A program made the position numbers and the translations under genes. The notes under the pieces were generated by a model. It did no database searches. It saw only the letters and a program-made list of their open reading frames with translations, and was not told the DNA's origin. A stretch of DNA of 64,000 nucleotides, taken from Cirrosporium novae-zelandiae (Eukaryota). The stretch is taken from NCBI GenBank assembly GCA_026023565.1, contig JAPETS010000030.1, positions 124,001 through 188,000 of the forward strand, written 5' to 3'. Positions 1 through 64,000 of the stretch are shown in pieces. Each line of letters opens with the position of its first letter. Position 1 is the first letter of the stretch.

Positions 1-128
1 GCGAAGAAGAAAACGTCAAGATCCTTTTTTTGAATCACCAGGATCTTGTTCTCCCCGGCAGAACTGTCTTGCCCTGAACCATTTTTGGTGTTGAGTGGGA
101 TGACGGAGTTTTGATGGGTGAGATACAT
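1..128 (-). CDS. Possible 5' end of a gene running off the left edge
   Basis: ATG at 128 opens a stop-free frame to the window edge (MYLTHQNSVIPLNTKNGSGQDSSAGENKILVIQKKDLDVFFF). No recognisable motif; could be UTR. Confidence 0.2.
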   Translation of the reverse strand, partial: MYLTHQNSVIPLNTKNGSGQDSSAGENKILVIQKKDLDVFFF

Positions 129-1182
129 GTTAGTGATTGTTATTATGGTGAGAGGGGATGAAAGGGGGTGGGTGTTTTTCACGTTTTGCACGAAAAGGAA
201 AAAGGGGGGTTGGGGTTAGAAGTAATAGAAAATGAAATAATTATTCCATCTGAGTAGTCCTAATTGTCGGATGCCGTAAATACCAGGTTGGGTTCAAATC
301 CCAAAGAGCGCTAGTAATTGGTTACACTGGTATCAGTGTTCTTCTCTAATTACCTACCTACACACCTACCAGGTACTTGTTACTTATTACATCCATACAT
401 AACCACGTTCTATATTCTACGTTCTATACCCACCCACCCAAACACCACACATGCAACACACTCAACAGCCAAAAGCCAAGAACTTAAACGCCCTTTTTTT
501 CATATCTTGTAGGAAGAAGAAGAAGAAGAAGAGGAGAGAGGGGAGGGAAAGGGAAAGGAGATAATTATTTCTATCTATCTGGGTGTGGGTACTGGGTTTG
601 GGTTTGGGTACCTACCTACCTACCTACACACCTACACACCCAGGTACTTACTCCCTGCTAACTATATCAACATTACAACCAAATGGCAATAGTTCCATAT
701 TCTATACCCAAACACCACCCAATTTTTCTCCCTCCCCACCATATATGTCATTTTCCGCTTTTCGTAAATATAAAACACACCAAGTCAAGTCCTTTTCCAA
801 GTCCCTTTCCAATTTTTCATATCCCGTATCCCGTATCATATAAGTATACGATAAAAGATAAAAGAGAAAGCATAATTAACTCAAGCAAAAAAAAAAAAAA
901 AGGGGGGGGTGGGGATAGTTAAGAGAGAGGGAAATATATATAGGCGGATAAAGAGCTGAGGGAGAGGGAAAAGAAAGGGAAAGGAAAGAGGAGAAGGGGA
1001 GAAGGGGAAGGGGGATGATTTTCTTGTAATTATTGTGGATTATGGGATAGGGTAGGATATAGAGAAAGAAAGAAAGAAAGGAAAGGGGATTTGGGGGTTT
1101 TGGAAAGTTGTGATTGTTAGTTATCTAGTAATTACCTATATAGGTAGATATATCTATGGGGTTTTATGATTGCTTAGGTAAT

Positions 1183-1272
1183 TGTTTTTATTTTTGTTTT
1201 TTATTTTTGTTTTTTGTTTTTGTTTTTTGTTTTTGTTTTTTGTTTTTTATTTTTTATTTTTTATTTTTATTT
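1183..1272. repeat. (TTTTTG/TTTTTA)n hexamer microsatellite, followed by (ATCC)n
   Basis: Directly visible tandem units. Confidence 0.9.
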
Positions 1273-1400
1273 GGCTGGTACGATATATACATCCATCCAT
1301 CCATCCATCCATCCACCCATATCCACCTATCTACCTATCGATATAATCCTATAACCCCTTAAAACCTCCCACCCCTTCTCCCCTACCCCCTCAACCCCTC

Positions 1401-3734
1401 TCAATACTCAACAACCCCCCCTCCACCACCACAAGTCCCAAACTTCCCATCCCCAACCCCCCTCCCCCTTCCAAACTCCACAAACCGAAACCAACACCTC
1501 CACTCCACACCCCTTAATTCCGGTTCCGGTAGGCTCCAGCCGATACTTGGGAGGGCTAGGAGGATTTCTGAGGTTTCTGTTTCTGTTTTGGGTGAGGGTT
1601 TGGTGTTATTGTTGGGGGTGATGTTTGGATATTTTTTTTGAGTTTCTCCTTCTGTTTCGGGGATGGTTGGGTTTGATGGGAATGGAGAGGGAGAAGGAAA
1701 GGTATGAGGAAGCAGGATAAATATCGCTGGGATGGTCCATCTGGTATCCCCCGGTGCAAATCGTCTAAGCAGATCCGACACATCGAGGTCCCCCTCCCCC
1801 TTCCCATTCATTCCCCCTTTATCTTTCAGCTGTTCAGAGTCTTGTTTTTGATAGGGTCGGAGGAGGAGGGAGTAGGGGGTTAGATTTTTTGTTGTTAGCC
1901 AGAATCGGCCGTCGAAGAGGATGGGGTCGGGGTCGGGGTTGGGGTCATTGTTTTTGAGGTGATTGGGGTAATGTTGTGGTTGTGGGGGAATTGTGTGTGT
2001 TGGTGGGGGGGTTAGAGATGTGTTTGAGTAGGGTTGGCGGGAGAGACGGTAGGTTGTTTTGGGGTTGAATTGGATTTGGGGTCGGGTGGTGAGTTTGGGG
2101 GTTGAACGTGGTTGGGATTGTTCTCCTTCTCCTTCTCCTTCTTTTTCTTTTTCTTTTTCTTTTTCTGCTTCTAGGAGTGGGGTTTCTATTCGTTCGACCA
2201 GAACATTCCCGGCACAGAATCTCTTCTCTCCCAGCAACTTCTCTAGGTTCCGAGGTTCTGATCTAGCCAGCTCTGGGAACAATCGCAAGACCACTGATTC
2301 CACAGAAGCGCTCGTGACATCTTCATTCGGGCTGACAAGTCGTAGAACATGTCTGATCAAGCAACTTGCAACATGATGCGCTGCGCCTTTACTTGGGATC
2401 TTGGCGTCGGGATAGGGGATTGAAGCTGGAAACCTAACCTCAGCAGTCCCGGCACAGGGATTGAAGTCGAGTAATGCGGTATTCTTTTTGAAAATTTCTT
2501 GTGCAATGGCTTCTATTTCGTTGCGTCTGTTGCTTATTCGTGAGGTAAAGGAAACAAGACTCGGGGTCTGGAGGGCTTGGGGAAGTCGAGGCATAATTGC
2601 GCGAATGGCATTGCGCTTGGTGAGAGTTGGGTCGGAATTTGTTGGGTCTTCCCACCAAAACGTGTGGTTTGCTTCGCAGGTAACAATGAGACGCTCTTTT
2701 CTAAAAGATAAAAGCGGTCGAATGACTTGGATTCCGATATTCTGGTCAATTGGGAGAGAATGGTCTTGATTTCTAGTCTCTGTGGCGCGAATAGTATTTT
2801 CCTCGATGCCTCCGTCATGCCAATACGGTGAATGAACTCCATATATACCAAAGCTCTCTGGAAGACCTCCTCGGTCAATAATACAAAGGCGAGGGGAAGA
2901 GTGAGTGCAGGCCACAAGCCTCATCAGGGTGTTCTCGGCTTGATCATCAGCATGGTGAGCGAGCAGCACGTAATCGATTCCATGGTTACGGCAAGCAAGA
3001 CCAAATGCACGGAATCGAAGTTTGCGAGCTGAATTTTCTCCAAAAGGAGCGTCGGGGGAAAGTTTCCCTCCAGGATATGGCCATTCCAGGGTAAGAATCT
3101 CAGAAGAAATCCCTAATTCCAATCAATCAGACTACACCATGACCATCATGCGACCACGTTCCATGGGAAGGCATTGCGAACCCATTCTCTCCAGCTGCGT
3201 TGCAACAGCTCTAGCCTCTCTGTCGCTACCTTCTCTTGCTCTATGATCGACAACAAATGCTTGAAATTGGCTTGGAATGTTGCCTTGGTTGTCTTCTAAA
3301 GGTGGACATCGAGTTCGCTCGGCGCATAGGGTTGCCAGCGCCATGGAATCGACGCCGCCACTAATGGCCAGGCCTATAAATAAAATGTAATGTCAGTAAT
3401 TCCTTCTCGGATATAGCAAGATGTACCAAATGTAAATGAAGGAGATAGATTATTTGTTATCGCTGGGCTTGCTGTCGCTATTATACTGCTAGATACTAAA
3501 CAACCAATTGAACTCCAACGCAGTCGTAATTGACGGAACTTTTGTAAAAGCGATAGGTTGTACTAAGCATAAAGAAGGAAAAAGACACAACCCACCTATC
3601 CTCCCATTTCTCTTTATATTAGGTGGCCATGCTTTCTTTAGGGCCTTCTCAAACTCCTCTTGAGATATTGGCCTTGCCTTTGAAGCAATAGTAGAGGCAT
3701 TGAAAAGGAGAGATGTAGTAGCCCGAAAAAACAT
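1401..3734 (-). CDS. tilS: tRNA(Ile)-lysidine synthetase-like PP-loop protein, probably mitochondrial (~680 aa)
   Basis: Exons 3734-3596, 3373-3182, 3112-1401, phases consistent. PP-loop LAISGGVDSMAL; VVDH.AREGS; ARKLRF; LAHHADDQAE; IRPLL; WWEDPTN; RNAIR. N-terminus is R/S/T-rich like a mitochondrial presequence. Confidence 0.9.
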
Positions 3735-4017
3735 CACTCAGTTTCAAAAAGAAACAACATAAAACGTGAAGTAATTAAAAAAAAGAGCGTTGTAATTGCG
3801 GGCATTGTTGCAGAGAGCCGGAGACGGACCGAGACGCAAAAGCTATAGCTCCGATGCCCACCAAAATTCCGGGGCTTTATGGAACTTTCCGTCTTATCGA
3901 TACGAAATTATACTTCGAGTGACCATCTTTAAAGCTCCATCCCGCCCAGAGCTATTATTCCTACCACCATGAAAGTGTAACTGTATTGAAAAGTCGACCC
4001 TACATTCCTTTGAAATC

Positions 4018-5019
4018 ATGTCAGCTATAACGGAAACCCCATCCACCTCCACCTCCAACTCTACCACCCCCCTCATAAAATCGCCATTCACACGTTCTCT
4101 TCTCGTACACCACCCTCACAACCCACCCTCCAAGACCCTACCCCCACTAACCCCTCTGAGCCAGGCCGGCGCCCTCGCAGGCACAACAGTCGACCTCTCC
4201 CTCTATCCCCTCGACACACTAAAAACGCGCCTCCAATCCTCCAAACCCATCCCCATCACCTTTTCTCTCGCACGCATCTACTCCGGCGTCGGATCCGCAC
4301 TTGTCGGCTCTGCCCCCTCCGCCGCTCTCTTCTTCACAACCTACGAGTCCTCCAAATCCTTCCTCCGACACCTACGATTAACAGAAGAACAATTGGCTGG
4401 TGGGCCGGGACAGGGAACCCTTAGTACCCATGCTGAACCTATTGAGCACATGCTAGCGGCGAGTTTGGGGGAGGTGGCGGCGTGTGCAGTGCGTGTGCCG
4501 ACGGAGGTGGTGAAACAGCGCGCGCAGGCGGGCCAGTATGCGCGCTCGCGACAAGCGCTGGTTTCGATTCTTAATCGGAGGAGTAATATTGGGTTGGGGG
4601 GGGTGTGGAGGGAATTGTACCGTGGCTGGAATGCGACTATTCTCCGTGAAGTTCCGTTTACCATAATTCAATTCCCGCTCTGGGAAGGTTTAAAAACATG
4701 GCGTGTACGTTCGTCTGGAAGAGGTGAAGATGGAACCGTCACGGCAATAGAGAGTGCTGTGTTTGGAAGTATTGCAGGTGCAGTGGCGGCCGGGGTGACG
4801 ACACCGTTGGATGTATTGAAAACGAGAATGATGTTGGCAAGGGAAAGACCCAAGGGGGGAATGGTGGGGATGCTAACCCAGATATTGAGGGAGAGCGGAC
4901 CGAGAGCATTCTTCGCGGGAATTGGACCACGGATGATATGGATTAGCCTGGGGGGAGCAATATTTTTGGGGAGCTATCAGTGGGGGGCTAATGTTTTGGA
5001 AGGGGGAATGAAACGATGA
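4018..5019 (+). CDS. PET8: Mitochondrial carrier, S-adenosylmethionine transporter type (~313 aa spliced)
   Basis: Three Px[D/E]xxKxR signatures (PLDTLKTR, PTEVVKQR, PLDVLKTR) plus GSAPSAALFF and REVPFTIIQFPLWE, typical of Pet8/Sam5. Probable 60-nt intron 4105-4164 (GTACAC...CTAAC...CAG). Confidence 0.9.
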   Translation: MSAITETPSTSTSNSTTPLIKSPFTRSLLVHHPHNPPSKTLPPLTPLSQAGALAGTTVDLSLYPLDTLKTRLQSSKPIPITFSLARIYSGVGSALVGSAPSAALFFTTYESSKSFLRHLRLTEEQLAGGPGQGTLSTHAEPIEHMLAASLGEVAACAVRVPTEVVKQRAQAGQYARSRQALVSILNRRSNIGLGGVWRELYRGWNATILREVPFTIIQFPLWEGLKTWRVRSSGRGEDGTVTAIESAVFGSIAGAVAAGVTTPLDVLKTRMMLARERPKGGMVGMLTQILRESGPRAFFAGIGPRMIWISLGGAIFLGSYQWGANVLEGGMKR

Positions 5020-5311
5020 CATGGTGACGTTGAACCGAAATGTCATGCCGGAGACAATACCGATACACTGCTCTGATTCTAAAAAGATACCTCTACATGC
5101 ATACCTAATGAAATAGATCTGTATAATCAAAGAAATTTCAAAACTAGGAATTATACATTCACATTGGTTCGCTTGGTTTGATTACTTAATCCAACTATAT
5201 CCAAGAAGAATAAGCCGTTTCCAAGCTTCCGAGGTATTTTGTACAATTAGAGTAGGTGTTCACCATGTATGAGAACAACTCTATGCAAAAGGTCTCCATC
5301 TAACTTCATCT

Positions 5312-8300
5312 TCAATGAGCTGCAGGCGTAGCCGTTCCGAATCCCGGCAATGAATGCTCGTGATGTTCTGCTTCAGGTTTTGAATCCGAATGCGTCTCCA
5401 ACAGACTTGGTTTTTTATCATTGTGTTTATAGTATAGTATAATATCCGAAGATGCCTTCCATATATAAGTTCGAATAGTAGCAAGTGTCATTTTGGGGGG
5501 GACAGAATGGCCATTGCAATAGAGTTCCAGGTACTCTTCTGGTTTCATGGCATCAGGATCGGGTTCCAGAGGCTGTGGTTCAATACGCTCTGCAACATAG
5601 GAAAGGATCTTTCGCGAACGGAGCATGCGATTTGCATTTAATCTTGCATTTCTATAAACGTTAGAATTTATTGCTTTGCTAGAGCTGGAGGATTGGATGC
5701 ATGCATACCCATCGGCACTGGCTATACTTGGAAGCCGATCTTCATAGGGAAGAAGTACAAACGCTATTTTCAACGGCTCTTTAAATGGAACTTGATTCTG
5801 AAAGGGTCAGTATCTTGGTCGACTCACTAAGAAAGGAATGAGAGCTTACTCGCAATAATAAATCACCTAACCACATTGGGCCCTTTTGCTCAATCAAGTC
5901 TGCGTCCTGTCCAACGGAGCCCACACTACCTCGATAGACATCCGAGATTCCACCTTGATCCGGTCGATCCTCTTGAATCTGAATGGCACAATGGGGAAGC
6001 AGTCTCAGAATAGGAGTTTCATTAGGAAGACTCGGGCAAATTCCAGAGGGTAAAGGTTGACCAGGATGAGCCTGAGCCTTTTCTTCGTACTCGTATTTTA
6101 GTTTTTGTATGGTCCCAAAGAAATTGTCATCCACGACCTTTTCCTCCTTTTCTGATGATTTGTCGGATTCCTCGGTCTTTTCGTCAGTAACTACCGGCTT
6201 CAATTCAACAGAAGGTCGCCCTCCAAGCTTCTTCGGAAATGTCATGCGGAATTTTTTCCCAAATCGTGAGCCACTTTCTTTGCTCTTTTCTTCCTTCTCC
6301 GGTTCAGAAGGCGATTGGACTGCCTCTGCTTGGCCAGCTCCAGGCGTACTGACAGTCTTTCCATTATCTCCATTGCTTTCTGCCACCAAAGCGGGTTTGC
6401 TAGAGAAATAGTCGTTCACGCCCTCGGTGAGTGCCCCGCTTTGACTTTGATGTGATGATTTTTTCTCGAGACTGTGTGAGTCTTCTTCAGCCATTGGAGC
6501 TAGATTTGTAGTATGGGAACTTGGTAGTGTAGGAGGGTTTGCTGGAGTCGCCACTCCAATCGACAAGCTGGGAGTAAGGAGATGACTGAAGAACCCATTT
6601 CCAACCCGAGGGGTTGTCACAGATTCATGGCTTGGAGATGTACCCGGGTCAATACTGATACTTGATGCAGGAAGATCGATCGATGAAGGAGCATTGCTTC
6701 GGTGTAAGGTTTGCATATGTTCAGCATTAATCACCACTTCTTTACGACGATCCTCGTCTCGTTTAATCTCTTGGTCAATGAGGTTCGCAAAAAGGTAACG
6801 CAGAACCCATTTCCCTAGATTTATTCGCTGATCCTCTCTAAGTTCCATTGGCTGTTCAAGATCCATCTCATCAGCATATACTTCGGCATCAAAGCAATTA
6901 TTCTCTTCTAAGACGCAGGACAGACGGCCAGTTCTTGTATTAACAGAACACCACGTATTTACGCTTTCCATGGTATTAACCTCCGATGTGACATCCTCCA
7001 GGTGTCTTTTCCCAAACGATTTGATTGCTCGACAGGTGACAAGATCCCACATGATAACTTCTCCAGCAGTGTCCAAAGTAAGAACTCGTCTTCGATCGTT
7101 AAGCATAGTATGTTTTATCAATCCATGCTGGCCTTCAATGGTCTCATCGGGCTCGCTGTAGGCTGGCACCATCGCTGGTAGCTCCGAATCTAAGAGAACA
7201 CTAGGTGGACTTCTTATACTTGTTCCAGAAGTTATAGATGTGTCGGCATCTCTTGACTTGGAGAATGGGAATGGAGCTGCATTCGAGAGGCGAAGAAGAG
7301 AAGGAAATGGAATCTGCTTCTTAGATATACCGTTTATTGTCGAGCTTTCTGATAGTGGGGAGGTTGGAGAGGACATGGACCTAGCATCGGGGATAGAGTT
7401 TCGGCTCGAAAACGGAGAGCCAGGAGGGTCTTGAATTCCAGTTTGGGTATCAACGTCTTTCCAGCGATTGATGCTAGAACTTGCAGATGCTGTCCATATA
7501 TAATCTCCAGCAGCAACAATCTTATGAATTCCGTCATGCTCCTGACAAACTGCAACACTTATGCCTTCCTCTATCTCTGACGCTCCACGCGCATCGGTTT
7601 TAGCCACCAATCCTGATCGATCACTAGAGTAAAAAACAGATAGATCTGGATGATCTGAGAAAAGCGACCAGACACTGTCGTTATGCATTGTCAAAGTATG
7701 CATACATCTTCCAGCTGTAACGGACCAGACCTTGACCGTCTGGTCAGATGAAGCTGATAATATTAAATCTCCGGCTTCATTGATAAGTATAGCGCGAATA
7801 TTATCCGTATGGCCAACGAATTTATTTATTCGTTCTCCCGTCTTGGGGTCCCAGAGTTTGAGGACACTCTCTGGTCCTCCACTAGCCAAGATTGATCCTC
7901 TGGCACTTAGCGCGTATATGGACCCTTTGGCACCAATTTCTTCCTTGGCTACATTTATCTGAAGTTTTTCCCCAGCTCCATTTAGATCCCACAAACAGAT
8001 CTTATGATCAAGACCCCCAGAAGCGACCCAATCAGCATTAAAACTTGGAGAAGCTAGACATTTAACGTAGTCACTATGGAGGCCAATGTTTTGAGCCGGT
8101 ACTTCATCTTGCCCCTGTGGCCTCCAAACTTTGACGGTAAGATCAGATGATGCGGATACGAGCGCGGAATTGTTTTGTACGAGAATAAGATCGTTGACCC
8201 AGTGAGTGTGAGCTTGAGTCTGGTGACGAAAGACGGTAAATGCGGTAGATCTAGAGCTATAGTTATCTGTGTCGGAGAGATTTTGCCCTGATGATAGTGA

Positions 8301-8606
8301 TGATGAGGGAGATGGTTTGAGGTCAAGATTAAGGTCCCAGGCGCAAATTACGCCATCACGACCGCCGGAATATCTACCGCTTGATCAGGATCCCCTAAAG
8401 CCGAATATGCGCACGAAACATACAGAATTGAATGATCGGGGTCTACAGCCAGACCATTTACCCCCAATCGATGACCGCCCGGCGTATTGGCGAGGGGGAG
8501 TACTACGTAATTGCGAATGGGTTAAAAAAATGCTAGTATAACAGGGAATGGAAAGTCAATGGAGAAGCTCACCATAATTAATCCTCTGGCGAGCCTTGCG
8601 CGCCAT
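5312..8606 (-). CDS. WDR48: WD40-repeat deubiquitinase cofactor, WDR48/UAF1/Bun107 family (~1040 aa)
   Basis: Exons 8606-8573, 8502-8424, 8373-5850, 5797-5312, phases consistent. [39 protein letters not shown] repeats; [13 protein letters not shown]-terminal [13 protein letters not shown] and [12 protein letters not shown]. Confidence 0.92.
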
Positions 8607-9542
8607 ACAGATTACTCTAACCAAGGAGATATCCTATAACTTCCAACAAGAGACAGCGTGCGCATTATGCTGAGAAGAGGTTCGGGATATGAGCACGTCC
8701 CATACAGGGTATGACAATTGGTGACCGGGGGGATAAGAAATAGGTAATTATTGCAGTTGAGTGGTGGACTGATGGTGAATGGGGGGATCAAGGTTGGGGA
8801 TTATTGGATATGACTGGAAATAAAATAAAAAATCAAAGGCGCATTCCAAGGTGGTAAGGGTAAGCAGTTTGCTGGCGATGCAGTAGTGAGATCTCGATAT
8901 CTGATTACTTTTTACTGGTATTGTGGAGAAGGGAAACATTTCTGGAGTAGATGCTCTCAGGCCAAGGGCAGGCCTGTCTGGTGGTACGTGTTGAAGTTTA
9001 GCAACTTAGTACCGCCCGAAATCAGCAAATCAGCCAAAATTCCACCCCTCCCCAGCCTGCCGTGAACCCATTTCTGTTCCTGGCAACGGTTATTAAACTA
9101 AACTCTCCTTAGAACCTTTTCACTATAACTGCGAATCTATTTAATACCTCTTTCTTACCTGGACACTTTATAATCTCTCCCATGATCCAATCGATATATC
9201 TGTTGATTTAGCTAACTAAGGATACCAAGACCCGCCTTCAATGGAATCAATTCCTTCACATGTATATCAAAGCCCATTTCACAGCTCTGTACCATATTTT
9301 CTAACTGCCCGATCCAGACTGAATAACAAAAAACCGGGCGAAACGTTTTGACACATGACATTAGGGCCCTACGCCTTTCATTCTTTGCCAGAACGCCAAT
9401 AAAACTCGCAATGATCCCATATTATCAAAGCTGGTCATTCACAGTCTAGGCGCAAAACTTAAAAGCTGAGACTTACCCAAACGCCGCATTAATATTCTGA
9501 CATGTCCAAAAAACAAAAAAAAAAATAAACCTGATTATTCCA

Positions 9543-12501
9543 TCACCTCTTGCTAGGCACCGCAACAGCACCTGTACCTGGTTCCAGGGTATGCACATGG
9601 CCTGAAGCCCTGTATACCTTGCCATCCTCGTCCTGTCGGCACACAGCCGCTCCCGCTATCCATGGATCTTGTAATACTTCGGCGAGTTTCATTCTCTTTT
9701 TCGGATCGACTCTCAACATGCCCGCAATGACATGCCGACTTTCTCGAGGCAAAAGTCGCATCAAACGCCAAGGACCCTTGATCACCTCGGATTTGCTATT
9801 TGACTGTTCATGGCGAGATTTGGACGTATTCGAAGAAGGCTGAGATCCTTCGGTCCTCGATACTGGTTCCGATTTTGGTTCATTCTTCTGTTGTTTTGAA
9901 TTCTCATTCGAATTTTGCCTGGATGCTGGCGCACTTGGTGCAATCTCACGGGTGGATAGATCTCCGGTGGACCTTGACGGAGTTTGCTCCGACGGTGGTG
10001 GTCTAAGCAATGGGTCCACAATTGGTGTTCCGGGGCTCGGAGGTGCCACAAAGAGCTTATACGAATGGTCGGTAAGGCGAGGCATTTTCCAAGGGAATCG
10101 TCGCAACGTCATACAACAATAAATGATTGCCAGGGACCAAATATCGACAGACTGAGGGTCATAGTGTTTCTGATCATAAACCTCTGGAGCCAAATAGGGA
10201 TCCGAACCAACGATACCTATTGTTCAAAATCAGTATCAAGATAAGTTTCACCAAAATATGCAGACCTTACCTGTAGCAAGTACGATTTCGTTCTCGAAGG
10301 GATACCTAAATACGCTAGCACTTCCAAAGTCGATGAGCTTCATAATGCCGTGTTCATTCACCACCACATTATCCAACTTGAGATCTCGATGGGCCAATCC
10401 CATACTGTGTAGATACGTCACGCCATTTGTAATTTGAAGAAAGGTACAAGTCACTTCCTCTCTCGTCATCTTTCCGGTCATGACGGCAGCAAATAAGTCA
10501 TATGGAGCATACTCCATAACTTCGTACCAGTGGCCTTTTTCATGAATAATGTCCAGAGTTTCGATAATATTACCATGATGAAGAGTGGAACCAATACAAA
10601 ATTCAGCCGTGACTTTTTTGGAGTATTCACGAGCAGTTTCCCAGCTATGACGATCCCGAAATTGCTTTACCGCGAATGTCACACCATCAGTCTGTCGTTT
10701 AAGAACACGAACTGAGCCTCCTGCTCCTGAACCCAAAACCTTCCCGAACTTTCCATACTTTGACTCTAGGCCGTGATCGTCGGCAAAAGGAACACTAGAG
10801 GGTGCCAGTTGATGCGGAGGTGTTCTTGTACCGGACCTTGAAGATCTAAATGAGGGAGCAGGGGAATGAGCCCTCTTGTTTTTATTGCCTAACCTGAAAA
10901 ATCGTTTCAATTCCGCCATTGATCCATGAGGTCTTTCTAATCCCCCCAAGTCATCTTTCTTGAAAAACCCCGATCCTCTTTTATCAGACAATTTTAGATC
11001 AGTCCCACTCCGAGAGTATGGTAGTGAGCCAGACCCACCTAACCCAGAACGACGTCGATCGGACTTGCCGCTAAACAAAAACCTATCTTCAAGCTTACGG
11101 AGATTTTGAGGTTCTCGTTTGTTCCGTGCATAGGGGTCATTTGCATCTCCAGGTGGTGCCAAAGGTTGATGAGAAAATGCAGGCGCATTTATGAACGGGA
11201 TCTCATTCCTTGGTGTTCCGACAGGACTTGATTCTTTTGATACGTAGGGAGAGTCGGCCGGAGACCCTAACGTAAATCTAGCTACATGCTTCGATTTTCC
11301 TTCCGTAGCATCTGGGCCTTCCGATAGAGATGTTGGCCTGGTTGATATCGGCTCAGAAGAACTTGAAGGACGAGATGTCGCACTGCTAGGATACTTGGTC
11401 TCGTCAAGCATAACCCCTGGTGAGATGGGGGCTAGCGAGCTATGTGGGTGTGATGTCTGTGGAGTCATGATTGCTGCATCTGGACGACATTTGCCACGGC
11501 CTTTTCCAGGGTCTCCTTCGGTTGAACGCGGACCAGATTCAGACGGAGTTAGAGGTGGGGAATTAACGTCTGTGACTGGAGGTGAGGGCCTCGGCGAGGG
11601 AGTTCCGGAGCGAGAGCGAGGATATTGGGGAGAGTGAACAGGACTAGCGTCTCTTGAAGCTGCCTAATATTAACGACAGTTAGCTTCACATTTAGCGACA
11701 GCAGATAGTATACGAAGAGACGAGAAACCCCGCATTAACAAAATATATTTGGCTCGGATTTGATCGGAGACCTTTATGCTTTACATTCCTGATACAAATG
11801 AATGAGTCTGAATCTTGCTTAAAATAACTTGATATCAAAGAGCAAATTCCGAGTAGAATGTAGCATGCCAGGGAGATTTAAGTAGAGTATGCGAAAAATC
11901 GATTCGGAGAAAATGAGTTTGCGCATAACGTCACCATTATGAATTCAGTCCAAAATCAGCATAACCATATCTCCAGACAGCATGAAAATAGCTAGGCAAG
12001 CCGCGGTCATATACACTCCGATCTGGGGTAGTTTTTCTTTTCATTCATACAAGGTGTGGGAACAAACGAAATATATCATCACATACTCTTGATGCCGGTA
12101 GAGATACAGGGTCAAAGGCGAAATTAGCCATCCGTTGTTGTTGTAGCCGTGATTTCTGTAGTGTAATTGCGAGATTTTGTAATTCTTCCTTGGCTTTTGG
12201 GCTGAGTGTTTCTCGTGGGCTTTCTGAATTTGTCAAAGTCGCGGCATGCTGTAGGCTTTCATCTGGCTCTATTTCTTGATTCTTGGAACTGAACCTAACC
12301 GTCTGTTGTTGTGGGGTTGAATCGAGGTGGTTTGTATCATGAGTTTGAGAATCGGTAGGATGAGTGTCAGCCGGAAGGGGTGCTAAACAAAGGTTCTGTT
12401 AGAAGGATATTGAATGTTGGTGGCAAAGAGAAGGGATGTTACCCACAATTCATATGCGGTTGGTTGTCAAGCGGCGCTGCCGCTGATGTTGGCGTAGACA
12501 T
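9543..12501 (-). CDS. SAT4: Ser/Thr protein kinase, Hal4/Sat4 (NPR/HAL) family (~805 aa)
   Basis: Exons 12501-12447, 12382-12087, 11663-10271, 10216-9543, phases consistent. [54 protein letters not shown]; long disordered N-terminus. Confidence 0.92.
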
Positions 12502-13867
12502 GATTTGTTATATCAGACAAATCGACGGAGCCACAGGAAGTATGAAAACCGGGTTTAAAGCATACACAGCGAATTAGATAAGATCTTGGCGATGCACACA
12601 GTGTTAATGAAATGTTTCAGGGAAGAAGTATGTGGATAGAAGGAGTATGAAGAGCGAGCGTGGGCCGCCGCAAGCCAGCAGTGGGAGGAAGTAAAGACGA
12701 GTGGGAGGAGGGCCAAGAAGGGTGATGGTGGTGGTGGTGATGCTGGGTTAGCCCCTCCCCGGGAAGATGACAATAATCTTTAGTTGGTGGAGTTTTGAGG
12801 CTTGGACACTTGCAGTGACGGAGGTAACGGCAAATCCGTAGCCGATTACTCTTGGGGCCTTGTTCTGGAATTAGGGAATTATTTGATGGGAAAATACTCA
12901 AGGATGGAATCTCCCAGTTTGCGTAATCCTATTGGACAAGAAGAACCTCTCTCTATCACTCTCTTTCCTTGAATATGATGTGATTCGAATGGAAAAAGCC
13001 GTCATAGGTAGTCTCCAAAAGGGAAAAGGGAAAAGGGAAAAGGGAAATAAAAAAAGAATAAAAAAAAAGGATGCGATCGATACGGTTGGAGTACAGTAAG
13101 AGTCTATGATAACTATTATCGGCATATTCGGTCCTTGCGGCATCTGAGAGTCTGATTTTATGACTGAAGTGGACCTATTCCAGTTAGTCTTGTTGACCGG
13201 AAGCATCCTTTGTTTGAAATTCTTCGGCTCCCAAGTCCAAAAACAGCTTTCTTGAGTTGGTGCTAAAAGCTTTGACATCAAAAGAGACATTTTGCTCATC
13301 CTCTTATCCTCTCATCTTCTTTCCTCAACCCTATTACTAAATGTAACAAAACACTTCCCCCCCCCCCTTGAATTCCAAGTATCCTTTGCTTCACAGAATT
13401 AAAAGACTCAAGATTACTTGATTCTCTACTGCAGAGTGGATCTAATTGTCAGCAGTCAATCAATTGTCTTCTCTCGTATCTCCAAGAGAAAGTTGGGGAA
13501 ATGGATGAACCATTGAGAGGACGAAACTTTGCTATCAATGGGTATTTGACGCACCATGGTGGAGCTATCCAAGGATCATGTTCGCGGTAATTTATGATAA
13601 CTCGCAATTTTCGCGAATGGCAGACAACCATGACAACCCTCAATCCTGTCAAGTTCTAGCAAAAGTCAACTGTGGATGCCTATGGACGATAATAGTCCGG
13701 AGTTGGCATGCCGTCATTGTTACAGGTTTACCTAGGTAGTTAGTTATAAGAAATAGTAGAAGATTTATTATTCAGAATTCTAGACTATGAATCCAGAATA
13801 CTACAGCAACTTTAATGGAATCTCTCATTATTACCAGGTATCTAGACTACCAGCGGAGTTAACTCAT

Positions 13868-13948
13868 GCACAAGCACAAGCACAAGGACCAGCACAAGGA
13901 CCAGCACAAGGGCCAGCACAAGTACACGCAAAGTACAAGCACAAGGCA
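13868..13948. repeat. GCACAA-based tandem repeat (6- and 12-bp units)
   Basis: gcacaagcacaagcacaaggaccagcacaaggaccagcacaagggccagcacaag; the same hexamer occurs reverse-complemented at ~39826-39862. Confidence 0.85.
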
Positions 13949-15044
13949 AATAATGCTTGTCTATGCTTGCCTATGCTTGTTCATCTATCGAAATGTCAGA
14001 TATTCCCTGAATGGTTGGTGGGACTGGACTTGGTTTCACATGCAAGCCAAAGTACTGGAAGGCCACCAAGGGTTTTCTATGGTTTCTATGGTTTCTTTGG
14101 TTCGGCGTTCCACCCATGTCCATCTCTCCGGATTTCTAACTATCCCAAACTTCGTTGAAAATCCCTGAGCCGAACCGATATAGGGCTACAATTGACACCA
14201 CTGGCTACCGGCTCGGATACTTCAACCTGCAAATCCCTTCTAGCATCGTTCCACAGCTTCTCTGGTCAATCTGGACTTCGTGACGTGTCGCTTGAGCTTC
14301 ATCTAACGACATTATAACTTGTATATGACAAGTTTCTCCTTGGCACCCAAACCATCCTCTTCTGCTTGATTTGAAGCCTTCCTCATTTCAACTTTCCACA
14401 ACACCCTACCTCTCTTGGCCTCGTTGCATATCCATCCTAGTCTATCAATACTTGCTATCTGACTTATATTCCCAATTGCTTCACCAACCAATTGATTTGA
14501 ACTTATCCAACTTTTTACTTGATAGTATGTGGGGGTCACAGCTATAGCATAACCTATATTTATAGTCCGAATGTAATATTGTTGTTGCAATATATGTGGT
14601 ACAATAAAGTCAAATGATACTGGGGAATTTTGGGACACCGAAACCAAGTTCATGGCATTTGATCACAACATGCCAAATATTGTAGTACTGCTTTAAAAAC
14701 GTGGATTTTCAAGATAATGTAGTTGTCCCCTTCGACCAATTGCCTTGTAGAAAGAAGTCAACTTAGGTACTACACTACAATGGTCCTATACAATCATTCA
14801 TCTCATCTTGGTATGTCATGACCGTTCTGGCTCACATCAACGCCCTCCTAGTATAAATATTTTACATATGGGATTACTTAGCGCAATCCACACCCAGCAT
14901 GCATCGATAAGGTTCATGAGGAAGACAACCAGGATTTCCGATTTTGCCCCAGCCCGATAGTTTTGTAACATGCTCCCTTAGGGACGATAGAGATAGATAT
15001 CCCAAAAGATTCTTACCAATGTCGAAAAACACAACATATAGCTC

Positions 15045-15569
15045 TTAAGGGACAACGTCGATGCCCATCGATTTTGCCTGCGCAATCACCGTCTTACACA
15101 ACCCTTCCAAACTCAAACCAGATAATCTCGTTTCAGATTGTTTAATTTTTGCAATCTCATAGACATGTTTTAACGATATCTTCCCTACCACCTCATGGCC
15201 TGCCTTCTCTGCTCCTCGTACATGTCCTTTCTTCGGGCTGACATTGGCTGCATTGAGGAGAAGATACGCGGTTGTGGGGGTGCGCAATTCAAAGTGGAAG
15301 GATCGATCCGGGCGCACAGTAACTCGAGCAGGAATTGGTACCCCAGGATTGATATGCGCCGTTCGAGCATTAAACTCCTTTTTTCAAGCGTTAACAAGAT
15401 AGAATTAGGAAAGAGTTAAACAGTATAAAGGGTAACCAACTTTACAAAAATCCATACTCTTCACACCTTTACTTCCCAATGCCGGGCCAACGGGAGGACT
15501 CGGACTTGCTTGACCAGCACCGACAATCAACTTCACAATCTGATCCTTTCCCAAAGCTTTTCTCGCCAT
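15045..15569 (-). CDS. MRPL19: Mitochondrial 54S ribosomal protein uL11m (yeast Mrpl19) (~153 aa)
   Basis: Exons 15569-15441 and 15377-15045. [57 protein letters not shown]. Confidence 0.95.
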
Positions 15570-16023
15570 CTTGAGGATTATATGGATTTTTTTCTTCCCA
15601 ACGTTTGGTTGAGTGGTTCAAGAATTGACTAAGGTACCTAACCGCATAGTTTCAGTCTGTGGCTGCCAAGTGTGGCTCGAATTCCCTGTTTATTCCTTCC
15701 TTGATTGGTTAGTTCCCGTTGATAGTCTTCTCTGGGCTGCAGATGATCTCTCTCAATCGACCAGAGACAACAAGTAACATGACATTTCTGAAATCGAAGT
15801 TACAAATCCTCACAGAAGCTAATGCTTGGCATCTTTGTAGAAGTAATCGATTCATCAATATCGATATAATTTTCTTGACCTCTGGTTTTCTGATGGAATA
15901 TAAAATTCATCTTAGTGAAATTTGTCAGGGTCAGGTGGACACGGACTTTAGCTTCTACTTAAGCTTGTTCCTCGACCCCTAACAAGAGGATCACCACATC
16001 ATTCTCTCTACAGGTGACAAAAA

Positions 16024-17384
16024 ATGAATTGGGTCAGACAACAGTAGGTTTTCTGTCATTTTCGCCAACAATCTTGATGTTAATGATTCTTTTTAAGATT
16101 GGCCAACGTGGCCGGCACCCAGGAGCCCATTCATGGTGCTGATGCCCTCAAATCTGTCACTGAGCAAACCAAAACCACACCGTACACCGAACTTACAAAG
16201 GATCACTTGAAGTGGGCAACCTTGGAGGTTACAAGTGTTGAGACGCAGACTTTTTATGTTATTTGCGATAGTGGCCATGTTGTTATGGTCCAGGTCATCT
16301 ATAGTAATGTCGCGTGAGACCCATTTCCTCTTCAACTTTTACTCGGCGTCTGTAGTAATACTGATCTGGCTATTTGTTTAGTGGCGTCCAAGTCACCTGT
16401 CAATTCAACTGCAAGGTCACATACCCAGATCGCACAAAGCCTAACTTGTGGAGCTCGGATCCTTTGGAAGGTCATGGATTTGATGAAGATAAATTATCCT
16501 TCTACGCCGATATGGTTTCTATCGATTTGGATGACGATGCCAAATGCTATACAATCAAATCCGCCATCAACGAGGACAGCATCGTTGATGTGAATTTTAC
16601 CCGTTCCTCTCCAGGTTTTCAGGTTGGTAAGGATGGTACCACCATCTTTGGAACGGATCCAGAAAATCCTTGGGGGACCATGCGCCATGCATTTTGGCCA
16701 AGGTGCCGTGTTGAAGGTAGCATCCTCACAAGGGATGGAGAGGTCGACCTGAAAGGCACTGGTATCTTTATCTATGCCTTGCAGGGAATGAAACCTCATC
16801 ATGCAGGTCGGACACCTACAATCCTGTGATTTGCTGGCAGCTAATATTTTTGTAGCTGCACGATGGAATTTTGTCAACTACCAAAGCCCTACATACTCGG
16901 CCATCATGATGGAATACATTACCCCAGCATCCTATGGTGATACTGTCGTTAACGTCGGTGGTATCGTGAAAGATGGCGAGATCATCTATGCTGGTACCAC
17001 AAATTCCGTTGAGCATACTGCCTCCAAGCATGATGAGGAGAGCGGTTGGCCTGAACCCACAGCAGTGAAATGCCAGTGGAATGGAAAAACAAAGGATGGA
17101 AAGGAGCTTCATGCTGAGCTATCTGGGGAATTGGAAGATAGATCTGATCGAGTGGATGTGATGGTTGAAGTTCCAGGATGGGTGAAAAGCATTATAGTTG
17201 TGGCTGCAGGAACGAAGCCATATATCTACCAGGTAAATATCTATATTTCAGTTACTTACACCGTTCAGTCGCTTACATGTTGTAGTATTGTCCCCAAGCT
17301 ACGATGACGCTAGACCTTAAGATTGGTGATGACAAGAAAGAAGATCAAGGCACTCTTTATTATGAAGGCACCTTTATTTCATAG
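16024..17384 (+). CDS. SVF1: Survival factor 1 (Svf1 family) (~378 aa)
   Basis: Exons 16024-16043, 16098-16313, 16382-16806, 16856-17232, 17286-17384, phases consistent. [54 protein letters not shown], ends EGTFIS. Confidence 0.93.
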
Positions 17385-18341
17385 ATACCTAGGTAGTTAT
17401 CCATCTTGGATATCAGAGGGTTCCCTTGAGATATAATGATCTGAAGATTCAGCATAACGAACATTCGCTACAAGACTTTAATAACGAACATGGCTGGTAA
17501 TAATGATGGCATTACCCAAGCTTAGTTCTTCAATATTACATATATTCTTCTCCAAAACATTTTTACTAATTCTATTTTAGTTTGTAATGTAGTCCCTAGA
17601 GTTTTATTATCTTCTCAAGGCTTAGGATCCTGCTTGGTATCCTTTTGAATATACCATTTGACGTTTCGCTGGATATTCTTTTATAAATTTTGCTAAGCAC
17701 TTTCCTAAGTACAATATCCAGTTTGTTGGACATTGCTATATCATAGTAATGGTTAAAAAAATGCATTTCTAATGAGGTGAAGGAGGTTTATGTCGACCTC
17801 GGAAACCGCTTTTGACTAAAACCCAGCAGTTCAAATATTTCCAATTAACGCCAAAAAATTTATTTCAAGGTGATATCCTAATAACTAATACGGAATCAAT
17901 TACCTACCTAGGTAGGTACCTTGCAAGGAAAAAGGTAAAACGATAAAGATTGATTATTACTGCAAAAGGTTATTGTTTGAGAGTTTGGATTTTGGATATG
18001 CTACGAAGGAAGGTTCAAAGGGTATAGATAATCGAACCAAAGGCGGTAGGTAACAACGAGGAGGGGGTGGAATAATGGTATAAATAGGCCCCAGAGGGCG
18101 AACAAGTTCTGAATCAATCAAGTTTTGACCCAGAAAATTGTAACTATCGGACAACTATTGTTCGAACATTCACAACTTTCCTTCTCTCTTACCGGGTTAT
18201 TTTTTTTGTTCTTTCTTCAATCAACAACAAGTATCCTTCCTAATATCTCGCCTTATTTCTTTACCGGCAACGTTTTATCCTTCTCTTCCATTGACTGGCT
18301 GGGCGCGAAAGTGGTCTGGAACCACTTGTATAAAAAGAATC

Positions 18342-18950
18342 ATGTCTTCTGGGATCAAGTCTCCATCACCATGCTCAAAGAAGAACAAGCGTGTCTTGAG
18401 AGCTGTTCTATTCTCCGAGAATGACAAAAGCCGTTCGAGCGCTCCTGGATCTGAATATGTCCCCGAACGCCCATCGGCCGCCGAGTTCCTTACAAAGTGG
18501 GGATCTGAATCAGAGTTCGCCTTCTCGATATACGGTTCCAAGTATAAGCGTCAGTCGGCCACATTTCGGTAAGTATTCTACTTCGCTGCCTCTTTGAGAT
18601 TGTTGGGGCTTGTTTCATGTTTGCGGGTTGCTTTGGTTTCATGGTATATGCTCATTATGATGTCCTCCTCGAGAAAAGAATTTCGAGTGCTAATCAAGTA
18701 TGAACACTTTTAGCCGAGTTGATCGAAAGTCAATGAGCCGTTGTCGTAGCAAAGGAAAACATCTGGGCGTTAGCAAAAAGGGAATTGGTTCGTCAATCCC
18801 AGTACCACACCTTCTTTCTTCACCCTTCACTAATCTCTGTCATGCGTGTAGCTAAAGCATCCACATGGTAAGATTCATTTGAAAAAGATCCAACGCATCT
18901 ATTTCAAAAGAAGACTAAAGTGGGGTCAGCAAACTTGCATGCCGAGCTAG
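18342..18950 (+). CDS. Putative orphan multi-exon gene encoding a basic protein; 3' structure uncertain
   Basis: ATG 18342 follows a pyrimidine-rich leader. Intron 18569-18713 (GTAAGT...CTAAT...TAG) keeps the frame; a second intron ends at 18851 (CTAAT...TAG) with an ambiguous donor. No recognised domain. Confidence 0.4.
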
Positions 18951-20750
18951 CCTCAATGCCAAAAGACCAGATACAGGGGCTCTCGGGAATAACAAAGACA
19001 GGGAGAGCGAGAAAGTTAAGCAGCTACCACGACTCTCAACAGATTCTTTAAAGGCAGTAAGAGTACTTGGTATTCATTTCAAGGATAACGAAGAGCGGTA
19101 TCCTGCTTCGACACCTCCATCAAAGCTGCAGCAAGTTAACCCTTCCTATTATCTTTCTACCCGCAGTATCCTGATTTGATTTCACAGGAGAATGAACGAA
19201 TGAATAAATGAATTCGTATTCAGCCACGACCTAGAATCGATGTTTTTCACCATTATCTCTTATTGTTCAGGGTGCGCGTCCGATTAATGTTGGAAACGCG
19301 TCATCCATTCCATTCCTTACCAACAAAAACTTGTACAACCTTAACAATCGCTTGTCCCCTGGCGGAAGTATTTGAAGTATTCCTGGTCATCGATTCAGCG
19401 ACAGCAGTCATAATATTACTGTTCCTAGCTCTCCTTCCAGAAACTCATTTCCAAAAGCCCTCAAAAAAATAGGAACACGTAATCAAAGAGTGTGTGGCCT
19501 GCATGCTTGACTTTTGGATGGCAATTAATCTCCTGGATCAAGTTGTGGAAATATGACCTAGAACGTGTATTTTTTTTTGGATGTGAGGGGATGGATGATG
19601 GTATGAACGAACAAAAAAGGAACAATTGGATTAGTGTTGGATATGTGTTTTTAAAGTTTGATATCTATAATAATAGAAAGTGTTTTTTTCTTCTTAATTT
19701 TAAGAGTGAGTGACCTTGGGGAATGAATTAGTTATTGGAGATTGGGAACACACGTAAAAGAAAAGATGGTGATGATGCTGAGTTGCTGCTGGTGGTTGGG
19801 AAATGTTTTAATTTATAATCTACAAAAACGTCAACACCGAGCGAAACCTTGGCATAATTCTTTACTTCTCTACCGAATCGAATTATCGGACCACAGCGAC
19901 AATAGAGTAGTAGGAGGATGAATAATCTATAATAATTAATATGGTGAGAAGGCATATTATACTCTCTCTCTCTCACCTTTTTACTAAATTAGCCTAACAA
20001 ACCATTTTTACTACTACTTTATGAAGAAGTTCCTTATTATTATATATATATAGATTATTGATATAATCTAAATAGAACGGGGGAGGATCTGTAGCGCCAA
20101 GGAGATAAATGGAATGAGGTCCTTGGGGGATTAAAATAAATGTAGGAGCTGGGTTAATATTTGGATTATGGGGGGAGAGATGATGTTTTAGAGCATTTTA
20201 TAAGGGAAGAGAGGAGGTGGTTGGGTCCGGAAGACTGGCTGGGGAAGGGTGACTGGGTTTGTGGGAAAGATGACCGTTGAAGGCATGACATGATGGTACC
20301 GTCTTACATATAGCACTGGGAGGAACGTAATATTGGGCTATATTGTGTTGTATTGTGTAATTCTGGTTGTTTTGATCGAGAACCATTCCTGCCATAATCT
20401 CTGATGCTGGTTATTAACCCTCTTAACATCACTATCCAATGTGACCGACCATATAACCGTCCGGCATTTTTTATTATTGGCATTTACCATCCTGATAGAC
20501 GGTTGAGGCCTCCTAGACAATAATTCTTACCCCCCCACACACACCATTTGCATGAAAGCCCGTTTTTTGTATTCAAGTTGGCATTTTGCATTATTGGCAT
20601 TCGATATGTCTGGAGAGGCTCCAAGAAAAAAAAACCATACCATACAAAAGGATGGCCTTGAACTTTTTGGGGAACGACGTCATATTTTTCACCGAGTGAA
20701 TATTACCGCTTGGGGGATATATTGCAGGTTATATGCTAGATCAGGAACGG

Positions 20751-21212
20751 TTATGAGTCCTCCATTCTTATATCCCCCATATCGACGCCCTTGGCACCAG
20801 ATATCCAAAGGACGTTGTTACATCTGATATTGCAGCCAGGTCTTTGTTAGCCCTTCGCTCCATGTCAATAAAACTGGGATAATGAGGGATTTACCGTATG
20901 AGAACTTGGCCTAAGCTTCCTGTACTCTTTCCATCTACAAATTCTTCGGTGTTGGCAAGTTGGATATTCATATAGGAGTCGATGCTGATAAGACGTCCCT
21001 TATATTCGGTTTGCCCCCATTTCAGTCGGATGATCACATCGTCGTTGACTCTGGGAGGAAGCTGTTAGAAGAAGAATCGTAGCATGGTAGTGGGATTTTG
21101 GAGATGGACGAACAGGCCTTGCAGCATAGGGCGGGGATTTAGAGGTACAAACTATGAATTCGTTAATGACCACAATGTATAGGTTCAATGAGGAGAATTT
21201 ACTTACAGCCAT
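20751..21212 (-). CDS. SMX3: Small nuclear ribonucleoprotein SmF (90 aa), not shown by the ORF track
   Basis: Exons 21212-21207, 21151-21114, 21050-20895, 20823-20751 give [90 protein letters not shown], with Sm1 and Sm2 motifs. Confidence 0.96.
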
Positions 21213-21594
21213 AATGATTTATTTATTTTGCTCGAGTTGACGAGGTTGTCGCAAGGTCAAATTGAAGCTTTAAATGATAATAACCTAGTTCAGTTGGTGA
21301 GGGCCTTGTATGCAGGGGATTCGCAGGTTCGGTGCTGTGGAACATTGATCTTCCTCTCCTCCACTAAACTCTATTCCAGCGCGCGTTGCATATCTCACAG
21401 ATTTGGCAACTTGTGTCTGGTCTAACAGTTTTAAAAAACTACCTAAGATACCCTCATCCTCGATTACGCACCAAACTACGCGTGAAGGCATTTTCCCTTG
21501 GTGCCTTTTACAAATCCTAATACTTTATTACGTGGATGGGGTGCTCTTTACTTTTTCACCAAGATAAACCTTTAAGCTTCGTCCTCCTGTCAAC

Positions 21595-24500
21595 ATGGAG
21601 GTCCTCTCTCCAGGGGTTAATGGTAATGGGATGAACGGGGACTCAACAAGCCCCCTCCCAACGGCAGACCCTACCGTTATTGTTGATCACCTCGTACAGG
21701 TCCTTCAGGTTACACTTGGTGCCTTAAGACAAGACCTTGAATCTGCCGGCAGCTTACTCTCCAAGCCTAAATATAATGAGACTGTACATCGGTGCTCGCG
21801 GTTTGCCTCGGAGTCACAAGCTGCCCTCTATGTTCATAAGGATGTCGTAGCAGCAAGCCCACAAAACGGCACCACGCAGCAAGATGGTAAAATACTACAA
21901 CCTGAATCGCAACTTCATTAGCTGACCTTTTCAGGAATTCCTTCGGTTCAATATGTATATACGTTGTCGAGCGAGACGTCATCGTTCTCTTCAGCAACCA
22001 TCTCCTCAGTTTCCTTCGTCAAAACTAAGCCGCAACCCATAGATCCAAACATGCCGATAGCCGCTCAAGTTCAAGTCATGACACTTGCACCGGGATTGGA
22101 AACCTTTCTTTCTGTCGTCCATCTTGCCCTTGGCCCCGGGTTTGATGCCTATACCAAAGGTCAGAATATTGTGGCTCCCAGCACGAGGGGTAGGGGTGAT
22201 GGAGAAGCAAAAACTGGAGTTCCCGGCACAAAGAAGAAAATCGCAGAGCTGGAACTTATGTTGATGCATCTTCAACAGAATATTGAGATACCGGCTTTGG
22301 TCCTTCCTTTACATGAAGTTGTCACGATGGCGATGAATGAAGCAGAAGAACGGAATGTAAAACCATCAATTGATTTGGTACCGAGTTCGGTCTTGGAGAA
22401 CAGTTCGGTGTTGAACAGCATTCAGAATACCGTGAATAGCTGGATCAAGTCTATCCAAGCAATAACCAAATTGACACGGGACGTTTCTAGCGGGACTGCA
22501 AACCAGGAAAAAAACTTCTGGCTCTCTATGGAAAATTCTTTGGAAGATATTGAGGTCCAGTTGAGGAGTGAAGGTGTACAGTTGACAATGGACATTTTGC
22601 GCCATGCGAAACGTTATCAGGCTACTCTGAGCTTCAGTGCTGATACCGGACTGAAAGAGGCTACCGATAAGGTCCAAAAATACAACCAACTTATGAGAGA
22701 CTTCCCCCTCGATGATCTTCTTTCCGCCACCTCCTTACCAAAAGTCTCCGAGGCTTTGAACTCCATTTTCAGCCATCTCAACAAGAAACTTCGAATATGC
22801 CCTTATCCTATCAGAAGAGCATTGCCGCTGGTGGAAGCAATTTCCGGCGATCTCGATACGCGCATCCATGAAATGCTGAATGGACGTACCATTATGCATC
22901 TTGAATTTCGGGATTTTGAAGCTTTGATGGAAACGGCCAACGCTGTCTGGAGAACCTGGGATGATAATATCAAGGAATTTACGAACGTCGCTCGCGAAGT
23001 AACGAGGCGAAGGAATGAAAAATTCATCCCCATTAAAATCAACCCTCGTCATTTAAAGACCCAGGATCGGATGAACTATGTAAATACATTCCGTGTGAAC
23101 CATGAACAGCTCCAACGAACAATTGTAAATGTGCTAGGACCGAAAACATCTCTCGAATCGACATTGAATGGCGACGCCACCGATGGACCTGTTGTTGTTG
23201 AAGAGATTGGCGATGTTGATGCCGTTGAGGAAGTGTCGGAAGCCTACGCCGTCTTGAAGGATGTTGAAGTTCTGGATGTTTCTACCCAAGGGACCCAACT
23301 CTGGGTTCAAGCCGAGGTTACATACAACGAACGTACATCCCGAGTGGAAAATTCCATTATCGCTCGTCTGAGAGACCGATTGGCTACCGCAAAGACAGCC
23401 AATGAAATGTTCAGGGTTTTTTCGAAATTCAATGCCCTTTTCGTCCGCCCAAAGATTAGGGGAGCTATCGCCGAATATCAAACCCAGCTAATCGATAATG
23501 TCAAGCGTGACATTGCTGGATTGCATGAACGTTTCAAGCAGCAATATGGCCATTCGGAATCCCATGCAATGGCTCAACTTCGAGACCTGCCTCCTGTCTC
23601 CGGTGCTATCATCTGGGCTCGCCAAATTGAAAGGCAGCTGGACGGATACATGAAGAAGGTTGAAGATGTTCTTGGCGCGGAGTGGGCTTTGCATGCCGAA
23701 GGACTGAAATTGCAAGCAGAAAGTAACTTGTTCAGGAAGAAGCTGGATACCAGGCCTGTATTTGAGTCATGGCTTCATGATGTTAACCGACGAAAGTTCT
23801 CCATATCCGGTCGTCTATTTGGGATAGTACGAAACCGAGCAGCAGGCAATGCTTTGGAACTGGCAGTCAACTTTGATGCCCATGTCATCTCCCTTTTTAA
23901 AGAAGTCAGAAATTTGACATGGCTCAGTTATCAGATTCCCCATGCGATCAGTAACATCTCCAAGGAAGCCAAAAGGGTTTATCCATTTGCTATTGGTCTG
24001 ATGGAGAGTGTGCGTAGTTTCAGTCAAACAAGCCGTACCATCTCTGAGATGAACACCGTTTCTATATTGCTCGCTGGATATCAGAATGATGTCCAAGGAC
24101 AAATTCTTACGGGATTGCCCCTGAAATGGGAATCGTTTGTCCATTCATATGAAATCCAAGTTAAGCCCGTTGCCATTGGAAAGGGAATGCACGGCCGGAC
24201 CTTATCGACCGGTCGGAGTGAAAGCAAGCACGTTCAATTTGTTCATAATTTTGCCGATTCTGTTGCTGTTCTCCAGATGAAGACATCAACTCTCGCAGCA
24301 ATCAACGAGACGATTCAAAAATCCATCTCGGAGCTGAAAACTTGTCCATACGATGTGATCACATTCCGGAGTCGACTTGAAGCAATTCAAACGGCCATAG
24401 ATCAACTCAATCTAGAGAATTATGTTAACCTGCCATTTTTCGTGGACCAAACCAATAATAGTATCGAAGCAATTCTTCTTGAGCGTCTAGAGCAGGCAAT

Positions 24501-27500
24501 GCGCCTTTGGGTTGAAGTTTTCAGAAATATAGATTCATCCGAAGAAAATACCCAAAATCATCGACTCAGTACACAGTCAGAATCCGAACCGGAACAGAAA
24601 AATATGCCTAAGCTTAAGCGTTCCGTCCATGAGATTTCTATGCGTAATCAGACTTTGCAGCTCGATCCACCCCTTGCTTATGCTCGAGCAAGCTGGCTAT
24701 TGGAATTTCAAGAGTGGCTAGGCGTTGCATGTAGTCTAGAAAAGATTAAATCCTCTCGATATGATATGAACTTGGCTTTGGCTGGCTCACAATCCGCGGA
24801 TGTTCTATTCTCTGACCTACCGGGTCAATGTGGTGGTGTTTTATCCCAAGTATATTCTGCCATCGAGGAACGACAAGATGAAATTTCGGAATATGTCGAA
24901 AAGTGGCTTCAGTTCCAGTCGCTTTGGGATCTCCGATCCGAGCAAGTCTATGATAACCTTGGGGATGATTTGAACAACTGGCTTCAGCTACTTCAGGAAA
25001 TCCGCAAAACCCGAGCTACCTTTGACACATCTGAAGTCACCCGTTCTTTTGGAAATGTGACAATCGATTACGAGCAAGTACAAACAAAGGTCAATGCCAA
25101 GTATGATCAATGGCAACATGAAATTCTTGTACACTTTGCTTCCAGGCTTGGAGATCGGATGCGTGAGGTTTATGCTGGGATTGAAAAAGCCCGTAAAGAC
25201 CTCGAAAGCCAATCACTCCAGGCTGATTCAACCGCACAAGCTGTGACGTTCATAACAGTGGTTCAGTCTGCGAAGCGACAAGTCAAGGCTTGGTCGCCAG
25301 AAGTAGAAATTTTCCGCCAGGGTCAAACCACACTTCAACGGCAACGGTATACATTCCCTCAAGATTGGCTGGATGTCACGCAGGTTGATTCCGAATGGCA
25401 AGCCCTGAATGAGCTCCTGGAGCGAAAGAGCAAGATTGTGCAGGACCAAACTGATGCCTTGAAAGCCAAGATAACGGCCGAGGATCAAGTTATCCAGCAA
25501 AAAATTACTGACATTATCAATCAATGGAATGAGGAGAAACCTGTCTCAGGAACGATACCACCAGAGGAGGCTTCAAGCACCTTGACCTCTTTCCAGTCTC
25601 GCCTGGCCCATCTGCAGTCTGAATCTGAGATGGTCTCAAAGGCTAAAGAAGCTCTTGATCTACCTGTAACTTCGGATAATGTACTATCAGCTATCCTGGA
25701 AGAAGTACAGGATTTCATGTCCGTTTGGGCTGCCCTATCAACTATCTGGAACAGCCTTAACGAACTGAGAGAAACCTTGTGGACGGCTGTTCAACCTAGA
25801 AAGCTCCGACTATCTATTGATGGCCTCATTAAGATGACCAAGGAAATGCCTAGCCGCATGCGCCAATATGCTGCCTTTGAGCATGTTCAGGGAGTCCTCA
25901 AACAATTGTTGAAAGTGAATTCTTTGCTTTCAGATATGAAATCAGAAGCCGTTCGTGATCGACATTGGGTCAAGATTTACAAAGCACTGAAGCCAGGAAA
26001 GCGATATTCTCATGTTTCGATGACCCTTGGTGATGTTTGGGATTTACAACTTGCATCTACCGAGGCCATAATTCGAGACATTGTCGTGCAGGCACAAGGT
26101 GAAATGGCCCTCGAAGAGTTCCTTAAACAAGTCAGAGAGACATGGCAAAATTATGCACTGGATTTGATCAACTACCAAAACAAATGTCGTTTGATCCGTG
26201 GTTGGGACGATCTATTCGCGAAGTGTAGTGAAAATCTCAACTCTCTACAAGCTATGAAACACTCACCTTATTATAAAGAATTTGAGGAAGAAGCGTCGAC
26301 ATGGGAGGATAGACTTAACCGCGTCCATGTTCTTTTCGACGTTTGGATCGATGTTCAACGGCAATGGGTCTATCTGGAAGGAGTATTTGCTGGAAATGCA
26401 GATATCAAACACCTGCTGCCTCTGGAATCCTCTCGCTTTGGTAACATTAATTCCGAGTTCTTTGCTGTCATGAAAAAAGTGTACAAATCTCCATTTGTTC
26501 TCGATGTACTTGCAATCTCGGGTGTCCAGAAATCTCTCGAACGTCTTGCAGAGCTTCTGAATAAGATCCAAAAAGCTCTTGGAGAATATCTCGAGCGTGA
26601 AAGAGTATCATTCCCACGTTTCTACTTTGTTGGTGATGAGGACTTGTTGGAGATTATTGGTAACAGCAATGACTCTAACCGTGTTGCAAAACATTTCAAG
26701 AAGATGTTTGCAGGATTATCAGGTCTTATTATGCAAGATGATGATGTTATTGTTGGCTTCAGTTCCAAGGAAGGCGAAGAAGTTAGGTTAAAAAAGGAAA
26801 TTTCCCTTGTCAAGGTTCCTAGGATCAACGATTGGCTTGCCGCTCTTGAATCTAACATGAAATCCACCCTCGCCGAACTTCTCGCTGAAGCAGTGGAGCA
26901 ATTCGAACCGATATTTGCAGCTTCCGAGGTCGACCCAACTGCCTTTAGCGACTTTCTTGAGAACTATCCCGCCCAAATAGTCGTTCTAGCTGGTCAAATC
27001 GTCTGGACCACGGCTGTAGATAATGCTCTAAAGGAAGGAGGTGAGCGTTTACAAGAGCTTTTTGATCAGGAGGTCAAGGTTCTGAATCTCCTTGCACTTA
27101 CTGTACTCGGTGATCTTAATATTATCACTCGAAGAAAGTGTGAACACATGATCACAGAATGTGTCCACCAGAGAGATGTTATCGGCAGACTTGTTCAAGT
27201 AAAGGCCAACAGTCCCATCCATTATTTGTGGCTTCTTCAGATGAGATATGTCTATAAGCCAGAGGGAGAATTCATCGACCGTCTCTACATCCAAATGGCC
27301 AACGCTCGCCTAGATTATGGATTCGAATATCTAGGAGTTGCAGATCGCCTCGTTCGAACACCTCTGACCGACAGATGTTTCTTGACTCTCACACAAGCAA
27401 TGTGCCAACGACTCGGTGGTTCACCATATGGACCCGCAGGAACCGGTAAGACAGAATCCGTCAAGGCTCTTGGTATTGAACTTGGTCGATTTACCCTTGT

Positions 27501-30500
27501 TTTCTGTTGTGACGATACCTTTGATTTCCAGGCCATGGGACGCATTTTCTTGGGTATCTGCCAAGTCGGTGCTTGGGGTTGTTTCGACGAGTTTAATCGT
27601 CTCGAAGAACGTATCCTCTCGGCCGTTTCTCAGCAGATTCAAAATATCCAGATTGGTCTCAAGAAGGGCATAACCGATAGCAAGTCCACCATTGAACTTA
27701 TCGGGAGAAGCCTTCATGTCAACTCTAATACTGGAATCTTCATCACAATGAATCCTGGTTATGCCGGTCGATCTAACCTGCCAGATAACTTGAAGAAGCT
27801 TTTCCGCAGTGTTGCCATGTCCAAACCCGATGTCGAACTCATTGCCGAAGTTATGCTCTACTCCCAGGGATTCAAGAACGCCAAAGTTCTTTCTAAACAA
27901 GTGGTTCCCTTTTTCCAGGAGTGTGCTGTTCAATTATCCAAGCAATCCCATTACGACTTTGGTCTACGTGCCCTAAAGAGTGTGCTGGTTAGTTCTGGTG
28001 GTCTCAAACGAGGAAGACTCGCCCAACACGAACTTATTGATAATGAAGAAGCTATTGAACCTCAAATCATCGTGCAAAGCATTCGTGAGACCCTGGCGCC
28101 AAAGCTGGTAGGTGACGATGTAGAAGTTATGCAAACCATCGAAGCCAAAGTCTTTCCTGGTGTCGACTATGTGCCTGCTAATCTCGAAAAACTTGTGGAA
28201 GCGATCCGCAGTATTGCTGCTGAACGCCATCTGGTGGTCAGCGATGGGTGGCTCAAGAAGACTATCCAACTTTACCAAATCCAAAGCATCCATCATGGTG
28301 TCATGATGGTTGGTAGTTCGGGAACCGGAAAATCTGCATCATGGAAGGTGTTGCTTCAGGCACTGCAGGTCACCGAAGGAGTTGAAGGTGTTTGTCACAT
28401 TATTGACCCGAAAGTTATTTCAAAAGAAGCCCTGTATGGCAACCTCGACAGCACTACCAGAGAGTGGTCCGATGGTCTATTCACCAGTACATTGAGAAAG
28501 ATTGTTGACAATCTACGTGGTGAGGATTCAAAACGTCACTGGATTGTATTTGACGGAGATGTCGATCCTGAATGGGTAGAAAATTTGAACAGTGTTCTCG
28601 ATGACAACAAACTACTCACCCTCCCCAATGGTGAACGTCTCAATCTTCCAGCCAATGTTCGTGTTATGTTTGAGGTGGAAACCCTGAAATATGCAACACT
28701 CGCTACTGTCAGTCGATGTGGTATGGTCTGGTTTAGCGATGACATTGTCGACCCAAATATGATGGTTTCCAATTATCTTGGATCCTTACGCTCAAGTGCA
28801 TTTGATCTTGATGAAGATACAGTCACCACCGGACAGGAAGCAGCAAATGCTCTTCAAGTCCAATCCTTCACTGCCGATCTTGTGAAACAACAATTTGACC
28901 AGGACGAGTTTATCCTCAAATGTCTTGAAGAAGCTAGGAGGTATAACCACATTATGGAGTACACCGACATACGTGCTCTGAATACTCTGTTTTCTCTATT
29001 GAACAAAGCTTGCCGATCCATCATCGAATACAACATACAGCACACCGACTTTCCCTTGGAACCTGAACAAGTGGAAGCATTCTTGACCAAGAAAATGCTT
29101 TTGTCCCTTGTTTGGTCTCTTGTTGGTGATTGTCCTCTTACTGAGAGAAGGGCCTTCGGAAATTACATCATCGCACTCACTACCATTGACTCCCCGGTTC
29201 TCAATGAAACATCCTCTCTCATTGACTTTGATGTGTCTCTACCAAAGGGGGAATGGATGGCATGGCAATCACAAGTTCCAACCATTGAGGTCAATACCCA
29301 TTCTGTCGTACAAACCGATGTTGTTATCCCAACCTTGGATACCGTTCGTCATGAAGATGTACTTTATTCATGGCTTGCTGAACACAAGCCCCTACTGCTT
29401 TGCGGTCCTCCTGGATCTGGTAAGACAATGACGCTTTTCAGTGCTCTCCGAAAATTATCCAATATGGAAGTTGTCGGTCTCAACTTTTCTAGTGCGACTA
29501 CTCCCGATCTATTGATCAAAACATTTGAGCAACATTGTGAATACCGAAAGACCCTTAATGGTGTCATCATGTCACCTCGTCAAATTGGAAAGTGGCTGGT
29601 AGTATTCTGCGATGAAGTCAATCTTCCTGCTCCAGATAAGTATGGCACTCAACGAGCAATCAACTTCCTTCGACAACTGGTAGAGCAAAACGGCTTCTGG
29701 CGAACAGCAGACAAGACATGGGTTACATTAGAGCGCGTTCAATTTGTCGGTGCTTGTAACCCTCCTACCGATGCTGGCCGTACACCCATGGATCTCCGTT
29801 TCCTTCGCCATGCTCCATTGATCATGGTAGATTATCCTGGAGAGCTGTCTCTTATGCAAATCTACGGTACCTTTAACAATGCGGTTCTCAAAATTGTATC
29901 ATCACTCAGAGGGTACTCTGAGGCGCTTACGAAAGCTATGGTGCAATTCTACCTGGAATCACAAGCCAAATTTACTCCAGACATTCAACCTCATTATGTC
30001 TACTCGCCTCGTGAACTTACCCGATGGGTCCGTGGTCTTTACGAATCAATTCGACCACTTGAAAATCTCACCGTGGAAGGGTTGGTAAAAATTTGGGCCC
30101 ATGAAGCTCTCAGGCTATTCCAGGATAGATTGATTGCAGAAGAGGAAAGACAGTGGACCAGTGATGCTGTTGATAGAATCGCATTGGAACACTTCCCTAC
30201 CATCGAAAAGGACCAAGCTTTGCAGAGACCTATTTTATTCTCAAATTGGTTGTCAAAGAACTACGTTCCAGTCGAACAAGAACAACTTCGAGACTTTGTC
30301 AAGGCTCGTCTCAAGACATTCTGCGAAGAAGAAGTGGACGTACCTCTTGTCCTCTTTAACGATGTCCTCGAACATGCACTGCGCATTGATCGTGTCTTCC
30401 GACAACCCCAAGGACATTTGATTCTTATTGGAGTTAGCGGTAGCGGAAAAACCACATTATCTAGATTCGTTGCATGGATGAATGGATTGAAGGTGTTCCA

Positions 30501-33500
30501 GATAAAAGTTCATGGAAAGTATTCGGCAGAGGATTTCGATGAGGATTTGAGAAATGTTTTGCGAAGAGCGGGCTGCAAAGGAGAGAAGATCTGCTTCATC
30601 ATGGACGAATCCAACGTTTTGGACTCAGGTTTTCTAGAACGAATGAATACCCTGCTTGCAAACGCCGAGGTTCCTGGTCTTTTCGAAGGAGACGAATTTG
30701 CCTCTTTGATGACAGCTTGCAAAGAAGGTGCTCAGCGACAGGGACTTCTTCTCGACTCTCAAGAGGAGCTTTACAAGTGGTTTACGCAACAGATTATCAA
30801 GAACCTCCACGTTGTATTCACCATGAACCCTCCAGAAGATGGCCTCGGCTCCAAGGCCGCAACTAGTCCCGCCTTGTTTAATCGTTGCGTCTTGAACTGG
30901 ATGGGAGATTGGTCCGATCAAGCTCTTTTCCAGGTCGGTCTAGAGCTTACGCAATCTATCGATCTCGATAAGCCAAACTTTACAGCACCCGATACCATTC
31001 CAGTCGCCTACCGCGATCTCAGTCTCCCAGCTTCACATCGTGATACCGTCGTTAACTCCATGGTCTACATCCACCATTCTATGCATCGCTTCAACCAACG
31101 GCTACACAAGCAACAAGACAAGGTCACATTCCTTACCCCAAGACATTTCTTGGACTTTGTTGCTCAATATGGCAAGCTGTTTAATGAAAAGCGCGAGGAC
31201 CTTGAAGAACAGCAGAGGCATCTTAATGTTGGTCTGGAGAAACTTCGTGATACCGTTGACAAGGTGCGAGATCTTAGAGTAAGCCTGGCACAGAAAAAGA
31301 TTCAACTAGAGAAGAAAGATGCCGAAGCCAACGAGAAGCTGCAACGAATGGTCGCTGACCAACGGGAGGCTGAACAACGTAAAGCCGCCTCCTTGGAGAT
31401 TCAAGCAGCTCTTGACAAGCAAGAAGGGGAAGTTGCTAAGCGAAGAGAGGTTGTCTTGAATGACTTGGCCAGAGCTGAACCAGCTGTGCTGGAAGCCCAA
31501 AAGAGTGTTCAAAACATCAAGAGGCAACATCTTACCGAAGTTAGATCTATGGGTAGTCCTCCAGCCGGTGTCAAACTTGCTTTGGAGTCGGTGTGTACCC
31601 TGCTGGGCCATAAAGTCGAAAGCTGGAAGACAATTCAGGGTATTGTGCGAAAGGATGATTTCATTGCAAGCATTGTCAACTATGACAACGAAAGACTGAT
31701 GACAGCCGGTCTTCGAAACAAAATGAAGAATGAGTTTCTTTCCAAAGACGAATTCACATATGAGCGTGTCAACCGAGCTAGCAAGGCCTGCGGTCCTTTG
31801 GTTCAGTGGGTTGAGGCCCAGGTGACCTACTCTGAGATTCTTCATCGTGTTGGTCCACTGAGAGAAGAAGTGAGCGCACTTGAAGAACAGGCATTACAAA
31901 CCAAGGCAGAAGCCAAGGCCATTGAAAATAACATCAAGAACCTGGAGGATAGTATTTCCATGTACAAGACTGAATATGCTGCACTCATCAGTGAGACCCA
32001 AGCTATCAAGGCGGAAATGTCACGAGTACAATTCAGAGTCGACCGCAGTGTTCGCCTGCTTGATAGTTTGTCTTCCGAACGAGGAAGATGGGAAGAAGGG
32101 AGCAAGTCTTTTGAAACACAAATCTCCACCTTGGTGGGTGATGTGCTTGCCGCCTCTGCATTCCTTGCATATGGTGGCTTGTTCGACCAACAATTCCGAA
32201 AATCGATGATCGAGGATTGGTTACATCAGCTCAGTGCTTCCGGCATAGCTTACAAGCCTCTTAATCCAGTTACGGAATATCTCTCAAACGCCGATGAAAG
32301 ATTATCCTGGCAAGCAAATACATTGCCCGTTGATGACCTATGTACCGAGAACGCCATCATTCTTCAGCGCTTTAACAGATATCCACTCATAATCGATCCC
32401 TCAGGTCGTTGCACGGAATTCCTTCAGAAAGAAAGCAAGGACCGGCGGTTGACCGTAACATCGTTCCTAGACGATTCTTTTGTCAAACAACTCGAGAGCT
32501 CCCTTCGATTCGGTAACCCGATTCTCATCCAGGATGCAGAGCATCTTGATCCGATCTTGAACCATGTCCTAAACAAAGAGTATCAAAAGACCGGTGGTCG
32601 TGTTCTTATCCAACTCGGGAAACAGGAAATCGATTTCTCTCCTGCCTTTAAACTTTATCTCTCCACACGCGATCCATCTGCGACCTTTTCACCCGACGTT
32701 TGCAGCAGAACCACATTTGTCAACTTTACCGTTACGCAAAGTAGTTTGCAGACACAATCTCTCAACGAGGTTCTCAAGGTTGAACGACCCGATGTCGATG
32801 AACGACGGTCCAATCTCATCAAGCTACAAGGTGAATTCAAGGCCAACCTTCGTCAATTAGAAAAGCAACTGCTCCAAGCTCTCAATGCTTCTCGTGGAAA
32901 TATTCTTGATGACGACAAGGTTATCGAAACTCTAGAAACCTTGAAGAAAGAAGCGGCCGAGGTTTCAAAGAAGATGACAGAGACCGAAGGTGTCATGACC
33001 GAAGTCGAGAACATTACCGCCCAATATGCCAAAATCGCCAAATCTTGCAGCGCCGTTTTTGCTGTCTTCGAGCAACTTCACCATATCAATCATTTCTACC
33101 AGTTCTCGTTGCAATATTTCACCAACATTTTCAACGCCGTTCTTCATGAAAACAAACGTCTTCGAGCAGAAACCAATCATACTGCCAGAATGAATATCAT
33201 TCTTCAAGACCTCTTCGTCCTGGCATATCAAAGAACTGCTCTCAGTTTACTACAGAAAGATCGTATCTCTCTTGCCATGCTTCTAGCACAAGCAGCTCCA
33301 TATCAAATGGATAAGAGTCTGTTTGACGTTCTTCTAGATACCTCGATGGAAGGGTCCGAAGTAGGCATGGAACCCGACCGCAAGGAAGAAGTAATTGCGC
33401 AAATATCCCGCATGCCTACCTTTAAATCCTACATGTCCGAGATTGATGAATCAGCATGGGAAAATTTCTTTACTGAAGAATTAGCTGAGAACTTTGTACC

Positions 33501-34703
33501 GCCCCTGTGGTCACCAGAGACTGGAGATCTTGATAAATCTCTTCGTTCCCTTATTCTTATCAAGCTATGCCGACTAGACAGATTCATCCCTACCGCTGAG
33601 AAATTTGTGGTGGCAGTGTTTAGCAAAGACCTCTATGACGTGAATGAAGATCTTCATGAAACAGTTACCCAAGTGCCTTCTACCACGCCAATTGCCCTTG
33701 CCTCAAGTCCTGGATTCGATGCTAGCTACAAGGTCGACAATCTTTGTGCTAGAATACATACCGATTGTGCTAACATTGCTATGGGTTCTAATGAAGGCTT
33801 GGCCAGCGCCGATAAAGCTATTGGTCATGCAGCAGCTACCGGATCATGGGTGCTGGTCAAGAACGTCCATCTTACTCCTTCTTGGCTTCAAAGTCTTGAA
33901 AAGCGACTAGAATCTCTCAAGCCTCATGCCAACTTCCGACTTTTCCTATCGATGGAAACAAGTCCAAAGATACCAGTCAATCTCATCCGAGCTTCTCGGG
34001 TGTTGATGTATGAACAACCAGCTGGTATTCGGGCAAATATGAAGGATTCTCTTTCTACGCTCTCAACCAGGTCGGCTCCCAAACCCATGGAGAAAGCCCG
34101 TGTCTATTTCTTGCTGTCTTTCTTGCATGCAGTCGTCCAAGAGAGGTTGCGGTATGCACCTAGTCTTGGCTGGAAGGGCCTGTGGGAGTTTAACGACAGT
34201 GACGTAAGTACTCTACAACATTTGATATTGTCTCTTGCTAACCAGATTTTTAGTACGAATGTTCTGCGTACATTATCGACGTGTGGATTGAATCGGTTGC
34301 CAAAGATCGATCCAATGTTGCTCCAAATAAATTACCTTGGGATATCATTCGGACTCTAGTGGTGGAAATGTATGGAGGCAAAATTGACGATGAAGGAGAT
34401 TTCAAGCAACTTACAACACTTACCCACAATTTCTTAAACCCAGCAGCATTCGAAAACGAGCACAAGCTGGTTGAAGATGAAGAAAGGGGACTCACAGTGC
34501 CAGAAGGAACTGGGATGAAAGATTTCATGGAATGGGTACGAAATCTACCTGAACGTGAACCACCTACATATCTAGGACTACCAGCGAATGCCGAGAAACT
34601 TTTGCTGGTTGGTCAAGGTAAAGAAATGATACGAAAAGTATCTAAGGTTGTGGAACTGCTGGACGAAGGAGAACAGATAATGGCAGAAGCAGAAACAGAG
34701 TAA
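21595..34703 (+). CDS. DYN1: Cytoplasmic dynein heavy chain (~4336 aa; nudA/ro-1 orthologue)
   Basis: Exons 21595-21886, 21935-34203, 34254-34703. P-loops [45 protein letters not shown]; stalk; short fungal-type C-terminus. Confidence 0.98.
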
Positions 34704-35667
34704 ATTGGAAATTGCAGTGATTCCGAGGGATTTTTTGGCGTTGTTGATAAAAGGTCAGCATTTCTTGTAGGTGGCGAAGGCTGGACATAGCTTCAGGGAG
34801 TTTGTTTCGGTATGCTGGCTCGGCGGGAGAGCTTGGGCGAGGGATTGTGATTGTGGACAGTTACAAGGGTTCGGATATACCTCCCGAATAGATTATTCGG
34901 GCTCCTGTTGGTGGATTTCATTTTCGTTATCTCTTGGGATGCGGTTGACTGCTGTGCGGCTATGTGATTTTCCCGGGAGTGTTTGAGCTGTACGTCGGGT
35001 GATATAAATAATAATAGACATGATTGATTGCCAGAAAAAGTCGACAAAGTAGACAAAAGTAGAGAAAGGTAGATGCAGGTGGTGGTATTTGGTATGACGA
35101 ATTGATAAGAGATTTGAGTGCATTAAAAGAAGGAGAGATTGGATTGGACGGAGCGAAGGAGAAGATTGATGCCTGATGCCTGAGGCGTTGAGATAAGGGA
35201 AATCTTGGCCTGAGGTTTGCAACTCCTCTGGGTGTTTGGGTGTTTGGGTGTTTGGGTCCCTGGTCTCTCGTCTCTGAATTTTGATGGGGGGGGCTGATGG
35301 GAGGGAACCAAAGATGATGGAAAAGCTAATCGCTATCATCAATCCACACAATGCAGACAATTCACATCAACAATCCCTACAACGCTTGGAGTGGAAGAGA
35401 GAGAGAAAAAAAGCCAAACGCCAAGAGATTTTTATCTTCCAATCCTTTTAGAACGTGCTTTGCGCTCACGATGATGATTAGAAGCTTTCTTTCCTTGGTT
35501 CTTTCTTTTCCTTCCTAAACAATCATTCTTGGTCATTTAATAGAATTAATTGTTCCATTCAATATCCTTCTCATCTTATCCACATTCCTCCTGGTGTCCA
35601 TCTGATTGGTCCCCCCTCCTGCCGTCTGAGAATTCCTTTTTTGGATCATTTCCGTCCCGTACCTTTC

Positions 35668-37197
35668 ATGGCTAGGCATTATCCGCATGAGAGGGGACAT
35701 AAGCGGACTAGATCTTTGGAATATGCTTATATTACAGCCCAGACAACTGCTAAGGCTGTGAGGGATAGTATTCCCGGTTGGAAAACAAGTGCTGGTAATT
35801 TATTTCTTCCTTTCTCTTCTTTTTTTTCTTTTTTCTTTTGTATCTGTTGTTCGAAAAAAAAGAATTTGTTGATTTTTCTTTTTTTTCTCCTGGCTTGTTT
35901 CATCGTATCCCAGACAAAAATTAAGGTTGTCTTGGATTCTGTTTCACTTGGACTTCGCTACCTTGATATTGGGATTTATTGGCTATTAGTTCCTTTTTCA
36001 AGTTGACTAACTACCGAAATAGCATTCCTATCCTCACTCCGCTACAACCTTCACCTTACGATAACGGATCCCGATCTCCTCTTCTCGAGCACGCCATCCA
36101 CAACCCCGGACTCCCTTCGGGCTTCGACCTCCTCCCTCCTCCCTCCGCCGTCTCCGCTATCCCCCCTCTCAACCATCACATCCGCTCCGTTCCCTCCATT
36201 ATCTCTCTCACCCCCCTCCTCCGTTTCCTCGACCACTCTTGCCTCCATGGATACCAGCACCACCATGGTCACCCCTTCGAGACAAAAGTCGGGTCCAACA
36301 ACCCTAACCTCGCCCCTCACGCCACCCGCATCCCCAATAGCCACGGACCCCCTCCCAACCCTCCTCACTACTATTGCCAACACCCCCAGCGCCCAAGAAT
36401 CGGCCCTCCATCTAATTGCCGATAGTGTCGCTCAACAGCGCCAATCCGCCTCCCGAGCCATAATTTTCCACCCTCTAACCCTAGCCGCCTATTTCCTCGC
36501 CCTCGCATTCATCTACCGCGTTTTTGGAAATTCTTCCCGAGGGCTTGGAGTTGCCGTCACCACCACCGCAGGGATCACCATGACAGCTCTTATAGCTATT
36601 AGATGGGCAACCTCGGGGTATATCGCGCGCGCGGAGGAAGTCGGAACATGGGGTTGGTTAAGAACGGGCTATCTTTCCTCACCTCCCTGTTCTACTTTTT
36701 CTTCTTACCCCTTCCTCTCCTTCTTCGCCACAGGAAACCAAACCCAATCCCCCCTGGACGAAGGCGAAGACATAATCTGGACAACAACCTACGGCAACAC
36801 CACCATCTCAGTCCTCCTTGTCCGCTTCATCGGTGTCGGCGGTCGTCGCGGTCGCAAAAGAGGCGCTGGCAAAGCTGTTGTGAGAGCATGGACTACCAAA
36901 CTCCGGTATCGCGGCAAGGATGTCGGACGAGCTATTCTGGAAGAAGGTGTGAGGTGGGGGGTTAGGGAGAGGGGGGTAGAAAGATGGGGTATCGCCGGTA
37001 ACATGGATGGTGGGAGTGGAAGTGGAAGCGGAAGAAGTATATACAATGGCGATTTACTTCCGAGGTGTTTCCGATCGGGATTTCTGAAACGGGAGAAGCG
37101 CGCCATGGGGGTTTTGGATGAGGTTGTGGAGGAAGTTTCCAGAGAGATTGGTAGGAGGAGATATTCTTTGAAGACTGCATCTGGGGGGTCTTTTTGA
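35668..37197 (+). CDS. Hypothetical protein with two predicted TM helices and a GNAT-like C-terminal motif (~433 aa)
   Basis: Exons 35668-35794 and 36023-37197 (phase-1 intron GTAATT...CTAAC...TAG). ALHLIADSVAQQRQSASRAIIFHP, two hydrophobic segments, VRAWTTKLRYRGKDVGRAILEE resembling GNAT motif A. Could instead start at ATG 36247. Confidence 0.75.
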
Positions 37198-38339
37198 AGT
37201 TTTTTGAAGTTTTGTGACTATAAATTGCGCTTGGTGGAAAGAGTTGAGGAAGGGGGAAAGAGACTTGGAGATTGTGTAAAGATTTGTAAAGATTTGTAAA
37301 GATTTGTGAAGTTTGAAGAATATGGGGGGGGTCTGGCAAACTTGGTCGACTACCTCTTTCATTTTTTTTCAAATACCCGTTTTTTTACTTTTTACTTTCT
37401 TCTTTTTCTAGCCTTGACTTGGCTTGACTTGAGATGGTAGGAGAGGATAGGAATATGATAGAGAAGGATGGAAAGAGGGAGAGGGAGAGAGAAGTATATA
37501 CCCACTAGAAAAAGTGTTTATATTTATATATTATGGACAAGAAAGGGTTCGATCTGACGTTTGTATTAACTACACGCATAGTGGTTTTATAATATATCCA
37601 ATGACCTTTTTTTTTTTTTTTTTAATTTATTTTTTGACCTTGACTTGGGATAGTAGGATAGGATAGGGATAGGGATAGAGAGAGATAGAAAGGAGAAAAG
37701 GGATACAGAGGGGGAAAGAAAGACGTATATACCCATGCCCCATGCCCATACCAATCCCGTCGGTTTTATATACTTACCTAACCCACCCTGTTCATATATA
37801 TATATATAACACAATCTATATAAAGCTTGGACGCGACGCGACGCTCCGACGCTCTGACGCTTACGAATATATATATTGCTATTATAGAAGTTTATGGAAG
37901 TTTTTTTTTCTTTTTTTTTTTCTGTGGGAAAGTTATAAGGGGGAATGGGGATGGGGAGGGGATAAGGGGATAGGGTGGATAAGCTTTATGGATGGATAAT
38001 GAATGAATATTTGTTCTAGGGAGGTAGGTAGGTAGGTGGCTGGAAAGGCGTGTTGGGTTGTGTTGGGTTAGTAAGGTAAGGTGGAAAGTAAAGAGAATTA
38101 AACCCCTTCTCTTTCTTTCCTTCGAGCTCACAAGTACATGTACAGTACAATAGCTATCTGCCCCCCCCAATTCCATCTCCCACAGATCCCATCCCCTCTC
38201 CGAGGACCTTTTTTTAAAAAAAAACCCTGAATATACCTCCATGCCTCCATACCTACACACCCATCCAATCCCATCTATCCCGATTTCTAATATCTCTACG
38301 ACATGCATTAACGCTGCTTTGCTTCGCTTTCAAGATATA

Positions 38340-38890
38340 TGTGGAATTATCTTATTTATTTGTTTATTTATCTGTTTGTTTTGTTTGTTTTGTTATTCGA
38401 ATTTTTGGAAGCGAAGAGAAGGGAATAGAAGCGGAGAGAAAAAAAGGGGGAGGGAGAGGGAGAGAGGGATGGGATGGAATGGACGGATGGATCGGTGGAT
38501 GGTGGTGGTAGTAATACGGTGGTTTGGTGGTTTCCTGGATTGGGTGGATGTTGGCGGAGGATTTGATGAGATGGAGTTAATTTGCGGCTTCTTGATTATT
38601 ATGGTTTTGATATTCAGTGTTGCTGTCTCTGCTAGTACCCTGTGATGTGACATATTATCTACTTATTTATTTATTTGTTTGTTTGTTTATTATTCGATTT
38701 TTGAAAAAAAAAAAAAAAACGGAGGAGGGTTCTGGTTATGAATGGATTGATGTGGATGGATGGATAGAGATGTGGATGTGGACGTTAATAGAGGACTTGA
38801 TGAAATAAATACTCGGAGTCGGTTTACGGTTCCTGATTATTGTTATTGTGGTTTCCATGTTCGGTTGTTGCTATCTGATGTGATATGATG
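38340..38890. repeat. Degenerate tandem duplication of a ~300-bp non-coding unit
   Basis: Collinear blocks in both halves: ttgtt..ttattcga(a)tttttg; gga(t/c)ttgatga; ttc(t/c)tgattatt..gg; gttgct(g/a)tct..tgatgtga. Confidence 0.6.
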
Positions 38891-40722
38891 TGATATGATG
38901 TGTTGTATCTAGTCTGTGTGTGCATATGAGTGTAGAGTATTGCTGTGTATTATATCATATCATAGTCTATTATGTTAGAGTAAGTTGATATTTGTAACAT
39001 CCTCCCAGATGTCTGCTATAGCCCGAAGGCGACATGTAGACAATAAAATGAATTATCATCAATATCTTCCCATTTATTTATTTTTTTATCAAAGTCTTTT
39101 AACCAATCAACTTTTTGATTGGCGTGGTTGGCTGGGTTATTTCCTTTTTTATCAATCAAATGAAATAAGTAAGATAAGATATCGCTTAGATATTTGCATC
39201 ATCATCATCTTCATCGTCATTTCTTCATTTCAAAAGCAAGGATCTAGAAATTTGCAAAATCAAAAACAAAAATCTGAATTTAAAAAAACAAAAGTTTTCC
39301 GAGGCTCCGATTATTTCGGAGTAAAATAAGCAATAGATACCTAGGTAATTACCTATGCATGGAATTATCAAAGGTAAGACGGATTTTTTGCTATACCCGT
39401 TATCCGACAGGTTCAATACACTCATTACCTACCAAGTAGATGCCTGGGGTACAGTACAGTCAGTACTCTACACAGCCCCCCGCGCCTCTTCCAATGACAT
39501 ATTTCCCACCTTGTGCCTCAAATCAAATTTCTTGGCTTCTTGGACCGTTGAAAAAATTCTTGAAGCCAAGGATCTAAAATGCCTAAAGGATTTATAATGC
39601 TGACGCGTGGATGCACGGTAATCTATCAATCTCATGGTTGAATGCGTTCAAGGATGTTCTGTGGGTGTTCTGTGGGTACTCGAGTATAGGTCAATGGTCC
39701 ATACACGGTACAGTGTGTACATGATATGTACAACCTGTCATTCATGAGAAGTGGAAATTTTATGGAGATAATTTCATCACTGTCAACAGAATTTTGTCAT
39801 ATCATGTCATGCCTTGTTTGTACTCTGTGCTTGTGCTTGTGCTTGTGCTTGTGCTTGTGCTTGGGTTTGCTTGTGTGTTGGTGTTTCAGAGGTACAGTAA
39901 GTAGGATAAGTAGGCGCCCCGGTTTGCTTGACTTGAGGATATTCTCGAGGGGATTGGCTTGGCTTTGAAGTTGGGACCTATTGTATTGTTTGATTAAAAG
40001 TCCGTGGGGATTGAATGTGGGATCATGAATTTTTCAAAGACTGTAAGGCCCCCGATGGACGTTGTGGTTACATACGCACGGCATTTTGTTGGTGTTATTG
40101 TTGGTGGTTGGTCAATGATTTGGATGAATATCGGACCAGATCTTCGTGCATCCAATGTATCAAATTGTTGGTTGAACCGAACTTTTCTGTGGAGATGTGC
40201 TTTACCATAAACATGTGGGTTTTCGTAATAGGGCTTTTTGTTGTCGTATGAGATTTACTGTGGGATAACAAGTGAAGAGGAAAGATTTTCGATGGATGAT
40301 TGTAATTCGTAGATGACGCAGGTTGTAACATTAAAGTTGATGCCTCAGGATTAATTTGAAATCCTTGTTTTCTTGATTTTTGGTTGGTCTGACGGCGCTT
40401 GCAAGGATATCCTGTTGGTTGTCCACGAAGACTACTCGTCAGCATCAAATTCTTCTCTTTCCAGTACAGCGCTTATCTCTTAAATTAAATGGTCATGTAT
40501 TTTTATTACCCTTATTCTTTTATTTCCCCCACCAGATTGTTAAAATCATGATCACCTGCCATAGTTGGGCACGAAATACTCTGTAGATGGGCGATGAATA
40601 ACATGGATAACATGGGCATTCGTAAGATGACATCGAAGCATCCGGATATCCACGGCGAATCCCCACTCATCTCCACAGCCTTCTACTTTATCTGTTGATT
40701 AACGTTATTTGGAACCCTACGC

Positions 40723-40801
40723 TGACCTCTGGGTGATAGGATCTGATGGCCCGAGAAATGACCCTGGGTGATAGGGTCTAATGGCCCTAAACATGACCCT
40801 G
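40723..40801. repeat. Two-plus copies of a ~35-bp tandem unit
   Basis: tgacctctgggtgataggatctgatggccc / tgaccctgggtgatagggtctaatggccc / tgaccctg. Confidence 0.85.
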
Positions 40802-42957
40802 TGCATCATGCGTCCAAGTGCGTGTGTTGTCGTTGACTCGGGAACCGGATGTGAAATCAGTCATGTCGGAGCAGAATAATGGGGAAGCTTACTTGTACAC
40901 ATTATGATATTCGTCTCAAGGAAAGCCAACCAAGGTCGCTGACATCTTTCATGTTTCCACATTTTTGCTGCCTTGGACACAAGAGCTCATGGAGTGAAAT
41001 GGAGCAAACAATGGGGGCTTACCTGTACAAAACGCAACTTGTTCAATTTCCCTCTCGGACCCCACAATATTCGAGGAGATGAAAGTACCATGGTAATATT
41101 GAGTTTCTTTCTGGAACCAAGGAGATAGAAAGATATCCCTGTTTAGAGTTGGTTTCGGATAACACTCAGCATATCAGACTCATCCTTCTAGTTTCCTAAG
41201 CGTCAACGTCCTAAATCAGTCGTCCTTAACCAGTCGTCCTTAATCTATCCCCGCGACTCGGCCGGAGAATAACAAAGTCTGTAATACGCAAGCCACAAAA
41301 ACCATATCTGTCCTTTGAACTTGGGACATGGAATCTCATAACGAATATGGGTAAGGGTAGATGGTCTCAAAGGCCAGGCCCTGCAAGCCTCAAGTCTCAA
41401 GCCTCATTATGCAGATGTACTTTTGCGGGGAAGGGTAGGTGCATTTAAATATACTGTAGTGCATGAATATTCACCATTTGTTGGTGAAACGGGTGTCAGG
41501 CACGGTTATGTGCAGCTTTAGATGATGATTGGTAGTCGAGTTCAACAGATAGTTGAGGCATTTCGTTTCGAGTTGGTTTGGCATGAATCAATGTAGATTG
41601 TTGTCCATGCTAAACTATCTTATCACGCTTGTGAATAATGATCTGCAAAGGAGTTGGTTAATAGAAAGCTTGGGGTTTAGACCTCAATGCCCTATTTTTT
41701 TAGTAGTACACGTAGATTTTCCTCGAATGATTTGCTTGATTAATATGACTCATGAATACTGAAAATATATGATTGGATAAAAATTCAATATCAAATCCCC
41801 TAACTACTGTATTAGAATAGATGAAATTGACGGTTCTTCCCAAGGCTCGAGCTTTGAGCATCTGATTAATCTATATTCCAATCGTCCAAGATTTTGTACA
41901 TTGTGACCTCGGTCAAGGTTTAACCAAACCATAGTTCCTGAACTCTTTCAAGTTGAACTGATCCAAAGTTCGGTGCTCAGGGACTATCGAAACTTTGCTT
42001 CAATTGTCTTTTTCGAAAGACCTTGTTTATCCATGATCGCCATGTGCTTATGGTTGGGGTTTGAGAAAGGTAAACGGACAATGGTTGCCGGCGGTGAAGA
42101 AGGAGAAAAGGAGTTTTGTCGTTATTTTAAAACTACCTAAATAAGTAATGGGAAGATTTGTAGAAAAAGTCGGAAGACGGGCGCATGATGTTTCTTTGAT
42201 GGATTAGTTGTATGGATTGTACTCGAGTAATTTTGCTATTACAGGAGTAGGAAGTCGGAGATGGCCTCAGGCATAATTTTTTAGAACCCATGGCTGAATA
42301 ATTCGTCATGCCAAAGAATTTAATTTATGTTTAATATTAGATATCGGGTTCAATGACTTGAATAAAAAAATCATCATCGTCATACTTGATTACACAGGAC
42401 CTAGGTACACAGTAATTAAAAAGAAGTTCGGGGTTCACTTCAGGCATCCTCCGACAGGCACAGCATACAGCATAGTCTACCCGTATTCCCGTATTCCCGT
42501 ATTCCGCCACACTTGGCTCCTTGATCATTGGATAAATATTACCGTACAGCACAATACCTCTAGTACAACTTTCCTTCGCTGATCGCCTGGTTGTACACGA
42601 GTCGCTTGGCCGGCACAAATCTTGCTTCTGGACCTCTAAGCCTCTGTCGCTTTCGTACCCTCAACAAAGTACAACTAAATATGCTTAGTGAAGCATTGGT
42701 CCAATACCGTTCTTGTACTTTTGAACCCTTGATCAATGTGTGTGAATTCGGATAAGGGACGGGACCTGAGCCATTGCTTTATTTTGGTACCCTTCCTTTT
42801 CCAAAGAGGGTGTGAAGGTGGGTTGCCAGCATCCGTGATAGCTTTTGATACTTAAGTCTGGGGAAGCTCCTTTTTTTCTGGTCATATTTTCTACACTCAT
42901 CTTCTACAGACTGACTGCCTTACCAACCTCCAACCTTTTTTGATCTATACCTTCTAC

Positions 42958-43242
42958 ATGCACGCTGTCACCATGTCTGCAACAACAGCAACCACAAACA
43001 CCACGGCCAAATCTAAATTCGTCGAACTTGGCCTTTCCACCCTTTCAACTCATCATCGAAATCCCTCTGATCTTGATGTTCGTCTCGAGGATATTCTTCT
43101 TGAATACAAGTCACATTCACGGTCACCTTCTTCTGCCTCTGCCAGTGGAACCAGCAATGCCAGCACCGACACAAGAGAGATTGAAGAGAGCAAGAGCCCT
43201 AAAAGCCCCAGGAGAAGGCTGAAGAGATTTTCTAGAGGTTGA
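42958..43242 (+). CDS. Small hypothetical protein (~94 aa) with a basic C-terminus
   Basis: ATG after a CT-rich leader; protein-like composition (DLDVRLEDILLEYK; KSPRRRLKRF, NLS-like). No family recognised. Confidence 0.55.
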   Translation: MHAVTMSATTATTNTTAKSKFVELGLSTLSTHHRNPSDLDVRLEDILLEYKSHSRSPSSASASGTSNASTDTREIEESKSPKSPRRRLKRFSRG

Positions 43243-45119
43243 AGGCATGTGAATAGAAAGACATGGAGTCAGGCTCCAGAATTCTTTCATATTGGCCTTG
43301 GTGATGGACAACAACATGAATGGCTCCCATATCGGGCCTCTACACCTTGCCGAAGCTGACAACTTCCATCCATACAACTATTACTGTGGTCAGCCGCCCC
43401 AAATAAGCTGCATCGAGCCTTGCACGTGTGCTTCAATGCACCCTCCTTTACAGTCTTATGGTTACCCAAACAACAACCTATGAAAGATGGTGACTTTCCA
43501 AGTCACAAATCTACCCCACATCTCGTTCTATCATAATAGATCTTTTGGGTTATTACTTTCGAAAGTAGTGTGACAATGAAGCCGCTTCGAGCACGTGACT
43601 GGTGGAAACGGTAACGCCACAATAGGATGAACGCTTTATAAAGTCATTTACAAAGCCATTTACAATAACCACATGCAATATAGATATTGAGGGACGGATA
43701 TCCTTTTTACATATTGTCTTTTTGGGATCCCATGGGAACTTGAGCTTGCTTATGCTTGCTATGAATTATGATCAATCAACGAATAACCATTCGAACGATC
43801 AAGAGAGAGGGCTTAGGTCTGCAATGCAGATTAGAAAATAAAATCATTTCAAACTTTTAAAACTTTAGTAGACACGATACATTTAATTTTTTGGTTTTTA
43901 CATTTTCACAGCAAATATATTGGCCGTCCTTCCTAATAATAAATAAGCCATAACCCTCCCTCTAGCCTATACCAAATCAAGATAATTTAGCAGTCCATAC
44001 ATGTACTTCATAGAGGCAAAAAGAACTTTGTCTCTCTACAAACAAAAACAAAAAACATAACCAAAAAATCTTGGAAATTCAAAATCCCGTTAATTATGAA
44101 AAGTTTTGCCTCCCCTACCTAGACTAAGAAAGGATTTTTTTTACCAAACCTGTGACCCCCGACGGCGGCGAAGGCGGCCCGCCAAGTCTTGGGTATTACC
44201 GAGTAAAGTTTTATTTGTGGGGTTAGGTATCTAATTACGGGTAAGTTAAGCAGGGGGGTAAAATACGGAGGATACCGAGGATGGATATTACGGGAGGGAG
44301 GAATTTGATTAATTATTATATCTCAATTGGTATAGTAATTATTTCAACCCTTTTGTTTAAAGTACATGTAATTACCTCTTTGATAATTAAAAAGAAAAGG
44401 AAAGAAAAGAAAAAGAAGAATCATCTCGGTCAGTCAGTTACTCAGTCACTTATTTGAATTAATAGACCAGTACCAAAAATACCGGTTTTGTGTAATTATG
44501 ACAATTATCTAATTATCCAAAGTTCTAGAACCAAACACAGGGCCATTCCATCCCATCAATCGTTGGTCTGATTGATTACCGGTGGAACGAACCTGTCTTG
44601 TCTGTCTAACGGAAGACGCATTGAGCCAAACCAACGCGGGAAGAACTTCGGGATATCTAATAATTCTCTTTTTGCAATAGACGTTCTACTCGATGAACCT
44701 AATTGCCTTATTATCGGTTTTGGCATGGCGTGGCATGGACGGTTGTTGTTGGGGGCCATTTTTTGTATCTGGGTAAGACTATGTCAACTCTTGTCTGCTG
44801 GCCAAGAGAGGAATGGCTTTTATTGTATGTTTGATTTTACCTACTGAGTTATAATGTGGAGTGTTATGAACTTTTTGTTTTATATTCTTGGGTTTTGACA
44901 AAGTGGTTAAGTAATATGTACATGTACATGTGTATAGCATTGATGACTTGATGCAAATTGATGCAAAATGCTTTTTGGCGGCGGTGGTGGTGGTGGCAGT
45001 ATATGGAATATGGAATGTAAAAGAGAGTGGTAGGTTTTCTTTTCTTTTTTTTTTTCTTTCCTTTTCGTTCATTCATTTAATTCAGATGTTACATGTGCAT
45101 ATTGTTGGGGTTTTGATAT

Positions 45120-47050
45120 TGTCGTGAACAACGCAGGCAATCTTCAATTTTGGATAATCACAAATCTTCTATATAACCACCTTGCGGTTTATATCTAGTT
45201 ATTCAGGCCAACGATCTATAAGGAAAGGAAAAAGGATACTAGGGAGTCGACTGCCTAGGATGCCTAGATCAGGACGTTGTGCAGTTGCTGCTGCTGGGAC
45301 CCAGGAATTTGGTTTTTCCTGGGTAAATACTAGAAGCCTTGAGCATTGGAGCCCTGAATACGTGCTTTCAGCCTTGTTTCTACTGATTTGGATTGACTGT
45401 CGCTGGCTTATCCTGCTTATTTGGTCGATATACGCCATACATGCCTTGCAGAAACCACCGATTACTGACAGCCGCACTGAGGTCTCTACTGGGGAATCTA
45501 CTACCCCAGCTACTACTACTACCACCACTACTACTGCGCGGCCTACCTACGTATCTACCTACGTATCTACCGATCCGCCTACTAAATTACCTATTATCGA
45601 GCTTTCTGTCGAACCTACTGTCGAACCTACTGTCGAATCTATTATCGAACCTTTTATCGAACCTTCCACCGAGCCTTCCACCGAACCTTCTATCGACCTG
45701 CCTACCGATCTACCTACTGAAGGATCTATTGAAGCCTATATCGAAGACCTACCTACCGAGAATTCAACCGAAAGCCCTTCCGAGATACCTAAAACTGCTG
45801 TTCAGACCACTATTTATACTATGGCGTATTGGCCTCCGCCTAGCTCTGCTGGCGCCCCTAGATTCAGCGGCGTCGACGTCACCGATTTTCTAGAACAATG
45901 GGATTTCCTCTGCGGGGATAATGGCGTCAGAACTGCAGACCAATTTACAAGGCTGCAGCTGTACGTTGACCCGGAATACCGTTGGGATGTGGCCTTAATA
46001 GACGGATATAAAGAGCACGACTGGGACCTATTCGTGGCTAGTATGCGGGAGGAATATTATGACTGGGATTCTACGCAGCAGAAATATACGGAGGCACATC
46101 TAATAGACGTCGTATATACGTTTAGTCAGGATTTTGGCTCTAATTCTAGTCCTAGCCCTAGTTCGAGGCAGCTGAAGAAATACTGCAGGACTTATTTGGA
46201 TATCGTCAAGCATTTGGACGCCGAATTTATAACTGACCATTGGAAAAGTAGGCTGTTTCTACGTGGACTACCTAAGCACGTGCTGCGTCACCTCGCCGAC
46301 CAGGACCTTCTTAGGAAAAACTGCCCCTTCCAGGCTATTTATAAAGAAGCATTGGTGGTGGTCAGGCGACTATCTGAGCTAGAAACCTTGGAGCGAGAAA
46401 GGCAGGCTTACAAAGCCCTGATTACCCCTGTTTCTACTGCTACTTCTACTGTTGTTCCGACTGCTGCTCCGACTGCTGCCCCCCCCTATTGATATTGCGC
46501 CTAAGGAAGCCCTAACTGTCCCTATTTATACCGAGCCGCTGGATCGACTACCTATTTCTAGTATCCCTGTCGGAAAGACTGACCGACCATCTAAACGATC
46601 ATCTAACCGACCACCTGACAGATCTTCCCGGGGCTAATATAGCCTAACCGATATATCTACCTGGTGGTTTTCGTCGCTCCGAACAATATGGTGTCGTTTC
46701 CAGCCCGCTTGGAGCGAAGCTCGCAGAATTACGGCCGGATTTAGATCCAGGGTCTAGGCACTAGTATTCTAGGGAGTCACTATATCGGTACTCCGGATGC
46801 CCACGTCAGTATTCTAGGGATTCACGTTTTGGTTTTGGACCTCGGCTTAGCCCTAGGGCTTGTTTTGAAAGTCGGCGTAAAAAAAGGGGCGCATTTCTAG
46901 GATCCTAGGGATATTTGGGCTTTGTTTTTTTTTTGATGTGCAGTCGACTGCTTTGGTGGGTGGAGAGATATATGTCGTGGAGTAGGCCTACAAGCTCTAT
47001 TAACCGAGCCCAAGCGAGGGTATTTAGCGAGGACTTCTAGGAAGTGGGTG
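45120..47050 (+). mobile_element. Gag-only LTR-retrotransposon relic (Ty3/gypsy-like) with RIP-like composition
   Basis: Gag-like ORF with no pol. Purine tract GGTGGGTGGAGAGATATA directly before TGTCGTG at 46973, and another TGTCGTG at 45120. TpA-rich and CpA-poor. Boundaries approximate. Confidence 0.6.
45182..46492 (+). CDS. Retrotransposon Gag-like protein; real start uncertain (ATG 45821 begins the conserved domain)
   Basis: APRFSGVDVTDFLEQWDFLC...QFTRLQLYVDPEYR...DWDLFVASMREEY.DWDS.QQKYT...LKKYCRTY...RLFLRGLP resembles fungal LTR Gag capsid. Preceded by 12-bp STEP/TVEP repeats. Confidence 0.65.
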   Translation: MRFISSYSGQRSIRKGKRILGSRLPRMPRSGRCAVAAAGTQEFGFSWVNTRSLEHWSPEYVLSALFLLIWIDCRWLILLIWSIYAIHALQKPPITDSRTEVSTGESTTPATTTTTTTTARPTYVSTYVSTDPPTKLPIIELSVEPTVEPTVESIIEPFIEPSTEPSTEPSIDLPTDLPTEGSIEAYIEDLPTENSTESPSEIPKTAVQTTIYTMAYWPPPSSAGAPRFSGVDVTDFLEQWDFLCGDNGVRTADQFTRLQLYVDPEYRWDVALIDGYKEHDWDLFVASMREEYYDWDSTQQKYTEAHLIDVVYTFSQDFGSNSSPSPSSRQLKKYCRTYLDIVKHLDAEFITDHWKSRLFLRGLPKHVLRHLADQDLLRKNCPFQAIYKEALVVVRRLSELETLERERQAYKALITPVSTATSTVVPTAAPTAAPPY

Positions 47051-49409
47051 AGATAGATGATACGATTGGATGGGATTATAATTTGTTTTGTTCCTTTTTT
47101 TCATTATTGTATGTCCCCAAGTGAGGAGGACTCCTTGGCTCTTCTTGAATCCTATCCAATATATTTTCTTCTTTTTCCTCTTGCTTCTTGCTTTCTTGGA
47201 GTCGGGGCATTTCTCCTAAACTTATCTCATGGTCTTTTTGGTGTGTAAACGGAGACTGATATATCATATCATCATATAATCTATGTCGAGAGTTATCAGC
47301 GTCCAGGCAGGACTCTACCAAAGAATTCATCCATCATCAATTGAACATACATATACACTATGACTACATCTCCATATTTCCAACAAAGCCGTTTCTAGCC
47401 CTTCCAGAAGCCAATCTAATCCACCTAGGTACCTACACACCAAGTAAGTGTCCCAAACAGTCTTTCAAAAAAAAAAATCAAACAATAAATGACGTCTCAA
47501 AACTCTCGTGTCATCTTCAAAATCTCGGCAAATCCCCGGCCATGGTTAATCAACGATAAAGAAACTCAAGGTCCCAAACCAGATAAGCATAGACTATAGT
47601 CTACTGTACACGCATACATACTACTCTACATCTCAGTTTAAACCTTATATTCGCTCGCTCTTTTTTTTTTTTTTTTTTTTAAAGAAAAGCCTAACTATAT
47701 CTAGCTAAATCATTCCCAATCTACTGTACTTGACCCGAATTCAAGGAAAAACGAAACAAAGTCTTGGGAACAGCTTTAAAAGATTACGAAAAACTACTTT
47801 CAGTAATATATGTTTATGTGGGGGAACCCCACTAAAAGGTGTACGTATGCACCAATTAATTACCAGATTTACAACTATTACTTTAGCTTATTCTCGAAAG
47901 GAGATTTTCTTCTTCTTTTTCTCGTGTTGAACATAGGTTTAGTGTAATGTGGGAATTTTTTTGAAATTAACTTTTTTTTTTCCACTTGTGTGAGCAGGTG
48001 AGATGCTATGACGATGAGGTAGGTCTATGCTTTCAGCGGAAAGGCTTTGTTATAGACCGAGGTTTGTTTAATAAGCTGTGGCTATTATGAGAGAGGAGGC
48101 TTGATATATCTACTTCTTCCGTTCTCTTCTCCGAAATCCGAGAGTTTTTTTGTCCTATCTTCCCAGACTTTGTATTCCTTGTACCTGTACCTGTACCTGT
48201 GCTTGATCCATCCTAACGTTCGGTTCCAAAGTTGAAGTTGGGAAGTTGGATGCCCTTTGCAGTTTTTTGGCTTAATTAATTAACATGTGGAAACTTAAGT
48301 TCGAAAGTAATTAGCAAGACCCATGCATGCATGTAGAGTATGACTTTCAAGCCAACAATTTTTCATACGAAAGAAAGAAAGGAAGAAAGAAAGAAAATTC
48401 AAGTTCGGTTGCTTTTATTTCCTTGGATTTTTATCAATTGCTTTTTTCCTTTTCCTTTTTTTTTCGGAATAGTTCTAGGATAACGATTAAGAAACCGTCA
48501 AGATTCTTTTTCGAAAAGGGTATATATCAGTTTCAAAGTTTATAAAGAAATGTGAAAGTTTTGTCGTTGTCGTTATGTGTTCCTCATACTAAATATCCTC
48601 CTCCTGTCCCGTTGCCCTTTAGTCCCTCGGCTCCATAGGCCTCAGGTATATGTATGTCTATATTAGCCCTCAAACCCAGGATTTATATATAGAAAAGAAA
48701 ACGCTACAGTATTTGAATCTAGGGAGAGATCGACTTGGTAAAGACAGGTACTGTACGATCGACGTTGGGATTACTCGCCTGGAAGGATCGTGCTGGGGGG
48801 GGAGGAGGTTGGAGATCCTCAGTGCAACCATCGGTGCCGAAGGGGGGGGCGTGGTGCTAGATAATCTAACTGTAAGCCACATCGGCGCCAGTGTTATCGC
48901 AGAACTGGTTGTTAGATTAGTTGATGAGTTGTGTTAATAAAGTGAAGAGGGTCTTTTGCGGTTCCTTTTTGGTTTTTTTTGCCGAGGCTTTGGGTTTGGG
49001 GGGTCGGTCGGTTGGTCGGGTCCCTGGCCGGGCCGAGGCTGTCAAATCTTGCCCTTTTCCTTTTCCTTTTTCTTTTCCTTTTCACAGCGTTCTCTTTCTC
49101 TCCTCTCCTCTCCTCTCCTTCTCCGGATAATTATCCAAGAGTCTTCTTACCAGTTTTCTTGCCTTTCCAATAATCTTCTTTCTTTTCGAATAGAATAGCA
49201 CGGGCAGCAACTGGTGGTGCTTATTTATTTTACTTTGATTTTTTATTTTAATGAGTTGAGTTGGGTATTGCTATCTTGTTTAATCTTGTGTTTAATTAAT
49301 TGGGGGGGTTTTTTATGTCCCTTGAATTTGGAATAATGCTCATTATGGGGGAGTAGAGTAGACCTCCGTATCCCTAAAAAAGAAGAGAAAAATTGAACTT
49401 GATAGACAA

Positions 49410-49445
49410 AAGAAGAAGAAGAAGAAGAAGAAGAAGAAGAAGAAG
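49410..49445. repeat. (GAA)n trinucleotide microsatellite
   Basis: About 12 consecutive GAA units. Confidence 0.9.
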
Positions 49446-52133
49446 CCCCTCCCTCCCTCATATGAGTTGGTTTATCATCTATATCATTGAGGTTGAGAGG
49501 ACACAACACAACAACCATCCATCTACCGAATAAAAATTTTCCCCGAGTTATTCTTATCCTTGTCCCCCCCCCTTCCTTCTTGCACAAGTTCCTCCTTTCA
49601 TTCATTCATAACTATGTATGGAAATTATTTTGTGTGTGTGTGTATCCATATATTTTTCTACTTTCTACATCCAACGCAATGAATGACATGAGGAGTTGGG
49701 AACTAGGATAAAAATGGCATTCATCTTGAGAAAGATATCACCCTACCCACCCTCCCCCGGACTCGGACTTTTTTGAGTTAGATGGGATGGGATAGGATGG
49801 GTATAGGTTAATATTGTGGAGGGAGGGGAGCGAGGTATCATTGTTTGGAAAGGAAAGGGACTCTCTTAGGCTATATGCTGGGATCTGGACTCCATTTATT
49901 CAAAAGATCGATTTAATAGGGATACAGTACAACCACATCTATGCACATCCCCAAATCCCCAAACCCCGCAATATTCACCGCCCACCCAACTTCCATTCGA
50001 ACATCTGAGAAGGGTGTCCTGTTTGTACTGTATTGCATACAAGTTTGGACGTCTCTCTCTTAAAAAAAATTATATTTATCTAGCCATCTAGCTATTGGAT
50101 CTATATTTTTTGGTTTTGGTATTTGTATTTGGGGATGGAGAGATGGGTTTTTGGGAGGAATTAGGTGAATGGTTTATTTGATGTTTATTCGTTTAGGGTT
50201 CAAAGTTCGGATATTTGGGTGGTAGGAGTAGTAGTAATATGATCAAGTGAGTATAGGGTGATGATGATGATGATGATAATGATGGCGGTAGTGGTGGTGG
50301 AGGCCTCAAGTCGTCGCTGTCGGTGTGTGGGGAGGGTGAGAAGGAGGGGGGAGAATAATTCAACCCACATTATCATCATCATAATAATAAAATTGGGGTT
50401 CTCTCCTTGCTGGATGGAGAGTGGAGAGTGGAGAGTGGGTGTTTTGGGTGGCTAACTCCACGATAAGATATGGAATGGGAGGGGATGGAGATGGAGGTTG
50501 GATTGAATTATTGAGTCCGTAGAGATTATATGAACGAACGAATTCATGCCTTGTATTTCCCCTACCTACCTCTCTACCCCTCTACCTTATCAGACAGACA
50601 GACACATAGACAGTTAGACAGACACACAGTCAGATAGACGTGATGGCATTTAGAAATAAAAAATAAAAATAATAATTATTATTATTATTATTATTATACC
50701 CCCTTAAGTCCTACTTACTTTTCTTCCCTCCCACCACCCACCCCACCCTCGAAGACTAACATGACTTGGCTCCATTGTGAACCAGGACAGGACGGGATGT
50801 GGGATGAGGCATATGGATCCATCTAAGCAAGGCCCGACGGTCTTCCGGGAAGAAGGAAAGGAATGGAAACCGATCAAGAAATGAGAAGAAAAAGAAAACG
50901 AAAACGGGTACGGGAAGTCGGGGTCTAGGGGCATGTGTATATTGACTGGGTGGTTGTGTTCTCTCAATAAGCCCTGTCTCGTACTGAAGAAGTCGCATCT
51001 CGCCATCCTTGACGCACTTCCCTCCCCCTCCTCCCCACAATTTGTAATATGCATTATGCATGTGTTCGTTGTGGGGTGGATTGCGTCTTGCGTTTTGCCA
51101 TTTCTAGGCAGGGGAGGGAGGAGGTGAGCGGTTTGGCGAGGTAGCTCGAGGGTTAGAGGTATTGCCATTACCTCAATACACACTATTAATGGGTGTAGAA
51201 ACTCATAATGGCTGGATCCCGTTGCTGGAGATGTTAGGGTTATTGGACGGTCGGTCGGTCGATGGGAATATATTCACGTAGGAGGTGTGGGATAGAACTG
51301 TAGTTTGAATGGTATAGGAGGCGGAGGGGGGGGTGAAGTAGAGGAACTATTGTTTGGTGGCTATTTTAGAGGATCGGGTTCTGTCTTTGAAAATGAGCCT
51401 TTGAAAGCTAGAAAAGAAAGTAGAGATAACTGGTTTGGTAGGTCCCGATAACTTACGGAATAACCCGTGAGATTCAGAACTTGGAATCCTCTTCCAGTGG
51501 CTAGGGATGATGTTATGTAAGGATTATGATAGGTCAGATAACTATTTTCAGGCAGAATCAGGTATCAACTTCTTTACTGAACCATATTGAGCCTCAAGAT
51601 CTTATCATTAGACCAATTGACCCCCCAGTTCTATCCCCCCTGCTAATTAGCGATAGCCATTGGAAGACGCTTTAGGAGATAACTGATAGACTGGATGAAG
51701 TCTTTTATTCATAATCTTGGTATTATACATCACCGCTACAAACACCCTTCTGCGGCACGCTTTCATCCTAACTTCCCCTATCGCTATTCTAATTCCATGA
51801 CCACATCCAAGAAAATTAGGCGACCTTTGCAAAAAAACAAAATAGGAGATTATCGTTTTGGTTACGACTTCCGGGTACCTTCTAAACACAGGAGCCATTG
51901 AAAAGGCCGATTTTCAACATGTTCGCTGATTCGCTGGCTGAGGCAGGGAGTCACTCCCAATTCCTGTTTGTTTCTCTAGGGTTCGGATTTTCCGCTGGAG
52001 CTGAGTAACCCCTTGTTATTCGTGTCCATATTATCTTGCGTCAATTGCGATGGACTTCCATTCATAGCATCATGCAACCCGAGCTGGTATTAAGCATAGC
52101 CTTGTCGCTAGACTTACTATCCATGATCACCGC

Positions 52134-53511
52134 TCATGAATCTTTCGCACCATCTACCGCCTTCTCCTCCTCTTCAGTACGGGCCTTCTCTACAGCTTCT
52201 GCAAGAGTATCTCTGGGCGCTGCTCTCTGTGGAGGTGGGTCATTCGGAAGATACGAATACCCTGTATCTGTAGCTAGAACGGGAAATACGCGATAACTTG
52301 TGGTATAGGGACCTGAGATTTCCTGAGAATGAAGCTGTTGTCCTGAAAAATCCTGTGATAGAGATTGCTGGGGTTTAGCTGATTCGGCGAACTTTTGAGA
52401 GAGGATGGGAGAGGGGCTTGTGGCCGAATTTCTCTCCTTGGAAAGACCATACTTGAGATCAAGCTTGAGTCTTTTTGACTGTCTTTCTTCTATCGAAAGT
52501 AACTTGGATCTTGCTCTGGTGAAGTATTTTTCATTCCTTCCCCAGTTTTTATCCTCAATTTCACGGAGTTCTTGGCTAGTCAAATCCCTCAAATGTCTGG
52601 TAGAGTTCCTTTCGATCATATTTGGGGTCATATCATTGATGATATTCTGCTCCCAATGTTTCCCTTTCCGTTCTTTTGAATCCCAGACCACACATCGTGC
52701 TGCTCTTCGAAACCATGCCTGACGATTTGCAAGGGCTGTTTTGGTTGGCCTGGTTTCTGGTAACATCCTGGCTCTGAGGTCCAGTACCTTAATACGGCTA
52801 TCTTCACGTCGAATAGTTTCTATCAGGTGCCCTCCCACCATTGATCCTATTCTTGTCGGGAGGTCCCAGTCGACAACCGGCCATCCGTCAGGATCCAGAA
52901 CTACCCGACCTTGATCATCTACCATAGCTCCAGGTGCATAGCTGGGATTTTGTCGATCTTTGCGATATAGCTCGAATAAAATTGGGGCCCTGTTCTCTCG
53001 CTTTTCTCCCCAGTGACAATATCTAGGGTGGTATGATGTGGCATTCTTTGGCTGATGCTTTCTACCCAGTTTCACGGTATCCTGCTCAAACTCTACTGAT
53101 ATTAGTATTTTTTGAAAGCGAAGTTGAATTATAGTACGAACCATATTGCCGAGAGTCATTGATCTCAAGATTAGAGGCGTAGACAGCTTCACCTACGCTA
53201 GTTTTTAGCACTACAATCAGCAGACCTTTGGTGATATCTTTTCTCACGTTCTTCGCCATTATTTACATGGTCGTCTTCCTGTCTCTCTGAGTTTTTCGTC
53301 CATAGTTTGCCATCCCGCTGGATCACTCTGTTTCCGGGTGCTTCTTTTTGTTGGGCAGCTTTATTTCTCCATTCTAATAGCCCGAATAAGCCTTGTGTAG
53401 TTGTAAAAAGGGTCTCCACTTACTATTCAACAATACCCGCCATTTCTGATTGCGCGTGGCCTCCTCTGGGGTCTGATTCTCGTATTTCTTTCCTGGTACT
53501 TGGTCACTCAT
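52134..53511 (-). CDS. Uncharacterised 4-exon protein (~397 aa) with a basic helical domain
   Basis: Exons 53511-53424, 53373-53267, 53192-53142, 53081-52134 (donors GTAAGT, GTAAAT, GTTCGT; phases consistent). Core LPTRIGSMVGGHLIETIRREDSRIKVLDLRARM...TALANRQAWFRRAARCVVW. Confidence 0.75.
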
Positions 53512-54863
53512 GTCGGCTGAGGTGTGGTCGAAGATTGATGGGTGAATATCGCAAGAAAGATTCAATAAAAGGTCAGAGGTTAGCCCTCGTGACAACCCTA
53601 AGCGCAACCAGACTATTCAATATGTTGATGTTAACGTTGATATGCCGTGAGAATGAGAAATGTCGATATGTGCGGCTGTGAGAAAATCTCTTGTAGGTTG
53701 GATAGCTAGGGCGAGAAGCTGAGAGAGATGAGAAGAAAGGTTTTTAAAACTAATTCTGTTAGGAAACTGATTGTGTACGTAACCGGGTATTGACCGTGTG
53801 TTGATGAAGGCTAAAATCCAATGCGCCGAGTAGACTTCTTGAGACATGCGATCTCCATCGATTCCCATCAACGCCTCTTCAAAGATCCTCGAAACTTTGT
53901 TTATCGGGCTCTCTTGGGTTGAATTCTATATCAGTTGTATGTATTGTCTAATATGTATACTATAAGCAGTTGAGTACTAATAATTATATAAGTTTTTGCA
54001 TCTTGACAACAAGAGTGCACATTCCTGCTACCTCGATGAGTAGCATGGTAATGCTATTGTTTAGCGACAGGAACACCCCCAGCTTTTATGCCATGGTGAA
54101 TCCATCTCACAAAGTAGAGCTCCCTGACAAGTCCACGCTTTCCCAAAATGGCAACAAAGAGAAGAAAGTACGAGGATATGCTAGAAGACTTCGAGTGGTT
54201 CTCCACGGCATAGTCCATGGACGGAAACTAATACCAGGTTTGAAAGAAAATAGGAAGTAGAAAGTAAATGATTATTAGAGCAATACAATTCCATGTCATG
54301 AGCATTCATATCCAAGCAAGTCAACAAGTGAACTATGTGCCAAATAATGTGGATTTGCATAACCTAAAACTCTGGAACGTTGAAAATTAATCAGAGGGAG
54401 TGTATTTCTACATTTGCTCGAAGGCATCCCCCACGGCCTCAAAACAAGTTGTCGCCAATCCCGATACACGAACCGTTTCCGTCAGCGATTCTTATTGAAT
54501 TCCAAAATATAATCATACGATATTTGGGGTTATTACTCAAAAATGCGTAGAAACAGATTTGTCAATTAAATTATTGTTTTTTGTTCCTGAGCGGCTGCGG
54601 TCCTTGAAACAGAGCTAAATAGGAATCACGAAAAGGAATGGCACTGTAAGATGGACTAACAATGTTGAAATTTAGAGTCCTTGAGTGGTGACTTGAAAAA
54701 AATGGAAAATAGTTATTAACTATTTAAAACAAAAGAAAACCAAAAACAACAGACCGACAAGGCCAGGAAGCAGACCGACAACACACAAGGCAACCTATTT
54801 CCTGCCTTCTGAAAAGCTGAGATATTCTTTGCCTTTTTCTTTCAATCTAGAACAAAGTAGTAC

Positions 54864-55584
54864 TTACACATTGATTTCTTTCCGAAGTCGACATGCCTTC
54901 TCCTCTACCCGGAGTAATTCTAACTCCTTATCAACAATTCTTTTCGTATTTTCGAGCTTCTATTTATATATAAATATATCAAACAGGAAATGGTTGGATA
55001 AAAATATACCAGAATCGCCGTAGATTTTTCGGGTGGGGGAGGGAGGGCGCCGCACATGGTGGTAGAAATAATGGGGTTGGTGGGAGAAGGGATGGCTTGG
55101 CTATTCTCAGTTAGTATCTGATCATCATACCTTGTTGTAAGAGTAATGGGAGTTCTACTTACTCTGGATAGGTCTCCGACACAACCACGAGAAAGAGAGG
55201 CAATTCGAAAAAAAACAAAAAAACGAGAGACCCATAGGCTGAGGGTTGATATAATTTATCTTTTTTTCTCTCAGACTATACTAAAATGAGTACTTTCTTT
55301 TCAATATAGAACAAAGCAGTACTTACAAATTGATCTCCTCACGGAGACGACCCAGCTTCTCCTCTACACAGATTATCTCTAATTCTTTTTCGGAGATTTT
55401 TTCCTGATTTTCAGCCATCTATTTATATATGTTAGGGCATGCCAAGTGTAGACGTCTACGCGCTTACGAAGCGCTCGCTTGGCGCCTGAGTAATCTTATA
55501 AAGAAGAACGCTGTCCCACGTATTATGGGGGCAGCGTTCAACTTTTGCATCTACCTCAGAGGGCACTCCTAAAGCTATCATCAT
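54864..55584 (-). CDS. Hidden multi-exon small coiled-coil protein (>=131 aa) with a duplicated exon
   Basis: Exons 55584-55468, 55418-55327, 55100-55010, 54959-54864 join in frame. Introns have GTAAGC/GTAAGT/GTATAT donors, CTAAC branch points in two, and TAG acceptors. Start and end uncertain. Confidence 0.55.
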
Positions 55585-56428
55585 TCTGGCGTCTCGAATG
55601 CAAACCTTATAGTATTCTAGTTAGTTAATCACTACTTAGATAGTTATCCTATCACACAGCCTGGATTAGGCGCTGCCCTTACGTGCACGGAATCCTAGCT
55701 GAGTGGCAAAGATTCACCCCGACATTCACTTCCACATCTATTCACCAGTCGCGGACCGTAAGACCAGAACATCTCAATTGCAACAACAATTAGGAAATCG
55801 GAGGCCAAGTCTTCTAGGAAAGGAGATTGTGGTTTCTAGCAAGTACGTTCGATGTTCAGGCATATTCCGTGCTAAGATTAGAGAGCAAAGATAGCATATT
55901 TTTCATAGAATTAATTCTACATCCTTATACAAAATAATACATAGAAATGTATAAGGTGAAGTTATGTGACATGTCACGTGACGTAAAAACTGAGGCACAC
56001 ACCTAAATCGGCATTTGTAACAGAAACGGAGTTCAAGAAACTCGGGCTCTGAAACTGAAGACTTTGTAGTCCATCTCCTATATTTCAGAGCCGTTCAATA
56101 AAAATAAGGTTGATTCAAATCTATGTCTCATGAAAATTAACTTCTTGATTGGAAATTTTGAGGAAGTGGTGATCCTTGTGAGCAACTACGTAGGTAGGTT
56201 AATAGAAAGTAGTTCTATCTTTCCTGGATGGCCATGTGCAAGCTAAGAGATCTCGCTAAAAATAGATGCTTAAAATTTCATAAACAATTCAATAATCCCG
56301 TAACCGCTAACTTTTCTTGTTTTTCCATATCTATTCTATAGTAATGATATGGGTATGTCAATAATAGATTATCATTAGATTATGAAACCAATAGAACTGT
56401 ATCAAAAATCAATAAAAATTAAATCTAA

Positions 56429-56532
56429 TGATGCTGGCGCGATTCGAACGCGCGAGGTTTCCCACTGCGGATTTTCCGGATCTATTACAGATTGGCCTAA
56501 ACACAGCGCCTTAACCACTCGGCCACAGCACC
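56429..56532 (-). tRNA. tRNA-Leu(UAG) with ~25-nt intron
   Basis: Acceptor stem GGTGCTG/CAGCATC plus A73; D arm GCCGAGTGGTTAAGGC; anticodon stem CTGTG/CGCAG with loop TT-TAG-G then intron; long variable arm; T arm GCGCG-TTCGAAT-CGCGC; T-run terminator downstream. Confidence 0.95.
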
Positions 56533-58733
56533 GATCATTGGTTGATATAAATATATCTGAAAATAATTTATAGAATGAGTTGCAAAGATTGGTGGGAGGC
56601 TTTCCGTTTAAAAGGTTGTTTAATGATTTTGGGAGTCGGTGTTGTTGTTGGTGTATTCGCTAAATTTCTATCAGTTCTCGGCCCGGCGGCCCCACTTGAA
56701 CTTCCACGAGGAGTTTAGCGAGGCTTGGCGAGAGACAAGCATGGAAGAAGCTAAGCTCAAAGGATATTTCTTAGTCCTAAACCCTTAAACCCTTTGTCTC
56801 AGCCGACACGTCGGCAGTCTCTACTAACTTAATACTTTTTGTGCAAATGGAGCTTCAACTACTTCCCCTAATATTTATAAAAAGCATGTCTATCTATTTA
56901 CCATTTGTTTGTTCCCTTGTTTCAATATATATAAAAGAGTCTCCTATGGATTTTGCAAAGTGTCTTCACTTACTACCTCGGGACCCCCACCTACATCCTA
57001 GCCCCCTTGGTCTGGTCGGTTTATTAAAATCTAAGGCCCGACACAAGGCACGCTGAGCGCGAAAATTTTTTGAATATCGATTCACTACATCTTATCTTAT
57101 CCCCACGTGATATCACGTGATGATATGGCTCCCTTGCAAGATGAACTCTTTAGTAGCAATCCATTGCATATCTTATACCCTAGCTTGCATACCAGTTCTC
57201 AAGATCGCAACCGCAGTCTTACCATCATTTTTAGTGAGGAAGGTGGTTCATTTCTAGGGGTGGCTATACTGTTGCAGAGGCATAATGTTCATTCTTGTGG
57301 TCTAAGAATCTAATATTCAATTTGCGGGTTACCTGACCAAGGTCATCACTGTGGGGGACCAACACTCTCCAACATATACGCCCGTCCAAGCTCTCTAACT
57401 ATATACCATACACCAACTTTTCACATGTATCCTACACCCCCAGGACTACAACTTTAGCCTTCTATTATTATTAGCATTCTGCAACAATCAACTCGACTCT
57501 TCTTAACTTTTCAGCGTATCTCTCCCCTTCCATCGCTCTGAGTACGTTAATGTCTTTATCAGACTGGTTGAGAGCGTAGCGTGCCCCTAGTATTTAGTCT
57601 TTTCCTGCTTCTTGATATCTCAACCTCAGTTTTCGTACCAAATACCAATTGATTAATTCTAACTATTCCCTTTCCTTAATATTATCGTATTTAAGATTCG
57701 ATACATTCTCAAATTATCTAAAAAACCCATTGATCACCCAGATTTCTATTTTTTTTCCGGTGGCTTGACTTGTTCACCCCTCTCTAGTCCTCTCGAGTCC
57801 CCTAACTCTGATAATTCTATCTGATACTCTTTATGCTTTCATTTTTCTTGGATGTAGGTATTTTCATTATCCTTAGTATCCCTGTGAATCTCCTTCTCGA
57901 TATTACTACGGTAATTTCCGATCACTTCACAACAAGGGAGGCCAAAAAAGGATCAGTTTTTTATAATGATTCAATTTGAAAACCTCCCCAAAGGCTGATA
58001 GATCGAAGTTAATTGCGAGCATATACAAGTTGGTTTTGTCTGAAGGCTTCTCTAAGGTTACTTTTTTGGGTTCTTTTTTTTGATCTAGTCGCTTTCATTT
58101 GTATTATTCCTCTCCACCACTCAGTCCAAGTGCCAGTCTGTCTTCATAGCTTCATATGCCATATCCATTGCGATCTCCAACTCCATACTACAACTTCCCT
58201 ATGTAGAGCTTTGAAGTCTAATGAGTTTCATTTCTACGCACCCTACATGTTCTCTTCCTACACAGAAACTTCAGTGAACCTATTCCCATATACTAGCTAT
58301 ATAGAACTGAACCAAACTAACTTGCTATATAATATCTCGCATGCAATTTCAATTGCTCTCTAAGCTGCCTACGGCGTGGTACATGCTAGAAAACTGGCAA
58401 TTGCTACCGGCGGAGACCCGTGTCCGACCAAAGCCCACTGGAGCTATCACCTCATTGGCCGAAGAAACCACTTCCTACCAATGCCTCTATTATTCACTTT
58501 TGTGACCATTATTCGCCTCTGTTGTATCTATATCTTCTCGTCTTCTTCTCCTTCTCTCCTTCTTTCTTTCTCCAAGCTTCAATAACCAATTACTGCGAAT
58601 TCAAACAACAATTCAATTTTTTCATCTAAAAATCAAGTCTCCACTCTATACTCTCTTCTCTACTTTCAAATAGAAAGTTTCAATTTCCCTTGTTACTTTT
58701 CCACTTCTTCTCCTTCTTTTCTCTTCATCCAAA

Positions 58734-60123
58734 ATGTCTTACTCTAGAGAAGGTGAAAAATTAGCGTTCCTGACCTTTTCATCTTTCTTATGTGTCTCTA
58801 GACTTTGCTGCAACCGTTGCTGGCACCACTGTGACCAGTCCCAAGTAGGTTCTCTTCTGTTGCCTCTGTGACAGCAGGATGACAGCTTACTAACGTCTAG
58901 CAGCGATCATCAAGCTAAGGAATCTGACTTTCCTTCCCTTAGCGTTGTTTTTCAGGAGACCTTCGCAGAAGCCGAAGCATTCGACGGCATTGATTACATT
59001 GAGCGATTTGCCAATGAAGGGCAGCCAGCCGTCAAGGATGAGATCACTTCATATATCCTGCCAAATATTCACGGTCTCGTCAAGCAGGGAGACTCTTCCC
59101 TTAAAGGGTATGCAAATGCTCAACTTTGGTTTTATTAAGGCTAACGATGAATCTTGCAGGTTCGAACGCATCAAGGTCAACCCACATCAAACCGCCAACG
59201 AGCCCCATATCTACATGCATGTGATATACGACAACCAGGGCCACGTCTACCGATACATCGGACAGGCCGGTCGCCTTCGCAAGCAGCTGAACGACCACCT
59301 TGACCCCAACTCACGTGCGAAGCATCCCTGCCTTCATTATCACATCTAGCAGGAACAAGGCATGAAGGATTTCTGGGTTATCTTGGCAAGTGTGCCACTC
59401 CAGACAGGCAATGGGTATTCCGAGTTGCTTCGAGCGTGGATGCTTAACCTCACTGAGCACGTCTGCACTAAATTGTTTCAGAGTCTAGTTTCAGAGCGGA
59501 CCGAAGGCTGGCAGCATGTTCCTTTGAACATGGCACCGCCTCTATATCAAGGAAATCGTTGCTTCGGTAAGGTTGAGTCTACCATAGCTGACAATATTAG
59601 ACACCAAGCTTCTTTGAACTTGGAAATAATCAGTGACCCTCAGGTGCGACAATAGTGGACAGTATGGCACAACACCAGTGGGCCCACTCGCGTCCGTCGG
59701 CTGATCGACTCACTTTTCAATAGTGTTGAAAAAGCAGGGAAGTTCAATAAAAGTGACGATCGCTATTTTATAACCTTCAGTAAAGTCGTAATCAAGTTTA
59801 ACTGGAGAGACCAAGCTACTCTCGGCCTGGACGCTGATCATCTAGATGTGACTGTACAAGCTTTCCTAAGCCCTAATGGCCCCGATATGCATCACTATGC
59901 CACTGCTGCCCACCCAGACGATCCTGCTGCCCGCCTATCATTCCGCGTTACTGGACCTAGTGGTCAAATAAAGTGGGCCAAGCAAGGTGGCGACATGATG
60001 GCCAAAAAGATGAACACTTTTGTTCACCTCAGGGAAGGCAAGTCTCGCGCTGATATTCTAGACATGGAAAGATGTTTCCAGCGAGTGTCGAACACTAATG
60101 GATTGAAGAGCTTTTACACTTAA
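58734..60123 (+). pseudogene. GIY-YIG-like nuclease gene (410 codons) interrupted by two in-frame TAG codons
   Basis: Exons 58734-58752, 58802-58844, 58901-59107, 59160-60123 with canonical introns. Motif PHIYMHVIY-x7-RYIGQAGRLRKQLNDH. TAG at 59347-59349 and 59653-59655; no frameshifts. Confidence 0.7.
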
Positions 60124-61263
60124 AGTGCCTTCACAGACCCTTTTCAGGTTGTCTATCCATTCAAAGTCTCAGGCTCTTTAGTCTTTCCTATCAAGATGAA
60201 AGGAACCAGACCCTTTTTAGGCTGTTCTGAGAGCAGGAGATTGTAAACCCGCCGTGGATCTTAGGCATGAAGGGTTTCTCCACCCCGGCGACTGGACTAG
60301 TAGACTTCGGTCGAATGTCTACTCATTGCGAGGTCTGACATAAAACCAGGTCATCCGTCAGATGTGTTGCTGTATTTACGGTGTCTTAAAGCTTTGTCCT
60401 GGCAGAGCATAAATGGCATTGGGGTCACCTCCTTTTCAGTTTATCTGGGATGTAGGAGGCTCCACTCTTTGGGGATGGTTGCTTCGTGTGACATGAACAA
60501 TGTTAGTGGTTTTAGTAGTTGGGTTAGATTAACATAGTTGTAAGTAGAGAAGGGAATAGACCTTGGGGGTCTTCACGCAACATCAATTTTTATATAGAAA
60601 AGTCCTTGAGGAGGCCTTTGAGCAAAATGGACGGTTGATGTGAGCGTATATATACCTATAGTCTATGTACAGTACATATACAACAAATAAATCTATCAGC
60701 ATTACTTTTAACTTCTACCTTAATCCATATAGCTAAATTTATGGAACTAGATGCAAAGCTTCTCCCTAAAACACAACTCCACTTAGACATCCTAGAAATG
60801 AAACAAATTATCCAGCATATGTGTAAATACCACCCTTGTGCCTCTTAATCTCCTTCCCTCGAGGTCAATCCATTCATCACACAATGTCCTTAGTTTCAAG
60901 TCAAGCCCAGATCCCCCCTCTTCTCCTCCAATCAATAATAATAATAATATGTCCCAATTTCTCAAAATTTCTTCTTCGTTATTGTTGTTGTCGTCGATCC
61001 CACCCATGCCATAATCAATCCAAAGTTCAAAAATTTAGCGAGAAAACCATATCTATAGCATAGGAAAATAAAATATTAACCACCTCAGGCCAAAACCCTT
61101 CCCCCCCAATCATAAACAATCTACTTCATGGAAATCAAAAAATAATAATACCTAAACCAAGAGGTATTCATTTCTTATTCCGAACTCTCTCTCTCTACAA
61201 TTACATTAACCATAACCACCACAACCGCCCACCTCCCCCCAAAACCACAACAACAAAACCATC

Positions 61264-62118
61264 ATGTCCACCACCACCACCTCATCCCAACCGCCGCCAA
61301 ATCCCCAAACAAGAACAACAACCCCACCACCCCCCACACCCCCTCACGCCTACTTCAACGCTCAACGCGCAGCTCTAATTTCAGATATTTCTCTCGTAAG
61401 TTCAAACCCCCCCCCCCTTAAAATCCCCAAAAAATATTTTTTTAGGGAGAGAGAGAAAGAAGGGCGCGGGGGGCTAAATTTTTTTAGAGTTTTGACCAGG
61501 TTTTGAAGAATATTAATAAGTTGAATCGGAGTTTGGAGGCGGTTATTGATGTATGTGGGGGGTTTTTTTCTTTCTGCCTTTGGGTGGTTTTGGGAAGGGG
61601 GGGGGGGAAGGGTTGTCTCCTTTCTCGAATGTTTTTTTTCTTTCTCTTTCTGTGTCTATGTCTATGTCTATGTCGGTGTTTTACATCGTCCTTGATTCCC
61701 TCGGGGAGATGGAGAGAAGAGGAGAAGAGAGAACGAGTGCACATATTCTATCCCTTCCTTTTCCCTCTTCATGCTTGGATATATGCATATACCCCCCTTA
61801 TCCCCAACCCCTAGTCCCCTCCAAGTTCTCCCCATCCACCATCCACCATCCACCATCCCCAAGACCCACCCACCCAGCAACATCTCTTCATCCCATGAAT
61901 GAATATTTATATTTACATTGCAAAACTAGGTCGGAAACGAGTTTAGCTCCGTGGAGGCGCTATGGTCTCAGTTCGAGAACGTAATGGGGAAAGATCCTGC
62001 GGCTGAGGAAGGGGGTGAAGGGGAAGGGGAAGGGGAAAGGGAAAGGGAAGGGGGGGATGAAAAGGAAAGGGAGGAGGGGGATACGACTGTTATACCTAAG
62101 GAGCAGGATGAGTTGTGA
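61264..62118 (+). CDS. DAD1: DASH/Dam1 kinetochore complex subunit Dad1 (~127 aa)
   Basis: Exons 61264-61395, 61488-61550, 61930-62118: [55 protein letters not shown], followed by an acidic tail. Confidence 0.93.
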
Positions 62119-62526
62119 TTGTTGCGTGCGGGATTTGGTATATGATGGGGGAGGGTGTTTGTTTTTGGGAGGTTACTCTAGGTTGTTCTCTATGAAGAAC
62201 AGGAATTGATGATACAAGTATAGGCTACAAGTATAGACACACAGGTTTACAATGTCAAACAATCTTAAATTCATGTGGTTCCCTGTAATACAATGGGCAA
62301 GAAAGCCGAATCGAAACAGCCGATCGGATTAAATAAATATACTGCGCCTCAAAACGTCCTTATTTTGCCCCGTCCAACCAATGCAGAAGATCCTATACCC
62401 AAAGAAAACGTGTGTTCAGATAAAAGACGGATGTGCGACATCAAGGTCAACCACTTTCATACAGCCATATGCGCATTAATGCATGTCATATCCTTCATGC
62501 CCTCTCAACTTGCACCCACGACCAGT

Positions 62527-63469
62527 TTAGAGAATCCTGCAGGACCTCTTCTTCGATTTTTTCCCTCCATGACGTGTTGAGCCTTGATTCGTTTGCGTTT
62601 CGATTTCCGAATCGACGGCAATGTCCACCGCTAGTTCAAAAACTTCATCAACACCTTTCATTTCTTTGCTGCTGCACTCGACATAGCAGGCTCCCATTTG
62701 ATCTGCCACCGCCTTGCCTTGATCTGGAGTGACCGGTGTTAACCCCTGTGTCTTGAGAAGATCTATGCATGTTTTCTTCGATCGCAAATCCGACTTCAGG
62801 CCGACAAGGATCAAAGGGGTGTTGGGACAAAAGTGGACAACTTCGGGGTACCACTAAGGGTTGGTTAGATTTTGCATACACCATAGAACTGGAAAATAGA
62901 ATTGGAAAGCTCACCTTGTCCATGACATTTTCTAATGAATTCGGGCAGTCAATGGCAAAGCAGACGAATAGTAGATCGGTTTCAGGATATGAAAGGGGTC
63001 GTAGTCGATCATATTCTTCCTGGCCAGCAGTATCCCATAGAGCTAGCTCAACACCTTTTCCCGTAGGGGCATGGACGGTATGAGTTATATAATTCTCAAA
63101 TACAGTAGGAACATATTTCTATTATTTATTAGTATAACTCCAAAATTCCGACTAGAAAAAACCAACCTCTGGAAAGTATCCTTTGCTATAACTGATGAGA
63201 AGACAAGTTTTTCCACATCCTCCATCTCCAACCACGACAAACTTTTTCGAGAATGCTGGAGGTTGAGTGATATTGGTGGCCTGGGACATTGCACTACTTG
63301 AGGCGGTGCTGACATGTGTGCTGGAGGTAGCGTTGCTTTTTCTTGCGCTTTGATGGCGAACAACAGATTTACGTTTGGGTGAAACGGATACTGAAGGAGC
63401 CTTTTCACTCAGAATTGAAGAATGGCGGCGAATGTGGTCAAAACGACTATTGTGGGCTTGGACAGACAT
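62527..63469 (-). CDS. RHO4: Rho-family GTPase Rho4 (~277 aa)
   Basis: Exons 63469-63167, 63118-62915, 62853-62527. [47 protein letters not shown]-terminal extension, polybasic tail and CAAX (CRIL). Confidence 0.94.
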
Positions 63470-64000
63470 GGTGGAAGGGGTGAATGAATGGAGCGGTGGA
63501 TAGAGCGGTATAGGTATGGTAGTTTATATGTATGGGATGTATGGGATGGAGTGTGCTGAATATGTGGTGGTTCTTCTCAATTATCAACAATGGCTAAATC
63601 ATGAAGACAAAAGGATGAGAAGAAAGTTGATTTTTCGGAGAATAATTAAAGGTCAATGGTAAAGCAAATAACAATGGGCTGTCGGTGACCTTCCAGTTAA
63701 AAGAGGGGATTTGTGGAGAAAGATGTGATCAAGGTCTATTTACAGCCAAGAAAATCATGTTGCTGGTGCAACCAATCTTTGGCGTTTCATCCAAGGCACC
63801 GACTTTTAATTTCAATTGGTCAGAGTCAAGGGATTTTCCAATTATCCACACATTTCATCGAACCATTTTACCAAGTAACTAACTATCTAACGTCAACTAG
63901 ATCATAGACATGGATTCTATTAATTGAACAATTAGACAGTCCATTGATTGATTGACCTTCATCTATTATCGATATGTCAAACTCTATCATCAGCCTCCTT

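Follow-up and report, generated by a model that had tools for sequence, protein, structure and literature searches.

A Probable Young Pseudogene of a Fungal GIY-YIG Endonuclease with Two In-Frame TAG Codons in Cirrosporium novae-zelandiae

Results

The gene at positions 58734..60123 of the analyzed window, by which we mean the whole stretch of 64,000 nucleotides, is likely a young pseudogene of a fungal GIY-YIG endonuclease that was struck by G>A mutation of the RIP or methylation type. We favor this reading because the catalytic arginine and three near-invariant residues are altered, because a dead relative, L032, has the same stop signature, and because the gene belongs to a lineage without known genome-wide editing and has no OLD deaminase beside it. 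The preliminary description of the locus had put forward a toxic nuclease activated by RNA editing and had named light RIP-type decay as the simpler fallback: In view of the arginine, the other lesions, the pattern in L032, and the lineage, the former cannot be called the likeliest reading, and the loss of the arginine and the L032 pattern fit the latter better.

Four exons on the forward strand join to 1230 nt, corresponding to 410 codons including the final TAA. Exon 1 (58734..58752) carries the ATG and has the same start as the public protein model P0002, exon 2 (58802..58844) continues the joined reading frame, exon 3 (58904..59107) encodes the N-terminal subdomain of the family (E 8.8e-7 with a profile of 31 homologue N-termini), and exon 4 (59160..60123) encodes the GIY-YIG domain, followed by a helical linker and a beta-rich C-terminal domain, and closes with TAA. 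The three introns of 49 nt (58753..58801), 59 nt (58845..58903, with an alternative in-frame acceptor at 58900), and 52 nt (59108..59159, phase 2) all show GT-AG ends and a CTRAC branch motif; the place and phase of the third are, by eye, common to the homologous loci L031, L023, and L033. Exon join and intron ends thus agree with the 410-codon gene with three good introns that had been proposed, the frame is colinear across the joined exons, without frameshift or other indel, and both TAG codons stand in frame as reported, at 59347..59349 (codon 152, HYHI*Q) and at 59653..59655 (codon 254, VRQ*W). Also in line with the preliminary description, many potentially vulnerable codons survive (10 CAA, 12 CAG, and 7 TGG, to which 5 CGA may be added) and TpA is not raised in the gene, the RIP composite index being -0.56. 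No further upstream exon was found in 54001-59200.

The only match of a word-based protein search (1 among 1048 candidates) was the public model of the locus itself, P0002, which equals the read-through protein of the gene apart from both TAG regions. These are skipped as introns at ~59315-59359 and ~59567-59662 of the window: both introns are invented and cut out conserved motifs. Were the stops truly bypassed by splicing, or by leaky readthrough, a catalytically dead DNA-binding protein would result, which we consider very unlikely. The existence of the public model speaks for splicing, as does the good GTAAGG donor with which the second skipped piece opens, but the donor of the first skip is weak, its acceptor is AAG, a CTRAC motif is missing (by eye), and the skip would delete the motif HPCLHYHxW, in which H and Y occur in 88/88 homologues, while the second would delete a conserved DPxxRxY/W stretch. 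Readthrough, for its part, would be required twice, in the contexts TAG-CAG and TAG-TGG.

The surroundings of the gene hold several further features. The stretch upstream of it is gene-poor and contains a 352-codon open frame without Pfam match (52134-53192, reverse strand), a 137-nt direct repeat whose copies at 54835-54971 and 55294-55430 are 74% identical and lie 459 nt apart, and, at ~56430-56530, a segment resembling an intron-containing tRNA gene, where ARAGORN in bacterial mode reports none. Convincing terminal repeats around the gene were not found. Farther away, at 45158-46492 (forward strand), lies a 444-codon open frame that the preliminary description called gag-like and that is mildly TpA-rich (composite 0.16-0.35); it has no Pfam match, and because no second copy was found by DNA, no RIP spectrum could be derived from it.

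For all family searches, exon 4 was read with TAG as Trp; we refer to this query as P0001. The search yielded 96 proteins at E ≤ 0.001 and ~30% identity, and among 30 clusters that were looked up all those with organism names belong to Pezizomycotina, with the genera Aspergillus, Penicillium, Talaromyces, Rasamsonia, Lophiostoma, Halenospora, Sarea, Piccolia, and Claussenomyces; the UniRef label of the relatives is ‘GIY-YIG domain-containing protein’. Gene and family have the motifs HPSLHY, LLNLxEM, LNVAxPLxQ, DPAxRL, and NxLVDxLEG in common. Column statistics were taken from an alignment of 92 rows, from which the self-model and three proteins >800 aa had been left out, or of 88 rows, from which four further low-complexity or partial rows had been removed.

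The resemblance to GIY-YIG endonucleases that had been noted from the letters alone is borne out by fold matches and by weak Pfam matches within the family. The Pfam GIY-YIG profile (PF01541) is weak throughout, reaching E ≤ 0.05 in 21 of 50 members with a best value of 2.9e-5. The AlphaFold model of the read-through protein has a pLDDT of 86.3, and its residues 14-126 (P0001 numbering; 59200..59538) form a predicted GIY-YIG nuclease domain that matches I-TevI with Z 8.7 (rmsd 2.3, 90 aligned), T4 EndoII with 6.9, and UvrC with 6.6. Foldseek agrees insofar as its top four matches are UvrC, but none of them reaches E ≤ 0.001; a PDB sequence search with profile A1 gave no relevant match (best E 0.034). 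For the C-terminal part, taken within the whole-chain model, no clear fold match appeared (Z ≤ 3.3, with weak transposase-core rows). An atlas search with a natural homologue returned ‘hypothetical’ Ascomycota clusters at 0.90, 0.88, and 0.86 and, at 0.84, a GIY-YIG cluster from bacteria, all of which serve as leads only.

The motif pair reads HIY (Y18) and YIG (Y32-G34) in P0001 and GxY / YVG in the family, which keeps the residues Y, R, H, E, and N with the spacing known from I-BmoI, that is, ten positions from Tyr to Arg and four more to His. In the Cirrosporium copy four of these five are intact: the Tyr of YIG (59254..59256; equivalent to Y17 of I-TevI/I-BmoI; Y in 82/88), the His (59296..59298; H31 equivalent; H in 88/88), the metal-binding Glu E99 (59455..59457; E74/E75 equivalent; E in 85/88), and the structural Asn N123 (59527..59529; N87 equivalent; N in 79/88, with 4 gaps). 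The catalytic Arg (R27 equivalent) is replaced by Gln, encoded by CAG at 59284..59286, in a column that holds R 85, Q 2, and C 1 times in 88 rows. According to PMC2853131, GIY-YIG enzymes no longer cleave once Y17, R27, E74, or N87 is mutated. In most of the family representatives the frame is open and the Arg is retained. Judged from sequence and fold model, the intact family protein is most likely a metal-dependent nuclease that nicks or cuts DNA, of an accessory or selfish kind; a functional study of this Pezizomycotina family was not found in the literature, which does not prove that none exists.

Turning to the two stops, the first (TAG 1) occupies a column that among 92 homologues contains Trp 58, Leu 11, Met 9, and Gln 0 times, and the second (TAG 2) a Tyr/Trp column with Tyr 43, Trp 23, gap 14, and Gln 1. 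Both positions are Trp-compatible, and therefore the stops probably arose by TGG>TAG and not by CAG>TAG: The earlier RIP fallback had allowed for either change, of which the first fits the columns and the second is rejected by the near absence of Gln. TGG>TAG is the TpG>TpA change of RIP as well as a change of the editing type. An alternative genetic code is likewise rejected; elsewhere TAG serves as an ordinary stop or acceptor, and the pseudogenes of the genome carry all three stops. Since TAG 1 precedes E99 and N123, both of which lie 3' of it, the product would be dead unless edited.

The claim that the two TAGs are the only lesions did not survive comparison with the family. Four of the 20 columns conserved to at least 90% are changed too, the catalytic Arg included; this ranks as third worst among 51 near-full-length rows, and 27 of these rows show no such change. 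The other three are AGT (Ser) at 59722..59724 in a Gly column (94% of 64; Gly188 of P0001), in TpG context, CAC (His) at 60025..60027 in an Asp column (90% of 52; Asp289), a transversion, and TGT (Cys) at 60073..60075 in an Arg column (92% of 52; Arg305), a C>T change at CpG. Each of the four is one base away from a consensus codon. Four of the six clearest lesions have an A where G is expected and hence are formally editable, the Gly>Ser site lying in the same context, UAGUG, as TAG 2; Asp>His and Arg>Cys are beyond A-to-I correction. Of the transition-type changes at columns conserved to at least 65%, 5/5 fall in TpG or CpG, which are small numbers, and 0/30 sites in other contexts are changed, a pattern that matches the per-site rates of L032; the same threshold brings up 14 other differences. 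Because the gene is only ~30% identical to its homologues, part of these column changes may represent old divergence.

That stops and missense changes alike are consensus errors of the assembly seems to us highly improbable: Six changes in a single 1-kb exon with a biological context bias argue against it, as does a 4145-codon dynein frame that is open in the same window, even if the source assembly is termed a MAG and a DIM-2-like gene likewise has an unexpected in-frame TGA. The latter, a methyltransferase to which we assigned the DIM-2 label presumptively from motif and size (L034, G000:C96:257488-258588, forward strand), has this TGA within motif I (FAGCG*LGHG), where an intron is not apparent, and is either a broken methyltransferase or affected by a base error.

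A natural control for the decay of such genes came from a metagenome scan that found 14 loci of the family with a search pattern that required Trp at site 1 and could not retrieve TAG there. L032, which is dead, and its intact sister L031 are 94% identical across 2437 bp. Their exons 4 differ at 65 sites, with 30 G>A and 10 C>T; 2/7 TGG codons have become TAG in L032, 0/11 CAA/CAG and 0/11 CGA codons have become stops, there is no internal gap, and the RIP index is -0.08. The catalytic Glu is changed to Lys and YVG to YVR. Per site, the rate is 0.24 where T precedes, 0.18 where C precedes, and 0.03 at coding-strand CpA. Strand-biased G>A decay alone thus reproduces the pattern of two TAGs with neither indels nor TpA excess, L032 being one control and not a distribution. 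In total, 7/14 metagenome loci were judged by reading to be broken by stops or frameshifts. In one of them, L022, the column of site 2 holds a TAG (~1651-1653) that probably derives from a Tyr codon and speaks against the pseudogene reading; but this copy has also lost the invariant His and runs into a TGA 40 codons after its TAG. The segment common to L031 (3173-5609) and L032 (5056-7486) is sharply bounded and set in unrelated flanks, from which we gather that the family may move as a unit; terminal repeats or a target duplication were not visible by eye at its ends.

Discussion

Our preferred reading, the young pseudogene, can be put as follows. The intact ancestor would have comprised the N-terminal subdomain, the GIY-YIG domain with its Y-R-H-E-N site, the helical linker, and the C-terminal beta-rich domain. 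Mutation of the C>T deamination type, mostly on the template strand, would then have struck this copy at TpG and CpG sites and changed two TGG codons to TAG, the catalytic CGG to CAG, and Gly to Ser, if the column consensus is taken for the ancestral codons. One C>T change at CpG on the other strand and one transversion would have occurred under relaxed selection. Translation would end at codon 151 and so never reach the catalytic Glu and Asn, and we infer that the protein of this copy is inactive.

Several observations stand against this pseudogene reading. A trigger repeat was not found, DNA, read-through protein, and homologue queries, the last two being proteins, each giving one genomic match, so that classical RIP is unproven; without a repeat partner, leakage, a lost partner, or methylation remain. 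RIP leakage into single-copy genes is documented in PMC2973834. Moreover, the gene shows no elevation of RIP indices and keeps both its frame and its splice signals, and strand-symmetric CpA mutation gives P 0.08 for both stops falling at TGG. In favor of the pseudogene, as regards the machinery and its traces elsewhere in the genome, a 716-codon open frame with DNA_methylase matches (L035) is, as we assume from its domain layout, RID-like. Among 42 HET-domain matches, 5 carry stops, 11 in all and of mixed kind, including W>TAG, W>TGA, Q>TAA, and Q>TAG; these HET pseudogenes (L062-L066) lie on contigs C50, C48, C56, C43, and C86 of the genome (G000).

The principal rival of the pseudogene is a live gene gated by A-to-I correction of its premature stops, so that the nuclease is made only in sex or virus infection. 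UAG would be read as UIG (Trp) twice and CAG probably as CIG, restoring Arg, through an OLD-type deaminase or Tad2-Tad3. We assign this reading a low probability, and it is likewise unlikely that the two stops and the catalytic Arg are stored as A and restored jointly, probably by an OLD-like deaminase acting in trans. The Trp-compatible columns with almost no Gln, the absence of indels, and the intact introns would suit such a gene, and the read-through model folds well (pLDDT 86) with Y, H, E, and N intact, but the confidence of that model derives from the homologue alignment and has no bearing on expression. The target As are unpaired in all 6 folds, each with a purine at +3; 33 to 44 of ~52 UA sites are unpaired too, and a stable stem-loop was found at neither stop (z -0.35 to +1.7). 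The fit to the editing motif stressed in the preliminary description is present, but U at -1 and G at +1 come with every TAG: Only the purine at +3 is informative, and it occurs at 5/9 Trp-codon positions, or at both stops by chance with ~0.28. Three or four edits per transcript would be needed, the Arg site having a disfavored C at -1, and D>H and R>C would be left even after A-to-I conversion.

The lineage argues in the same direction. Cirrosporium novae-zelandiae is placed in class Xylobotryomycetes (PMC6712537), outside the known genome-wide editors, as the earlier caution that editing is not established here had it: In the account of PMC11156358, reports of genome-wide editing are limited to Sordariomycetes and Pyronema, and none was found in Aspergillus or Botrytis. 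In favor of editing, stops of this type arise mostly from TGG and some are described in classes outside Sordariomycetes (PMC10776026). A literature search found no report of editing in the genus Cirrosporium, which leaves its absence unproven. As presented in bioRxiv 10.1101/2023.10.18.562923, it was in Sordariomycetes that Ame1 acquired its role in editing, for which an MV pair is required; at this site, placed indirectly by counting from the catalytic Asp with an uncertainty of one residue, the two DUF726 genes of the genome have KS and LD, not MV. A TAG in one of these two genes was considered as an editing stop and rejected, as it is an intron acceptor. L035 is open here, whereas FgRID needs editing in Fusarium (PMC11156358). 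Among 138 kinase matches, 8 have TAG as their only stop, and 8/8 of these are intronic (three by eye); an MFS search, in which 9/434 candidates were scored and none of those 9 had stops, was uninformative. Other editing-type stops were not found among the kinase, HET, and DUF726 matches checked.

What keeps the editing reading alive is that the genome has five OLD-like deaminases. These intact OTT_1508-like genes and a decayed one lie at G000:C61:51627-58680, C13:614913 and 682343, and C72:122074, three of them in a row within ~7 kb on C61. A deaminase search of the genome gave no OLD match on the contig of the nuclease gene itself, and OLD is described in PMC12754623 as acting mainly on adjacent zao genes, OLD-1 having broader targets. 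Within ~10 kb of the OLD-like genes a regex search found no C2H2 pattern, where introns could hide one.

Comparison with known systems places the locus, as the probable pseudogene, among several familiar cases. With I-TevI, I-BmoI, T4 EndoII, and UvrC's N-terminal domain, the fungal family has in common the fold of residues 14-126 and the layout Y..YxG-x8-R-x3-H..E..N; unlike these, it is encoded by a nuclear, intron-containing gene with N-terminal, linker, and C-terminal parts of its own, and the Cirrosporium copy is truncated and without the Arg that its family keeps. Toward the Pezizomycotina relatives there is full-length homology at ~30% identity and the common intron, and those relatives are mostly open. 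The PSC genes of Fusarium and Neurospora (PUK1, AMD1, FgRID, FgAMA1; Tad2-Tad3-Ame1) are alike in being colinear with TAG at a former Trp, but they are otherwise functional and keep their stops across species, whereas here the active site is damaged as well. The OLD-ZAO antiviral module, in which a dedicated deaminase corrects UAG, has OLD-like counterparts in the Cirrosporium genome, but its known target is an adjacent zinc-finger gene and here the contig has no OLD match. Finally, the RIP-leakage alleles of Leptosphaeria AvrLm6 resemble the locus in that TpG>TpA stops and missense changes have struck a gene present in one copy; in contrast to them, the damage here is much lighter, CpG sites are hit too, and no convincing flanking repeat was found.

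Conclusion

If the editing reading were true, fungal A-to-I editing would reach one more class, Xylobotryomycetes, and GIY-YIG nucleases would have their first case under editing control, a new kind of controlled nuclease. The protein would then be a candidate effector of antiviral suicide or meiotic drive, belonging to a fungal nuclease family that is undescribed and possibly mobile. As a pseudogene, the locus is an ordinary, broken member of the GIY-YIG superfamily. The intact family behind it is a widespread, patchy, often broken nuclease group of Pezizomycotina with a full active site and a function undescribed in the literature found. For the interpretation of similar genes it follows from L032 as a counterexample that stops of the Trp>TAG kind alone, without indels or TpA excess, are not diagnostic of RNA editing, and gene callers mask such stops with invented introns.
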